A stretch of 60,797 nucleotides of DNA, counting the filler, from Actinomycetota bacterium (GTDB taxonomy: Bacteria; Actinomycetota; Actinomycetes; JAKEEW01): assembly GCA_046725875.1 (NCBI GenBank). It is 4 parts of 4 records of this genome, joined end to end, with 100 filler letters (N's around TTAATTAATTAA, not from the genome) between each part and the next. Parts side by side here need not be neighbours in the genome. Positions count along the whole stretch, not along the records: positions 43,789 to 54,972 come from JBKOZJ010000063.1; 3 more parts are not named here. The stretch is one strand, 5' to 3'. Position 1 is the stretch's first letter. Each line of letters opens with the position of its first letter. Position numbers and translations under genes: made by a program. The notes below the pieces were generated by a model. It saw only the letters and a program-made list of their open reading frames with translations, searched no databases and was not told the origin of the DNA. Below are positions 1-60,797 of the stretch, one piece after another.

Positions 1-951
1 GTTGCCCTGCACCGGTAGCACTGCGGTCTCCATGCCCCCGGCCGCCTGATCCGTCGCGGCACCGGACAAGATCGCCGCGAGCCGCTCCGGCGTCAGGGTG
101 CCGTTGCCGATCAGGCCGACGGCGTCGACGAGGTCCGCAGCGAGATCGTACTTCTTCGGAATCTTGGCGACGACCGCATCGAGGACCTGAACAAAGTGGC
201 CGGCGCGGGCGGGGCTCGTCCCTTCGGAGATCGAGATGTACGAGACCGCCGCGGCACCGTCCAGTGCCACCGGCTCGGTCGTGGGCCGCGCTACGACTCT
301 GCCGCCAACCGACACCGGAGCGTCGATCTTGACTTCTACCCCTCCGACCCGGGTCACCACGCTCGCGAAGGTCGGCACGTCCAGGACGAACGAACCGGCA
401 ATGTCTACGCCGAGCACGTCGGCCACGGCATCGCGGGTCAACGACTCCCCGGCCACATTGAGTGCGTCGGCGAGCCGTCCGGTGCCGCTCTCCGACACCG
501 TGGAGTCCACGCCCAGGTCCGGCACGTCGACCGCGAGATCGTCGGGAACCCCGACAACCGAGCCGCGGTCCCGCTCGCGGTCGTGCATGATCACCGCGTT
601 GGCGATCGCCCGGCCTTCGGTGGACCTGATCTGGATAAGCACAGCGGCGCGCGGCGCCCCCAGCGCCTTGTCGGCGGGCGACAGGTCCGGGCCGCCGGAC
701 CACGGCCGCCAAATCGCCAGCACGAACAGGAGCAGCGCGGCAGCCGCCGCGCCCGCCGCCAGTAAGCGCCGATCGAGATCGGGTCCCCGGCCACGTCCAC
801 GAGATGGCTCCCCCTTGCGGGCGAACCGCCGCCAATGATCCAGGTCGCCGCGCGCCTCCTCGTGCGCATCGGCGTCGGCTGGCTGCATGTCGGGGATTCC
901 AGAGGGCGGTTCCTCTGGGCGCTTAACGTCCTGACCGCCGGTCACGCTCAC
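1..951 (-). CDS. LCP (LytR-CpsA-Psr) family membrane protein, runs off the window start
   Basis: Not in the ORF track because there is no stop in the window. GTG at 951 overlaps the nadD stop (GTGA). Read by hand: TM segment [23 protein letters not shown], then LCP-like [16 protein letters not shown]...LDGAAAVSY. This is the usual position downstream of nadD. Confidence 0.7.
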
Positions 952-1544
952 TCCCGGTAGAGACCCCTCTTGTTGATGTATTGGACGACTCCGTCCGGCA
1001 CGAGATACCAGATCGGGGCACCTCGCCGTACTCGATCCCGGCAGCCGGTGGACGAGATCGCCAGCGCGGGTATCTCCACCAAGCTCACCTGACCGTCGGG
1101 AAGGCCGGGATCGGCGAGCCGATGACCGGGTCTTGTACAGCCGATGAAGTGTGCCAGCTTGAACAGTTCGTCCGCATCCCGCCAGGTGAGGATGTTGGCA
1201 AGGGCGTCGGCGCCGGTGATGAAAAAGAGATCGGGGTCCGGTCCGTGCTCCTCGCGCAGCTCACGAAGAGTGTCGATGGTATAGGTCGGGCCCCCACGGT
1301 CGATATCGATTCTGCTTACGTGGAATCGCGGGTTAGATGCGGTCGCGATCACCGTCATGAGATAGCGGTCTTCGGCCTTCGTAACGTCGTAGACGGGCTT
1401 CTGCCACGGCTGGCCGGTGGGCACGAAGACGACCTTGTGGAGCTGGAACAGGCTCGCGACCTCGCTCGCCGCCACAAGGTGCCCGTGGTGGATCGGATCA
1501 AAGGTCCCGCCCATCACGCCGAGCCGGGAGCGGCGACCAGTCAC
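948..1544 (-). CDS. nadD: nicotinate-nucleotide adenylyltransferase
   Basis: [30 protein letters not shown] and ISST motifs. Confidence 0.97.
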
Positions 1545-1563
1545 CGTGCGCGCATCTTCCGAG

Positions 1564-1713
1564 CTAGCGGTCCTTGTTGAACTGGAGCGTAATGATCAAC
1601 AGGATGCACAGCAGGACGAAGGCGCCGACCGCGACCAAAATCGGGTGGGCGAAGTCCTTCTGCTCGCCCTCGGTCTGGGCGAGCGCGGTCATCAAGGGGA
1701 CAGCAGCGGTCAT
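1564..1713 (-). CDS. small single-TM protein, 49 aa ([49 protein letters not shown])
   Basis: ATG at 1713 with GGGAG upstream, TAG at 1564-1566, GC3-biased codons and a hydrophobic helix. Below the ORF-track size cutoff. Confidence 0.75.
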
Positions 1714-1814
1714 GGCGTGATCTGCTCCCTGTTGGGGGGTCCCGAGCCCAGGGTCCGACCCCGGTCCTCAGCGGGTGGAATCCGTTGGCTTGATCGTACG
1801 CCTGCGGGCTCCGT

Positions 1815-1910
1815 TCAGATCTCCGGCCCGCCGTCGCCGTAGCCACGCAACACCAGCCACGTCACGAGCACGATCCCCACTATGGCGAACAACACGACGA
1901 GCTTCAGCAC
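1815..1910 (-). CDS. putative small TM peptide, 31 aa (MLKLVVLFAIVGIVLVTWLVLRGYGDGGPEI); an in-frame ATG at 1991 would give 58 aa
   Basis: Uninterrupted hydrophobic run with GC3-rich codons, co-oriented between obgE and nadD. Confidence 0.45.
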   Translation of the reverse strand: MLKLVVLFAIVGIVLVTWLVLRGYGDGGPEI

Positions 1911-2021
1911 CCCTCGAGCTTGCCACCGCCGGCGTAGACTCGCGTGACCGCCCCAACAAAGAACAGCGTTCCGTATGCGCTCCTCGGCCATTGGTCGACT
2001 GGTCGATCAGTCCCGCCGGCC

Positions 2022-3407
2022 TCAGTCCAGCCGCGGATCGTTGCCACGGCGGCCAAGGAGATGCTCAGCGCCGGCCACGATCGTCGGCTCCCAGTCGAAC
2101 ACGACCGCGTCGTCGCCAGTGCCGATGACCACTTCGGCACCCGGCTCGGCGCCCAGCTCGAGTAGCCGCTCCTCGACCCCGAGGCGGGCAAGCCGATCCG
2201 CGAGGTAGCCGACCGCCTCGCCGTTCGAGAAGTCGGTTTGCCGGACCCAGCGCTCCGGCTTCTCCCCAAGCACCCGGAAGCGCCCGTCCTCCCTCAGCAC
2301 AGTAAAGCCGCCGTCGTCGACTGACTTCGGGCGCAGCACGATGCGGGTTGGCTGGGGAGATGGGGCAGCGACGCGGGCGGCGCTGACCAGCTCGGACATC
2401 GCGAATGTCAGCTCGCGCAGGCCGTCGTGCGTGGCCGCGCTCACTTTGAACACCGGCAGCCCACGAGCTCGCAGCTCCGGCTCAACGAGGTCGGCAATCT
2501 CCCGCGCCTCGGTCACATCGATCTTGTTGAGTACGACGAGCCGCGGTCGGGCGGCAAGATCTTCCAAGCCCGGTGGTCGAGCATCCCGGGTGGCTTCGTC
2601 ATACGCAGCGATCTCGGCTTCGATCACGTCGAGGTCGGACAGCGGGTCCCGGCCGGGCTCGACCGTCGCGCAGTCGAGCACGTGGACAAGGACGCTGCAC
2701 CGTTCGACGTGGCGCAGGAACTCCAGCCCGAGGCCGCGACCCGCGCTTGCCCCCGCAATGAGCCCTGGCACGTCGGCAATGGTGAACCGGGTCCCATCTG
2801 CGTCGACGACCCCGAGGTTCGGCGCGAGCGTCGTAAACGGGTAATCCGCGATCTTCGGACGAGCGGCCGACACCGCGGCGATGATGCTCGACTTGCCGGC
2901 GCTCGGGAAGCCGACCAGGGCAACGTCGGCAACGGTCTTGAGCTCGAGCACGAAATCCCCGCCCTCGCCGGGCTCGCCAAGCAGCGCGAAGCCGGGCGCT
3001 TTGCGGCGGGGTGAAGCGAGCGCGGCGTTCCCCAGGCCGCCCCGGCCGCCCCGGCAGAGAACGAAGCGGGTGCCGGCGCCAACGAGATCGGCAAGGAGCT
3101 CGCCCGCTGCCGCGGAGACCACCGTCCCGTCGGGTACCGGGAGCAGCAGATCCCGGCCATCGGCGCCGTAGCGGTTGTCGCCCTGGCCGGGCCGGCCGTT
3201 GCTCGCCTTGCGGTGCGGTGAGCGGTGGTAGTCGAGCAGCGTCGTCGTACCCGGGTCGACGACGAGGATCACGTCCCCGCCCCGGCCACCGTTTCCGCCG
3301 TCTGGGCCGCCGAGCGGCTTGAACTTCTCCCGGTGGATGGAGGCACAGCCGTGCCCGCCCGACCCGGCCTGCGCGTGGATGACCACCTGGTCAACGAAGG
3401 TCGCCAT
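2022..3407 (-). CDS. obgE: GTPase ObgE/CgtA
   Basis: MATFVDQV start, Gly-rich Obg fold ([12 protein letters not shown]), [21 protein letters not shown]; follows rpmA. Confidence 0.97.
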
Positions 3408-3465
3408 CCGGCTGCCGCCTCCTCTCCTGGACCGCCGTGATCTGAACCATGATCTGAATAGCCAA

Positions 3466-3494
3466 GAGGCGGACCGGTAAGCCCGATCCGCCTC
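3466..3494 (-). terminator. GC-rich hairpin after rpmA, possible partial terminator
   Basis: GAGGCGGA...TCCGCCTC stem followed by TTGGCTATT on the minus strand. Confidence 0.5.
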
Positions 3495-3527
3495 CAACTG
3501 AATAGCTTCGGCTTGTGCGCCAGCGGA

Positions 3528-3785
3528 TCACTCCACCGACGGGATGACGTTGACGACCCGGCGACCCCGTCGATTGCCGAACTCCACCGCACCATCGACG
3601 AGGGCGAACAGGGTGTCGTCGCCGCCGCGGCCGACACCGGCGCCCGGGTGGAAGTGGGTGCCGCGCTGGCGCACAATGATCTCGCCAGCGTTAACGATCT
3701 GGCCGCCGAAGCGCTTCACGCCCAGCCGCTTAGCCGTGGAGTCTCGGCCGTTGCGGCTAGACGACGCGCCCTTCTTGTGAGCCAT
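3528..3785 (-). CDS. rpmA: 50S ribosomal protein L27
   Basis: [16 protein letters not shown]...[10 protein letters not shown]. Confidence 0.99.
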
Positions 3786-3793
3786 CGTGAAAC

Positions 3794-4108
3794 CTACTTC
3801 CCGGTCTTGATGCCGGTGACCTTCACCTGGATCAGCTTCTGCCGGTGACCCTGGCGCTTGCGGTAGCCGGTCTTGTTCTTGAACTTCAGGATCTCGATCT
3901 TCGGTCCCTTCACGGGGCCGACCACCTCGGCCGTCACCGCGACCTTGGTGAGCTTGGCGGCGTCGGCGGTCACCTTGTCACCGTCGACGACCAGAACCGC
4001 GGGCAGCGTGAGCTTTGCGCCGGGCTCACCGTCGACCCGGTCGATCGTGACGACGTCGCCAACGGCGACCTTCTCCTGCCGGCCGCCGGCGCGAACGATC
4101 GCGTACAC
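3794..4108 (-). CDS. rplU: 50S ribosomal protein L21
   Basis: [14 protein letters not shown]...[14 protein letters not shown]. Confidence 0.99.
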
Positions 4109-4257
4109 CGCGGAACCTCTCTAGATCATTGTTTGCCCGGCGGATTCGCCGAACCGAGCCTCGGCGAGCGAGCCCTGGAGCCCGCGACCTGCTTGTGGCG
4201 TTCCACGGCGTGTTCGCGCAGGTGGCGCGCCAGCCGACAACAATACAGGACGGGAGG

Positions 4258-6828
4258 TCACCCGGGCCAACCGAGCCCAAGCGTGCGTGCCCCGGGGTAT
4301 GACGGGTGCGCCTCCTCCTCGGGTACGGCACCCAAACCACTCGGCCTGAGATCAGCCGGCGGCTCCGCGCTCCGGCTCGCCGGAGCCTCCCTCGGGTTGC
4401 CGTCCAGTGCGGCGGCGATCGCCTCTGGGCCCACCGGCGCGGGTGGGTCCCCGGGTGTCGACTCGGCCGACACTGTCACCGGTGGCTGTACCGAAGCCAC
4501 GGCGGCTACCGCCGCCGGCGCTGCGGCGCCGGCGCCGGCGCGCCTGCGACTCTCCGGTTTCGCTTCCAGGACATCCATATGGATCTTGACGCCGCGCCCA
4601 TTGCAGCATTCGCACGGCTCGGAGAACGCCTCGAGCAGGCCCTGGCCCACCCGCTTGCGGGTCATTTGCACGAGACCCAACGAGGTGATCTCGGCCACCT
4701 GATGCTTCGTACGATCTCGACCCAGGCACTCGAGCAGCCTGCGCAACACCAGCTCGCGGTTGCTCTCGAGGACCATGTCGATGAAGTCGATGACAATGAT
4801 GCCGCCGACGTCGCGGAGCCGCAGTTGGCGGACGATCTCTTCGGCGGCCTCGAGATTGTTCTTGGTAACCGTCTCTTCGAGGTTTCCGCCCTGGCCGGTG
4901 AACTTGCCGGTATTGACGTCGATGACGGTCATCGCCTCGGTCCGGTCGATCACCAGTGAACCACCGGACGGCAGCCACACCTTTCGGTCGAGGGCTTTGA
5001 CGATCTGCTCGTCGATTCGGTCGGCGGTGAAGACGTCCTCGGTCCCGGTCCACAGCTCGAGCCGGGGGCCCAGGTCGGGTGCGACGTGGGCGACGTACGC
5101 ATCGATCATGTCCCAGGCGTCGTCGCCCTCGACCACGAGCTTGGTGAAGTCCTCGTTGAAGATGTCCCTGACCACGCGGATGGGCAGGTCAGGTTCCCCA
5201 TAGAGCAGAGCGGGCGCACCCACGCTCTTCGCCTTCTTCTGGATGTCATCCCACTGTGCGGACAGCCGGTTCACGTCCCGCTTGAGCTCGTCTTCGGTGG
5301 CCCCCTCGGCCGCGGTCCGCACGATGACGCCGGCGTCCTCCGGGAGGATCGACCGAAGGAGGATCTTCAGCCGGTTTCGCTCGGTGTCCGGCAGCTTCCG
5401 GCTGATGCCGGTCATCGAGCCCTCGGGCACATAGACCAGGTAACGGCCGGGCAGGCTGATCTGGCTGGTGAGCCGGGCTCCCTTTTGCGCGACCGGGTCC
5501 TTGGTCACCTGGACGAGGATGGACTGGCCGGACTTGAGTACGTTCTCGATGCGCTTCGGTTGCCCATCGAGGCCGGCGACATCGAAGTTGACTTCACCGG
5601 CATAGAGCACGGCGTTTCGGCCGCGGCCGATATCGACGAACGCGGCCTCCATCGAGGGAAGGACGTTCTGCACCTTGCCGAGGTACACGTTGCCAATCAG
5701 GGAGGTATGGGATTCCCGATTGACGTAGTGCTCGACCAACACGCCGTCCTCGAGCACCGCGATCTGAGTGATCTCCCCGGCCTGCCGGACGACCATGACC
5801 CGGTCGACCGACTCGCGACGAGCCAGGAATTCGGCCTCGGTGATCACGGGGGCCCGGCGCCGTCCGGCCTCCCGCCCCTCCCGCCGCCGTTGTTTCTTGG
5901 CCTCGAGCCGGGTCGAGCCCTTGACCATGGTGACGTCGGCCTCGTCAGCGTCCTGCTGGCGGGGCTCGCGGATCTTAACGACGGTTCGCTCGGGGTCGTC
6001 TGCCGCGTGGACCTTGGCTTCGTCCCCAGCCCCCGCGCGGCGGCGGCGGCGCCGGCGGCGGCGTGTCCCGGACCCTGCAGCCTCGCTGTCGGCCTCCACA
6101 CGATCCGGCTCGGGCTCATCCGTATCCGGAGTGGAGGTGTCGTCCGCGGGTGCTTCGGCCGCCGGCGCCTCGACCGCGCGCTCGGAGCTGTCACTGGCCT
6201 CTCGGCGGCGGCCCCGGCCGCTTCGCCGGCGGCGCTTCCGGGCTGCCTCGCCCGCCTCCTCGGTATCGTCCGCGCCCGCTGCTGCCTGGGCCGGGATGGG
6301 CTCGCCGGCCGCGGCGGGAGCGGGGATCTCGGCAGGAGCCGCCGCACGCTTGCGGGTAGGCCTTCGTTTGGCCGGTTCGACCGCCTCGTCGGGCGCCACC
6401 GCGGCGCGGCCGGATGTGTCCGTTGGCTCGTCCGCTCGGCTGGTCGCCGGACGGCGCTTCCGGCTCGCTGCCTTTGCTGCCTCCACTGGCTCTTGGAAGA
6501 GGGGCGTCGGCTCCTGGAATGTCACCGCCGGCGCGGCCCGCCGAGCGGGCGCTTCGGTTGCCGGCGCATCGGCGCCAGCCGAGGAGCCGCTGGAGCGCGG
6601 GCGGGCTTCGGCCTCGTCTGCTTTCGCTGCCGCCTTCTTCCGGGTTCGCCGGGGCTTGCTGGCCTCCGCCGCCGTGGCCAGCTCGGCGTCCGCGGGGGCC
6701 GCCTTCCGCGTGCGACGCGACCGCTTGGACGCCTGTGTGCTGGTGTCGCCGCCGCTGTCCGGGGCGCCACCACTGGTGGATTTGTTGCTTGCTGTGTTGC
6801 CTTCTTGTGTGGGCTCGTCCTCGAGCAT
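4258..6828 (-). CDS. rne: ribonuclease E/G family protein
   Basis: Disordered Arg/Ala/Glu-rich N-terminus, S1 region (GNVYLGKVQNVLPSMEAAFVDIG), IDVNTGKF, IVIDFIDM and Zn-link CECCNGRG. Confidence 0.96.
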   Translation of the reverse strand: MLEDEPTQEGNTASNKSTSGGAPDSGGDTSTQASKRSRRTRKAAPADAELATAAEASKPRRTRKKAAAKADEAEARPRSSGSSAGADAPATEAPARRAAPAVTFQEPTPLFQEPVEAAKAASRKRRPATSRADEPTDTSGRAAVAPDEAVEPAKRRPTRKRAAAPAEIPAPAAAGEPIPAQAAAGADDTEEAGEAARKRRRRSGRGRRREASDSSERAVEAPAAEAPADDTSTPDTDEPEPDRVEADSEAAGSGTRRRRRRRRRAGAGDEAKVHAADDPERTVVKIREPRQQDADEADVTMVKGSTRLEAKKQRRREGREAGRRRAPVITEAEFLARRESVDRVMVVRQAGEITQIAVLEDGVLVEHYVNRESHTSLIGNVYLGKVQNVLPSMEAAFVDIGRGRNAVLYAGEVNFDVAGLDGQPKRIENVLKSGQSILVQVTKDPVAQKGARLTSQISLPGRYLVYVPEGSMTGISRKLPDTERNRLKILLRSILPEDAGVIVRTAAEGATEDELKRDVNRLSAQWDDIQKKAKSVGAPALLYGEPDLPIRVVRDIFNEDFTKLVVEGDDAWDMIDAYVAHVAPDLGPRLELWTGTEDVFTADRIDEQIVKALDRKVWLPSGGSLVIDRTEAMTVIDVNTGKFTGQGGNLEETVTKNNLEAAEEIVRQLRLRDVGGIIVIDFIDMVLESNRELVLRRLLECLGRDRTKHQVAEITSLGLVQMTRKRVGQGLLEAFSEPCECCNGRGVKIHMDVLEAKPESRRRAGAGAAAPAAVAAVASVQPPVTVSAESTPGDPPAPVGPEAIAAALDGNPREAPASRSAEPPADLRPSGLGAVPEEEAHPSYPGARTLGLGWPG

Positions 6829-6986
6829 CCGGGCATGTCTCCCGTCACGCTCCCGGGCGCCGGCTGAGGCGCCGCGCAGGAGCTTGTCCTAGCCGCCGTT
6901 CGATGAGACCCCCCTTGGCCTCGCCCGGACGGCGAAAGTCTGTGTCTGCTGCATCCGCGGGTCCGCACCCGCGATTGCCGACTTGG

Positions 6987-7796
6987 TCACGCGGGCTCCG
7001 CGCCGCCGCGAACCTGTCCGCTCCTCGTCGGCAGCCGAGGGCTCCGATGGTCCGGCAGCAGCGGGTCGGAGACCGTGCCGGACACCGGGTCTAGTGGGCC
7101 CTGCGCCCGCCTCGTCACCAGCGGCGGTGTGGGCGGCGCCAGGTCGGCCACGTGGCGGAGTCCGGCAAGGACGTCGTCGGGTCGAACGGCCGGTGTGGTC
7201 TGCCGAACGACCACATGAAGTATCGCACACGGCCCGCCCTCCGTCCGGAAAGGCCCGCTGGCCCCGTCGGCCACGGTGATCCCGATGACGGGCAGACGAG
7301 CGTCGAGCCTGCGGACGCCCTGCTTGGTGAGCCGCTCGACCTCGACAGTGTCGGCCGACAGGAACGACTCGACCGCCTTGGCCGCGGTCGCCGCATCGAT
7401 CCCGGAGAGCACGATCTCCCAGTGCGACGCTTCGAGCCGATCCGCGAGGGCGGGTCCGGTGGCTTCCACGACCTCGATCACGTCGAGCCCTGGGGGCAGC
7501 GACGAATCCAGGTCGTATCTGAGCCGATCGGGCTCGACCCGCTCGTTCAGTGCGACCTCGAGATACTCTGCCTCGCTCGCAACCCCCGTCGGGGCTGCTC
7601 CTGCGTACGAAACCTTGGGGTGCGGCGAGAAGCCGGCCGAGTAGGCGACCGGAACGCCCGCACGCCGCAGGGCTCGCTCGAATGCACGCTGGAAGTCGCG
7701 GTGGCTAGTGAATCTCAGGCGCCCGCGCTTGGCGTATCTGACTCGCAGCCGCTGAACGACCGGCGCCGGCGGCGGCCCGTTAGGGGTACGAGCCAT
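6987..7796 (-). CDS. radical SAM-linked protein (TIGR03936/DUF2344-like)
   Basis: RLRVRYAKRGRLRFTSHRDFQRAFERALRRAGVPVAYSAGFSPHPKVSY; start taken at ATG 7796. Confidence 0.9.
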   Translation of the reverse strand: MARTPNGPPPAPVVQRLRVRYAKRGRLRFTSHRDFQRAFERALRRAGVPVAYSAGFSPHPKVSYAGAAPTGVASEAEYLEVALNERVEPDRLRYDLDSSLPPGLDVIEVVEATGPALADRLEASHWEIVLSGIDAATAAKAVESFLSADTVEVERLTKQGVRRLDARLPVIGITVADGASGPFRTEGGPCAILHVVVRQTTPAVRPDDVLAGLRHVADLAPPTPPLVTRRAQGPLDPVSGTVSDPLLPDHRSPRLPTRSGQVRGGAEPA

Positions 7797-7904
7797 CTGT
7801 CCAGTATGCGGAGGACTTCGCTCTATTGAACGACCATGACGTTGACTCGTACCTAGCGAGCCATTGGCACACTCATTCGACAGGTATGGAGCGAACGGCG
7901 CCAT

Positions 7905-9428
7905 TCATACAGTGGCTGTTGGGTGCAACGCAGCCGCAAGCAGCTGCATTCCCGGCGCAATCCGTTCGGTGTTAATGGCGCCGTACCCGATCACCAGCCC
8001 GTCCCGGGGCTCCGTATTGGTTTCGGGAGCGGCGATTCCCTTCGTCCGATCGGCGGACATGTAATAGGGGCCGAGCTGCCGGATGACGACGCCGGACCGG
8101 GCCGCGAGCCGGCGGGACCGCCCGAGATCGACGCCCGAGCCCGCCCGCACGTACGTGCTCACGTGCAGCCCGGCCGCCGAGGGCACGACCTCGAGCCACT
8201 CGGCGAGCTCGCCACCGACTGCCGCGACCACCGCCGCGTGGCGCTCGGCGTACACCCGGGTCATCCGACGGATGTGCCGACCAAGCTGGCCCTCTTCGAT
8301 AAACCTGGCCAGCGCTCCCTGCGTAACGACGTCACCCTGCCCGTCCGCGAGCAGCTTCGCCGTGCGCAGCGCCGGCTGCAGCGATTCGGGCGCAACAACA
8401 AATCCGAGCCGAAGCATCGGGAGGAGCGACTTTGAGTACGTGCCCACGTAGATCACTCGGCCGGCTCGGTCGAGGCTCTGGAGCGGCTCGAGCGGGCGGT
8501 CGGCGAAGCGGAACTCGCTGTCATAGTCGTCCTCGATGATCACTGCATTCCGGCGAGCCGCCCAGGCGAGCAGGGCGGTTCGGCGGGCGAGTGACATCGC
8601 CGTCCCGAGCGGGAACTGGTGGGACGGCGTCACATGGACCAGCCGGGCGGTGGCCGGGATCTGGTCGACGACCAGGCCCTCCTCGTCGACGGGCACTCCG
8701 ATGACCCGGGCGCCGAGGCTGGCGAAGAGCTGCCGGGCCGGCGGGTATCCAGGATCTTCGACGGCGACTGTGGCGCCGTGATCGATCAGCACCCGCCCGA
8801 CGAGGTCGAGCGCCTGCTGGGCCCCTTGGGTCACGACGACGTCGTCCGCATCCACCCGGACCGACCGCGAGATGCCGATGTATCGGGCGATCGCCCCCTT
8901 TAGCCCTGCGTGACCCGTCGGCTCGGCGTAGTCCGCGTCACGGATCACCGCGCGGCTCAGCTCCCGGCCGACCAGCCGCCGCCAGGTGTCCAGCGGGAAG
9001 AGCGCGAGGTCGGGCACGCCGATGCTGAAGTCATAGGGCGGTGGGGCGGACCGGACCGGCGGAGGTTCGGGGATCGACGACCAAACCGGGCGCGGCCGCA
9101 GGATCTCACCCCGGGGCGCTCTTCGGCGGTCGCCGGGCTGGCTGGCCGCGGCGGGCGAGACGAACGTGCCAGCGCCGACCTTGCTATCCAGGAAGCCCTC
9201 GGCCGTCAGGCGCTCGTATGCGACCGCGACGGTGTTGCGCGATACACCGAGGCGGGTGGCAAGCTCGCGAGTGGGCGGCAGCCGGATACCGGGTCCCAAG
9301 CGGCCATCGAGAATGGCGTCGAGCAGCTGCCGGTAGATCTGTGCCGCCCGGTCGCCCCGCGCTCGCAGGCTGATGTGGATATCGAAAGCGGCCGCATCGG
9401 CGGCTCCTGGCGATGGCCTGTGCAGCAT
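7905..9428 (-). CDS. MocR/GabR-type regulator (GntR HTH + PLP aminotransferase-like domain)
   Basis: LPPTRELATRLGVSRNTVAVAYERL HTH, TPSHQFPLG, IIEDDYDSEF, GTYSKSL. Start uncertain; ATG 9428 chosen. Confidence 0.92.
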   Translation of the reverse strand: MLHRPSPGAADAAAFDIHISLRARGDRAAQIYRQLLDAILDGRLGPGIRLPPTRELATRLGVSRNTVAVAYERLTAEGFLDSKVGAGTFVSPAAASQPGDRRRAPRGEILRPRPVWSSIPEPPPVRSAPPPYDFSIGVPDLALFPLDTWRRLVGRELSRAVIRDADYAEPTGHAGLKGAIARYIGISRSVRVDADDVVVTQGAQQALDLVGRVLIDHGATVAVEDPGYPPARQLFASLGARVIGVPVDEEGLVVDQIPATARLVHVTPSHQFPLGTAMSLARRTALLAWAARRNAVIIEDDYDSEFRFADRPLEPLQSLDRAGRVIYVGTYSKSLLPMLRLGFVVAPESLQPALRTAKLLADGQGDVVTQGALARFIEEGQLGRHIRRMTRVYAERHAAVVAAVGGELAEWLEVVPSAAGLHVSTYVRAGSGVDLGRSRRLAARSGVVIRQLGPYYMSADRTKGIAAPETNTEPRDGLVIGYGAINTERIAPGMQLLAAALHPTATV

Positions 9429-9441
9429 CCGGGGACCCGCA

Positions 9442-9490
9442 GATTGGCCCAATCGGTTGGCCACGAATTGGACCTTAGCGGATAACCAAT
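9442..9490. promoter_or_regulatory. putative MocR operator in the divergent promoter region
   Basis: Palindrome GATTGG-C-CCAATC (9442-9454), direct repeats TTGGCC/TTGGAC at 9444, 9457 and 9468, and an inverted CCAAT at 9486. Confidence 0.6.
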
Positions 9491-9510
9491 CGCTCATGAG
9501 ACTGGATCGG

Positions 9511-10812
9511 GTGAACGAGCCCGAGAAGCTGTCTATCTCTACCGGCGCCGCGCTGACTATCGGTGCGGTGCTGGGCACCGGGGTGATCGCTCTCCCGGCG
9601 CTCGGGGCTCAGATCGCCGGGCCGGCTTCACTGCTCGCCTGGCTGGCTTTGATCGTCCTGTCGATCCCGCTGGCGACGACCTTCGCGGCGCTCGGTGCGC
9701 GCTACCCGTCCGCGGGCGGCGTCTCGACCTACGTGCGGGCCGCGTTCGGGCCGCGGATGGCGACCGTCGCCGGCTGGACCTTCTACTTCGCCGTCCCGGT
9801 AGGCGCGCCGGCCGCTGGCATGTTCGCGGGAGCCTATGTGGCGGCCGCGACCGGCGGGGGTGAGCGCGTAACGTGGATCACTGCGGTGGCCCTCATCGTC
9901 GTAATGGCCGCGGCGAACGCCGCTGGCCTGCGTGTTTCCGGGCGGGTTCAGCTGGGCATCGCGGCCGTCCTCGCCCTCCTTCTGGTGACCGCCACCGTCA
10001 CCGCGCTGCCACATGCGAAGCTCGCCAACCTCGAACCTTTCGCTCCGAACGGCTGGCAAGCAATCGGCCCAGCGGCGGCCGTGCTTGTTTGGGGCTTCGC
10101 GGGCTGGGAGGCGGTCACCTCCCTTGCCGCCGACTACCGCCGCCCGGCCCGCGACCTGCCCCGAGTCACCTGGATTGCGATCGCGGTCGTGAGCGTCCTC
10201 TACTTCACGGTCGCGGCAACTAGCATCCTGGTGCTCGGCCCGGCCGCGCCGCACAGCCCCGCTCCACTGGGCGACCTATTGGCAACCGGCGTCGGCGGGG
10301 AGGCCCGGGTGATCACGGCCGTCGCCGCCGTTTTGCTGACCGCCGGCGCCATGAACGCGTACTTCGCGGGAGCGGCAAAACTCGGCGCGGCGCTCAGCCG
10401 GGACGGCGCACTGCCCGGGTGGCTCGCAGTGACCGGGCGGGACGGCGTCCCCCGGCGCAGCCTCGGGCTGTTCACCGGTCTCGGTCTCGTCGCTGCAGTC
10501 GGTTTCGGTCTCGCCGGCACCGGCGCTCGGCCGTCCGCCCAGCTCGCGACCAGCGCCTTCATCCTGATCTACGTGCTCTGCATGGCGGCGGCCATCAAGC
10601 TGCTGCCGCGCGCATCCTGGCCACGCCGGGTGGCCACGGTCGCGTTCGTGGCGGTGGTCGTCCTGCTGGTCCAGGCGGGCTGGTACATCTTCTGGGCGCT
10701 TGCGGTCGCCGTCGCCGCGATCCTGTACGACAAGCAGCGGGACCGCGCCGTCCGAACGCTTCGCGGGCTTTCTGCGGCCGGGCAATGCCAGACTGGTGCA
10801 ACCGTACGATGA
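9511..10812 (+). CDS. APC-family amino acid permease/exporter (YjeH-like)
   Basis: GAVLGTGVIALPA, YPSAGGVSTYVRAAFG, WGFAGWEAV and many TM helices. Start is GTG 9511 or ATG 9496. Confidence 0.88.
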   Translation: MNEPEKLSISTGAALTIGAVLGTGVIALPALGAQIAGPASLLAWLALIVLSIPLATTFAALGARYPSAGGVSTYVRAAFGPRMATVAGWTFYFAVPVGAPAAGMFAGAYVAAATGGGERVTWITAVALIVVMAAANAAGLRVSGRVQLGIAAVLALLLVTATVTALPHAKLANLEPFAPNGWQAIGPAAAVLVWGFAGWEAVTSLAADYRRPARDLPRVTWIAIAVVSVLYFTVAATSILVLGPAAPHSPAPLGDLLATGVGGEARVITAVAAVLLTAGAMNAYFAGAAKLGAALSRDGALPGWLAVTGRDGVPRRSLGLFTGLGLVAAVGFGLAGTGARPSAQLATSAFILIYVLCMAAAIKLLPRASWPRRVATVAFVAVVVLLVQAGWYIFWALAVAVAAILYDKQRDRAVRTLRGLSAAGQCQTGATVR

Positions 10813-10834
10813 CGGCACCGAAACCGGCGACCAG

Positions 10835-12772
10835 CTACCTGACGGGAGTCAGTGGGAGGAGCTTACGGCCGGTCGGGCCCACCTGGATCTCGGTTCCCAT
10901 TTGGGGGCAGACGCCGCAGTCGAAGCAGGGGGTCCAGCGGCAGTCGTCGACCTCGACCTCGGCCTGCGCGTCCTGCCAATCCTCCCACAGCCAGTCCCGG
11001 TCGAGACCGGAGTCGAGGTGGTCCCACGGCAGAACCTCGGCGTAGTCGCGCTCGCGCAGGGTGAACCAGTCGACCGAGATCGGCTGGCCGTCCCAGACAT
11101 CTGCGGCCGCCGTTGTCCAGCGGTCATAGGAGAAGTGCTCGGACCAGCCGTCGAACCGTCCGCCGTACTCCCAGACGCGCCGGATCACCGCGCTCACCCG
11201 GCGGTCGCCCCGCGACAGCAACCCCTCTACGATGCCGGGCTCGCCGTCGTGGTAGCGGAAGCCGATCGCGCGGGAATATCTCCGGTCGAAGCGGATGGCG
11301 TCGCGCAGCTTCGCCAGCCGTGCGTTGGTCGACTCCGGGTCCAGCTGGCCAACCCACTGGAACGGGGTATGCGGCTTGGGGACAAAGCCGCCGATCGACA
11401 CTGTGCAGCGGATATCCCGGCTGCTGGTCACCTGCCGGCCGGCGTCGATGACCTTCTTCGCGAGATCGGCGATGGCAACGACGTCCGCGTCGGTCTCCGT
11501 CGGAAGGCCGCACATGAAGTAGAGCTTCACCTGCCGCCAGCCGTGCGAGTACGCGATCGTGACCGTTCGGATCAGGTCGTCCTCGGACACCATCTTGTTG
11601 ATCACGCGGCGCATCCGCTCGGTACCGCCTTCCGGGGCGAACGTGAGCCCGGACCGACGGCCGTTGCGGGACAGCTCGTTGGCCAGCGTGATGTTGAACG
11701 CGTCCACGCGGGTCGACGGCAGCGAGAGCGACGTGTTGGTGCCGTCGTAGCGATCGGCGAGCCCCTTGGCGACGTCGCCGATTTCGGAGTGATCCGCCGA
11801 AGACAGCGAAAGCAGGCCGATCTCCTCGAACCCGGTGCTCGCGAGTCCGCTCTCCACCATGTCGCCGATCGTCGTGACCGACCGCTCGCGCACCGGCCGG
11901 GTGATCATGCCGGCCTGGCAGAACCGGCAGCCGCGGGTGCAGCCGCGGAAGATCTCCACGGAGAACCGCTCGTGGACGGTTTCCGCGAGCGGGACCAGTG
12001 CCTTCTTGGGGTACGGCCACTTGTCGAGATCCATGACAGTGTGCTTGCTCACCCGCCACGGCACTCCTGACCGGTTGGGTGCGACTCGCTTGATCCGGCC
12101 GTCCGGCAGGTACTCGACGTCGTAGAACTTGGGCACGTAGACGCCGCCGGAGGCGGCCAGCCGGAAGAGCAGCTCGTCCCGCGGCGTGCGGTCCGCGGCA
12201 CCGGGCCGGCCCTCCGCCTTCCACTCCCGGATCACCGCACTGATCGCGAGCGCGACCTCCTCGCCGTCACCAAGGACGGCCGCGTCGATGAAGTCGGCGA
12301 TTGGCTCCGGGTTGAACGCTGCATGCCCGCCGGCGATCACTATCGGGTGGTCGCCGCGGTCGGCCGCGAGGACCGGGATCCCGGCCAGGTCAAGCGCCGT
12401 GAGCAGGTTCGTGTAACCGAGCTCGGTGGCGAAGCTGATGCCCAACACGTCGAAGGCGCCGACCGGTCGGTGCGTGTCCACAGTGAATTGCGGAATGCCA
12501 TGCTCACGGAGCAGCGCCTCCATGTCCGGCCATACCGAGTACGTGCGCTCGGCGAGGACGCCGTCCTCCTCGTTGAGGACCTCGTACAAGATCTGCACGC
12601 CCTGGTTGGGAAGCCCGACCTCATACGCGTCGGGGTACATGAGGCACCAGCGGACCGCAACGCTGTCCCAGTCCTTGACGGTCGAGTTCAGCTCGCCGCC
12701 GACGTACTGGATTGGCTTCTGCACGAGTGGGAGCAGCGGTTCCAGGCGAGGGAACAGCGACTCGACGGGCAT
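10835..12772 (-). CDS. B12-binding radical SAM protein (TIGR03960-like)
   Basis: KPIQYVGGELN, YPDAYEVGLPN, CxxxCxxC (GCTRGCRFC) and C-terminal CRWTPCFDCGVC. Confidence 0.93.
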   Translation of the reverse strand: MPVESLFPRLEPLLPLVQKPIQYVGGELNSTVKDWDSVAVRWCLMYPDAYEVGLPNQGVQILYEVLNEEDGVLAERTYSVWPDMEALLREHGIPQFTVDTHRPVGAFDVLGISFATELGYTNLLTALDLAGIPVLAADRGDHPIVIAGGHAAFNPEPIADFIDAAVLGDGEEVALAISAVIREWKAEGRPGAADRTPRDELLFRLAASGGVYVPKFYDVEYLPDGRIKRVAPNRSGVPWRVSKHTVMDLDKWPYPKKALVPLAETVHERFSVEIFRGCTRGCRFCQAGMITRPVRERSVTTIGDMVESGLASTGFEEIGLLSLSSADHSEIGDVAKGLADRYDGTNTSLSLPSTRVDAFNITLANELSRNGRRSGLTFAPEGGTERMRRVINKMVSEDDLIRTVTIAYSHGWRQVKLYFMCGLPTETDADVVAIADLAKKVIDAGRQVTSSRDIRCTVSIGGFVPKPHTPFQWVGQLDPESTNARLAKLRDAIRFDRRYSRAIGFRYHDGEPGIVEGLLSRGDRRVSAVIRRVWEYGGRFDGWSEHFSYDRWTTAAADVWDGQPISVDWFTLRERDYAEVLPWDHLDSGLDRDWLWEDWQDAQAEVEVDDCRWTPCFDCGVCPQMGTEIQVGPTGRKLLPLTPVR

Positions 12773-12869
12773 TGGAACGGTCTCCGATAAGGCTTCGGGA
12801 CTCCCGGTTTCCGTCTCGGGAGGACACTTCCGGCGGATGAACCAGAGTAACCCGACCGCCGGCCCTGCT

Positions 12870-12957
12870 GTTTGATCCGCCCAGCGGACGAAGCCCCGGC
12901 CTGGCGCGTGGTATTCGCGCCCCAAAGCACCTGCTCGGTGAGCTTGGCGGATCAAAC
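12870..12957. repeat. 88-bp palindromic REP/MITE-like element
   Basis: Perfect 12-bp terminal IR GTTTGATCCGCC (12870-12881)/GGCGGATCAAAC (12946-12957), with internal hairpin GGCGCG-N7-CGCGCC. Confidence 0.65.
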
Positions 12958-13006
12958 GGACCCGAAGCATGGCCCGGCCCCAGCCGCGCCTCGACCAGGG
13001 ATCCGC

Positions 13007-14011
13007 TCAGATCAGGAAGGTTGCGGTGCCGAGGACCACGCATTCGAGCGGCCGGTCGGCGACCGCGACGGGAAGCCCGGTGTTGTCGGACAAGCGCTCC
13101 GGTAGGCCCACCAGCAGCGCGCCCCCGCCGGTCAGCACGATTCCGCGGTCGACCAGGCGGCTTCCGAGCTCGGGCGGGCACCGGTCGAGCGTCGCTCGGA
13201 CGGCACTCAGGATCTCCAGCAGCGGCTCATCCATGGCGATCCGGACATCGGCGGTTCCCAGGCTGACCGTCCTGGGCAGGGCAGTACGGAGGTCGCGCCC
13301 GCGGACCCCGGTCTGCGCCTCGTGGCGCTTAGGCCAGGCCGACCCAGCGGCGATCTTGACCTGCTCGGCGGTGCCCTCGCTGATGAGCAGCTCGTGCTCG
13401 CGGCGGACCCACCTGCAGATCGCCTCGTCGAGGGCGAAGCCGCCGGCCGGCAGCGACGTTGCGGTGACGATCCCACCGTCAACGATCACCGCCACCTCGG
13501 TGGTGCCGCCGCCGATGTCGACGACGGCGCTCGGCACCGACTCCTCGACTGGCAGCCCGGCACCGATCGCGGCGGCGAGCGGCTCCTCGACGAGCTCGAC
13601 TTCGCCGGCGCCGGTCGCGTAGACGGAGTCGGCGACGGCCCGCCGGTCCACGCCGCTGACACTGCTTGGGACCGCGATGGCGACCCGGGCGCGCGAACCA
13701 ACCCGGCGCGGCGGGCACACTTGTTCGACGAAGGCGGTGAGCATCTGCTCGGCCGCCTCGATATCCGAGATCACGCCCGCGGCCAGCGGCCGAACGAGTG
13801 TGATCGGCTTCGTTCCCGGCTCCAAGGCCGCCGAGGCTGCCGTTCCGACGGCGACGGCCCGCCCGGTGTCGGTGTTGACGGCGGCGATCGATGGCTCGGA
13901 CAGGACGACACGTCCCGCCAAACTCACGTCGCCGCTGCCGTCGAGCTCGTAGATCAGGGTGTTCGCCGTGCCGAGATCGATGGCCAGGGCGGGTGCAGCA
14001 AAGCGGACCAT
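13007..14011 (-). CDS. mreB: MreB-like actin-family protein
   Basis: IDLGTANT, EEPLAAAIGAG, VVDIGGGTTEVAV and LTGGGALL motifs; directly downstream of ndk. Confidence 0.9.
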   Translation of the reverse strand: MVRFAAPALAIDLGTANTLIYELDGSGDVSLAGRVVLSEPSIAAVNTDTGRAVAVGTAASAALEPGTKPITLVRPLAAGVISDIEAAEQMLTAFVEQVCPPRRVGSRARVAIAVPSSVSGVDRRAVADSVYATGAGEVELVEEPLAAAIGAGLPVEESVPSAVVDIGGGTTEVAVIVDGGIVTATSLPAGGFALDEAICRWVRREHELLISEGTAEQVKIAAGSAWPKRHEAQTGVRGRDLRTALPRTVSLGTADVRIAMDEPLLEILSAVRATLDRCPPELGSRLVDRGIVLTGGGALLVGLPERLSDNTGLPVAVADRPLECVVLGTATFLI

Positions 14012-14042
14012 GCGGTGCGCGCTCTCACGTGACGCGGATGGT

Positions 14043-14453
14043 TTAGGTTCCCGGGAAGAAGATGTCGAGCTCACGTTTGGCGGACTCGAGCGAGTCGGAG
14101 GCGTGGACAAGATTCTCCCGGTTCGAGTTCGCCAGGTCGCCTCGGATGGTTCCCGCCGCCGCCTTTCGCGCGTCGGTCGCGCCGACGAGCAGCCGCGCCA
14201 CCTCTACCGCCTGCTCCCCCTCGATGACCATCGTGACCACCGGACCCGAAGTGATGAACACCCGAAGGTCGGCATACCAGTCCTTCTCGACATGCTCGGC
14301 GTAGTGCAGGTCGGCGGTTGCGGGGTCGATCTGCCGCATGGCCATCGCCACGATGCGCAGCCCCTTCCGCTCGAACCTCGACACGATCTCGCCCACCAGC
14401 CCGCGCCGCACACCGTCTGGTTTGACGAAGACGAGCGTCCTCTGAGTGATCAT
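14043..14453 (-). CDS. ndk: nucleoside diphosphate kinase
   Basis: RTLVFVKPDGVRRGLVGEI...GTIRGD...NLVHASDS. Confidence 0.97.
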   Translation of the reverse strand: MITQRTLVFVKPDGVRRGLVGEIVSRFERKGLRIVAMAMRQIDPATADLHYAEHVEKDWYADLRVFITSGPVVTMVIEGEQAVEVARLLVGATDARKAAAGTIRGDLANSNRENLVHASDSLESAKRELDIFFPGT

Positions 14454-14539
14454 GATTCTCACAATGCTGTTCGTTCGGCGTGCCGGGCAGCCTAGCGCTC
14501 CGGCCTGGCTGACGTCGGGCCGCTGCATCGACGCGCTGG

Positions 14540-14890
14540 TCACCGCTCGCGACGGACTGGCAGGTCCACGCCCTCCTCGATGTTCGCTGCCAGGCGGAGG
14601 GCGACGAGCCACAGGACCGCGAAGATGAGGCCGAGGATGTACATCGTTGACACCACCAGACCGGTCGCGACCAGCCCGACCTGCAGGGCCCAGCCGGCCC
14701 AGATCGCCCAGCGGTGCCGGAGCAGACCGCACAGCACGAGAGCGGCCAGCGCCCCAATACCGCCCACGACCGCAATCGCGGTCGCGTCGTCTGGGCGGAG
14801 CCGGCTGCCGACGAGAATAAAGAAGAAGAGCACTAGTGCCTCGCCGGCGAGCACTGTTGCGCCAAGGCGGCGTACCGCGGCGCCGGTCAT
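14540..14890 (-). CDS. small membrane protein (DUF4233-like)
   Basis: Hydrophobic 116 aa in the usual folC-X-ndk position; overlaps the folC stop. Confidence 0.8.
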   Translation of the reverse strand: MTGAAVRRLGATVLAGEALVLFFFILVGSRLRPDDATAIAVVGGIGALAALVLCGLLRHRWAIWAGWALQVGLVATGLVVSTMYILGLIFAVLWLVALRLAANIEEGVDLPVRRER

Positions 14891-16263
14891 TTCGCCGGCC
14901 CACTCGGGTCGCCAGCCTGGCTTGACGATCTTCTCAGCAGACGCCGAGCATCGCCGACCGTAATAACCGAGCCCGTCACGAGGACGCCGGCACCGGGGAG
15001 CTCACGGGACGACTCGGCAAGCCCGATCGCGGCGTCCAGCGCATCGGGCAGTACGGGGACGACGTCCACCCGGTCGATCCCGAATACACCAGCAGTGAGC
15101 TCTCCCAGCTCGGCAGCAGGCATCGACCGAGGCGACGAGTTCTGTGTCACGACGATCTCGGCGAGGATCGGCTCGAACGCCTCGAGCACGCCGACGATGT
15201 CTTTGTCCGCCATGATGGCAAGCACGCCGACCAACCGGGTGAACGAGAAGCCCTCGGTAATCGCGTCCGCGGTTGCTCGCGCACCGGCGGGGTTGTGAGC
15301 AGCGTCCACGACCACGGTGGGTGAGGTGCGTACGATCTCCAGCCGTCCCGGCGAGCTGGCGCGCGCGAAGCCCTCACGTACCAGGTCTCGGTCCAGCTCC
15401 CGGCCGCCGAGGACGGCCTCGACCGCAGCGAGCGCGCACGCCGCGTTCTGCGCCTGGTGTGCGCCGAACAACGGCAGGAAAATCTCGTCATAGTCGCCGG
15501 CAAGCCCGCGCAACGCCAGTTGCTGCCCACCCACGGCGACCTCGCGATGCAGGATGCCGAACTCGAGCCCCTCCCTGGCCACGGTCGCGCCGACGTCGGC
15601 CGCTTTGCGGACCAGGACTTCCGCGGCCGGGAGCTCCTGCTGCGCGAGGACGGCGATCGCACCCGGCTTGATTATTCCGGCCTTCTCGGTGGCGATCGTC
15701 TCGACGTCGTTGCCGAGATAACCGGCGTGGTCTACGGCGACCGGCGTGACCACGGCGACCTGGCCGTCGGTGACGTTGGTCGCGTCCCACTCTCCGCCCA
15801 TGCCCACTTCGACGACCGCTACCGCGACCGGGGCATCGGCGAACGCGGTGTACGCCATCCCAACGACTACCTCGAAGAACGACAGCGGTACCTCCGAGCG
15901 GGCGTCGACCACGTCGAGGTACGGCGCCACCTCGTCGAAGGTGGCGACGAACCGCTCGGGAGACAGCGGCTCCCCGTCCAGAGCTATCCGCTCGGTTACC
16001 GACTCGAGGTGGGGGCTGGTGAGCCGGCCGGTACGCAGGCCGAAGGTGAGCAGAAGCGACTCCGCAAGCCGAGTGGTCGTCGTCTTCCCGTTGGTGCCGG
16101 TCACGTGGATGACGGGATAACGCTGTTGCGGCTGGTCGAGCAGGTCGACGAGGGCACGCATCCGGTCCAGCGTCGGGTCAATACGCGACTCGGGCCACCG
16201 CTTCGCCAGCTCGCGCTCCACCCGAGCCAGATCGTCGGATCCTTCACCGAATCTCGCCGTCAC
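14887..16263 (-). CDS. folC: folylpolyglutamate synthase/dihydrofolate synthase
   Basis: IHVTGTNGKT, TSPHL, EVGMGGEWDATN, PGRLE, VDAAHNP. Confidence 0.96.
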   Translation of the reverse strand: MTARFGEGSDDLARVERELAKRWPESRIDPTLDRMRALVDLLDQPQQRYPVIHVTGTNGKTTTTRLAESLLLTFGLRTGRLTSPHLESVTERIALDGEPLSPERFVATFDEVAPYLDVVDARSEVPLSFFEVVVGMAYTAFADAPVAVAVVEVGMGGEWDATNVTDGQVAVVTPVAVDHAGYLGNDVETIATEKAGIIKPGAIAVLAQQELPAAEVLVRKAADVGATVAREGLEFGILHREVAVGGQQLALRGLAGDYDEIFLPLFGAHQAQNAACALAAVEAVLGGRELDRDLVREGFARASSPGRLEIVRTSPTVVVDAAHNPAGARATADAITEGFSFTRLVGVLAIMADKDIVGVLEAFEPILAEIVVTQNSSPRSMPAAELGELTAGVFGIDRVDVVPVLPDALDAAIGLAESSRELPGAGVLVTGSVITVGDARRLLRRSSSQAGDPSGPAK

Positions 16264-16369
16264 GGGCCAAGCCAATCACGCGGCAGCCTTCGGCAGAGGG
16301 TGCCCCCGGTCCAACTCACCCCGCATAGAAGGTGCCCTTGCTCCAACGGGTTTGGAACAGGGGTCCCGC

Positions 16370-19006
16370 CTACCGGGAAAGGGCCGCGAGTTGGGACTCG
16401 ATGCGGGCGATGTCCGCCTCCGCGGCGGCTGCCCGGTCCCGCATTCTGGCGACGACATGTTCGGGCGCCTTCGTCGCGAAGTCGGGATTCCCGAGCTTCG
16501 CGTGGGCGCTGTCGAGGGCCTTCCGGGCCGTTGCCAGATCGCGTTGCAGGCGGGCTCGTTCCGCCGCCACGTCGATGACGCCGTGCAGGTCGAGCTCGAT
16601 TCGAAGACCGCTGGTCGGCAGGTCGGCGGTCGATGCGAACTCCCGCACGGGCGGATCCAACCGAGCAAGGGAGCGGATATGCGGCTCGTGCTCCCCGAGA
16701 CCGCCCACGGCGGGTCCTTCGTACCCGATCCTTGCCGGCACCCGGTGTCCGGGCGCGAGCCCCTGCTCGGCCCGAAACCTGCGGATCTCGGTGACGACCT
16801 GCTGCACGGCGGCGATCCGGGTCTCGGCCTCCGGATCCAACAAGGCGGGATCGGCCTGCGGCCAGCGGGCGACCACCACAGAGCCGCCGCCGGTCAATGC
16901 CGTCCACAGCTCCTCGGTGACGAACGGCATGATCGGATGCAGCAGCCGCAACAGGCTGTCGAGCACGTACCCGAGCACCAGCCGGACGGGCTCCGCGGCC
17001 GCATCACCCTGGGCTAGCGGCGTCTTGGCCAGCTCGACATACCAGTCGCAGACCTCGTCCCAGACGAAGTGGTACAGCGCATCGGCCGCTTTGCCGATCT
17101 CGAAGCTCTCGTATAGGGCGTCCACTTGGGCGGTTACCGCGGCGAGTCGGGAGAGAATCCACCGGTCCGCGGTCGCGAGCGCAGTCGCCGGCGCCAGCTC
17201 TCCGACGTACGCACCGTTGAGCAGCGCGAACCGGGTGGCGTTCCATAGCTTGTTGCAGAAGTTCCGGCTGCCCTGCACCCACTCCTCACTGGTCGGAACG
17301 TCGGCGCCGGGGTTGGCGCCGCGGGCGAGGGTAAAACGGGTGGCATCCGCGCCGAAGCGGTCCATCCAGTCCAGCGGGTCCACGACGTTGCCCAGCGACT
17401 TGGACATCTTCCGGCCGAACTTGTCGCGCACCATCCCGTGCAAGGCGACGATGCGGAAAGGAACGCAGTCCTCCGGCCCGCGATCCTTCATCGCGTACAA
17501 CCCGAACATCATCATCCGGGCGACCCAGAAGAAGAGGATGTCGTACCCCGTGACCAGCACGGACGTCGGGTAAAAACGGGCGAGCTCGGGCATGTCGTCG
17601 GGCCAGCCGAGGGTGGAGAACGGCCAGAGCGCCGACGAAAACCACGTGTCCAGCACGTCGGGGTCCTGCGTCCAGCCCGCGCCGATCGGCGGTTGGTCGT
17701 CTGGACCGACGCAGACCGTCTCGCCATCGGGGCCGTACCAGACCGGGATGCGATGACCCCACCACAGCTGCCGGCTGATGCACCAGTCGTGCATGTTGTC
17801 GACCCAGGCGAAGTATCGCGACTCCATCTCCGGTGGCTGCAGCCGCACCCGGCCGTCCCGCACCGCGTCGCCGGCCGCCTTCGCGAGCGGCTCCACCCGG
17901 ACGAACCACTGCAGCGACAGCCGCGGCTCGACGGTCGTGTTGCAGCGCTGGCAGTGGCCGACAGCGTGCACGAAGGGCCGCTGCTCGGCGACGATCCGGC
18001 CCTCTTCACGGAGCGCCGCGATCACCGCGGGTCGCGCCTCAAAGCGGTCGAGCCCTTGGAACGGGCCATGTGCGGTAACGACGCCACGCTCGTCGAGCAC
18101 GGTGAGACTGGGCAGGCCGTGCCGGCGACCGATCTCGAAGTCGTTCGGGTCATGCGCGGGGGTCACCTTGACGGCCCCCGTCCCGAAGCTCGGGTCGACG
18201 TGCTCGTCGGCGACGACCGGGATGCGTCGGCCGGTGAGTGGCAGAAGGATCTCCCGACCGACGAGGTGCCGGTAGCGATCGTCGTCTGGGTGTACCGCGA
18301 CCGCGGTGTCGCCGAGCATCGTCTCCGACCGGGTGGTCGCGACGACGATCGAGTCCGCGCCGTCACCATAGCGGATTGAGGTCAGCTCACCCTCGTCGTC
18401 GGAGTGCTCGACCTCGATGTCCGAAAGCGCCGTCAGGCAGCGCGGACACCAGTTGATGATGCGCTCAGCGCGATAGATCAGCCGATCGTCGTACAATCGC
18501 TTGAAGATCGTGACGACCGACCGGGAGAGACCTTCGTCCATCGTGAACCGCTCGCGGGTCCAGTCGACCGAGTCGCCGAGCCGGCGCATCTGGCCGAGGA
18601 TCGCGCCGCCCGACTCGGCCTTCCACTGCCAGACCCGCTCGACGAACGCCTCGCGGCCGAGGTCCTGTCGGGATAGCCCCTGCTTGGCGAGCTCGCGTTC
18701 GACGACGTTCTGTGTCGCGATGCCAGCGTGATCCATGCCGGGCAGCCACAGCGACTCGTAGCCCTGCATCCGGCGCCGGCGGACCAGGATGTCCTGAACT
18801 GTGTGGTCAAGAGCGTGCCCGATGTGCAGGCTGCCGGTCACGTTGGGCGGCGGGATGACGATGGAGTAAGGCGGGCGGTCGCTCTTCGGATCCGCGCCGA
18901 AGTAACCGGCCCGCACCCAGCGGTCGTACAGCCGCCCCTCTACCTCAGCCGGCGCGTACTGTGGAGGGAGCTGGCGCGGCCGGTCGGGGCGTGTGGTGTC
19001 GGTCAC
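16370..19006 (-). CDS. valS: valine--tRNA ligase
   Basis: [33 protein letters not shown]. Start GTG 19006; the ORF-track extension overlaps the divergent GNAT. Confidence 0.97.
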
Positions 19007-19088
19007 GGCGTGCAAGTCTACGAACTGCTGTAATCCTCCCTGGCCGAAACCCAATTGCGTGAACGTTCGCCAAGGGCCAGGGTTGACC

Positions 19089-19949
19089 ATGAGGTTTGTC
19101 CTCGAGCCGGATGCTGATGGGTTCGCTGCGCCCGACCGCGGGCTCTCGTGGATCGAGGGCGACGCCGTCCTCAACACGCTGCCCGCGACGATCGCCCGGT
19201 CGCGGCTGGCCGGACTGAACGCTGGGGACACCGGTCCGCCCTTGTGGATCACGGTTGAGTCTGGCCCCGGCAAGGTGATCGGCGCGGCCGTCCGCACTCC
19301 GCCGCGTGCCTTCGTCCTCCCCGCGGTGGATCCACCGGTTGCCGCGGCTTTGGCCGACTTCGTCGCCGGCGCCGGACTCACGAGGGACCTGCCGGGCGTC
19401 AACGGTCCGGTGGGGCCGGCGGCAGCGTTCGCCGACCGGTGGTCGGAGCTCACCGGGTGCGGAGTGAGCACCGAGACGAACATGCGCCTCTATCGGCTGG
19501 ACCACCTGAAGCCACCGGATGGGGTTCCCGGCCGCTGGCGGATGGCCACGCGCGACGACTTCGACCTGTGTATGAAGTGGTTCATCGACTTCCAGGTCGA
19601 CGCCCACCTGGATCCGCGAGGCGCTCGGCCACCGGAGCCGGACGATGTGATGGCGCGCATCGACGACGCCCGGATGGGCCTTTGGGAGCTGGCGGCCGTG
19701 CCCGTGTCGCTGGCCGGCTGGACCCTCCCCGCCGCAGGCGTGGTCCGGGTCGGCCCTGTCTTTACACCCCGGGAGCATCGCCGGCACGGCTACGGTGCGG
19801 CCGCCACGGCGGCCGCGACCGCCGACATCGTGGCGCAAGGCGCCCGGGCCTGCCTCTTTACCGACCTCGCGAACCCGACGTCGAACTCGATCTACCAGAA
19901 GATCGGCTACCGTCCGGTCGCCGACTTCGTCGAGCTCGTCTTCCACTAG
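19089..19949 (+). CDS. GNAT family acetyltransferase (FR47-like C-terminal domain)
   Basis: [18 protein letters not shown] and [19 protein letters not shown]. Confidence 0.88.
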
Positions 19950-20262
19950 CGCCACGCCATGACGTGCCCACTCGAACCCTCTCTGCTTCGCAGCTCTAGG
20001 CCGCCGAGCACCGCTTTACGTCCAGTAGGGAAATTCTCCGCCCGATTTGTCCGGCTTTTGTCCTGCTACCGGTCGTAAAGCACTTCTTGCTCGGTCGAGG
20101 GATAAATCGGTTGCCGTTCGCGCCGGTGATCTGTTGCAGTAGTGGGGGGCCCACATGGTAGTCAGATCGAGGGCCCAGGATCGAGCGAAGGAGCCGGGAT
20201 GCGCGCTGCGTCCATGTCCATCACGTACGGAATCTCCACCTATCCAGAGGACATGACGCTCC

Positions 20263-22248
20263 GTGGCTACGCTCAACTTGGGGATCTTGGCCCATGTCGA
20301 CGCCGGTAAGACGACGCTGACCGAACGGCTCCTCCACACGACTGGAGCCATCGCCGAGTTCGGCAGCGTCGACCAAGGCAGCACCCAAACCGACACGCTC
20401 GAGCTGGAACGCCAGCGTGGCATCACGATCAAGTCTGCCGTCGTTTCCTTCGTCGTCGACGACCTGACGGTCAACCTGATCGACACGCCCGGGCACCCCG
20501 ACTTCATTGCCGAGGTGGAGCGGGTGCTAAGCGTCCTCGACGGCGCAGTGCTCGTGATCTCGGCGGTAGCGGGCGTCCAGCCGCAATCGCGGGTCCTGAT
20601 GCGGGCGTTGCAACGCTTGCGTATCCCGACGCTCATCTTCGTCAATAAGATCGACAGCCTCGGCGCCGATGTCGAGCGTGCCGTGCAGAGCATCACCGAC
20701 AAGCTGACGCCGGCCGTTGTTCCAATGGGTACGGTCAGCAGCCTTGGGACGGCTGGCGCACGCTTCGTCCCGCACACTCGGATGGAGGGCGACCACCGCG
20801 GACGGCTGGTCGATCTGCTGACGGTGCACGACGAGTCGCTCCTCTCCCTGTACGTCGAGAACGAGGCCGCAGTCTCCTCGACCCGGCTTCGCTCCGCACT
20901 CGCCGCGCAGACCAAGAACGCGGTGGTCCATCCGGTGTTTCTCGGGTCGGCGATGACCGGCGCCGGCGTGGACGATCTGCTCGACGGGATCAGCAAGCTG
21001 CTGCCGTCCGGTCATGGGGATGCCGACAGCCCGGTGTCCGGCACCGTGTTCAAGATCGAGCGGGGCTTCGGCGGTGAGAAGATCGCCTACGCGCGCCTCT
21101 TCACGGGCACCGTCCGCACTCGGGATCGCTTGCAGCTTCCGGGCGGTGCGGAGGGGAAGGTGACGGCTATCAGTGTCGTGGAGCCAGGCTCGATCAGTCG
21201 GCGCTCGTCGGTGGTGGCCGGGCAGATCGGTAAGCTCTGGGGACTCGCCGATGTGCGAGTCGGCGACTCAGTCGGAGAGCTGGGAGCACCCGAGCCCGTG
21301 CGGCAGTTCGCGCCGCCGACGTTCGAGGCCGTCGTCGTGCCGAGCCGGGCCGCGGACCGGGGTGCGCTGCATGTCGCGCTCAGCCAACTGGCCGAGCAGG
21401 ATCCGCTGATCAATCTGCGCCGCGACGAGTCAGGGCAGGAGATTGTCGTCTCGCTCTACGGCGAGGTACAGAAGGAGGTCATCCAGGCCACGCTCGCCGA
21501 CGACTTCGGCATCGTAGTGACCTTCCGAGAGACCACGATCATCTGCATCGAGCGCCCAGTGGGCACCGGTGAAGCGGTGGAGTTCAAGGACGCGGATGGG
21601 AACCCCTTCCTTGCCACCGTGGGACTGCGCGTTGAGCCGGCGCCGATCGGCGCTGGTTCGAGCTTCCGGCTCGGTGTCGAGCTGGGGTCCATGCCTTACT
21701 CGTTCTTTCGGGCCGTCGAGGAGACGGTGACCGACACCTTGCGACAGGGGTTGTACGGCTGGCAGGTACTCGACTGCACGATCACCATGACGCATTCGGG
21801 CTACTTCCCCCGGCAGAGCCATGCTCACCAGGGCTTCGACAAGAGCATGTCGAGCACCGCCGGCGACTTCCGCAACGTGACGCCGCTGGTCCTGGTGGAC
21901 GCGCTCACCCGGGCAGGAACTCAGGTCTACGAGCCGATGCATCGCTTCGTCGTCGAGGTGCCGGAGAACGCACTCCGCGCCGTGACGCCAGTCCTGGTAG
22001 GGCTTGGCGGTGTTCCTGAGGCTCCGATACCGGGTGGATCTTCGTACACGATCTTGGGCCAGCTGCCCGCCGCCCGGATACGCGAACTCGAGCAACGCCT
22101 GCCGGCGCTGACCAATGGCGAGGGGGTGCTGGAGTCCAGCTTCAGTCACTACCAGCCGGTGCGCGGCATCGTCCCGAACCGTCCGCGGACGGACAACAAC
22201 CCGCTCAACCGCAAGGAGTACCTGCTGCGGGTTGCCGGCCACCTGTAG
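20263..22248 (+). CDS. Otr(A)/TetM-type ribosomal-protection-like GTPase
   Basis: NLGILAHVDAGKTTLTE, RGITI, DTPGHPDF, NKID; 661 aa; SHAHQGFDKSMSSTAGDFR loop and RPRTDNNPLNRKEYL tail typical of actinobacterial RPP homologues. Confidence 0.9.
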   Translation: MATLNLGILAHVDAGKTTLTERLLHTTGAIAEFGSVDQGSTQTDTLELERQRGITIKSAVVSFVVDDLTVNLIDTPGHPDFIAEVERVLSVLDGAVLVISAVAGVQPQSRVLMRALQRLRIPTLIFVNKIDSLGADVERAVQSITDKLTPAVVPMGTVSSLGTAGARFVPHTRMEGDHRGRLVDLLTVHDESLLSLYVENEAAVSSTRLRSALAAQTKNAVVHPVFLGSAMTGAGVDDLLDGISKLLPSGHGDADSPVSGTVFKIERGFGGEKIAYARLFTGTVRTRDRLQLPGGAEGKVTAISVVEPGSISRRSSVVAGQIGKLWGLADVRVGDSVGELGAPEPVRQFAPPTFEAVVVPSRAADRGALHVALSQLAEQDPLINLRRDESGQEIVVSLYGEVQKEVIQATLADDFGIVVTFRETTIICIERPVGTGEAVEFKDADGNPFLATVGLRVEPAPIGAGSSFRLGVELGSMPYSFFRAVEETVTDTLRQGLYGWQVLDCTITMTHSGYFPRQSHAHQGFDKSMSSTAGDFRNVTPLVLVDALTRAGTQVYEPMHRFVVEVPENALRAVTPVLVGLGGVPEAPIPGGSSYTILGQLPAARIRELEQRLPALTNGEGVLESSFSHYQPVRGIVPNRPRTDNNPLNRKEYLLRVAGHL

Positions 22249-22723
22249 CACTCGCCGGATCTTGCCGTGATCGCCGCTGACTGGCCGGCTTGGCCACGGG
22301 GATCGGTGCCTGAGACCTGAACAGTCGACCGTGACCGCGAAAACGATCAGCAGTCTCGAAGATCCTCGGACCGTGGCCCAGACAAGGTGCTCCCCATTTT
22401 CGAGGCAACGGTCCATTGATCTTCGAATCAGCCCGGATTTTCTGGGTGGCGGTCCATCGATGCCGATTTTGCCCGAAGCACGTTCCCGGGGAGGCGCTGT
22501 CGATCAAGCGCTGTGCGTGGACCATGAGTCCCCGCGGAATCGCGATCGGGCCGTGTGCACCGACCATGATTATGGGGACGATTTCGTCCTGGTTCACGCA
22601 CACTGCGTGATCTCGATGCCGTGAAACGTCAAGGTCTGGGCACACCGCCTGATCGCGGTCGCGGAGGAGCGTAAGCCCATGGTCGAGGCGGCAGGATCGA
22701 GCTAGTGGACGGCCGTTCCAGGG

Positions 22724-24034
22724 TCAGGCCGACTTCTCGCGGCGCTCCCGCTTGCGCTCGCGCTCCCGCTCGGCGGCGACCTCGCGCGGCACGAGCGTCG
22801 GGTTGACGTTCTGGAGCACTACGTCTCGGTTGATAACGACCCGGGCGACGTCCTTGCGGCTCGGCACCTCGTACATCACCGAGAGGAGGACCTCCTCCAT
22901 GATCGCACGAAGGCCGCGGGCGCCGGTCTGGCGGAGGATTGCCTGGTCGGCCACCGCCTCCAGGGCATCATCGGTGAACTCCAGGTCCACGCCGTCGAGC
23001 TCGAAGAGTCGCCTGTACTGCTTGACGAGGGCGTTCCGTGGCTCGGTAAGGATCCTGATCAGCGCCTCCCGGTCGAGCGCTTTCACGCTGGTGATCACCG
23101 GCAGGCGGCCGACGAACTCCGGGATCATGCCGAACTTGAGCAGGTCCTCGGGCATGACGTCGGTGAAGATGTCGGACCGGTCGAGGTCGTGCTTTGAGTG
23201 GAGGGTGGCGTTGAAGCCGATGCCCTTGCGGCCGATGCGCTGCTCGATGATGCGCTCCAGGCCGGCGAACGACCCGCCGACGATGAAGAGCACGTTCGTC
23301 GTGTCGATCTGGATGAACTCTTGGTGCGGGTGCTTGCGGCCGCCTTGTGGCGGTACGGAGGCAGTGGTGCCCTCGAGGATCTTCAGGAGCGCCTGCTGAA
23401 CGCCTTCGCCTGAAACGTCCCGGGTGATCGACGGATTCTCGCTCTTCCTGGCGATCTTGTCGACCTCGTCGATGTAGATGATCCCGGTCTCGGCCTTCTT
23501 CACGTCGTAGTCGGCGGCCTGGATGAGCTTGAGGAGGATGTTCTCGACATCCTCGCCGACGTACCCCGCCTCGGTGAGTGCAGTCGCGTCGGCGATGGCG
23601 AACGGGACGTTCAGCATTCGGGCGAGGGTCTGGGCGAGGTGGGTCTTGCCGCATCCGGTCGGGCCGATGAGCAGGATGTTCGACTTCGCCAGCTCGACCT
23701 GGTCGGGACCGCCGGCGCCGGGCTTGGTTGCCGTGTCGCCGGCCTGCACTCGTTTGTAGTGGTTGTATACGGCAACCGCGAGCGCCTTCTTGGCCTCGTC
23801 CTGGCCGACGACATACTGGTCGAGGAAATCACAGATCTCGCGTGGCTTGGCGAGCTCGTCCCACTGAACCTCGGATGACTCCGAGAGCTCCTCCTCGATG
23901 ATCTCGTTGCAGAGATCTATGCACTCGTCGCAAATGTAGACGCCCGGTCCTGCAATCAGCTTCTTGACCTGCTTCTGACTCTTCCCGCAGAACGAGCACT
24001 TCAGCAGGTCGCCGCCATCGCCGATGCGTGCCAC
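22724..24034 (-). CDS. clpX: ATP-dependent Clp protease ATP-binding subunit ClpX
   Basis: C4 zinc finger CSFCGK...[35 protein letters not shown] and IGF loops. Confidence 0.99.
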
Positions 24035-24306
24035 GCGGTGCTCTCCCTTGTGCGCTGCGGACCGCCGGCCGTCGCTGGCGGCGCCGGAGGAAGCCGTTTC
24101 CTCGACGTTACTCCTAGAATCCGCCCGAGAGCCGCTTTAGTTGTCGCGCCGCGGAAGTCTTTCCTAACGCGGCGCTTCGCTTTGCGGCCCACGCCCGAAT
24201 CCCGGATGTGATTTCCGGCCCCTTACGGTATGCGATCGCTGCCGCGGATGGCAGTACTTATAAGCCAATGGGTCGCGATAGTTATCCGAGGGCAAGACCC
24301 GCCGGG

Positions 24307-24966
24307 TCACGCGGTGACGAGCGAAGCCTTCCGCGAGCTGATCACCTGGTCGACGAGACCGTAGCTGAGCGCCTCCTCGGCGGTGAGGATCTTGTCACGT
24401 TCGATGTCCTCGCGGACCTGCTCCTCGGTCCGGCCCGTGTGCAGGGCGATCGTCTCCTCCAGCCAGGTTCGCATCCGGAGGATCTCGTTCGCCTGGATCT
24501 CCACGTCGCTGGCCTGGCCATATCCACCATCCATCATGGCCGGCTGGTGGATGATGATCCGTGAGTTCGGGAGCGCGAGCCGCTTCCCCTGAGTGCCGGC
24601 GGCCAGGATGACCGCCGCGGCGGAGGCTGCCTGGCCCATGGCGATGGTCTGGATGTCGGGCTTAACGAACCGCATCGTGTCGTAGATCGCGGTCAGCGCC
24701 GTGAACGATCCGCCAGGCGAATTGATGTAGATCTGAATGTCCCGGTCCGGGTCCATCGACTCGAGGGTCAGCAGCTGCGCCATCACGTCATTCGCCGACG
24801 CGTCATCGATCTGTACACCGAGGAAGATGATCCGCTCTTCGAAGAGCTTCGTATACGGATTGTGCCGCTTGAAGCCGTAGCTCGTCCGCTCGTCGAACTC
24901 CGGGATGATGTACCGGCTCTCCTGCGCATACCGCTCGTTCATTACTGGTCCTAGCTCCGGGTTCAT
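24307..24966 (-). CDS. clpP2: Clp protease proteolytic subunit 2
   Basis: [38 protein letters not shown] overlap with the clpP1 stop. Confidence 0.95.
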
Positions 24967-25643
24967 GCTGCCGTACCACCGTTCCCGCTGACCTCGCGCG
25001 CGCTTGCGACCACGTTGTCGACGAAGCCGTAGTCCCGGGCCTCGTCCGCGGTGAACCACCGGTCCCGGTCGGAATCGCGCTCGATCGTAGCGACGTTCTG
25101 GCCGGTGTGCTCCGCGATGAGCTCGGCCATCTTCCGCTTCGTATAGATCATCTGCTCGGCCTGGATCTTGATGTCGGACGCAGTACCCCCGACGCCGCCG
25201 GAGGGCTGGTGCATCATGATCCGCGCATGTGGGAGCGAGTAGCGCTTGCCCGAACTGCCGGCGCACAGCAGGAACTGTCCCATCGACGCGGCGAGGCCGA
25301 GGGCGAAGGTCGCGACGTCGTTCTTGACGTACTGCATGGTGTCGTAGATCGCCATACCGGCCGAGACCGAGCCGCCCGGTGAGTTGATATAGAGATAGAT
25401 GTCACGGTCCGGGTCCTCGGCGGCTAGTAGGAGCATCTGCGCACAGACGTTGTTCGCCACATCGTCGCGTACCTCGGTGCCGAGGAAGATGATCCGCTCG
25501 CGGAGCAGCCGCTCATACACCCGGTCGTCGAGGGTGGAGGTCGCCGGCTGCTGGGCGCGGGCGGAGGGAACCTCCAGATGGGGAGTCTCGATGCCGGCCC
25601 TGGGGGTGTATAGCCGGGTCCCCCCGGATTCCACTGAGGTCAT
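24963..25643 (-). CDS. clpP1: Clp protease proteolytic subunit 1
   Basis: [48 protein letters not shown] before ATG 25643. Confidence 0.95.
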
Positions 25644-25743
25644 TGCTTGTGCTCTCCTCGCGCTCTCGTCCCCGATCCCGTCATGCGGTATGCGCTGTTC
25701 TCGCCGTCGCTTGCCGGCGTCCGCTGAATCGGTCGTGCTGCCG

Positions 25744-25801
25744 ACATTAACGCGCAGATTCGCGGTCGCCATCCTTACCGCCGCAGTGTTCGCTGACGGC
25801 G
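25744..25801 (-). promoter_or_regulatory. ClgR-type operator and -10 element of the clpP1P2 promoter
   Basis: GTTCGC-TGACG-GCG at 25788-25801 matches the ClgR consensus GTTCGC-N5-GCG; minus-strand TAATGT at 25744-25749. Confidence 0.75.
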
Positions 25802-25891
25802 CAGTCGCGAGCGTCGCGACCATCGCAAGACCGGGTTTACGCGAGGGTCGATTGGACGGCGATTTACCGCTTCTTAAGACAACCGACTACG

Positions 25892-25920
25892 GCGGCGGCC
25901 CGTGGCCGACGGCCCGCCGC
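25892..25920 (-). terminator. hairpin downstream of tig
   Basis: GCGGCGG...CCGCCGC stem 20 nt past the tig stop; no U-tract. Confidence 0.35.
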
Positions 25921-25940
25921 AATCCTGAGAACAGAGGCGC

Positions 25941-27404
25941 TTACCGCGTCGCATGCTCCTCAGCGGTATCGATATCGCCTTCCTCGCTATTGGACTCGGT
26001 GGCGTCGTCTGCGGCCTCGATGAACGACTCCAGATCGGCCGACTCGTCCTCGTCCGCCCGGTCCGGCGACGACCTCTCCGCCTCCGCCTCGACTATCGCC
26101 TTGATGTCGACGGGCCGGCCCGACGAGTCGGTGATCCGCGCGGCCTCCACAACTGCGGTCAACGCCTTACCGCGACGCACTTCGCCCACGAGCATGCCCT
26201 GCTGACCCGCATCGATAACCTGCTTGGCGAAGTCGTCGGGAGCCATGCCGTAGCGCATCGCGCTGCGCACGATGTGCTCACCCAGCTCGCTTTCGCCGAC
26301 GCTGACCTGCTCCTTGTCGGCGATCGCGTCGAGCACGAACTCGGCTTTGATCGACCGCTCGGCATCCTTGCGCAGGTCGGCCACGAGCTCGTCCTCAGTG
26401 CGGCCATCCGCCTCGAGGTACTGCTCGAGGGTCAGGCCGGCCGGTTCGAGGCGGTGGTGCTCGAGGTCGTGCTTCCGGGATTCCACGGCGTTATCTATGG
26501 CCCGGTCTGGCAGCGGTAGGTCGATCTTCTCCAGGAGTGCGTCGAGCACCCGGTCGCGAGCCTGCCCGACTTGGGTGAGCCGGCTGACCCGCTCGAGCCG
26601 CTCGCGCAGGCCGGCGCGAAGATCGTCAAGGGTGTCGTACTCGCTCGCCATCAGAGCGAAGTCGTCGTCCAGCTCAGGCAGCTGCCGCTCCTTGACCGCG
26701 GTTACCTTGACCTCTACCTCGACCTCGCGCCCGGCATGCTCCCCCGCCACGAGCTGGGTCTTGAAGGTCGCGCTGTCGCCAGCAGACAGGCCGGTCGCTG
26801 CCTCGTCGAGGCCCTCCAGAAGGGTGCCGCTGCCGATCTCATACGACATGCCTTTGGCGTGCATGTCCTCGATCGGCTCGCCGTCGGCGCTCGCCGAGAG
26901 GTCAATCGTCGCGTAGTCGCCGGGCGCGGCGGGACGGTCAGCAGTGATCAGGCTTGCGAAGCGCTCGCGGAGGCTGGTGATCTCCGCCTCGACCATTTCG
27001 TTGGACACGTCGGCCTCGTCGACGGTCACCTCGATGCCGCCGTGGTCCGGAAGCTCGATCTGTGGCCGTACATCAACTTCCGCCGTGAACTTCAGGTCTG
27101 TTCCATCGGCGAAATCTGTGATGTCCACCTCCGGCTGGCCGAGGACGCGGACGTTGTTGTCCACCACCGCCTGCGTGTAGAGCCGAGGCAGCGCCTCATT
27201 GACGGCCTCTTCCAGTACAACGGCCCGTCCGAATCGCTGGTCGATGATGCGCGGCGGTACCTTCCCGCGCCGGAAGCCGGGGATGTTCACCTGGCTGGCG
27301 ATCTTCTTGTACGCGGCGTCGAGGTTCGGCCTCAGCTCGTCGAACGGAACCTCGACGGTGAGCCGTACCCGGGTCGGGTTCACGGTCTCGACGGCACTCT
27401 TCAC
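25941..27404 (-). CDS. tig: trigger factor
   Basis: IPGFRRGKVP ribosome-binding loop, FKBP domain, upstream of clpP. Confidence 0.98.
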   Translation of the reverse strand: MKSAVETVNPTRVRLTVEVPFDELRPNLDAAYKKIASQVNIPGFRRGKVPPRIIDQRFGRAVVLEEAVNEALPRLYTQAVVDNNVRVLGQPEVDITDFADGTDLKFTAEVDVRPQIELPDHGGIEVTVDEADVSNEMVEAEITSLRERFASLITADRPAAPGDYATIDLSASADGEPIEDMHAKGMSYEIGSGTLLEGLDEAATGLSAGDSATFKTQLVAGEHAGREVEVEVKVTAVKERQLPELDDDFALMASEYDTLDDLRAGLRERLERVSRLTQVGQARDRVLDALLEKIDLPLPDRAIDNAVESRKHDLEHHRLEPAGLTLEQYLEADGRTEDELVADLRKDAERSIKAEFVLDAIADKEQVSVGESELGEHIVRSAMRYGMAPDDFAKQVIDAGQQGMLVGEVRRGKALTAVVEAARITDSSGRPVDIKAIVEAEAERSSPDRADEDESADLESFIEAADDATESNSEEGDIDTAEEHATR

Positions 27405-27644
27405 TGATCCAGTCTCCCAAATCGATTTACGAGCCGCAGCCCATCACCCAGCACTTCGCGTACGGGAAGGCTCTCGGCTCCACGCTGCCGGAAGGCAGCC
27501 GACGTGCGGCCGCTCGCCGCACCAACGCCAGATTCTACGCGGTCGGCAGGACGGCCGGGCGGTCGCCGGCTCGGCGCGATCCTTGTCAATTCCTGGCGCC
27601 TGGGCCGCTGGTGCCACAGCCTGCCACCGGTCACGCTTGATCAC

Positions 27645-28199
27645 ATGACCGAGTACCGCGCGGCCTTCGACGCCGAGGTGACCTTCCAGAACGGCGGCGG
27701 CCTTCAAGCACAGGGCTTTCGGCTCGACGTCTCCGGCCCCGATGCAACGGAGGCTGAGCTCGCCGCGCTTTTCATTCGGCACCTTGGCTTGCTCATGGTG
27801 GACGAGGTGCGACTGCACGATATCCGGGTGTTCGCCGAGCCCCACAAGGGCTCCCGGGGTGGGCCGGCCGACCGCCCCGTTCCACGCTTTTCGGGTCCCT
27901 CCCGTTTCATCGAGCTGAGTCATGTGATCGAAGACGGAATGATCACGTACCAAGGACTGCCCGGCCCGGAGATCACGCCGCATCTCACCCGGGAGGCGTC
28001 GCGGTCGCATTACGCCCCCGGTACGGAATTCGCTATCGACCGCATCAGCATGATTGGCAACACCGGAACGTACCTTGACAGCCCATACCACCGCTTCGCT
28101 GACGGCGCCGACCTCTCCGAAGTGCCCCTCGGGTCGGTCGCGGACCTGCCGATCGTCCTTGTCCGGCTGACGGGAAGCACATCGCGCGCGATCGACGCG
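27645..28199 (+). CDS. cyclase/kynurenine-formamidase family protein with extra N-terminal domain, truncated by contig end
   Basis: FIELSHVIEDGMITYQGLPGP and GNTGTYLDSPYHRF. Confidence 0.8.
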
Positions 28200-28299
28200 N
28201 NNNNNNNNNNNNNNNNNNNNNNNNNNNNNNNNNNNNNNNNNNNTTAATTAATTAANNNNNNNNNNNNNNNNNNNNNNNNNNNNNNNNNNNNNNNNNNNN
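28200..28299. other. artificial contig-join spacer
   Basis: 44 N + TTAATTAATTAA (stops in all six frames) + 44 N. Confidence 0.98.
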
Positions 28300-29120
28300 G
28301 CCACACCGACAGCCCGTTCGCTTGGTCGGTCCTCGGCGCGGTGGCGGAACGGACCGATCGGATGTGGCTCGGCACGCTGGTAACCTGCCCGTTCATCCGC
28401 TATCACCCGGCTCTCATCGCCCAGGCGGCGGCGACGATACAGCTCTTGGCCGACGGGCGCTTTACGCTGGCGCTCGGCGCCGGGGAGCGGCTCAACGAAC
28501 ACGTCGTCGGTCGAGGATGGCCCGCTGTCGATCAGCGCCACGAGATGCTCTCCGAGTCGATCGACGCGATTCGGGAGCTTTGGCGAGGCGGCTTCACGAC
28601 CTACCAGGGTGAGCACATCAGGGTCGAGGACGCCCGCATCTACTCCATGCCCGACAACCCCCCGGAGATTCTCGTCGCCGCCAGCGGGCCGTTCGCGGCG
28701 GCGCTCGCGGCCGAGAAAGGGGACGGGCTCGTCGGCACCGAACCACGCGCGGACCTCGTAAGCAGCTTCCGTGATGGAGGCGGGCAGGGGAAGCGCACGC
28801 ACGGCCAGATCGCCTGCTCCTGGGATCGGTCGGAAGACCGGTCGCGCGAGTCCGCGATGCGGTTCTCCTTTGCGCTCACCGGATGGAAGGCACAGGCCGA
28901 GCTGCCGAGCCCGCGGAGCTTCGACTCGGTCACCGCGAAGATCCATCGGGAAGACGTGCTCGAGGTCGTGCCGAGCGGCGTCGACCCAGAGCCGTACGTC
29001 ACCGGCATCCAGCGGTTCATCGACGCCGGCTTCGATGAGATCTGCGTCGTCCAAGCGGGCGAGGACCACGAGGGATTCATGGACTTCTTCATGAGCGAGG
29101 TTCGGCCGCAGCTGCCCTGA
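28300..29120 (+). CDS. LLM-class F420-dependent oxidoreductase (G6PDH-like family), 5' truncated
   Basis: SPFAWSVLGAVA, VTCPFIRYHPALIAQAAAT, LGAGERLNEHVVG. Confidence 0.88.
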
Positions 29121-29243
29121 ACGTCCGCCGAACTCCGGCCCGGCCACCAAGATGCATGCCGGGGCGGCGGTCATCCCGACGACGAGGTGGATTACCGTCG
29201 ACAGTGCGCAGGTTTCGGTACCGAGGCCGTGGGAGGTCCACCC

Positions 29244-32200
29244 ATGGGCGTACGCACCTGGCTTGGGAACTGGCCGGTCTTTCGGCAGGTCAGGGAGGGT
29301 GATCCCCTTGGGAGGGGGCGGGCCGCGCAATCTGCTCGGTCGGCGACCCTGCTGCCGCGCACCGCGTCCGCTGATCGGGTGGCGCGCTCCGTCTGCCCGT
29401 ACTGCGCCGTCGGCTGCGGCCAGAAGGTGTACGTGAAGAGTGGCGAGGTCGTCCAGATCGAGGGAGACCCGGACAGCCCGATCTCGCGCGGCCGCCTCTG
29501 CCCGAAAGGGTCGGCCAGCAAGCAGCTTGTCACCGGCCCGCAGCGCGAGCAGAAAGTGCTCTATCGGGAACCATACGCGACCGAGTGGCGCGAGCTTGAT
29601 CTCGAGACCGCGATGGACATGGTGACCGACCGTGTGCTGGACGCCCGCCGCAAGGGCTGGCAGGACGTCGACGAAAAAGGCCAGATGCTGCGCCGCACGC
29701 TTGGCATCGCGAGCCTAGGGGGCGCCACCCTCGACAACGAGGAGAATTACCTCATCAAGAAGTTGTTCACGGCGCTCGGCGCGATCCAGATCGAGAACCA
29801 GGCGCGCATATGACACTCCTCCACCGTTCCCGGTCTGGGAACTTCGTTTGGCCGCGGCGGCGCCACCAACTTCCAGCAGGACCTCGCGAACGCTGACTGC
29901 ATCGTCATCCAAGGCTCGAACATGGCCGAAGCCCATCCGGTGGGCTTCCAGTGGGTGATCGAGGCCAAGGCGCGCGGTGCGAAGGTCATCCACGTGGATC
30001 CGCGGTTCACCCGGACGAGCGCGCACGCGGACTTGTATGTGCCAATCCGGGCAGGGACCGACATTGCGTTCCTCGGCGGAGTCGTCAACTACATCCTCAG
30101 CAACGAGAAGGACTTCAGGGAGTACGTCCTCGCGTATACCAACGCGTCGTTCATCGTCGGTGAGGACTTCAAAGACACCGAAGACCTCGACGGGCTGTTC
30201 TCCGGCTACGACTCCGACACGGCTAGCTACGATACGTCGAGCTGGCAGTACGAGGGCATGCGCGAGCGGCCAGCGGCGGGGCACCGGACCGGGCACGGGG
30301 CGAAGGAGCACTCCCCCGGAGACTTGTTCGGCTCGGGCGGGCCTGCCCTGCACGGCGAGTCGCCTCATCCGCCATCCGATCCGACGCTGCAGAACCCGCG
30401 GTGCGTCTGGCAGATTCTCAAGCGCCATTACTCCCGCTACACACCGGAGATGGTCGAAGCCGTCTGCGGCATACCGACGGAACTCTTCCTAGAGGTATGC
30501 GAGACCTGGACTGCCAACTCCGGCCGTGAGCGGACAACCGAGATGGTCTACTCGGTGGGCTGGACGCAGCACACCGTCGGCGTGCAGTACATCCGAACGG
30601 CGGCGGTCATCCAGCTGCTGCTCGGCAATGTCGGTCGCCCTGGCGGCGGCATCATGGCCATGCGCGGGCACGCAAGCATCCAAGGATCGACCGACATTCC
30701 GACCCTGTTCAACCTGCTCCCGGGCTATCTGCCGATGCCGTCCGCCTCGGCCCATCCCGATCTCAGGACGTACGTCGAGTCGCTTACCGGCGAGAACCAG
30801 AAGGGCTTCTGGCACAACGCTGCGACCTACATCGTGTCGCTGCTCAAGGAGTATTGGGGCGAGGCGGCGACGGCGGACAACGATTTCTGCTTCGACTACC
30901 TGCCGCGGCTCACCGGTGATCATGGCACCTACCGCACCGCGATGGACATGGTCGACGGGAAGGTGTACGGATACTTCCTACTTGGGCAGAACCCTGCGGT
31001 CGGCTCGGCACACGGCAGGTTGCAACGGCTCGGCATGGCCAACCTCGATTGGCTGGTGGTCCGGGACTTGGCGATGATCGAAAGCGCGACGTTCTGGAAG
31101 AATGCGCCCGAGATCGAGACTGGGGAGATCGTACCCGAGCAGTGCCGGACCGAGGTCTTCTTCTTTCCCGCGGCGTCTCATGTCGAGAAGGACGGCACGT
31201 TCACCCAGACGCAGCGAATGCTGCAATGGCGCGAAAAGGCGGTCGAGCCGACGGGCGACCAGCGCTCGGAGCTGTGGTTCTTCTACGACCTCGGCCGGCG
31301 GCTAAAGGAGCGGCTTGCCGCGTCGACGGACGAGCGGGACCGACCCGTGCAGGATCTGGCCTGGGACTACGAGGTGACGGACGGTGAGCCCGCAGCGGAG
31401 GATGTGCTACGGCGGATCAATGGCTACGACCGCACGACCGGACGGCCGCTGGACTCGTACCTCCAGCTCAAGGCGGACGGATCCACCACCTGCGGCTGCT
31501 GGACCTACTGCGGCGTGTTCGCCGACGGCGTCAACCAGGCGGCCCGCCGCAAACCCTGGTATGAGCAGGGCCCGACCGCGCTCGAATGGGGCTGGGCATG
31601 GCCGCTCAACCGGCGGATCCTCTACAACCGTGCGTCCGCTGATCCTGCCGGGCAGCCCTGGAGCGATCGCAAGGCGTACATCTGGTGGGATGCGCAGAAG
31701 GGCGAGTGGACCGGCCACGACGTACCGGACTACGAGAAGACCAAGCCGCCAGACTACGAGCCGCCGTCCGATGCGGTTGGTCCGGCGGCGCTGCGCGGCG
31801 ACGATCCGTTCATCATGCAGGCCGACGGGAAGGGCTGGCTGTATGTGCCGAGTGGGCTGCTTGATGGTCCGCTCCCTACGCACTACGAGCCCCACGAATC
31901 ACCGTTCCGCAATGTGCTCTACGGCCAGCAGGGCAACCCGACGAGGAAGGTATACGGCCGCGCCGACAACCCGTCCAACCCGGCACCCCCAGAGGAGCAC
32001 GCCGACGTCTTTCCCTACGTCCTTACCACGGCGCGGCTCACCGAGCACCACACCGCCGGCGGGATGAGCCGCTTCCTGCCTTATCTCTCAGAGCTGCAAC
32101 CCGAGCTCTTCGTCGAGGTTTCCCCCGAGCTGGCCGCCGAACGCGAGCTCGAGCATCTCGGTTGGGCGCACGTCATCACCAGCAGGACCGCTATCGAGGC

Positions 32201-32543
32201 CCGGGTCTTCGTCACCGACCGGATGCGGCCGCTTCGCGTCCAGGATCGGCTGGTTCACCAGATCTGGCTGCCTTACCACTGGGGGCGGCAGGGCTTGGTT
32301 ACCGGTGATGCGGTGAACGACCTGCTCGGGGTCAGCCTCGATCCGAACGTATTCATCCAGGAGTCGAAGGTGGCCACCTGTGACATCCGACCGGGCCGGC
32401 GTCCGCAGGGACCCGCGTTGCTGGACTACGTCGACGGCTATCGGCGCCGGGCTGGAGCGACGATCGAAACCGGCACCAGGGTGGCAACGGTCGGCGAGGG
32501 TGCCGGCGTCCCTCACGTCGAGGAAGCGGAGGACCGCCGATGA
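29244..32543 (+). CDS. selenocysteine-containing formate dehydrogenase alpha subunit (FdnG/FdoG-like Mo/W-bisPGD enzyme), 1099 aa, Sec190
   Basis: RBS GGAGG, CPYCAVGCG...LCPKG Fe-S motif, in-frame TGA at 29811-29813 in ENQARI-U-HSSTV followed by a SECIS; the reading frame continues into the 29922-32543 ORF. Confidence 0.95.
29826..29842 (+). promoter_or_regulatory. bacterial SECIS hairpin
   Basis: GTTCCC-GGTCT-GGGAAC, starting 12 nt after the UGA; the GGUCUG apex resembles the E. coli fdhF SECIS. Confidence 0.92.
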
Positions 32544-33466
32544 CCGGGCAGCAAAGCCTCTACGGCCCGCTCCACGACGTGACGGCGGATGCCGGCTATC
32601 CCGCGCATCCGCCGCGAATGGGTTTCTTCACCGACACCTCGGTGTGCATCGGCTGCAAGGCCTGCGAGGTGGCCTGCAAGGAGTGGAACCTGGTTCCCGA
32701 TGACGGGTTCAACCTCCTTGGGATGTCGTTCGACAACACCGGCCAGCTCGGGGCGAACTCATGGCGACACGTGGCCTTCATCGAGCAGCAGCGGCCGGTG
32801 CGACGGGAACCGGTCAACATGGGGATGCCGTCGGTCGGTCCGCCCGATGGACAGCCCGTCGCAGCTGACCGGGGCGAAGACAGCGGTGGGGACGAGACAG
32901 AGCTGCGCTGGCTGATGGCGTCGGACGTGTGCAAGCACTGCACCCACGCCGGCTGTCTCGACGTCTGCCCGACCGGTGCACTGTTTCGCACCGAGTTCGG
33001 CACGGTGGTCGTGCAGCAAGACATCTGCAACGGGTGCGGCTACTGCGTATCCGCCTGCCCCTACGGTGTGATCGAGCGCCGCGAGGAGGACGGTCGGGCC
33101 TGGAAGTGCACCATGTGCTACGACCGTCTCCGGGGCGGTCTCGAACCGGCGTGCGCCAAGGCCTGTCCGACCGACTCGATCCAGTTCGGGCCGCTCGCCG
33201 AGCTCCGCGAACGGGCGGTGGAGCGGATCGAGCAGCTGCACGCCGAAGGAGTGCCCGAGGCACGCCTCTACGGCGAGGACCCGGCCGACGGGGTCGGCGG
33301 CGACGGCGCGTTCTTCTTGCTTCTCGACGAGCCTGAGGTGTACGGCCTGCCGCCGGATCCGGTGGTGCCGACCCGGGACCTGACCGGTATTTACCGCTTC
33401 GCTGCGGCCGCCGCCGGCGGACTGCTCGCGGCGGCGGTCTCGGTTTTCGCGGGAGGACGAAGCTGA
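32540..33466 (+). CDS. formate dehydrogenase iron-sulfur (beta) subunit
   Basis: CIGCKACEVAC, CKHCTHAGCLDVCP, CNGCGYCVSACP, CTMC...CAKACP; C-terminal hydrophobic anchor; ATGA overlap. Confidence 0.93.
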   Translation: MTGQQSLYGPLHDVTADAGYPAHPPRMGFFTDTSVCIGCKACEVACKEWNLVPDDGFNLLGMSFDNTGQLGANSWRHVAFIEQQRPVRREPVNMGMPSVGPPDGQPVAADRGEDSGGDETELRWLMASDVCKHCTHAGCLDVCPTGALFRTEFGTVVVQQDICNGCGYCVSACPYGVIERREEDGRAWKCTMCYDRLRGGLEPACAKACPTDSIQFGPLAELRERAVERIEQLHAEGVPEARLYGEDPADGVGGDGAFFLLLDEPEVYGLPPDPVVPTRDLTGIYRFAAAAAGGLLAAAVSVFAGGRS

Positions 33467-34554
33467 TGGACGAGCCCGGCACGGACTGGCGGATGCGCGA
33501 GCCGCGAAGTGATGAGGGTGCGCGCGATCATGCCGCCCGATCCGGGGGGTGGGTGCGGTCCGGGCCGCGGCAGGCTGCGCGTCGTCCGGCCGACGGCGAC
33601 GGATCGCGAGAGGTCGCGATGGTGCCTCCGGCCGAGTTCACGTCCTACTACGGCAGGCCGGTCTTGAAACCACCGGCATGGGGGGACAACGTCGCCTATT
33701 ACTTCTTCCTCGGCGGCCTCGCGGCCGGATCGAGCCTGCTCGGAGCCGGCGCCGACCTCACCGGTCGGCCGAGCCTACGCCGGGCGGGTCGGGTCGGCGC
33801 GCTGGGCTCGCTCGCCCTCGGCACGGTGTTCCTCATTCGCGACCTCGGCCGGCCGGACCGGTTCATCAACATGCTCCGGGTCGCGAAGCTCACCTCCCCT
33901 ATGAGCGTCGGGTCCTGGATCCTGACCGCCTTCGGTCCGGGTGTGGGCGTAGCGGCGGCGAGCGAGTTGATGCCGCAGTGGCTGCACCGCACCCGGCTGG
34001 GACGTGTCGTCGCCGGGCTCGCCCGGCCAGCCGGCCTGGCCTCGGCCGCCGTCGCCCCGGCGGTGGCCTCCTACACAGCGGCGCTGGTGTCGCAAACTGC
34101 CGTACCGGCCTGGAACGCGGCCCATCCCGAGCTTCCGTTCATCTTCACCGGGAGCTCCGCCGCAAGCGCGGGCGGCCTCGGCATGCTTGCCGCCGACACT
34201 GCCGAGGCGGGACCGGCGCGTCGGTTGGCGCTCTACGGGGCGCTCGTCGAGCTCGGCGCCTCCCAGCAGATAGAAAGCCGCCTCGGGCTGGTCGGAGAAG
34301 CGTTCACGACCGGAGAGGCGCGCGTCTACCTCGACCGGGCCCGTTGGCTCACCATGGCCGGCGTCCTCGGAAGCAACCTGTTCGGCCACCGGAGCCGACT
34401 TGCCGCCGCCGCTTCGGGCACCGCGTTGCTCGCCGGGGGGTTCTACGAGCGGCTGGGCCTATTCCGTGCAGGCCAGGCGTCAGCGACGGATCCCAAATAC
34501 ACGGTGATCCCGCAACGTGCCCGCCTCGAGCAACGCAACGCCGACAGCACCTGA
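33466..34554 (+). CDS. NrfD/PsrC-family membrane anchor subunit
   Basis: SYYGRPVLKPPAW, YFFLGGLAAGS, DLGRPDRFINML...SPMSVGSW. Confidence 0.9.
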   Translation: MDEPGTDWRMREPRSDEGARDHAARSGGWVRSGPRQAARRPADGDGSREVAMVPPAEFTSYYGRPVLKPPAWGDNVAYYFFLGGLAAGSSLLGAGADLTGRPSLRRAGRVGALGSLALGTVFLIRDLGRPDRFINMLRVAKLTSPMSVGSWILTAFGPGVGVAAASELMPQWLHRTRLGRVVAGLARPAGLASAAVAPAVASYTAALVSQTAVPAWNAAHPELPFIFTGSSAASAGGLGMLAADTAEAGPARRLALYGALVELGASQQIESRLGLVGEAFTTGEARVYLDRARWLTMAGVLGSNLFGHRSRLAAAASGTALLAGGFYERLGLFRAGQASATDPKYTVIPQRARLEQRNADST

Positions 34555-34594
34555 CGGGCACCTTCGCCACTCGCCCGCCGAATCCTCATAGTTC

Positions 34595-34662
34595 CTTGAT
34601 CGCCGTAAGGTGGATCATACTGTCCCAGACCGGCCACTGTGATCCACCTTTTGACGATCAAG
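34595..34662. repeat. 68-bp imperfect palindrome between convergent genes (REP-like; possible bidirectional terminator)
   Basis: CTTGATCG-N4-AAGGTGGATCA ... TGATCCACCTT-N4-CGATCAAG. Confidence 0.7.
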
Positions 34663-34699
34663 CCGGCTGAGGGCGACGCCGGGTCAATCCCGCCGTTGG

Positions 34700-35719
34700 T
34701 TAGCGGACCACCAGCGTGACGCGGTCGGTACGACGCGGGATGATCTCACCGATGATTGGATGGCCCGGGAGCTCTCCGGCGACCAACAGGCCGCCCGAGG
34801 TCTGGGCATCGGCGAGAAGCAGCAGCTCGTCCTCATTCCAGCGTCCACGGTCGAGGTACGGCCTGACCCAAGCGAGGTTGCGTTTCGTCCCGCCGCTCAC
34901 GTAGCCTGCGGCAACTGCCTCGCGGGCTCCGTCGAGGTACGGGACCCGAGCGGCGTCAACGACGGCCGTGACGCCGCTCGCCCGCGCCAGTTTGTGGAGG
35001 TGTCCGAGCAATCCGAATCCGGTGATGTCGGTTGCGCAGCGAGCGCCGGAATCAACTGCGGCACGAGCCGCGGCACGGTTGAGGGCAGCCATGACCTCGA
35101 CCGCGTGGCCGAAGACCTCGCCGGTCGCCTTATGGCGGTTGTTCAGCACGCCGATACCCAGCGGCTTGGTCAGGGTCAGCGGCTGCCCGGGCCGTGCTGC
35201 GTCGTTGCGAAGCAGCCGATTGGGATCGGCGATGCCGGTGACCGCCATTCCGTACTTGGGTTCTGGGTCGTCGATGCTGTGCCCGCCCGCGACATGGCAG
35301 CCGCCGTCCCGGGCAACATCGAGCCCACCGCGCAGCACTTCGGCGGCAAGCTCGTAGGGCAGGACATCTCGCGGCCAGCCGAGAAGGTTCACCGCGATCA
35401 GTGGCGTCCCGCCCATCGCGTACACATCTGACAGGGCGTTGGCCGCGGCGATCCGCCCCCAGTCGTACGGGTCGTCGACGACTGGGGTGAAGAAGTCCGC
35501 GGTGGCAAGGACCGCGAAGCCGCCATCAACCCGGACGACCGCCGCATCGTCGCCGTCCTCGAGCCCGACGACGAGCTCACCAACCGCTCCTAGCGGACTG
35601 GCCCCCGTCAACCCGGCAATGATGGACTCGAGCTCACCGGGTGGGATCTTGCATGCACAGCCGCCACCATGCGCGTAATGCGTGAGCCGACGGGCGAGGC
35701 GGGCTGACTGTACGGCCAC
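34700..35719 (-). CDS. selD: selenide, water dikinase (Cys form)
   Basis: HGGGCACKIP, DDAAV, TADFFTPVVDDPYDWGRIAAANALSDVYAMGG, DITGFGLLGH, DAQTSGGLL. Confidence 0.97.
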   Translation of the reverse strand: MAVQSARLARRLTHYAHGGGCACKIPPGELESIIAGLTGASPLGAVGELVVGLEDGDDAAVVRVDGGFAVLATADFFTPVVDDPYDWGRIAAANALSDVYAMGGTPLIAVNLLGWPRDVLPYELAAEVLRGGLDVARDGGCHVAGGHSIDDPEPKYGMAVTGIADPNRLLRNDAARPGQPLTLTKPLGIGVLNNRHKATGEVFGHAVEVMAALNRAAARAAVDSGARCATDITGFGLLGHLHKLARASGVTAVVDAARVPYLDGAREAVAAGYVSGGTKRNLAWVRPYLDRGRWNEDELLLLADAQTSGGLLVAGELPGHPIIGEIIPRRTDRVTLVVR

Positions 35720-35901
35720 CGCACGAGCATGTCACCGCCGGTCCTGATGGTTGTACGGGGTCATGCAGTCGGGTATCCCGGCCGGGCGAGGGACGGCCTT
35801 CTCAGCGCTCCGATCGCAGCTGGGTATTTTCAACGGACGCTGCTTGACCGCGCGCCCGGTGCGGCGGCCGGCCGCGTCAGCAGTCGGTAAAGTGCTTGAT
35901 C

Positions 35902-35997
35902 GGAGGCGTTCAGGTGGCTGGTGCCCCTCCCGGTCTTCAAAACCGGAGTGGCCCGGGAACCGGGCCAGGCGGGTTCGATTCCCGTCCGCCTCCGCCA
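35902..35997 (+). tRNA. selC: tRNA-Sec (anticodon UCA)
   Basis: GGAGGCG/CGCCTCC acceptor stem with GCCA end, anticodon arm CCGGT-CTTCAAA-ACCGG (TCA at 35937-35939), long variable arm TGGCCCGG...CCGGGCCA, GGTTCGATTCC T-loop; TAAAGT -10 at 35888-35893. Confidence 0.97.
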
Positions 35998-36015
35998 CGC
36001 GACCGGGAGGTGGCG

Positions 36016-37335
36016 GTGACGGCGGGCGAGGCGGCGGACCGGCGGCGACGCATCCCGCGAACCGACGCCGTGCTCGCCGACCCCCGACTGATCGCCGCAT
36101 CCGCCACGCTCGGTCGGGCGGTGGTGAAGGACCTCGTCGTCGCCGTACAGGAGAGGGCGCGGCGAGGCGAGATCGTGCCGGAGGCCGTCGCCGACGTCGC
36201 GGCGGCCGCACTCCCGAGCTCGGCCACCACACTACGACCGGTGATCAATGCAACCGGAGTGCTCTTGCACACTAACCTCGGACGCGCGCCACTGTCGGCG
36301 GCGGCGGTCGACGCGCTCCGAGCGGCGGCCGGATACACCGACGTCGAGTTCGACCTGGCAACCGGAGGCCGAGCGCGGCGTGGAGGTGGTGCGCTTGACG
36401 CGCTGGCGGCCCGGGTACCGGCGGCTGAGGCGGTTCACGTTGTCAACAACGGCGCCGCAGCTCTCGTCCTCGCGGCGACGGCTTTGGCGTCCGGGCGCGA
36501 GATCTTGGTCAGCCGCGGTGAGCTGGTGGAGATCGGTGCCGGGTTCCGGCTGCCGGACCTGCTCCAGTCCACTGGAGCCCGACTCCGCGAGGTCGGTACG
36601 ACCAATCGGACCGCCCTGCGGGACTACGCGAGAGCGATCAGGCCCGAGACCGGCCTCGTGCTCAAGGTGCACCCGTCCAATTTCGTCATGCGCGGCTTCA
36701 CGTCGTCGGTCGACACGGCCGATCTTGCCGGCTTGGGTCCGCCGGTGGTCGTCGACATCGGCTCCGGCCTCCTCGTACCGGATCCGCTGCTCCCTGGCGA
36801 GCCCGACGCGACCACCGCGCTGAACGCCGGAGCTGCCTTGGTAACCGCGAGCGGAGACAAGCTGCTTGGCGGGCCACAGGCCGGTCTCCTGCTCGGCCGG
36901 GGTCGCGAAGTCGGGCGGCTGCGGCGCCACCCGCTGGCGCGTGCGCTGAGAGTCGACAAGCTTACGCTCGCGGCCCTGGAGGCGACCTTGCGCGGCCCGC
37001 AGACCCCAAGCTGGCAGGCGCTGCGCCGGACGGCGGCCGAGCTCCGCTCGCGCGCCGAGCAGCTCCGCGACGGGCTCCGCGGGCACCAGATCCAGGTCGA
37101 TGCGGTCGAGACGACCAGCGTGGTCGGCGGCGGGGGCGCGCCAGGGGTCAGGTTGCGCTCCTGGGCGATCGCACTCGATCCCGTTTTCGCGGCTCCACTG
37201 CGGGTGGGCGAGCCATCCGTGATCGGGCGATTCGACCAGCAACGGCTGCTGCTCGACCTGCGGTGCGTACCGCCCGATCTCGATGGGACCGTTCAAGGCG
37301 CGGTCGTCGCGGCCGCCGCGGGCCGAGCCGGCTGA
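36016..37335 (+). CDS. selA: L-seryl-tRNA(Sec) selenium transferase
   Basis: [56 protein letters not shown] before GTG 36016. Confidence 0.97.
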
Positions 37336-37336
37336 C

Positions 37337-39112
37337 ATGTACGTCGTCGCCACCGCCGGACACGTGGACCACGGGAAGTCGACCCTGGTCCGCGCGCTGA
37401 CCGGGATGGAGCCTGACCGGTGGGCCGAGGAACGCCGCCGCGGTATGACGATCGACCTTGGCTTCGCTTGGACAGATCTGCCGTCCGGCGCGACGGTCGC
37501 CTTTGTGGACGTCCCCGGACACGAACGGTTCGTGCCGAACATGCTCGCCGGAGTCGGGGCGGTGCCCGCCGTTTTGTTCGTCGTGGCGGCGGACGAGGGC
37601 TGGATGCCGCAGTCGGCGGAGCACCTCGCCGCGCTGGACGCCCTGGGTGTACGGCACGGCGTGCTTGCGGTTACCCGCAGCGATCTCGCCGATCCGGCCG
37701 ACGCGATCGAGCGGGCCCGCGCCGAGATTGCCCGTACATCGCTCGGCCCGGTGGAGGCGGTCGCGGTAAGCCCCCCGGCCGGGATGGGGTTGTCCGTATT
37801 GCGCGGCGCGCTCGATCGGCTGCTGGCCCGGCTGCCCGCGCCGGACCTGGGTGCGCCGGTACGGTTGTGGCTCGACCGATGCTTCTCGATTCGCGGCAGC
37901 GGCACAGTGGTCACCGGCACACTGGCCGCGGGGCGGCTGCATGTCGGCGACGAGTTGGAGTTCGCCCCGCGCGGCCGGATCGTTCGAGTTCGCGGCCTTC
38001 AGATGCTCGGCCGGCCGGTCGCCGAAGCGGGCGCAGTCGCCCGGGTCGCCGTAAACCTTCGCGGCGCCGGGCCGGACGAGCTGCGCCGAGGTGATGCGCT
38101 GCTCACGCCCCAGCGGTTTCTCCTGACCGACCTCGTGGACATCCGAGTCCACGGCGATCCAGTCGCCACGCTGCCGAGGACCGTGATGTTCCACCTCGGC
38201 TCCGCGGCGGTGGCCGCGCGGGTACGCCCGCTGGGTACCGACACTGCAAGGCTCGCGTTGACGCGGAAGCTCCCGCTGCGGATCGGCGACCGAGGTCTCC
38301 TTCGCGACCCGGGGCGGCACCACGTTCCCGGCGGGGTGGTCGTGCTCGATGTGGCCCCGCCCGCCCTGGGCCGTCGGGGCGCGGCCGCGGCGCGCGCCCG
38401 GCTCCTAGGCAGTATGGGCGGGAGTCCGGACGAGCGGTCTGAGCTGTCGCGCCGCGGCATCATCAGGCAAAGCGACTTGGAGCGGATGGGGGTAACCCCA
38501 GCTGCCCGCCCGATCGCCGGCGACTGGCTGGTCGACCCGGACCTCTGGCACGCGCTGCAAGAACAGCTCGAACCACTCGTCGCCGACTGGATGCGTGAGC
38601 ACCCGCTGGAACCCGGTCCACCGATCGAAGTGATGCGGCGGGCGCTCCGGCTCCCCGACCGGTCGCTTGTCAATGCAATGATCACTGCGTCATTGGCTGT
38701 CCGCAACGGCAGGGTCGTCCGGATTGACGACAAACCTGGGGCGCTTCCACCGTCGATCGCGGAGGCCATCGAGAAGCTCCGGGCCGACCTGGCGGCAGAT
38801 CCGTTCGTGGCCCCGGACGCGGCCCGCCTTACCGAGCTGGGACTGGGACCTCGAGAACTTGCGGCCGCGGCGCGAGCAGGGGCCCTGGAACGGATCGGTG
38901 AGGGAATCGTCCTGCTCCCCGGCAGCATCGAGCGAGCGGTGTCTGTGCTCGCCACTCTCCCTCAGCCGTTCACGTTGAGCGCGGCGCGGCAGGCGCTTGG
39001 AACGACCCGGCGGGTCGCCATACCACTCTTGGAGTTGCTGGATGGGCGCGGGCTGACCGAGCGCCTACCTGACGACCGCCGGCGGACCCGAGCGCCGGAG
39101 CAAGAGATCTGA
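37337..39112 (+). CDS. selB: selenocysteine-specific elongation factor
   Basis: [35 protein letters not shown]-terminal winged helix [20 protein letters not shown]. Confidence 0.96.
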
Positions 39113-39639
39113 TGGGAATCAAGCAGTCTGATCGACAAGTATCCGCCGGGCGGCTTGAGAGACTGGCCCGCGATCTCCTCGACGCATCGACGTTGTGTGC
39201 GATCGCGACCGTGTCGTCCGACGGCGGCGCTCACGTCAATACGGCATACTTCACGTGGTCCAACCGGCTTGATCTCGTCTGGTTGTCTGACCCGGGTGCG
39301 AAACACTCGAGAAATCTGCATGAACGTTCCACGGCGGCGATCGCGGTATACGACTCCCGTCAGACGTGGGGCAGTCCCGACCGCGGCGTCCAGCTCTTCG
39401 GTACGGCAGGCCGGACAGTCAACGGCGAGGCCACGCGCGAGGCGGAGGTGATCTATGCCGCACGGTTTCCTGGCTATCGCGTGGCCGATTTCGAGGCGTA
39501 CTGCTTCTATCGCTTTCGACCACACCTGCTCAAGGTCTTCGACGAAACCTCGCTGGGCAGCGGCGTCTTCGTCACGGCACGAGTCACCGACGGCGCGCTC
39601 ACCTGGGTCTCGACCGAGGTGTACGACGCCAACTCCTGA
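39112..39639 (+). CDS. pyridoxamine 5'-phosphate oxidase-like split-barrel protein
   Basis: LCAIATVSSDGGAHVNTAYF...HSRNL...AIAVYDS...RGVQLFG; coupled to the selB stop. Confidence 0.75.
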   Translation: MGIKQSDRQVSAGRLERLARDLLDASTLCAIATVSSDGGAHVNTAYFTWSNRLDLVWLSDPGAKHSRNLHERSTAAIAVYDSRQTWGSPDRGVQLFGTAGRTVNGEATREAEVIYAARFPGYRVADFEAYCFYRFRPHLLKVFDETSLGSGVFVTARVTDGALTWVSTEVYDANS

Positions 39640-39677
39640 CGCTTGGATGCGACGCCCGCTGGCTGTCGTCCGGCCGC

Positions 39678-39857
39678 CCGCCCGATTTCGTGGCAACATT
39701 GGACCAGGTCACTCACGCCAACCGCTTCTTTGACGGACTGTCGTACAGCAAGAAGCAATGGCACGTTCTCTCGATCGAGGGCGCTCGGACGGCCGAAACC
39801 CGTCAGCGACGTATCCAGAAGTCGCTCGACATGTTGCGCCACGACAAAGCCACGTGA
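39678..39857 (+). pseudogene. C-terminal fragment of a YdeI/OmpD-associated (OmdA-like) protein
   Basis: PPDFVATLD...FFDGLSYSKKQWHVLSIEGARTAETRQRRIQKSLDML with no N-terminal half or start. Confidence 0.7.
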
Positions 39858-39995
39858 TTCGCCGTGGCACGACGACAGGTCACAAAGTCCCCAAGCTCAC
39901 AAAACGAGAGCGTCGGTCCCGAGCCCCCAAGACACCGGGCCGCTGGCGGCCCCGAGCAGAATATGCGAACAGGCACCATCGAGTACCGGGGATGC

Positions 39996-41021
39996 GTGAG
40001 CGTGGGTATCGAGATCCTTCCGGTCGAGGCCGGTGACACCGATGCGATCGAGGAGCGGCTGGCTCTGACCTCGCTCGTCCGGCAGACTCTGCTGCCCGAT
40101 ACGCCCCCACCGTGCCCGGTCCATTCTCGGGCCCAATTCCAGTGGCCCTGGCCTGGCGTGCACGACCACGTCTGGCTGGCCCGCGTCGACGGCCAAGGCG
40201 CCGGCCTGGCTGAAGCCAGGCTGCCCTACCTGGACAATCTCGACAACGCCGAAGTCGACATCCAGGTCCATCCCGACCTGCGCAGAGGCGGGCTCGGCCA
40301 GCGCCTACTAGAGCATGCGGTGGCCCACTGTCGCGCCGAGCGCCGGTCCCGGGTCATCGGATCTTCGGCGGAATCGCTGCCTGGCGGCGCGCCGCGCGAT
40401 GCATCGGGGAGTGCATTCGCGGCCGCGCTGGGGGCGCGGCCGGCGCACCGGGAGATCCGGCGCCGCCTGGACCTGACCAGCTTCGACAAGGACCGGATGT
40501 CTGATCTTCTCGGCGACGCCTGGCGGCGCGCCGGCGGGTACTCACTGGTGCAGTGGCGCGAGCAAGCTCCCGAGCGGTATGTCGCCGACATCGGCCGGCT
40601 CGACAGCCGGCTCATGGCCGACGCACCGATGGGCGATCTCAAGATCGAGCCGCAGAAGATCGACGTGGCCAGAACTCGCGCGACCGAGCTGGCGCGGGTC
40701 GGCCGCGGCGAGCGCTCGTACCACACCGGGCTCCGCCACGACGCGTCCGACTCATTGGTCGCCTGGACCTTGCTCGTCGTTGACCCGACGATCGACCATC
40801 ACGGCTGGCAACAGATCACCATCGTCGATCCGGCTCACCGCGGCCATCGGCTTGGAATTATCGCCAAACTGGAAAACCTTGCCTACGCGCGGGAGGGGAC
40901 GCCGGCGCTCCAACAGGTGGACACATCGAATGCTGCGGCAAACACGCACATGATCGCGATCAATGAACAGATCGGGTTCCGGCCACTCGACCAATGGGTG
41001 GGATGGCGGCTGGACCTATAA
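39996..41021 (+). CDS. tandem-domain GNAT acetyltransferase
   Basis: Two acetyl-CoA motifs (VHPDLRRGGLG, VDPAHRGHRLG) and NAAANTHMIAINEQIGF. Confidence 0.85.
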   Translation: MSVGIEILPVEAGDTDAIEERLALTSLVRQTLLPDTPPPCPVHSRAQFQWPWPGVHDHVWLARVDGQGAGLAEARLPYLDNLDNAEVDIQVHPDLRRGGLGQRLLEHAVAHCRAERRSRVIGSSAESLPGGAPRDASGSAFAAALGARPAHREIRRRLDLTSFDKDRMSDLLGDAWRRAGGYSLVQWREQAPERYVADIGRLDSRLMADAPMGDLKIEPQKIDVARTRATELARVGRGERSYHTGLRHDASDSLVAWTLLVVDPTIDHHGWQQITIVDPAHRGHRLGIIAKLENLAYAREGTPALQQVDTSNAAANTHMIAINEQIGFRPLDQWVGWRLDL

Positions 41022-41168
41022 CCGTCACCCCGCTTCACCCAAGCGCGCTGGCTCCTGTCCATCGTCGACTGGATGTGCGACGGATTCGCCCTGGCTAGGC
41101 TCACTCCTGACCAGCCCTGCTGACTGCCAAGTCAGGATGGCGCGGTCGGGTCGGCATAGGGGATACAC

Positions 41169-42011
41169 GTGCGCGATTACGTACTCACGATCTCGTGCCC
41201 GGATCGCATCGGCATCGTCCACGCGGTGACCGGTGTGTTAGTCGCACACGAGTGCACGATCCTTGATAGCCAACAATTCAGCGACCCCAGCTCAGGATGG
41301 TTCTTCCAACGGATTCACGCGGCGGGGCCGCCGACGCCGCAAGAGCTACGAACTGGGTTCGCCGATGTTGTTCATCGGTTCGGTATGTACTTCGCACTCC
41401 ACGACCTCGCGGTGCGCCCACGGATGCTCGTCATGGTGTCGCGCTACGGCCACTGTTTGAATGATCTGCTTTACCGATGGAGCAGCGATCATCTTCACGT
41501 GGACCTGCCCGGGGTTGTCTCGAATCATGAAGATCTACGAGGTCTGGTCGAGCCGTACGGCATCCCATACCACCACATCCCGGTCACCGCCGAGACAAAG
41601 CGCGCGGCGGAGTCGGCGCTGCTGACCCTCGTTGAGCGGCTCCACATCGACTTCGTCGTGCTCGCTCGCTACATGCAAGTCCTCTCGGATGACCTCTGCA
41701 AGCGGCTCGAGGGGCGGCTGATCAATATTCATCATTCATTTCTGCCAAGCTTCGCCGGCGCTCGTCCCTACCGTCAGGCGCACCTTCGCGGCGTGAAGCT
41801 CATCGGGGCGACGGCACATTATGTTACGTCCGACCTTGACGACGGACCGATCATCGAGCAGGAAGTGGCGAGGGTCGACCACAGTTATGAGCCCGAGCAG
41901 CTTGCTGCTGTCGGTCGGGACGTCGAGTCGATCGCTCTTGCGAGAGCCGTACAGTGGCACGCTGAACACCGGATCCTGCTCAACGGCCGCCGCACGGTGG
42001 TCTTTCGCTGA
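41169..42011 (+). CDS. purU: formyltetrahydrofolate deformylase
   Basis: ACT domain SCPDRIGIV, VLARYMQVLS, INIHHSFLPSF, GATAHYVTSDLDDGPIIEQ. Confidence 0.95.
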   Translation: MRDYVLTISCPDRIGIVHAVTGVLVAHECTILDSQQFSDPSSGWFFQRIHAAGPPTPQELRTGFADVVHRFGMYFALHDLAVRPRMLVMVSRYGHCLNDLLYRWSSDHLHVDLPGVVSNHEDLRGLVEPYGIPYHHIPVTAETKRAAESALLTLVERLHIDFVVLARYMQVLSDDLCKRLEGRLINIHHSFLPSFAGARPYRQAHLRGVKLIGATAHYVTSDLDDGPIIEQEVARVDHSYEPEQLAAVGRDVESIALARAVQWHAEHRILLNGRRTVVFR

Positions 42012-42057
42012 AGCGGCTCACGAGATTAGATCCGTTCAGGCGGGTAACCCGTCAGCC

Positions 42058-43688
42058 GTGAGAATCACCGATACCAGCGATCTGTGGTGGAAGACAGCGG
42101 TCATCTACTGCCTCGACATCGAGACGTACCTCGACTGGAACCGCGACGGCGTGGGCGACATGGCCGGGCTCGCCCGCCGAATCGACTATCTCGCCGAGCT
42201 GGGGATCACCTGCCTCTGGCTGATGCCGTTTTTCCCCACGCCCGATCGCGATGACGGTTACGACATCACCGACTTTTATGGGGTGGACTACCGGCTTGGT
42301 AATCACGGCGACTTCGTGCAGCTCGTACGAACCGCACGGGACCGCGGCATCCGGGTCATCGCCGACCTCGTCGTCAACCACACATCGGACCAGCATCCGT
42401 GGTTCCAGTCCGCCCGGGAGAGCAAGGACTCGCCGTATCGCGACTTCTACGTCTGGCGCAGCGACCCGCCGCCGGATACATCGAAGGAGACGGTCTTCCC
42501 CGGTGAGGAGAAGAGCATTTGGGAGTACGACGAGAAGAGCGGCGAGTACTACCTGCATCGGTTCTACAAGCATCAGCCCGACTTGAACGTCGCCAATCAG
42601 GCCGTTCGGGACGAGATCGCGAAGGTGATCGGCTTCTGGCTGGAGCTCGGCCTGTCCGGGTTCAGAATCGACGCGGTGCCCTTCCTCATCGAGACGACGG
42701 GAGCGCCCGAGCGCGATGTCAAGGAATACGGCGACCCACACGAATACCTGCGGTCGCTGCGCTCGTTCGCCGGTCGGCGGGTAGGAGACTCGTTCCTCCT
42801 CGGCGAGGTCAACGTGCCCTACAAGGACCAGGTCGCGTTCTTCGGCGGTGCCGAGGGCGGCGAGCTGACCATGCAGTTCGACTTCATCGGCATGCAGAAC
42901 CTTTACTTGTCGCTCGCCAGGCAAGATGCCCGCCCGCTCGCCAAGACGCTGGCGGAGCGGCCGGTGACGGCTCCGGACAGCCAGTGGGCGACCTTCGTCC
43001 GCAACCACGACGAGCTGACGCTCGACAAGCTCAGCGAGGAGGAGCGTCAGGAGGTCTTCGCCGCATTCGGGCCGGAGAAGCGGATGCAGGTGTACGGGCG
43101 GGGGCTGATCCGGCGGTTGCCGCCGATGCTCGACGGTGATCCGCAACGCATCCGGATGGTCTATAGCCTGCTGTTCTCACTTCCCGGTACGCCGGTGCTG
43201 TTCTACGGCGAAGAGATCGGACTGGGCGAGAACCTGGATGCCGGCGAGCGCATGGCGGTGCGGCCGCCCATGCAATGGGAGGCGGGTCACCAGGGCGGAT
43301 TCTCGACCGCCGAGCCGGCGTCCCACCTCGCCCGCGTCGTGCAGGGCCGGTTCGGCCCCGAGCACGTCAACGTCGACGACCAGCGACGCGACCCGAACTC
43401 GTTGCTCAACTTCATGTCGATGCTGATCCACCGTTATCGCGAGAGCCCGGAGCTGGGCTGGGCAGACTTCTCCGTCCTCGAGCAACCGCACAAGGAGGTG
43501 CTCGCCCACCGGTGTACCTGGGGCGACGGCAGCATGGTCGCCGTACACAACCTGGGGCCCGAGCAGCGAAAGGTCCCCATCACGCTTGACGACTGTGACG
43601 ACGGTTGCCATCTCGCCGACCTGCTCCGGCCCGGCACAACCCGGCTGGACCGGTCCGGAAAGGCCGAGCTCGACCTCGACGGGTACGG
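42058..43688 (+). CDS. GH13 trehalose-synthase-like alpha-amylase family protein, extreme 3' end cut by gap
   Basis: DLWWKTAVIY, DDGYDITDF, DLVVNHTSDQHPWF, GFRIDAVP, RNHDELTL. Confidence 0.88.
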
Positions 43689-43788
43689 NNNNNNNNNNNN
43701 NNNNNNNNNNNNNNNNNNNNNNNNNNNNNNNNTTAATTAATTAANNNNNNNNNNNNNNNNNNNNNNNNNNNNNNNNNNNNNNNNNNNN
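43689..43788. other. artificial contig-join spacer
   Basis: 44 N + TTAATTAATTAA + 44 N. Confidence 0.98.
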
Positions 43789-44030
43789 AGGTCGGCGACG
43801 AGGTGGTCGGGCACACCTCGATCGGCGAGCTGATCGGAGAGATCGGCGTGCTCAAGCACACCTTGCGTACCGCGACGGTGACGGCGACGACGCCGATGCG
43901 GCTGCTCGTGATCAACCCACGCGAGATGAGCTGGTTGTTCGAGGACCCGAAGCTCGCCGCCCGGGTGCAGCAGAACCTCGACAAGCACCTTCAGGGACCA
44001 CAACCGCACTCGGCGAGCGACCAGCCCTGA
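43789..44030 (+). CDS. cyclic nucleotide-binding domain protein, 3' part only
   Basis: GELIGEIGVL...RTATVTATTPMRLLVI phosphate-binding cassette. Confidence 0.75.
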
Positions 44031-44117
44031 TCCCTGGCCGCAGTGCCCTGGACATGATCGCGATCGGACTGGCCGACGGTGAGCCGGCTAGTGTATCCGT
44101 CCTCCTGGCCTCAGTCC

Positions 44118-44250
44118 GGGCGTTAGTTAGAACCACGCGGCCAGGCGCCAAGTTGTTGATCATGGCGATTGGGTGCTGCTCGGCGAGCAGTACGACGACC
44201 TGATGAAGTACGCAGCTTCGGTCAAGAACAAGACCGCGGCCACCGCAGCC
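44118..44250 (+). mobile_element. possible Tn3-family remnant (IR-like end plus short transposase fragment)
   Basis: DWVLLGEQYDDLMKYAASVKNKTAATAA (44167-44250) resembles a Tn3 transposase segment; GGGCGTTAGTTAGAA at 44118 is end-like. Confidence 0.4.
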
Positions 44251-44400
44251 CGGCCCCCTCACCACAAGCAGCAGCCAGCACCCCGACCACGGCGACCATC
44301 ACCGCCCATGCCCGGCCCATGCTGCATTGGACGGCGCCCGCCCGTGGGCTGGTTCCACCAAGCGCCGTGAAGTCGGGATATAGAGCGTTCGCGATCTTCA

Positions 44401-45528
44401 TCACGGCACGGGCTGATCGGGGACGGTCGGCCGAGCGCTGCGGCGCTGGACGAGCTCCGCGATGCGCTGGGCGATGAACCGCGCGTCGTGCTTGACCCAT
44501 CCCAGCAGCGCGGAGCCGCGCGTGTGCTGCCACGTGAGCCCCAGGAAGTACAACCCGGGCGCCGCGGTCACGCCCCGGTGATGCATAAGCCGCGCCGCGT
44601 CGTCGAACACCGGGACGTGCACGAAGCTGTGATCGACCGCGAAGCCGGTGGCCCAGATCACCGCGGCCGGCGCTAGCCTGCTGCGGTCGGCGAACACCAC
44701 TTCCGATCGCTGGGCGTCCACGGTGCGGCCGCGCAGCCGGATGCCGTACCGGCGGCTGGCGGAGCGTGGGCTCGAGCCGATCAGGGTCTCGCGGTAGCGC
44801 AGTCTCTGGCCGAGCCGCGAATCGACGGTGACGCGCATCAGGCCGAGCGCTTCCAGGTACCGAAACAGGTCTTGGCCGGCGATGCGCTGGGGCAGCGGCG
44901 TCTGGCGGGAGCCGATGGACAGGTGCACCTGGTGTGTACGCGAGAGCTCTTCGGCGATCTGAAAGCCGGTGTTGCCGCCGCCCACCACGAGCACCGGGCC
45001 GGCCGGCACCTGATCGGGCCCGCGGTACTCCGTGCTGTGAAACTGGACAATCCCGGGGTCCAGTGGCTGGGCGATCGGCGGCACGCGGGGGATCTGGAAC
45101 GGTCCAGTGGCGATCACCACCTGGTCGGCCGCGTAGGTGCGGTCGTCAAGCTCGATCAGATAGCCGTCGTCGGCCCGCCGGACGACGCGGACCTCGCTGT
45201 TGAGCTCGACCGGCAAGTCGAAGGCCATGGCATAGTCGGTGAGATAGTCGACGACGTCGCCGCGACCCGGGTAGCTGTCCGGGTCGCCGGGGAAGGCACG
45301 CCCGGGCAGGCTGTCGTAGCGCACCGGCGTGAACAGCCTCAGCGAGTCCCAGCGCGCCCGCCACGCCGCCGCCGGCGCGTCCGCTGCCTCCAGGATCGTG
45401 AAGTCGCGCTCCTGCCGCTTGAGGAAATAGCCGACCGCTAGGCCGGCCTGGCTGCCGCCGACGACGACCACTTCACGGTGATTCTGCGCGGCGCGCGGAT
45501 GCTCCTCAACCCCCGAAGGATCGGTCAT
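44401..45528 (-). CDS. FAD/NAD(P)-dependent flavoprotein monooxygenase-like oxidoreductase (CzcO/ArsO-like)
   Basis: VVVGGSQAG, RWDSLRLFTP, ATG, HSTEY, VVGGGNTG, WATGF, GLYFLG; ATGA-coupled to the oxidase. Confidence 0.88.
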   Translation of the reverse strand: MTDPSGVEEHPRAAQNHREVVVVGGSQAGLAVGYFLKRQERDFTILEAADAPAAAWRARWDSLRLFTPVRYDSLPGRAFPGDPDSYPGRGDVVDYLTDYAMAFDLPVELNSEVRVVRRADDGYLIELDDRTYAADQVVIATGPFQIPRVPPIAQPLDPGIVQFHSTEYRGPDQVPAGPVLVVGGGNTGFQIAEELSRTHQVHLSIGSRQTPLPQRIAGQDLFRYLEALGLMRVTVDSRLGQRLRYRETLIGSSPRSASRRYGIRLRGRTVDAQRSEVVFADRSRLAPAAVIWATGFAVDHSFVHVPVFDDAARLMHHRGVTAAPGLYFLGLTWQHTRGSALLGWVKHDARFIAQRIAELVQRRSARPTVPDQPVP

Positions 45529-47519
45529 CGGGTCTCCGCAGAGGCCCGGTCGCCACCTCCGGGTGAGACGTTGAAGCTGAACATCATCCCGCTCTCGTGG
45601 TGCTCGGCGATGTGGCAGTGCGCCATCCACAGGCCGGGGTTGGTGACGTCGAGCAGGATGTCGACGACCTCCCCGGTGCGCACCAGCACGGTGTCCTTCC
45701 ACATCAGGTTGGGCTCGATCTCGCCGTTGCGGGCCAGGATCAAAAAGCGTCCGGCGCCATGGATGTGGAACGGGTGGTGCATCGGATGGTCGGAATCCAT
45801 CTCGTTGACCAACCGGATCTTCACCCGATCGCCCACAGTGAAGCGCCAATCGATCCCGGCGTTTTCCTGGCCGGTCGTCCGGTCCACCAGCTTCCAGCGC
45901 ATATTGGCCGGGGTCGTGATCTTGTTGATCTCGACCATGTCGTCCTCCCACTCGATCCCGCCCGCCGCCGCGTGATCGTGACCGGGATCCTCGTGGCCCG
46001 CGCCGTGCTGCCCGTGGCCGTCGCCGGCGTGCCCACCGTCGGCGGCGGCATCGTGGTGCTCGTGACCCGTGGCGTGATCCTCCTGGGCGGCCGGGTGGTG
46101 GTGACCTTCACGGTGATGCTCGTGGTGCTCGCCTTCGTGCCCGTGGCCCGTCGGCTCGCCGCTGGCCGGGGCGGTCAGGGCGGCGGGCAGGAGCCTCATC
46201 CCGCACTGCGGGCAGCGGCCCGGCTCTTGGCTGACGACGTCGGGGTGCATGGGGCAAACGTAGGTGGTTGGGCTGGCGGGCACCGCCAGCAGTTTCATGC
46301 CGCAGCGCGGGCAGTGTCCGGGCTCGTCCTGCCTGACGTCGGGGTGCATGGGGCACGCGTAGGACGTGGGGACCGCCTTGGCCAGCAGCATCATGCCGCA
46401 GCGCGGGCAGCGTCCGGGCTCGTCTTGGACGACGTCGGGGTGCATCGGGCAGGCGTACACGACCGGCCCCTCGGGTTCCTGGAAGTCCATCTCGGCCACG
46501 AACGCCAGCGTCTTGTCCGGCTCCGCCTCCAGCGCGCCGGTCAGGCGCTCCCGCTCGGCGGCCAGCTCCCGGTCGCTGCGCAGCCGCGCGAACTGCTCGC
46601 CCAGCGACGGCTCGGCTACCCCTTCGCCTACGCTGATCGCGGCGAGCCGATAGACGCGGTCAGGAGTGTGATGCTCCAGCGCCAGCTCGCCGGGCCGCTC
46701 GAACAGCGCGTCGACGACCACGCGCTCCGACGGCGCCAGCACGACGTCCTCGACGGACTGCTCGTGCTCGACCCGGCCGCTGTCGCCGCCGACGAGCTTC
46801 ATCCGCGCCCCGGGCAACTTAACCTTGAACACGCGGGTGTTGGCAGTGTCCGTCAGGTAGAACCTCACGACCTCGCCGGACCTGGCGGACCTCCGCAGGT
46901 CAGCCTCGCCGCCCACCAGCAGAACGTTGCCGAACCGGCCCATCGCCGCGTACGTCGTCTCGGTCCGGCGAAACGGCGCGATCTGGCCCTCCTCGATCAG
47001 GATGTCGTCGAGGGTCAGGACCAGCCCGCGGTGGGCCGGCGGCCAATAATCGGGGTCGGCGGGTTCGACCAGAACGTTGCCGTACAGGCCCATCTCCTGG
47101 CCGTAGTCCTCGCGGATGTGCGGGTGATACCAGTAAACCCCGGGGTCGGGAAACATCACGCGATACGTGAACCGCCCACCGACCGGGATCGGCGCCTGGG
47201 TTTCGTGCGTGCCGTCGTAGCGGTTCTCCAAGCGCAGCCCGTGCCAATGCACCGTTGCCTCGAGATCGCCCTCGTTGACCACATCGACCAGGATCGCCGC
47301 GCCCTGCCGCACCTTCAGCGTCGGTCCAGGAATCGATCCGTTGTAGGCCAGCATCCGGATCATCGCCTCGCCGATCTGCTTCCTCACGGGACCGATCCGC
47401 AACTCAAATCGCTCCCCGTTGGGGACCTCGACCGCGCTCGTCGCGACCGCATCCGGAACACCCTCCGTGTCTCGGGGGAAATGCCGATCGATCTCTGACC
47501 GCATGTCGTCCTCCGTCAC
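45525..47519 (-). CDS. multicopper oxidase with three inserted heavy-metal-binding repeats and a His-rich linker
   Basis: HWHG, WYHPH, HPFHIHG and HCHIAEHHESGM copper motifs; 3x YxCPMHP...PGxCPxCGMxL. Confidence 0.93.
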   Translation of the reverse strand: MTEDDMRSEIDRHFPRDTEGVPDAVATSAVEVPNGERFELRIGPVRKQIGEAMIRMLAYNGSIPGPTLKVRQGAAILVDVVNEGDLEATVHWHGLRLENRYDGTHETQAPIPVGGRFTYRVMFPDPGVYWYHPHIREDYGQEMGLYGNVLVEPADPDYWPPAHRGLVLTLDDILIEEGQIAPFRRTETTYAAMGRFGNVLLVGGEADLRRSARSGEVVRFYLTDTANTRVFKVKLPGARMKLVGGDSGRVEHEQSVEDVVLAPSERVVVDALFERPGELALEHHTPDRVYRLAAISVGEGVAEPSLGEQFARLRSDRELAAERERLTGALEAEPDKTLAFVAEMDFQEPEGPVVYACPMHPDVVQDEPGRCPRCGMMLLAKAVPTSYACPMHPDVRQDEPGHCPRCGMKLLAVPASPTTYVCPMHPDVVSQEPGRCPQCGMRLLPAALTAPASGEPTGHGHEGEHHEHHREGHHHPAAQEDHATGHEHHDAAADGGHAGDGHGQHGAGHEDPGHDHAAAGGIEWEDDMVEINKITTPANMRWKLVDRTTGQENAGIDWRFTVGDRVKIRLVNEMDSDHPMHHPFHIHGAGRFLILARNGEIEPNLMWKDTVLVRTGEVVDILLDVTNPGLWMAHCHIAEHHESGMMFSFNVSPGGGDRASAETR
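46185..46457 (-). repeat. three tandem intragenic repeats encoding CPMHP/CPxCGM domains
   Basis: YACPMHPDVVQDEPGRCPRCGMMLL, YACPMHPDVRQDEPGHCPRCGMKLL and YVCPMHPDVVSQEPGRCPQCGMRLL, also similar at DNA level. Confidence 0.92.
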
Positions 47520-47719
47520 TTCGGCGGCTCATCCAGTCGACCACCGGAGCCCGAGCTCACTCTCGCGAAGTGGGTAAGGCCGCCGCGCAGGTACCCGCGG
47601 CAGTTCCCCGAATCTAGCTCCCTATCTATTGCATACCTAGTCAGGCCCCTGACCGCGATCACCCGTTTGGGCGCCTCAACGCCGTCGCGGCGCTAGAAGG
47701 GGTGCTCGCCGACCCGGGG

Positions 47720-47857
47720 GTCGGCACCGTCTACGGCATGAACTTCGAGCAGATGCCCGAGCTCAGTTGGGTCCTGGGCTACCCGGCCGCGCTGGTACTG
47801 ATGGTGCTGACATCTGTCGTCCTCTACGCGGCCTTCGAACGGCGGGGCTGGCTGTGA
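47720..47857 (+). pseudogene. corA: C-terminal fragment of a CorA Mg/Co transporter
   Basis: VGTVYGMNFEQMPELSWVLGYPAALVLM...FERRGWL* with YGMNF and MPEL signatures; the rest of the gene is absent. Confidence 0.8.
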
Positions 47858-47888
47858 GCTGCACGTGCGCGCGTGCGCCGCCATTCCG

Positions 47889-48021
47889 CTAGCTATTGCT
47901 ACGGCGGGTTGCTGTGAAGCTGAACTGGGTGACCGTGAAGAAGAACTCGCCACGGTCGCCGAGTCCGCGCTGCTCATCGGCCCAGGCCTTCGCCTCCTGC
48001 TGGCTCATCCCGCCCTGATCG
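47889..48021 (-). pseudogene. probable C-terminal remnant of a SAM-dependent methyltransferase
   Basis: EAKAWADEQRGLGDRGEFFFTVTQFSFTATR tail with no coherent upstream frame. Confidence 0.45.
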
Positions 48022-48191
48022 TGGCCAGCGGCCGTAGCGGTGGGCCCGCAACCCCATCCACCTCGAGGATACGTACCTGATCGAGCGCGGCTACCACCCC
48101 GTTGAAGACACGCACCCGCGGACTGCGCTGCCTCAGCCGTCTCAGCGTCGGCAGGACCGCCCGCCCGAGCAGCGGCAAATGAGTGCACGAC

Positions 48192-48221
48192 CGATGAGAT
48201 CGGTGCCGCGGTCCGGTCGTA
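48192..48221 (+). promoter_or_regulatory. putative ECF (SigG-like) promoter
   Basis: CGATGA-N18-GTCGTA upstream of a RibD-C gene, close to the SigG consensus CGATGA-N18-GTCNNTA as I recall it. Confidence 0.5.
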
Positions 48222-48257
48222 TCGAACGACGACCCCAGCGCGAAGGGAACTGCGACC

Positions 48258-48902
48258 ATGAAACTGACGACCGTCACGAACGTCTCCGTCGACGGAGTGA
48301 CGCAGGGACATCGACGGATCGATGCAGGGACCCGGCGCGGAGCCGGCGCGCCGCATGAGGACGGCAGCGGTGGATTCGAGCGCTTCGGATGGGCCCCGCC
48401 ACTGCTCGACGACGAGGCCTCGACGTTCATCGGCCAGGCTTTCCAGCGCGCCGACGCGTTCCTGTTCGGCCGGCGGACCTTCGAGATCTTCGCCAGCTCC
48501 TGGGGAGCAGGCATGGATCCGGGAAACCCGGTCGGAAAGGCGTTGAACACGCGGCCCAAATACGTCGCCTCGACCACGCTCACCGACCCGCAATGGGCGG
48601 ACACGACCGTCCTGTCCGGTGACGTCGCGGCGGCCGTCGGCGAGCTAAGAGCCAAGCCGGGCGGTGAGCTGCAAGTGTGGGGCAGTGGCACCCTGGTCCG
48701 CTGGCTGCTCGGCCACCGGCTGGTCGACGAGATCGTACTGCTCACCTATCCCGTGGTCGTCGGGCAGGGCACGCGGCTCTTCCCCGCCACCGGCCCGGAC
48801 ATAGGACTCGAGCTGGTCGACTTGCAGTCCACCCCGAAGGGGCTAACGATCCAGACCTACCGCACCACCGGTCGCCCGCAGTACGAGACGGCCACGACCT
48901 GA
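48258..48902 (+). CDS. RibD-C/dihydrofolate reductase family protein
   Basis: NVSVDGVTQG, FLFGRRTFE, KYVASTTL, VWGSGTLV, YPVVVGQGTRLF. Confidence 0.9.
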   Translation: MKLTTVTNVSVDGVTQGHRRIDAGTRRGAGAPHEDGSGGFERFGWAPPLLDDEASTFIGQAFQRADAFLFGRRTFEIFASSWGAGMDPGNPVGKALNTRPKYVASTTLTDPQWADTTVLSGDVAAAVGELRAKPGGELQVWGSGTLVRWLLGHRLVDEIVLLTYPVVVGQGTRLFPATGPDIGLELVDLQSTPKGLTIQTYRTTGRPQYETATT

Positions 48903-48921
48903 CGCATGTGACATAGGTGTG

Positions 48922-49053
48922 CTGGAGACGAAGAGCACTCGGCGTCCTCTGGATCACCGCGGACTCCGACTTCGACGTCGCGCTCAAGCTCGCCGCTGAG
49001 GGTCGAAGGCCTGCAATCGGAAGGTCGGGGTGCCGCCATTCCTGGGCAAGTGA
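48922..49053 (+). pseudogene. frameshifted remnant of a YciI/DGPF-family gene
   Basis: LETK...LWITADSDFDVALKLAAEG/SKACNRKVGVPPFLGK* read across frameshifts. Confidence 0.55.
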
Positions 49054-49359
49054 GTGATCGACGTCGCGGCAAGTTGCCGGAGGACCGCGCGGGAACCTGA
49101 AAGCGGTGTGCACGCTCATCAGCCTGACCGCGCGGATCGCGGCGGAGCGACGCGCTCGATCTGTGCCGTCACCGGGCGAGCGCACGCCCTCTCGTCGGCG
49201 AGGAGGCGTAGACGAGGTAGCCAGCGGCGGCCTCCTCGAGCTGCGCGACGCCGACGCCCGGCAGCATTGCCTGCGATCAACGCGCTGCTCCTGGCGCTAG
49301 CCGGGTTGGGCCGGGGCCACCCGGGGCTGCAGACTGGTCACTGCAAGGGAGGAATGCAG

Positions 49360-49929
49360 ATGGCTGAGCTTGTCGTCGACTTCATCACCTCGCTCGACGG
49401 TTACGCGTCCGCCGAAGGCTGGCCGGGCTGGTGGGGTATGGAAGGGCCGGAGTACCTTGCCTGGCTGGGTGAGAACCCCGAGGGGGACTACCTGGTCTTG
49501 ATGGGAGCGAACACCTACCGGCTCATGTACGGCTTCACGAAGGAAGGCGAGCCGGGGACGGACGTGCTCGGCGGCCTCTCGAAGGTGGTGTTCTCCAGCA
49601 CGCTGACCGAGCCGCTGGAGTGGGAGAACTCGACGCTGGTCACCGGCGATGCGGCCGATGCGGTGCGGGAGATGAAGGAGAACGGCGACCGGTCGATGCG
49701 CACCATCGGCAGCCTCACGCTGTGCCGCTCGCTACTGGAAGCCGGCCTCGTCGACCGGTTCCGGGTGGTGATGTTCCCGGTCATCACCGGCGCCACCGGC
49801 CAGGAGCGGATCTATGATGGCTACCCCGACGTTGCCCTCGACATGGTGAACAGCCGCACCTTCGACGGCCAGATCCAGTTGGTCGAGTACGTGCCGACTG
49901 TGCTGCACGGCCCACCCGGCACGTCCTGA
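49360..49929 (+). CDS. RibD-C/dihydrofolate reductase family protein
   Basis: VDFITSLDGY, LMGANTY, KVVFSSTL, IGSLTL, FPVITG; RBS GGAGG. Confidence 0.9.
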   Translation: MAELVVDFITSLDGYASAEGWPGWWGMEGPEYLAWLGENPEGDYLVLMGANTYRLMYGFTKEGEPGTDVLGGLSKVVFSSTLTEPLEWENSTLVTGDAADAVREMKENGDRSMRTIGSLTLCRSLLEAGLVDRFRVVMFPVITGATGQERIYDGYPDVALDMVNSRTFDGQIQLVEYVPTVLHGPPGTS

Positions 49930-50044
49930 GCGTCCATCCCCAAGTCACCAGGCCCACAGATGACCATGGCGACGCGACCCCCGCGGCGGTATGGGACTGT
50001 TCGCGGCAAGAGCGTGCGTCAGACTGTCGTCCCTAGGATGAGCT

Positions 50045-50565
50045 GTGAGCCGCGACATCTTCGTTCAAGACATCCCCGATGGCGTCGCAAGCGTGGAGGA
50101 CATCCCCTACGACTGGAATCCGTCGACGTTGCCGGTCGGCCATACCGAGGTCGTCGCGCCGTTCGAGAACTGGCTCCGCAAGCTGATCTTTCCGACCCTG
50201 AATGGATTCACGTCGTGTTACCGGGCGCGGACATCGAGGTAAACGTAGCCCGGGCAGCACCACTCGATTCGTTCGCACTTCACGTGCGAGCCGCCGATGA
50301 CGCCACAGCGAACCGATTCATCGCCAGCCTGCTCGAGCGACTCGGCACGCGGGCATTCGACCCGGAATCGGAAACGGGGATCTTCCAGACCCAGACGTAC
50401 ATTCCACCATCGGTACGACCATCCGGGGTACGGCAGGAGCGGTCGCCTTTGAGCAGCAATAACCGTGCCAGGGCGCATACACCGGAACGGGCCTGGACCG
50501 ATCCCTTGTCTGGAGGAGATCGACTGTCCGAGCCCTTCCGGTGTTGCCGTTCGCCGGTGGCTTGA
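50045..50565 (+). pseudogene. hypothetical protein split by a frameshift near 50157
   Basis: MSRDIFVQDIP...EVVA continues in another frame as AVRELAPQADLSDPEW...SFALHVR...RAFDPESETGIF. Confidence 0.55.
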
Positions 50566-50696
50566 ACCCGGTTCACCGGCATAGCGCCCCCCATCCCCCG
50601 GGAGACGGGGGGCACGCTTTCGTGCGTCCAGGGTCGCGGCCGTGGCCACCGCTAGCGCCGGCACGGGAGTTGGCGGGCGACGTTTCCGCGGAGGGG

Positions 50697-51164
50697 CTAG
50701 TGGCAGTGGAAGAACGAGTTGACCGTGCCGTCGGGCCGGACGTTGAAGTGATCGCTAAAGTGGTTGCTGAATGTCGAACCGTCCGAGAGCGTCCCCCGGG
50801 CGTTGAACGTGAACGTGCCGTTCACCGTCTTGCCGTTGTCGTTGAAGCCTCCCCAGACCGTGAACTTGGCGGTGTAGGTCGGCAGACTCGGCTCGTCCAA
50901 CGGCACTCCGACGGCCGTGCCGGTTTGGGTGAAGGTGGCGTGCACGCGGCCGTCAGCGAAAATGGTCTCGTGGATGACCAGGTTGCTGGTGGTCGTCACG
51001 AGGTAGGGCGGTCCCTCCTCGCAGCTGGGAACCACGTCGACGAAGGTCTCGACGATGTCCTTCTCGATAGTGGTCTGGGTCTCCGGTGGAGCGGCGAACG
51101 CGGCCGCTCCTACGGTCAGTAGGCCTGCTGTCAGCAGGCCAACCATGAGCAGACGACGAAGCAT
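50697..51164 (-). CDS. secreted hypothetical protein (beta-rich, two Cys)
   Basis: Signal peptide MLRRLLMVGLLTAGLLTVGAAAFA/APP and strong GC3 bias. Confidence 0.8.
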   Translation of the reverse strand: MLRRLLMVGLLTAGLLTVGAAAFAAPPETQTTIEKDIVETFVDVVPSCEEGPPYLVTTTSNLVIHETIFADGRVHATFTQTGTAVGVPLDEPSLPTYTAKFTVWGGFNDNGKTVNGTFTFNARGTLSDGSTFSNHFSDHFNVRPDGTVNSFFHCH

Positions 51165-51799
51165 TCCATCCCCCCTTGAGATGCGGTGCATGAGCGCACC
51201 GGATGCGAGCGAATGTACTCCCCGACTCGTCGAAGGAACCATGGGCTTGCCGGGTTAGCACGACGTGGGGCTCCACGAGCCTTGGACGAAATGGACGAAG
51301 AGCTCTGTCGGAGGCTCGACCAATGTCAACCGCGGCCGAAACTGACCTCCTGAACCCCGCCCCATCCCGCGGCGCTTCAGCAAGATCAATCAGGCGCTCC
51401 CTCATCGGCACGAGTGCGCACCAAGAGCGGCATGTGAGTGCGTCGTGTACGACGGCGAAGTCCGGGGTTCGCGAGCGATCCCCAGGCGGAGTGGGCCACC
51501 GAGTACTGCTGGTGGCCAGATGATCGATATGTCTCGGTTCCAGGCCTCGCGTCGGAACCCGACGAGCATTACACCGACGTGCTGAAGCGGGCAGCCACCC
51601 TGGTCCGGGCCCTTGAGCCCCTCAGCGTGCCCGGCGTGCACGTGGCGGCGGTCGGATTCGACGACGGGGACTTCATCCTGATCTGAGCGGGTTGACGCTC
51701 ATCGGCATGACCGACCAGCGGCCGATGCAGGACCACAACGTCGAGGAGTGATGCATCCAATCGGACACCTGTAGCCAGCCCGGCACGGGTGATCCGGCA

Positions 51800-52363
51800 C
51801 TATCGGTCGGACTGCTTTCGGACGCGGAAGCGGAGGATGGTCGCGTCGCCCGACTGCGTGCTGCCGAGCGGTTCCAGGTCTGTCCTCGCAAGGCCCGGGG
51901 ACGAGAAGCGGATGCCGTCGCCGAGCAGCACCGGCAGCACATACACCAGGATCTCGTCGACGAGCCCCCGCTGCAGGCACTGGCTGGCCACGTCGGCGCC
52001 GAGGATTTCGAGGTTCTTGCCACCCGCAGCGTCCAGTGCGGTGGCGACCGCTTCCCCGATGTCGCCGGAGAGGATCGTGACCTCCGGGTCCGGCGGCTCC
52101 AGCGGTCTATGGGTGAGGAGGAACACCGGTCCGGAGAAGGGGTAGTCGGTGCTACCCGGCTCCTCGGCCTCCATCCGGTCGCCTACCTCCCAGGTCCGCC
52201 GGCCGACAAGCATGGCGCCGGTGGCCGCGGCGACCGCCGCGAAATCGTCCGGTGCCACGAAGTCGGCGAGAGCGCGACCACCGCCCCAGTCCATCGAGTG
52301 GCCGGGACCCGCGATGAAGCCGTCCAGCGACATACACCTGTTCACGACTACCTTGCCGCTCAT
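51800..52363 (-). CDS. RibD-C/dihydrofolate reductase family protein
   Basis: CMSLDGFIAGP, MLVGRRTW, VFLLTHR, ILGADVA, LPVLLGDGIR; RBS AAGGAGG. Confidence 0.9.
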   Translation of the reverse strand: MSGKVVVNRCMSLDGFIAGPGHSMDWGGGRALADFVAPDDFAAVAAATGAMLVGRRTWEVGDRMEAEEPGSTDYPFSGPVFLLTHRPLEPPDPEVTILSGDIGEAVATALDAAGGKNLEILGADVASQCLQRGLVDEILVYVLPVLLGDGIRFSSPGLARTDLEPLGSTQSGDATILRFRVRKQSDR

Positions 52364-52591
52364 TTCACAGCCGCCCTCCTTAGGTCGTCACCGCACGTCT
52401 GGCCCTTCATGAGCTGACACCTGTCGAATCTCAGCGCGCGCCGCCACGGGTTCAGATCTTTGCGCCGATCGGGGCGGGCGTACGGGAAGTGCCGCTTCAG
52501 TATGTCTCACGTGACGCCCGGCGGCCGGAGCAGTAGCGACAGCTACAACATCCGCATCTCGGCATTATGTAGGTGATCCGTGTCAAGTGGA

Positions 52592-53839
52592 TCATGATGC
52601 TTGGCTGTCGTTGAGATTGTTGAGCAGTCGTTGGAACAGGTCGGCGCGCTGCTGCTGACGATGGTTGGCGGCGTGATCGTGCTGGGCCTGCAGGGTGGGG
52701 CGGAACTCGATGCTGGTCTGGAAGAAGGTGCAGTTCTCGCAGATGGACTCGAACGCGCAGTCCAGCTCGGCTGGCCTTGTGCAGTAGCCGTTGCCGAGCA
52801 GCCGGTGGTGCTCCCGGCGCAGCCTGGCCATCTTCGGTCCGATGGCATCTGCCGGTAGTTGTTGGGGTTGGCCGTAGAGGGCTTCGACCTTGTCGGTGAC
52901 GGCGAAGTACTCCTCGGCGACCGTGTTGTTGGCAATCTTGGCGTAGCGCAAGGTCATGTCCATGCTGCGGTGGCCGAGCATCGCCGCGATCGCCTCCAGG
53001 CTCATGCCGCGGTTGATGGCTTGGGTGGCCAGTGTGTGCCTGAGCTGATGCGGATGAATGTGTGGCAGCCCGGCGGCGGCGCCGGCCTTGTTGATGAACC
53101 GGGTAACCGTGTGCCGGTCCAGCGCGTGTCCGTTCTCCCGCGGCAGCAACAGCGGATGATCGGGCGGCACGTGCTTGCTGCGGTACTCGTCGATGAGCGC
53201 GACGAGGTTGGGGTGCAGGGGCAGGTAGCGGTCGTCGCGCAGCTTGCCGACCGGCACGTGCAGCCACGGCGCGGCGCCGATTTGCACCACCGCGTCAGCG
53301 GGCAGGCTGGTGTACTCGCCGACCCGCAAACCCGTGCGCAGCAACACTTCCACGGTCACCCGGATCAGCATCCGGGGCTGCGCTTGGGCGGCGCGTAGCA
53401 ACCTGGCGGCGGCCGCGTCGTCGAGGGCCTTGGGCAGCGGATGGTCTTGACGCGGTAGGTCACCGTTGAACATCGGTACCCGGACCGGCGCCTCGTCCCA
53501 CGCCCACTCGTCGATGCGGACGAAGAACATCCGCAGCGTGCCGAGCCGGTGCGCGATCGTGGCATCCGTCACGTGCGGCTTGTTCTGCCCGGGCCGCGCC
53601 GCCAGCCACCGCTTGTAGCCCTCGACGTGGCGGCGCGCCACCTCGGCGGTCGACATCACCTCCGGCACATGCTCGACCACGAACGCGGCGAACGACCGCA
53701 ACGCGAGGTCGGCGCCGGTGACGCTTCCCGGGCGCAGCACGCACGCGATCTGCTCCAGGTAGCGGCGCATCGTGGCCACCATCCGTGGCTTGGCAGCCAG
53801 TAACTCCTCCCAGCTCGGCAACAGCAGCGGTCCGCTCAC
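52592..53839 (-). CDS. tyrosine recombinase 2 with C-terminal Cys cluster (Tn554 TnpB-like)
   Basis: TGLRVGE, HQLRHT, LGHRSMDMTLRY; tail NGYCTRP...CAFESICENCTFF. Confidence 0.93.
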   Translation of the reverse strand: MSGPLLLPSWEELLAAKPRMVATMRRYLEQIACVLRPGSVTGADLALRSFAAFVVEHVPEVMSTAEVARRHVEGYKRWLAARPGQNKPHVTDATIAHRLGTLRMFFVRIDEWAWDEAPVRVPMFNGDLPRQDHPLPKALDDAAAARLLRAAQAQPRMLIRVTVEVLLRTGLRVGEYTSLPADAVVQIGAAPWLHVPVGKLRDDRYLPLHPNLVALIDEYRSKHVPPDHPLLLPRENGHALDRHTVTRFINKAGAAAGLPHIHPHQLRHTLATQAINRGMSLEAIAAMLGHRSMDMTLRYAKIANNTVAEEYFAVTDKVEALYGQPQQLPADAIGPKMARLRREHHRLLGNGYCTRPAELDCAFESICENCTFFQTSIEFRPTLQAQHDHAANHRQQQRADLFQRLLNNLNDSQAS

Positions 53840-54894
53840 CGCGCACCTGCTGCCGGTTTGTCGACGAACACCTGCGCGTCGAGTACCTCGGCCGCCTTGC
53901 GGTACTGCGAGGCGAGCCAGTCGTCGGCCAGGTGCAGGTAGATGCGGGTCGACTCGATCGACGCGTGCCCGGCCTGAGCCTGCACCGCCTCCAACGCCAT
54001 CCCAGCCTCTCGCAGCCGGGTCAGGCAGGTGTGCCGCAACTCATGACAGGTCGCGTGCTGCAGGCCCGCGCGACGGCGGGCACGATCGAGGATCTCGTCC
54101 AACCCGTAGGCCGACAACGCCTGGCCACGTCGTGGCCCCTTCAACGCCACGAACACGGACTCGGTCGACGAGTCGGCCGGACGCTCACCCTCGAGGTAGG
54201 CGGCGACGTGGGCGAAGAACCGGCGCGAGACCGGCACCAGCCGCTGGTGTCCGCCCTTGCCGTCGGCGACCAACACCCGTCGCTCCGCGACCCGCAAGTC
54301 GTCCAGGCGCAGCCCGAGCACCTCGCACCGACGCAGCCCGCCGAGCACCATCGCCGCCACCATCGCCCGATCCCGATGCGTGCGCAGCGCCGCGGTCAGC
54401 GCGTCCACCTCGGCCGGCGTCAGGATCCGCGGCAACCTGCGCACCCGGCGTACCAGCGGCACACCCTGATGAGGCCGCCGCCGTTCCCGACGCGTGGGCA
54501 ACCCACGCGGAACCGGGTTCGCCGACACGTCACCGCGGGCGTGCAGGAACCCGTACAGGCCCGACACGATCGACAACCTGCGCCGCACCGTGCCCACCGA
54601 CACACCAGCCTCATCGTCAACGACCACGGGCTTGAGCACGCCGTCGATCGAGGGATGTCCGCTGCGTTGTGCGGTCACGAACGCCAGCACGTCGCCCGGC
54701 TGCACGTCCTGCGGCGCCTTGCCGACCACGGTGAAGAACACCTTCAGGTCGTAAGCGGCCGCCAGCACCGTGTTCGGCCGGCACCGGCCGGCCAGAAACC
54801 GCAAATAGTCGTCCAGCACCGGCACGCCCAGCCGTGCCGGCGGCGCCCCCGGCCGGTCCCACGGACCGATCAGGCACACGTCGAGTAGGCGCAT
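53836..54894 (-). CDS. tyrosine recombinase 1
   Basis: N-terminal PNTVLAAAYDLKVFF, GLRRCEV, GKGG, HELRHT, AGHASIESTRIY; GTGA overlap with gene 2. Confidence 0.93.
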   Translation of the reverse strand: MRLLDVCLIGPWDRPGAPPARLGVPVLDDYLRFLAGRCRPNTVLAAAYDLKVFFTVVGKAPQDVQPGDVLAFVTAQRSGHPSIDGVLKPVVVDDEAGVSVGTVRRRLSIVSGLYGFLHARGDVSANPVPRGLPTRRERRRPHQGVPLVRRVRRLPRILTPAEVDALTAALRTHRDRAMVAAMVLGGLRRCEVLGLRLDDLRVAERRVLVADGKGGHQRLVPVSRRFFAHVAAYLEGERPADSSTESVFVALKGPRRGQALSAYGLDEILDRARRRAGLQHATCHELRHTCLTRLREAGMALEAVQAQAGHASIESTRIYLHLADDWLASQYRKAAEVLDAQVFVDKPAAGAR

Positions 54895-54972
54895 CGCGGG
54901 TGACTCCCCCTTCTCGGGACCGCCGGAAACTCTCCGGCGAAATGTCCCAGAAGATCACCCACATAACATGCA

Positions 54973-55072
54973 NNNNNNNNNNNNNNNNNNNNNNNNNNNN
55001 NNNNNNNNNNNNNNNNTTAATTAATTAANNNNNNNNNNNNNNNNNNNNNNNNNNNNNNNNNNNNNNNNNNNN
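54973..55072. other. artificial contig-join spacer
   Basis: 44 N + TTAATTAATTAA + 44 N. Confidence 0.98.
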
Positions 55073-55217
55073 AGCGTCGGTGGTTCAGCCGATTCACCGA
55101 GCCGATGGCGCAGGCTCCGCGGCATGCGGCCGTGGCGACGCCCGGGGAACCTTGAACGGCATCTGCCCAGAGACGTCCGGGAACGCCACCCACTAACCCC
55201 TCGATCAGCTGGCCGGA

Positions 55218-55718
55218 CTAGCGGGCCGGCCGCTCTTCGAGGAGGAACCGCGCGTAGTTGGCTACCGAACGTTGATAGCGCGGGAGATGCGGAGCAAGCG
55301 CCGACAGCGCAATGGAGACCGCCTCGCGTTCACGGCCGACGTCCGCGAGCGCCAGCGCGAGGAAGGCGGACACGGCATCATCCAGCTGATCCGATGCTGC
55401 ATTCCGCTCTGCCGTGAGCAATCGCACGCTCTCCCCGGCCCGGCCGAGGTTGCGCAGCGAACTAGCCATCTGGATTACTGCCCGCCGCCGCCGCTCGCCC
55501 TCCAGCCCGCGATCAAGGGCCTCCCGATAGAGAGGTACGGCCTGATCTGAATGACCAGTCGAGTCAAACGCCGACGCCCGCTCGAACAGGCCGACCGCAT
55601 TGTCCGGCGGCAGCTCGGCTGCGAGCTTGTCGATCGCCGTCCGCAGCTCCTCTCCGCTCAGGTGGTCGATCGACGCCCACACGTCGGCCAGGCGCTGCTC
55701 CCAGTAGGAATCTGTCAC
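55218..55718 (-). CDS. tetratricopeptide repeat protein
   Basis: FERASAFDSTGHSDQAVPLYREAL...IQMASSLRNLGR...YQRSVANYA; GTG 55718. Confidence 0.85.
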   Translation of the reverse strand: MTDSYWEQRLADVWASIDHLSGEELRTAIDKLAAELPPDNAVGLFERASAFDSTGHSDQAVPLYREALDRGLEGERRRRAVIQMASSLRNLGRAGESVRLLTAERNAASDQLDDAVSAFLALALADVGREREAVSIALSALAPHLPRYQRSVANYARFLLEERPAR

Positions 55719-55800
55719 CGTCCCAACCTTGCACAAACCGAGGTCAGGAGGACGCATCCGGCTGCCGCCCGACGGCCGGTGTTGCGGCACGCCTCCGTTC

Positions 55801-56634
55801 TCAGCCGGAGCGCTTCAGCTTGCCGTGCCGCTTGGCGTAGCGCTCACCGGCCGAGAACAGTGCCAGACCGGCCGGGATGGTCACCAAACCGATAAGCACC
55901 AACTTCCCAATGTCGTCACCCATGCTGGACAGCCCCGCCCCGTCCAGAATGGCCGCCCGGATCCCGTTAAGCGCGTACGTCGCGGGGCTAACCGCGGCCA
56001 CCGCTTGCATCCAGCCCGGCAGCACGTCGACCGGGTAGTAGATGCCGGACACTACGAGCAGCACACCCTGCGCGACGAACCCGAGCTGTGCCCCCTTCTC
56101 CGGCGAGATGAGAGGGAGCACCGCGGTCATGAAACCGATACCGGCGAAGGAGATGCTCGCGACCAGCAGCACCACGATGGCGGCGAAAAAGTCGGCGTTG
56201 GACAGCTCGAGGTCGAAGAACAGCCCCACGATCCCGAAGATCAACAGCGCCCTGATCAGCGCGTACAATACCGAGAAAGTGGCCATGCCGGCCAGATGCG
56301 CGGAGCGCCGCAGGGGGGCCATGAAGGTGTACTCAATCGTCCCTTCCCAGCGCTCCCACGCAACGGTCTCGGTGATGAACTCGAAGATGATGCCGAGGTA
56401 CGCCCAGATCACCGCGCCGATCAGCAGGTAGGTGGTAACCCGCTCGACGTCGATCGCGCCGCCGCTCGCCTCGATGCCACGGCCGATGAAGACGATCGTC
56501 AGCGTGTTCGCGATCGTCCAGACGAGGAACGCGATGTCCCACCAGATGTAGCGACGGGTTAGGTAGAGGTTGCGTTCGATGACGCCGGCAACGCCGATGA
56601 GCTCGCTGCGCAACACCGCAGTGCGCGACCTCAT
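55801..56634 (-). CDS. ABC-2 type exporter permease
   Basis: ERWEGTIEYTFMAP, SGIYYPVDVLPGWMQ...SPATYAL and about six TM segments. Confidence 0.92.
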   Translation of the reverse strand: MRSRTAVLRSELIGVAGVIERNLYLTRRYIWWDIAFLVWTIANTLTIVFIGRGIEASGGAIDVERVTTYLLIGAVIWAYLGIIFEFITETVAWERWEGTIEYTFMAPLRRSAHLAGMATFSVLYALIRALLIFGIVGLFFDLELSNADFFAAIVVLLVASISFAGIGFMTAVLPLISPEKGAQLGFVAQGVLLVVSGIYYPVDVLPGWMQAVAAVSPATYALNGIRAAILDGAGLSSMGDDIGKLVLIGLVTIPAGLALFSAGERYAKRHGKLKRSG

Positions 56635-57503
56635 GCGAGCACCTCCCTCTCGTCGCGGTCTTCCTCGTCGTCGTCGTCCGCGAGCTCACGACCGGTCGCC
56701 GCGAAGAACGCTTCCTCGAGCGTCTGCGCGCCGTATGCGTGCTTGAGCACCTCGGGCGGCTCGAGCGTCAGCAGCTTGCCGCGGTCGATGATCCCGACCC
56801 GGTCGGCCAGGGAGTCCGCCTCGACCATGTCGTGCGTACAGATCAGGATCGTCGCGTCATGCAGTGTGCGGATCTCCCGTACAAACTCTTGGACCTCGAG
56901 CTTCGACCGCGGGTCCAGGCCGGTCGTTGGCTCGTCCAGAAGGAGGAGTACGGGAGAAGTCAGCAACGCGCGGGCAAGCGCGACCTTCTGCTGCATCCCG
57001 CGGGAAAGGTTCTCCATCGGTTCCGCACGCCGGTTCGGCGGAAAGCCGACCCGGCCGAGAATGCGCGGGATGTCGTCCCGGGTCTCCCGGGACGACATCC
57101 CATAGAAGCGGGCCGCATAGCTCAGGTTCTCCGCGGCCGACATCTTCTTGAAGAAGCTGGCCTCGACCGAGACCCGGTTGATCAGGCGCCGGACCGCGCG
57201 CGGCTCTCGAAACACGTCGTGGCCGAAGACCTTCGCGGTCCCGCCGTCGTGCAGCAGCAGCGTCGACAGCAGTCGGACGAGGGTCGATTTGCCCGAGCCG
57301 TTCTGGCCTAGGATTGCGACCGTCTCGCCGCGCTCCATGCTGAAGGTGACGCCGTCGAGCGCGGCGATCCGGCGCCGGCGGGGGCCGCGTGACCCGCGCG
57401 GGGCCTTACGCCGGAATTCCTTTCGTAGATTTACGACCTCGACCGCGAGTACGGCCGCAGTCGGCGGTGACGGCGCTTCGACAGCTGGCACCGGCTGAGA
57501 CAT
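56631..57503 (-). CDS. ABC exporter ATP-binding protein (DrrA-like)
   Basis: GQNGSGKST, LSRGMQQK, LLLDEPTTGLDP, THDM. Confidence 0.94.
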   Translation of the reverse strand: MSQPVPAVEAPSPPTAAVLAVEVVNLRKEFRRKAPRGSRGPRRRRIAALDGVTFSMERGETVAILGQNGSGKSTLVRLLSTLLLHDGGTAKVFGHDVFREPRAVRRLINRVSVEASFFKKMSAAENLSYAARFYGMSSRETRDDIPRILGRVGFPPNRRAEPMENLSRGMQQKVALARALLTSPVLLLLDEPTTGLDPRSKLEVQEFVREIRTLHDATILICTHDMVEADSLADRVGIIDRGKLLTLEPPEVLKHAYGAQTLEEAFFAATGRELADDDDEEDRDEREVLA

Positions 57504-57749
57504 GCGAGACTCCAGATTCTCGGATGGGGTTGCGATGGCACGAAGGCAAGCGCCGGGCTCCTAGCTCGTCCTCGGCACGTACAGATCGGGACGTCATGCG
57601 CCGCCCGGCGGCGAACGCTCGCGGACTCAACCGGCCATCCTTCGACGGTAGACAGTGCCCGGCCCTCGCGCGAGCGGTTTTCCCGGCCCGGAGGACCAGA
57701 ACAACGACGGGTCCGCGAGATCACCGCCGCTTCAGCGTTGGCCGTGCGA

Positions 57750-58244
57750 TCAAAGCCCGCGGTACATCACGTGGAGGCCGACGTACCCCTCCCGCGGATG
57801 GTTGAAGGCATCCGGGATCGTCGCCAAGATCTCAAAGCCGAAAGACTGCCACAGCTTGACCGCTCGCGTGTTGGTATCCACGACGGCGTTGAACACCATC
57901 GCCCGGTATCCATCGGCCCGAGCGGAATCGAGAACGTGCTGGCACAGTGCTCGCCCGACCCCCCGCCCCTCATAGGCAGGGTCAACCATGAAGCCCGCGT
58001 TCGCGATGTGCGCACCCGGACCCCCGTGGTTGGGGTGGGTCTCGGCCGTTCCAGCGATCCACCCGGTGTCACCGACGGCGACGACGGTGCGACCCGGCGG
58101 CTCGTGCATCCAGTACGACCGAGCCGTCTCCTCGCTGGTGTCGGTATCCCACGAGAACGTCTCTCCGGCTTCGACGATCCCCCGCATGAACCGCCAAATC
58201 TCCCCCCAGTCCTCCGCCGTAGCCGCCCTGATCGTCACCGACAT
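57750..58244 (-). CDS. GNAT family acetyltransferase
   Basis: HIANAGFMVDPAYEGRGVG, FNAVVDTNTRAVKLWQSFGF. Confidence 0.9.
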   Translation of the reverse strand: MSVTIRAATAEDWGEIWRFMRGIVEAGETFSWDTDTSEETARSYWMHEPPGRTVVAVGDTGWIAGTAETHPNHGGPGAHIANAGFMVDPAYEGRGVGRALCQHVLDSARADGYRAMVFNAVVDTNTRAVKLWQSFGFEILATIPDAFNHPREGYVGLHVMYRGL

Positions 58245-58330
58245 CGCCTGCTCCTGCTCCACCGCTCACCTCTGGTGCGGCTTCCCGGTCAAGACCCGTC
58301 GCCATCTCATTGAACTCCAATCGACACTGA

Positions 58331-59067
<737 letters not shown>

Positions 59068-59749
59068 CCGGAAGACGGCCATGCGGAGCACGTCCGCGTA
59101 GGTGCCGTTGTGCCAGGTGTGCGCGCGGAAGCAACCCTCCTCCGTGAAGCCGACCTTCTTGTATGCACCGACTGCGCGAGCGTCGTCCGCCAACACCTCG
59201 AGTGAGACCTTCCGGAAGTTGAGGTACCTGAACGCGTAGTCAACCAGCGTCCGCACTGCGTCCTGGCCGTACCCCTGTCCCCATTTGTCGCGACGAAGCG
59301 AGATGCCCAGGTGGCACGCGTGAGAGTAGTCGTCGAAGAAATGCAACGTGCACTCGCCGATGAGTTCGCCGTCGGCCTCGATGACGAATCGTGCCTTGTC
59401 CGGCTCGGGCTCCGATGAGCGTTTGTCGAATCGCGCCTCGAGCGTGGCGAGCGAGGTCGGGAGCGGTCGGCTATCGCTCGCGCGGTGCTCGACCTCCAGA
59501 TCGTTATACATCGTCCAGATGTGTGGGAGGTCCGTCCGCTCCCACGCGCGGAGCACCACCCGCTCGCCGGTCAGCATCCCGCCGCCTCCGATCCTGATCC
59601 GTCAAGATGCTCCGTGCGCTCCCACGGAACACGCGCTGCATGGTCGGTGCGCCCGCCCGATCCTCGACGACGGCATGCGAGCAGGGCAACTGGTTTCCCG
59701 TGCAAAAGCCCATCGGGGACTCCCCAATTGCCCGCGGAGTTTGTACTGG

Positions 59750-60797
59750 CTACGAGCACGCGAGCAGGCCCATCGACTGCTTGGCAGCCAGGATGCGAAG
59801 TGTGTGCCGATCGACTTGGGCCCGGAAATCGGAACCTGCCCGCGCCTCGGCGATCACGGCCGAGGTCATTGCTGGGAGCAGGTTCGGCGTGCTCACCAGG
59901 ACCAAATCGCCGCCCGCGCGCAGGAAGTCGAGCGCACGCTCGGCCGGCGGCACGGCCTGGACCTCCTCGGCGGCTCCTAGGTCATCGGAGACCACGACGC
60001 TGTCGAACCCAAGATCGTCTCGGACCATCCCGTCGATGACCGTACTCGAGAAGACGGCCCGATGCCGCGGATCGATCTTCGTGTACGTGGCGAGCGACAC
60101 CATCAGGAATCGTGCTCCAGCGTCGATACCGTCCTTGAACGGCGCCAGATCTGGATCGTCTCGTGTTGTCACAGTGTCGGTGATGCCACTGGAGAAGTCA
60201 GTGTTGCCGCGCACCTTTCCGAGTCCCGGGAAGTGCTTGACCGTTGTGGCGATCCGGGCCGCGGCCATTCCTCGTACAAACGCCGCGACGTGCTCACCAA
60301 CAGCCTCGGGGTCGGACCCGTAGCCGCGGTGGAGGGCGCCGATCGGCTCGTTCGCCGTACCGATCCACGCGGGCACCACATCCGCGACCGGTGCCAGGTC
60401 CAGGTTGATGCCGGCCACCCGCAGCTCGTCGCCCCACCCCTCGGCTCGGCGCGCGAGCTCACTCGGTTCGAGCTCTCCCTGTGCGCTAGCGGATGGGATC
60501 GTGGCGAACCCTGGTCCCTTGAGGTGTTGAACGAGCCCACCTTCCTGGTCCGCAGCGATGAGCGGGCGAACACCGGCGGGCGCTCCTACAACAGCACGAG
60601 CGCGCCGCACCGCAGTGGCCACGGGCTCGACACCACTCGTTGCCTGGCCTACGAGCAAGACAGAGCCCACCTGCGCGGACTCGAGACGAGCGGAGACAAA
60701 GGCGGGGGTGCGGTCGACCTGGATGCCTCCCATGAACAGCTGCCCCACCCGCTCGGCGAGGCTGAGCTGGTCGAGGGTCCGTTCCGGGCAGCCCTCC
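59750..60797 (-). CDS. GH3 beta-N-acetylhexosaminidase-like protein, 5' end outside window
   Basis: LSLAERVGQLFM, ADQEGGLVQHL, NLDLAPVADV, KHFPGLG, VSDDL. Confidence 0.9.
   Translation of the reverse strand, partial: EGCPERTLDQLSLAERVGQLFMGGIQVDRTPAFVSARLESAQVGSVLLVGQATSGVEPVATAVRRARAVVGAPAGVRPLIAADQEGGLVQHLKGPGFATIPSASAQGELEPSELARRAEGWGDELRVAGINLDLAPVADVVPAWIGTANEPIGALHRGYGSDPEAVGEHVAAFVRGMAAARIATTVKHFPGLGKVRGNTDFSSGITDTVTTRDDPDLAPFKDGIDAGARFLMVSLATYTKIDPRHRAVFSSTVIDGMVRDDLGFDSVVVSDDLGAAEEVQAVPPAERALDFLRAGGDLVLVSTPNLLPAMTSAVIAEARAGSDFRAQVDRHTLRILAAKQSMGLLACS

Follow-up and report, generated by a model that had tools for sequence, protein, structure and literature searches.

The 2,402-bp unit found between positions 52565 and 54966 of the window (the whole stretch of 60,797 nucleotides of actinobacterial DNA that we analyzed) is complete and harbors two overlapping tyrosine recombinase genes. 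It is most likely an autonomous, insertion sequence (IS)-like transposon belonging to the Tn554 lineage and moving through tyrosine-recombinase chemistry. It represents a reduced form of a group that has been noted in actinobacteria before, not a new kind of system. The preliminary description had presented it as a candidate for an undescribed system; in essence, it matches a described family, from which it differs by its short TnpB.

The first gene (positions 53836 to 54894, minus strand), identified by Pfam and BLASTP searches, codes for a TnpA-like tyrosine recombinase of 352 residues. It matched the Pfam Phage_integrase model at 6.1e-34, and its catalytic residues (R188, K213, H284, R287, H310, and Y319) were invariant in an alignment of 20 homologues. 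BLASTP aligned it with TnpA of Tn554 over 334 of 352 residues (26% identity; E value of 4e-27) and with a 341-residue protein of plasmid pREL1 at 63% identity. The second gene (positions 52592 to 53839, minus strand) codes for a TnpB-like recombinase of 415 residues, in which core-binding and catalytic domains are followed by a tail with four cysteines at the C terminus, and it matched Phage_integrase at 1.5e-27. In the homologue alignment, its catalytic residues R172, K199, H264, R267, H290, and Y299 were conserved, R172, R267, H290, and Y299 being invariant, and the tail cysteines C353, C361, C367, and C370 were kept at 90% or more. Intact catalytic residues in both proteins and a TnpB-like Cys tail in the second, as stated in the preliminary description, were thus found again.

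BLASTP aligned gene 2 with residues 239 to 609 of Tn554 TnpB, Cys tail included (E value of 3e-31), and with residues 203 to 609 of the 611-residue pREL1 protein (51% identity), leaving the first 200 to 240 or so residues of TnpB without a counterpart. The stop of gene 1 and the start of gene 2 overlap by 4 nt (GTGA), and since gene 2 starts within the gene 1 stop, the N-terminal ~240 residues of TnpB are absent from it. A length of 414 to 415 residues prevailed for gene 2 among the 120 closest homologues listed, and short and long TnpB forms interleaved in the tree. The predicted structure has an Xer-like fold; the Xer-like body alone matched solved structures, and the C-terminal tail was modeled with low confidence (pLDDT of about 40 to 80). 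Prediction of a complex between the two proteins was uninformative in either direction (score of 0.24, for a mark of 0.32).

Both genes were also compared with the three recombinases of a RIT element, that of pHG1 being the one locus used. Gene 1 scored 394 bits with pREL1, 97 bits with the Tn554 TnpA type, and 80 bits with RitC of pHG1, and gene 2 scored 392 bits with pREL1 and 113 bits with the Tn554 TnpB type. For both genes, the TnpA and TnpB types outscored RitA, RitB, and RitC of that locus. The earlier view that the unit fits neither class is therefore not supported, as gene 1 is best matched by TnpA types and gene 2 by TnpB types. The best NCBIfam matches were the XerC and XerD models, at 124.9 and 115 bits, compared with an equivalog cutoff of 335.15.

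Inverted repeats of 14 bp delimit the unit. The gene-2-side repeat, TTATGTAGGTGATC (positions 52565 to 52578), was identified by inspection and by repeat search, and it is common to all related copies and to the long-form element of pREL1. The tnpA-side repeat, identified in the same ways and by end alignments, reads GATCACCCACATAA on the plus strand (positions 54953 to 54966). Its minus-strand reading, TTATGTGGGTGATC, matches TTATGTAGGTGATC at 13 of 14 bases, so that the repeats reported initially are present but not perfect. Searching the window for the repeat returned two matches only, both at the element ends, and matches occurred in 0 of 100 shuffles. Gene 2 stops 13 nt from the left repeat, and gene calling on the element found no third gene fitting between the repeats; on these points, as on the extent of the unit and its two recombinase genes, the preliminary description was confirmed. 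It had also inferred that the element is probably multicopy, but a search of the genome assembly returned one assembled copy.

Between the stop codon of gene 2 and the adjacent repeat lies a CTTGAC box (positions 52582 to 52587, minus strand) that was 80% conserved in an alignment of 14 element ends and may represent a second binding site. Gene 1 is separated from the tnpA-side repeat by a leader (positions 54895 to 54952, minus strand) with a GGGGGAG ribosome-binding stretch and a conserved GACATTTCG motif, recognized in the sequence and in the end alignment. No sigma-70-type promoter was found by a promoter scan of the element, and no junction promoter was discerned by eye or by that scan. 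The contig, C63, indeed stops at position 54972, 6 nt beyond the right repeat, as noted initially. This end is an assembly-graph break, because another contig, C72, starts with the terminal 141 nt of C63 and then runs on into the true flank.

Fifteen full copies of 2,394 to 2,713 bp, all ending at the same terminal repeats, were collected from genomes, a plasmid, and metagenomes. Ten of them contain two genes, and the other five add a small gene for a 100-residue helix-turn-helix (HTH)-like protein, with HTH matches below threshold. This optional open reading frame had no DUF6262 match, whereas TnpC of Tn554, used for comparison, matched DUF6262 at 8e-15. As 10 of 15 copies lack a third gene and a two-gene copy is 88% identical in DNA to three-gene copies, that gene is optional. 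In 2 of the 15 copies, one gene is broken (gene 2 in L010 and gene 1 in L051), indicating that some copies are decaying.

The copies lie at many sites, with 15 unique flanks at the 5′ end and 26 at the 3′ end. Copies with different flanks and an empty site, which the preliminary description had proposed to look for, were sought, yielding near-identical copies at different sites and a probable unoccupied target. The near-identical pairs, L009/L046 (97.5%), L051/L052 (98.2%), and L010/L041 (96.4%), have unrelated flanks. In all three, similarity ends 5 to 6 nt past the 3′ repeat; in L010/L041, the sole pair that spans the 5′ repeat, it is gone within 12 nt before that repeat. Two contigs of a soil sequencing run enter the element at the same point from another flank. 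The short contigs of the public runs showed neither a circle junction nor an excision product, and no recent transposition was seen. The gene 2 protein was detected in 0 of 40 relatives (E ≤ 1e-60) and in 2 of 400 samples drawn from the phylum (E ≤ 1e-90), and the element is therefore patchy. No conserved synteny of the gene pair was seen across related genomes. Named records with close copies include Nocardioides, Micromonospora, and Ornithinimicrobium, among others.

The sequences next to the repeats differ between the two sides. On the gene-2 side, the repeat adjoins the pentamer CGGCA (positions 52560 to 52564; TGCCG in gene orientation), and TGCCG was present at 30 of 33 flanked 3′ ends. 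We read this pentamer as target derived, because the empty site of a relative has TGCGG and near-identical copies diverge 5 to 6 nt past the repeat. Beyond it, CAACATCCGCATCT (positions 52546 to 52559) appears to be a target-derived arm, as it fits the mirrored consensus of the 26 unique 3′ flanks and is present in the unoccupied site. On the tnpA side, the hexamer CATGCA (positions 54967 to 54972; TGCATG in gene orientation) extends to the contig end, where the 141-nt overlap with C72 also ends. The 5′ ends have TGCTTG in 17 of 20 cases and TGCATG in 3 of 20, and hence TGC[A/T]TG in 20 of 20. We propose that this hexamer is an element-borne overlap region. It may also be that both near-constant sequences, TGC[A/T]TG and TGCCG, were already in the target before insertion.

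Aligned in gene orientation, the junctions follow the order AAC-R-Y-M-CGC-W-CA, TGC[A/T]TG, the element, TGCCGA, and a mirror arm. The mirrored flanks agreed at 5.6 to 6.0 of 14 positions, compared with 3.9 in random pairs. Copy-specific palindromy of the flanks was not significant (permutation P value of 0.22), and the alignments thus support only a shared mirrored consensus. We read the element as target selective. Five target-like sites were found in the 3.76 Mb of its own genome, compared with 0 to 3 per Mb of random sequence; the target is therefore no repeat family in this genome.

In a relative of the same family, the left flank matched at 90% up to the repeat and was followed by a short stretch resembling the right flank, with no element, making it a probable unoccupied site. 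This site belongs to a different genus and has central indels of 3 to 4 nt, and its right side matches over ~14 nt only, so that it does not fix the exact crossover point. There was no target duplication beyond the shared TGC, the sole empty site compared being that of this diverged relative. No clean empty site was found for the plasmid copy (pCHL), as the match to related Pimelobacter plasmids ends 132 nt short of the element.

These features can be assembled into a possible mechanism. The gene 1 and gene 2 proteins would act jointly, as both TnpA and TnpB are required in Tn554 (PMC3414803). The element would be excised as a circle whose junction consists of repeat, TGC[A/T]TG, and repeat, and this junction would recombine with a dyad-symmetric target with the central hexamer TGCCGA, the two sharing only TGC at the first cleavage site. 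The product would be one sided: the hexamer of the element would stay, in every case, at the tnpA-side junction, and that of the target at the other. Such a pattern is expected with exchange of a single strand pair followed by replication or with strictly strand-biased resolution. Neither TnpC nor the first ~200 residues of TnpB would then be required in this element family. That the TnpA/TnpB pair suffices in the absence of both TnpC and the TnpB N-terminal domain, in a two-protein tyrosine-recombinase IS that uses a shared TGC, a dyad-symmetric target, and one-sided completion, is a tentative proposal that we consider possible rather than probable.

Alternatively, a larger Tn554-type transposon might have lost tnpC, its cargo, and the 5′ portion of tnpB, leaving a defective remnant that is now immobile or helped in trans. 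Tn554 requires TnpC (PMC10214605, PMC3414803), long-form relatives with a 611-residue TnpB exist, and the copies with a small third gene or with broken genes would fit such an origin. Nevertheless, the short form is the prevailing one among the 120 closest homologues listed, its catalytic residues are intact, and short-form elements occupy many sites, including those of the near-identical pairs. Moreover, the two forms interleave in the tree, and the pREL1-type long form is likewise described without TnpC (PMC3414803). We therefore regard a remnant as improbable.

The likeness of the terminal repeat to the inner portion of its 34-nt counterpart in the pHG1 RIT and the match of gene 1 to RitC could also suggest a RIT element that lost one of its recombinases. 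This is very improbable, given the higher scores with TnpA and TnpB types (one RIT locus being compared) and a gene order and size that fit tnpA-tnpB. In addition, the alignment of gene 2 with RitC, its best RIT match, extends no further than residue 333 of 415 and leaves out the Cys tail (residues 353 to 370), which does align with Tn554 TnpB. Least probable of all, in our view, is a fixed, nonmobile chromosomal module for Xer-like resolution or for an invertible switch. It would account for the XerC/XerD matches, the Xer-like fold, and the single copy in the genome, but the NCBIfam scores of 125 and 115 are far below the curated cutoff of 335, and the unit is absent from all 40 relatives searched and present on a plasmid. 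The many different flanks and the relative with an unoccupied site also argue against it. An autonomous transposon of the Tn554 lineage thus remains our preferred reading.

Tn554-type transposons disseminate resistance to macrolides, spectinomycin, phenicols, and oxazolidinones among staphylococci and enterococci. Their transposition mechanism is described as still unresolved in the relevant part of a 2023 paper on SE elements (PMC10214605). With its two genes, its ends of 14 bp, and a legible target consensus, the element is a far simpler biochemical object than Tn554, and its minimal makeup would make it possible to probe the contributions of TnpC and of the TnpB N-terminal domain. If the tentative two-protein proposal is right, no simpler natural system would exist for studying Tn554-type transposition. 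The 413 clusters obtained in a representative search (E ≤ 1e-30) show that compact elements with only tyrosine recombinases are common among soil actinobacteria. Annotation pipelines call these genes XerC/XerD or "integrase," labels that mask a mobile element, and assemblies break at its ends.

Among known systems, an actinobacterial Tn554-related class without TnpC was named by Van Houdt et al. in 2012 (Mob DNA 3:6, PMC3414803), with the Rhodococcus erythropolis PR4 plasmid pREL1 as an example. The section of that paper devoted to it defines the class by gene pairs, without ends or targets, and gives 611 to 828 residues for the long recombinase. When the literature was searched for accounts of the short (415-residue) form, it yielded only that paper and, in PMC1713258, a passing mention. 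Like those pairs, the element has two co-oriented, overlapping recombinase genes, the short one first, no tnpC, and an actinobacterial host. Besides the protein identities given above, it shares its ends with the pREL1 pair, which we found to be flanked by the same terminal repeats (ATATGTGGGTGATC and GATCACCCACATAA). It differs from these pairs by its second recombinase of 415 residues, in which the first ~200 are missing, and it therefore measures 2.4 kb, compared with about 2.95 kb for the long form. A match in Shinella was set aside as another Tn554-like pair.

With Tn554 of Staphylococcus (copy from OL539428.1), the element has in common the order tnpA-tnpB and TnpA and TnpB homology including the Cys motif. 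It may further resemble Tn554 in the lack of an evident target duplication, in nonidentical junction hexamers, and in target-selective insertion. In contrast with Tn554, whose TnpB of about 630 residues has an N-terminal extension, it has no TnpC/DUF6262 gene, no cargo, and no N-terminal ~240 residues of TnpB, and its inverted repeats are clear and terminal. Its junction hexamers differ consistently by side, unlike the 6-bp footprint relay of SE elements and Tn554 (PMC10214605). SE/GInt elements also have four core genes, including Tfp/GinC and Srap/GinD (PMC10214605), whereas two are present here.

RIT elements are similarly compact, consisting solely of tyrosine recombinase genes that overlap and lie between inverted repeats, and have a similar repeat motif (TATGTnGGTRATC), but they have three recombinases (ritA-ritB-ritC) and repeats of ~34 nt, instead of two and 14 nt. 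In the RIT of pHG1, the one examined, the inner part of the repeat (TATGTCTGGTAATC) is similar to TATGTGGGTGATC of this element, in agreement with the RIT-like ends of the preliminary description. The first RIT candidate, a match on an Aromatoleum plasmid (H83), was rejected as a lone recombinase next to an IS91 gene. A bipartite module (BIM) combines one recombinase with a conserved nonrecombinase protein (PMC3414803), whereas both proteins are recombinases here. Sharing of TGC with differing bases after it is approached most closely, among described systems, by IntDOT of CTnDOT, which needs identity between partners only beside the first cleavage site and tolerates heterology in the overlap (PMC2817482). 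IntDOT is unrelated, has an arm-binding domain, and is the single integrase of a large conjugative element; the parallel that we infer would thus be mechanistic only.

The element occupies 2402 bp (window positions 52565 to 54966). It is bounded on the gene-2 side by the terminal repeat TTATGTAGGTGATC (52565 to 52578) and on the tnpA side by an inverted partner matching it at 13 of 14 bases (54953 to 54966). The whole window contains only these two matches to the repeat, and none occurred in 100 shuffles. Both genes are on the minus strand and match Pfam Phage_integrase, gene 1 (53836 to 54894) coding for 352 aa and gene 2 (52592 to 53839) for 415 aa, and they overlap by GTGA. Gene 1 starts 72 nt from the outer end of the tnpA-side repeat, and the gene 2 stop lies 13 nt from the other repeat. 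The preliminary description had reported the repeats, the two coupled genes, the 13-nt spacing and the end of the contig 6 nt past the tnpA-side repeat, all of which were confirmed. The catalytic Arg-Lys-His-Arg-His-Tyr set is kept in homologue alignments of both proteins. A -35-like hexamer, CTTGAC (52582 to 52587, minus strand), is located just inside the gene-2-side repeat and is conserved in nearly all copies; no -10 matching it was detected in the outward direction or across a putative circle junction.

We compared both proteins with those of a Tn554 copy in a public plasmid record. The gene 1 product aligned with TnpA at 26% over 334 residues (E value 4e-27) and that of gene 2 with residues 239 to 609 of TnpB at 25% (E value 3e-31). 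Much closer relatives were found on the Rhodococcus plasmid pREL1, whose 341-aa protein matched gene 1 at 63% and whose 611-aa protein matched gene 2 at 51% over residues 203 to 609. An all-against-all comparison ranked the relatives of gene 1 as the short pREL1 protein (394 bits), a Shinella pair (115), Tn554 TnpA (97) and RitC of the Cupriavidus necator plasmid pHG1 (80), and those of gene 2 as the long pREL1 protein (392), TnpB (113), the long Shinella protein (107) and RitC (58). Scores against the NCBIfam Xer models were far under the cut-offs. The preliminary reading of a real, complete two-recombinase mobile element stands, but its placement outside the known classes does not, as the element belongs to the Tn554 lineage and, within it, to a subgroup from actinobacteria that was named in 2012.

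The gene 2 protein is devoid of the N-terminal 200 to 240 or so residues of the long proteins. Its alignment with TnpB covers the C-terminal motif NGYC..P....C.....C..C..F, and C353, C361, C367 and C370 are retained in at least 90% of an alignment of 20 diverse relatives; we read this four-cysteine tail as a putative zinc-binding module. The AlphaFold model shows an Xer-like body (mean pLDDT, 76), with a tail of low confidence that gave no structural match. In the tree of TnpB-like proteins, short (about 410 to 440 aa) and long (570 to 900 aa) forms interleave, suggesting that the N-terminal domain was lost or gained repeatedly, with the proviso that gene calling on metagenome fragments may have truncated some of the short entries.

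The source genome is a metagenome assembly of 3.76 Mb in 197 contigs, 89% complete. The window assembles contigs C60, part of C62, C63 and C64, with N-run gaps around the linker TTAATTAATTAA at 28200 to 28299, 43689 to 43788 and 54973 to 55072; it is not a single molecule, and neighbors across the gaps are therefore unlinked. The element, of which only one copy was assembled in this genome, sits at the end of C63 (43789 to 54972). The last 141 nt of C63 are also the start of contig C72, which continues into new sequence. As contig-end overlaps are exactly 141 nt long in 90 of 100 ordered overlaps of this assembly, the end of C63 is an assembler graph break rather than a DNA end. The stretch common to both contigs terminates precisely at the hexamer CATGCA after the repeat, and since C72 continues C63, the flanks of the element are known on both sides. 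The gene-2-side flank lies upstream of a RibD_C-family gene (51800 to 52363). The other flank starts with a sequence of about 310 nt (C72 positions 160 to 474) that recurs in this genome and in relatives; contigs C1 and C11 carry copies at 72 to 87%, as do two related genomes. It is followed by an aminoglycoside-2''-adenylyltransferase-family gene and then by ankyrin, SnoaL-like and RibD_C genes, so that RibD_C genes flank the element on both sides. The first of these genes (Pfam Aminoglyc_resit, C72 positions 537 to 1065) is split across two overlapping reading frames and, for that reason, is probably a pseudogene.

Searches with the two proteins yielded at least 6648 and at least 7991 homologues with E values of 0.001 or less among 8000 scored candidates, and a representative search gave 413 clusters at E values up to 1e-30. 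The 120 closest gene 2 homologues listed are mostly 414 to 415 aa long, and many are on contigs of 2.4 to 2.9 kb, as expected of a repeat that breaks assemblies. By name, the sources belong to Actinomycetota, comprising Nocardioides, Micromonospora, Ornithinimicrobium and metagenome-assembled genomes of Pseudonocardiaceae, Geodermatophilaceae, Acidothermaceae and Acidimicrobiales. One of the close copies (83% protein identity) is on a 5.9-kb contig of a metagenome-assembled genome labeled Planctomycetota, possibly as a result of transfer beyond Actinomycetota or of misbinning. We gathered 13 genome loci, 34 metagenome loci and one plasmid copy. Fifteen copies (2394 to 2713 bp), that of the window included, are complete, two of them, L012 and L048, representing one element. 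All 20 5' ends read T-GC[T/A]TG, then [A/T]TATG...GTGATCTTC, and all 34 3' ends read CTTGAC...GATCACCCACATAA or a close variant, with TGCCG directly past the repeat in 30 of the 33 that have a flank. The long-form element of pREL1 (2950 bp) is bounded by the same repeats. Two copies carry broken genes, gene 2 in L010 and gene 1 in L051.

These ends are found in many contexts, with 15 different flanks of at least 20 nt on the 5' side and 26 on the 3' side. Three pairs of copies are 96 to 98% identical in unrelated flanks; their similarity ends 5 to 6 nt past the 3' repeat in all three and, in the only pair spanning the 5' end (L010/L041), at most 12 nt before the 5' repeat. In one soil run, two contigs cross into a close variant of the element at the same point, coming from a different flank. 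Searches for the gene 2 protein found it in none of 40 relatives (E value up to 1e-60) and, at E values up to 1e-90, in 2 of 400 genomes sampled from the phylum, both as long forms. A genome from another genus of the same family aligned with the left flank at 90%, as far as the base preceding the repeat, and then reads ...ATCTCCGCA-CGCAGATCCGGACG, where the window has ...ATCTCGGCA-[element]-CATGCA-CGACCGGACG. The right-side match extends over only about 14 nt before divergence, and the center differs by 3 to 4 nt of indels; we consider this locus a probable empty site. L012 and L048 are 99.9% identical and have a common 5' flank of 698 nt, their sequences becoming unrelated 5 nt past the 3' repeat (divergence at L012 5283 to 5288 and L048 3111 to 3116). 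This looks like a rearrangement (a deletion or an inversion) in which one breakpoint coincides with the end of the element.

Beyond the junction motifs, the next 14 nt on either side fit a single consensus, AAC-R-Y-M-CGC-W-CA, the two sides being in mirror orientation. C at position -12 is found in 13 of 15 5' flanks and 26 of 26 3' flanks, and G at -11 in 10 of 15 and 21 of 26. Of the 14 positions, mirrored flanks share 6.0 within copies, 5.6 between copies and 3.9 in random pairs, the difference between the first two not being significant (p = 0.22). These values indicate, from the aligned flanks, that the target is a common dyad-symmetric consensus site and not a set of private palindromes. 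Target-like sites were not enriched in this genome. The two junction motifs have only TGC in common: TGCCGA was found at none of 20 tnpA-side junctions and TGC[A/T]TG at none of 33 far-side junctions.

Pairs always accompanied by a third gene, which would have counted against the preliminary description, were not what we observed: 10 of the 15 complete copies encode only the two recombinases. The other five (L041, L010, L011, L046 and L051; about 2.70 kb) carry a third open reading frame of about 100 aa (2507 to 2809 in L041) overlapping the gene 2 stop by 4 nt. The two-gene L012 is 88% identical in DNA to the three-gene L011 and L046 over both recombinase genes, indicating gain or loss of the third gene between close lineages. 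Its product has a helix-turn-helix-like C terminus, and all its Pfam matches are subthreshold, with none to DUF6262, the family of Tn554 TnpC. The third gene occupies the position of tnpC in Tn554 without DUF6262 similarity, and its product may be a TnpC analogue or a regulator.

The anatomy, homology, common boundaries, multiple sites and target consensus, all established directly, form the basis of what we consider the most likely mechanism. Both recombinases would act jointly, as both are required in Tn554. The element would exit in circular form, its repeats separated by the hexamer TGC[A/T]TG in the standard core-site layout, and recombine with a target centered on TGCCGA, identity being restricted to TGC at the first cleavage, a limit with a parallel in what is described for IntDOT in the abstract of PMC2817482. 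Sections of Ido et al. 2023 (PMC10214605) attribute to SE and Tn554 the relay of a 6-bp footprint. Such a relay predicts an equal spectrum on both sides, whereas the observed junctions are unequal. Their constant asymmetry would fit exchange of one strand pair finished by replication, or strictly strand-biased resolution. As a guess, the pair might divide the work, with one recombinase recognizing the arms of the element and its partner those of the target.

Five groups of tyrosine-recombinase transposons (ICE/IME, SE, GInt, RIT and Tn554) are distinguished in those sections of Ido et al., where the Tn554 route is described as unresolved; the main value of the present element is as a minimal model for this mechanism. 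In the portions of Van Houdt et al. (PMC3414803) that concern them, pREL1 is listed (Table 2) with a pair lacking TnpC, and BIM is composed of one recombinase and a non-recombinase protein, not a recombinase duo. A literature search, in which RIT work was covered incompletely, found no description of the short form, its ends or its target. As far as our searches reach, the short TnpB architecture, the defined 14-bp ends with their junction motifs, the mirrored target consensus and the optional helix-turn-helix gene are new. RIT terminal repeats are given as 34 bp in the Ido et al. sections, and the RIT of pHG1 is bounded by the 34-nt inverted repeat CACTATGTGCCCTTCCCGACTATGTCTGGTAAT (31944 to 31977 and 35331 to 35364). 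The inner half of that repeat resembles the repeat of the present element, which hints that end recognition is related between the RIT and Tn554-like lineages.
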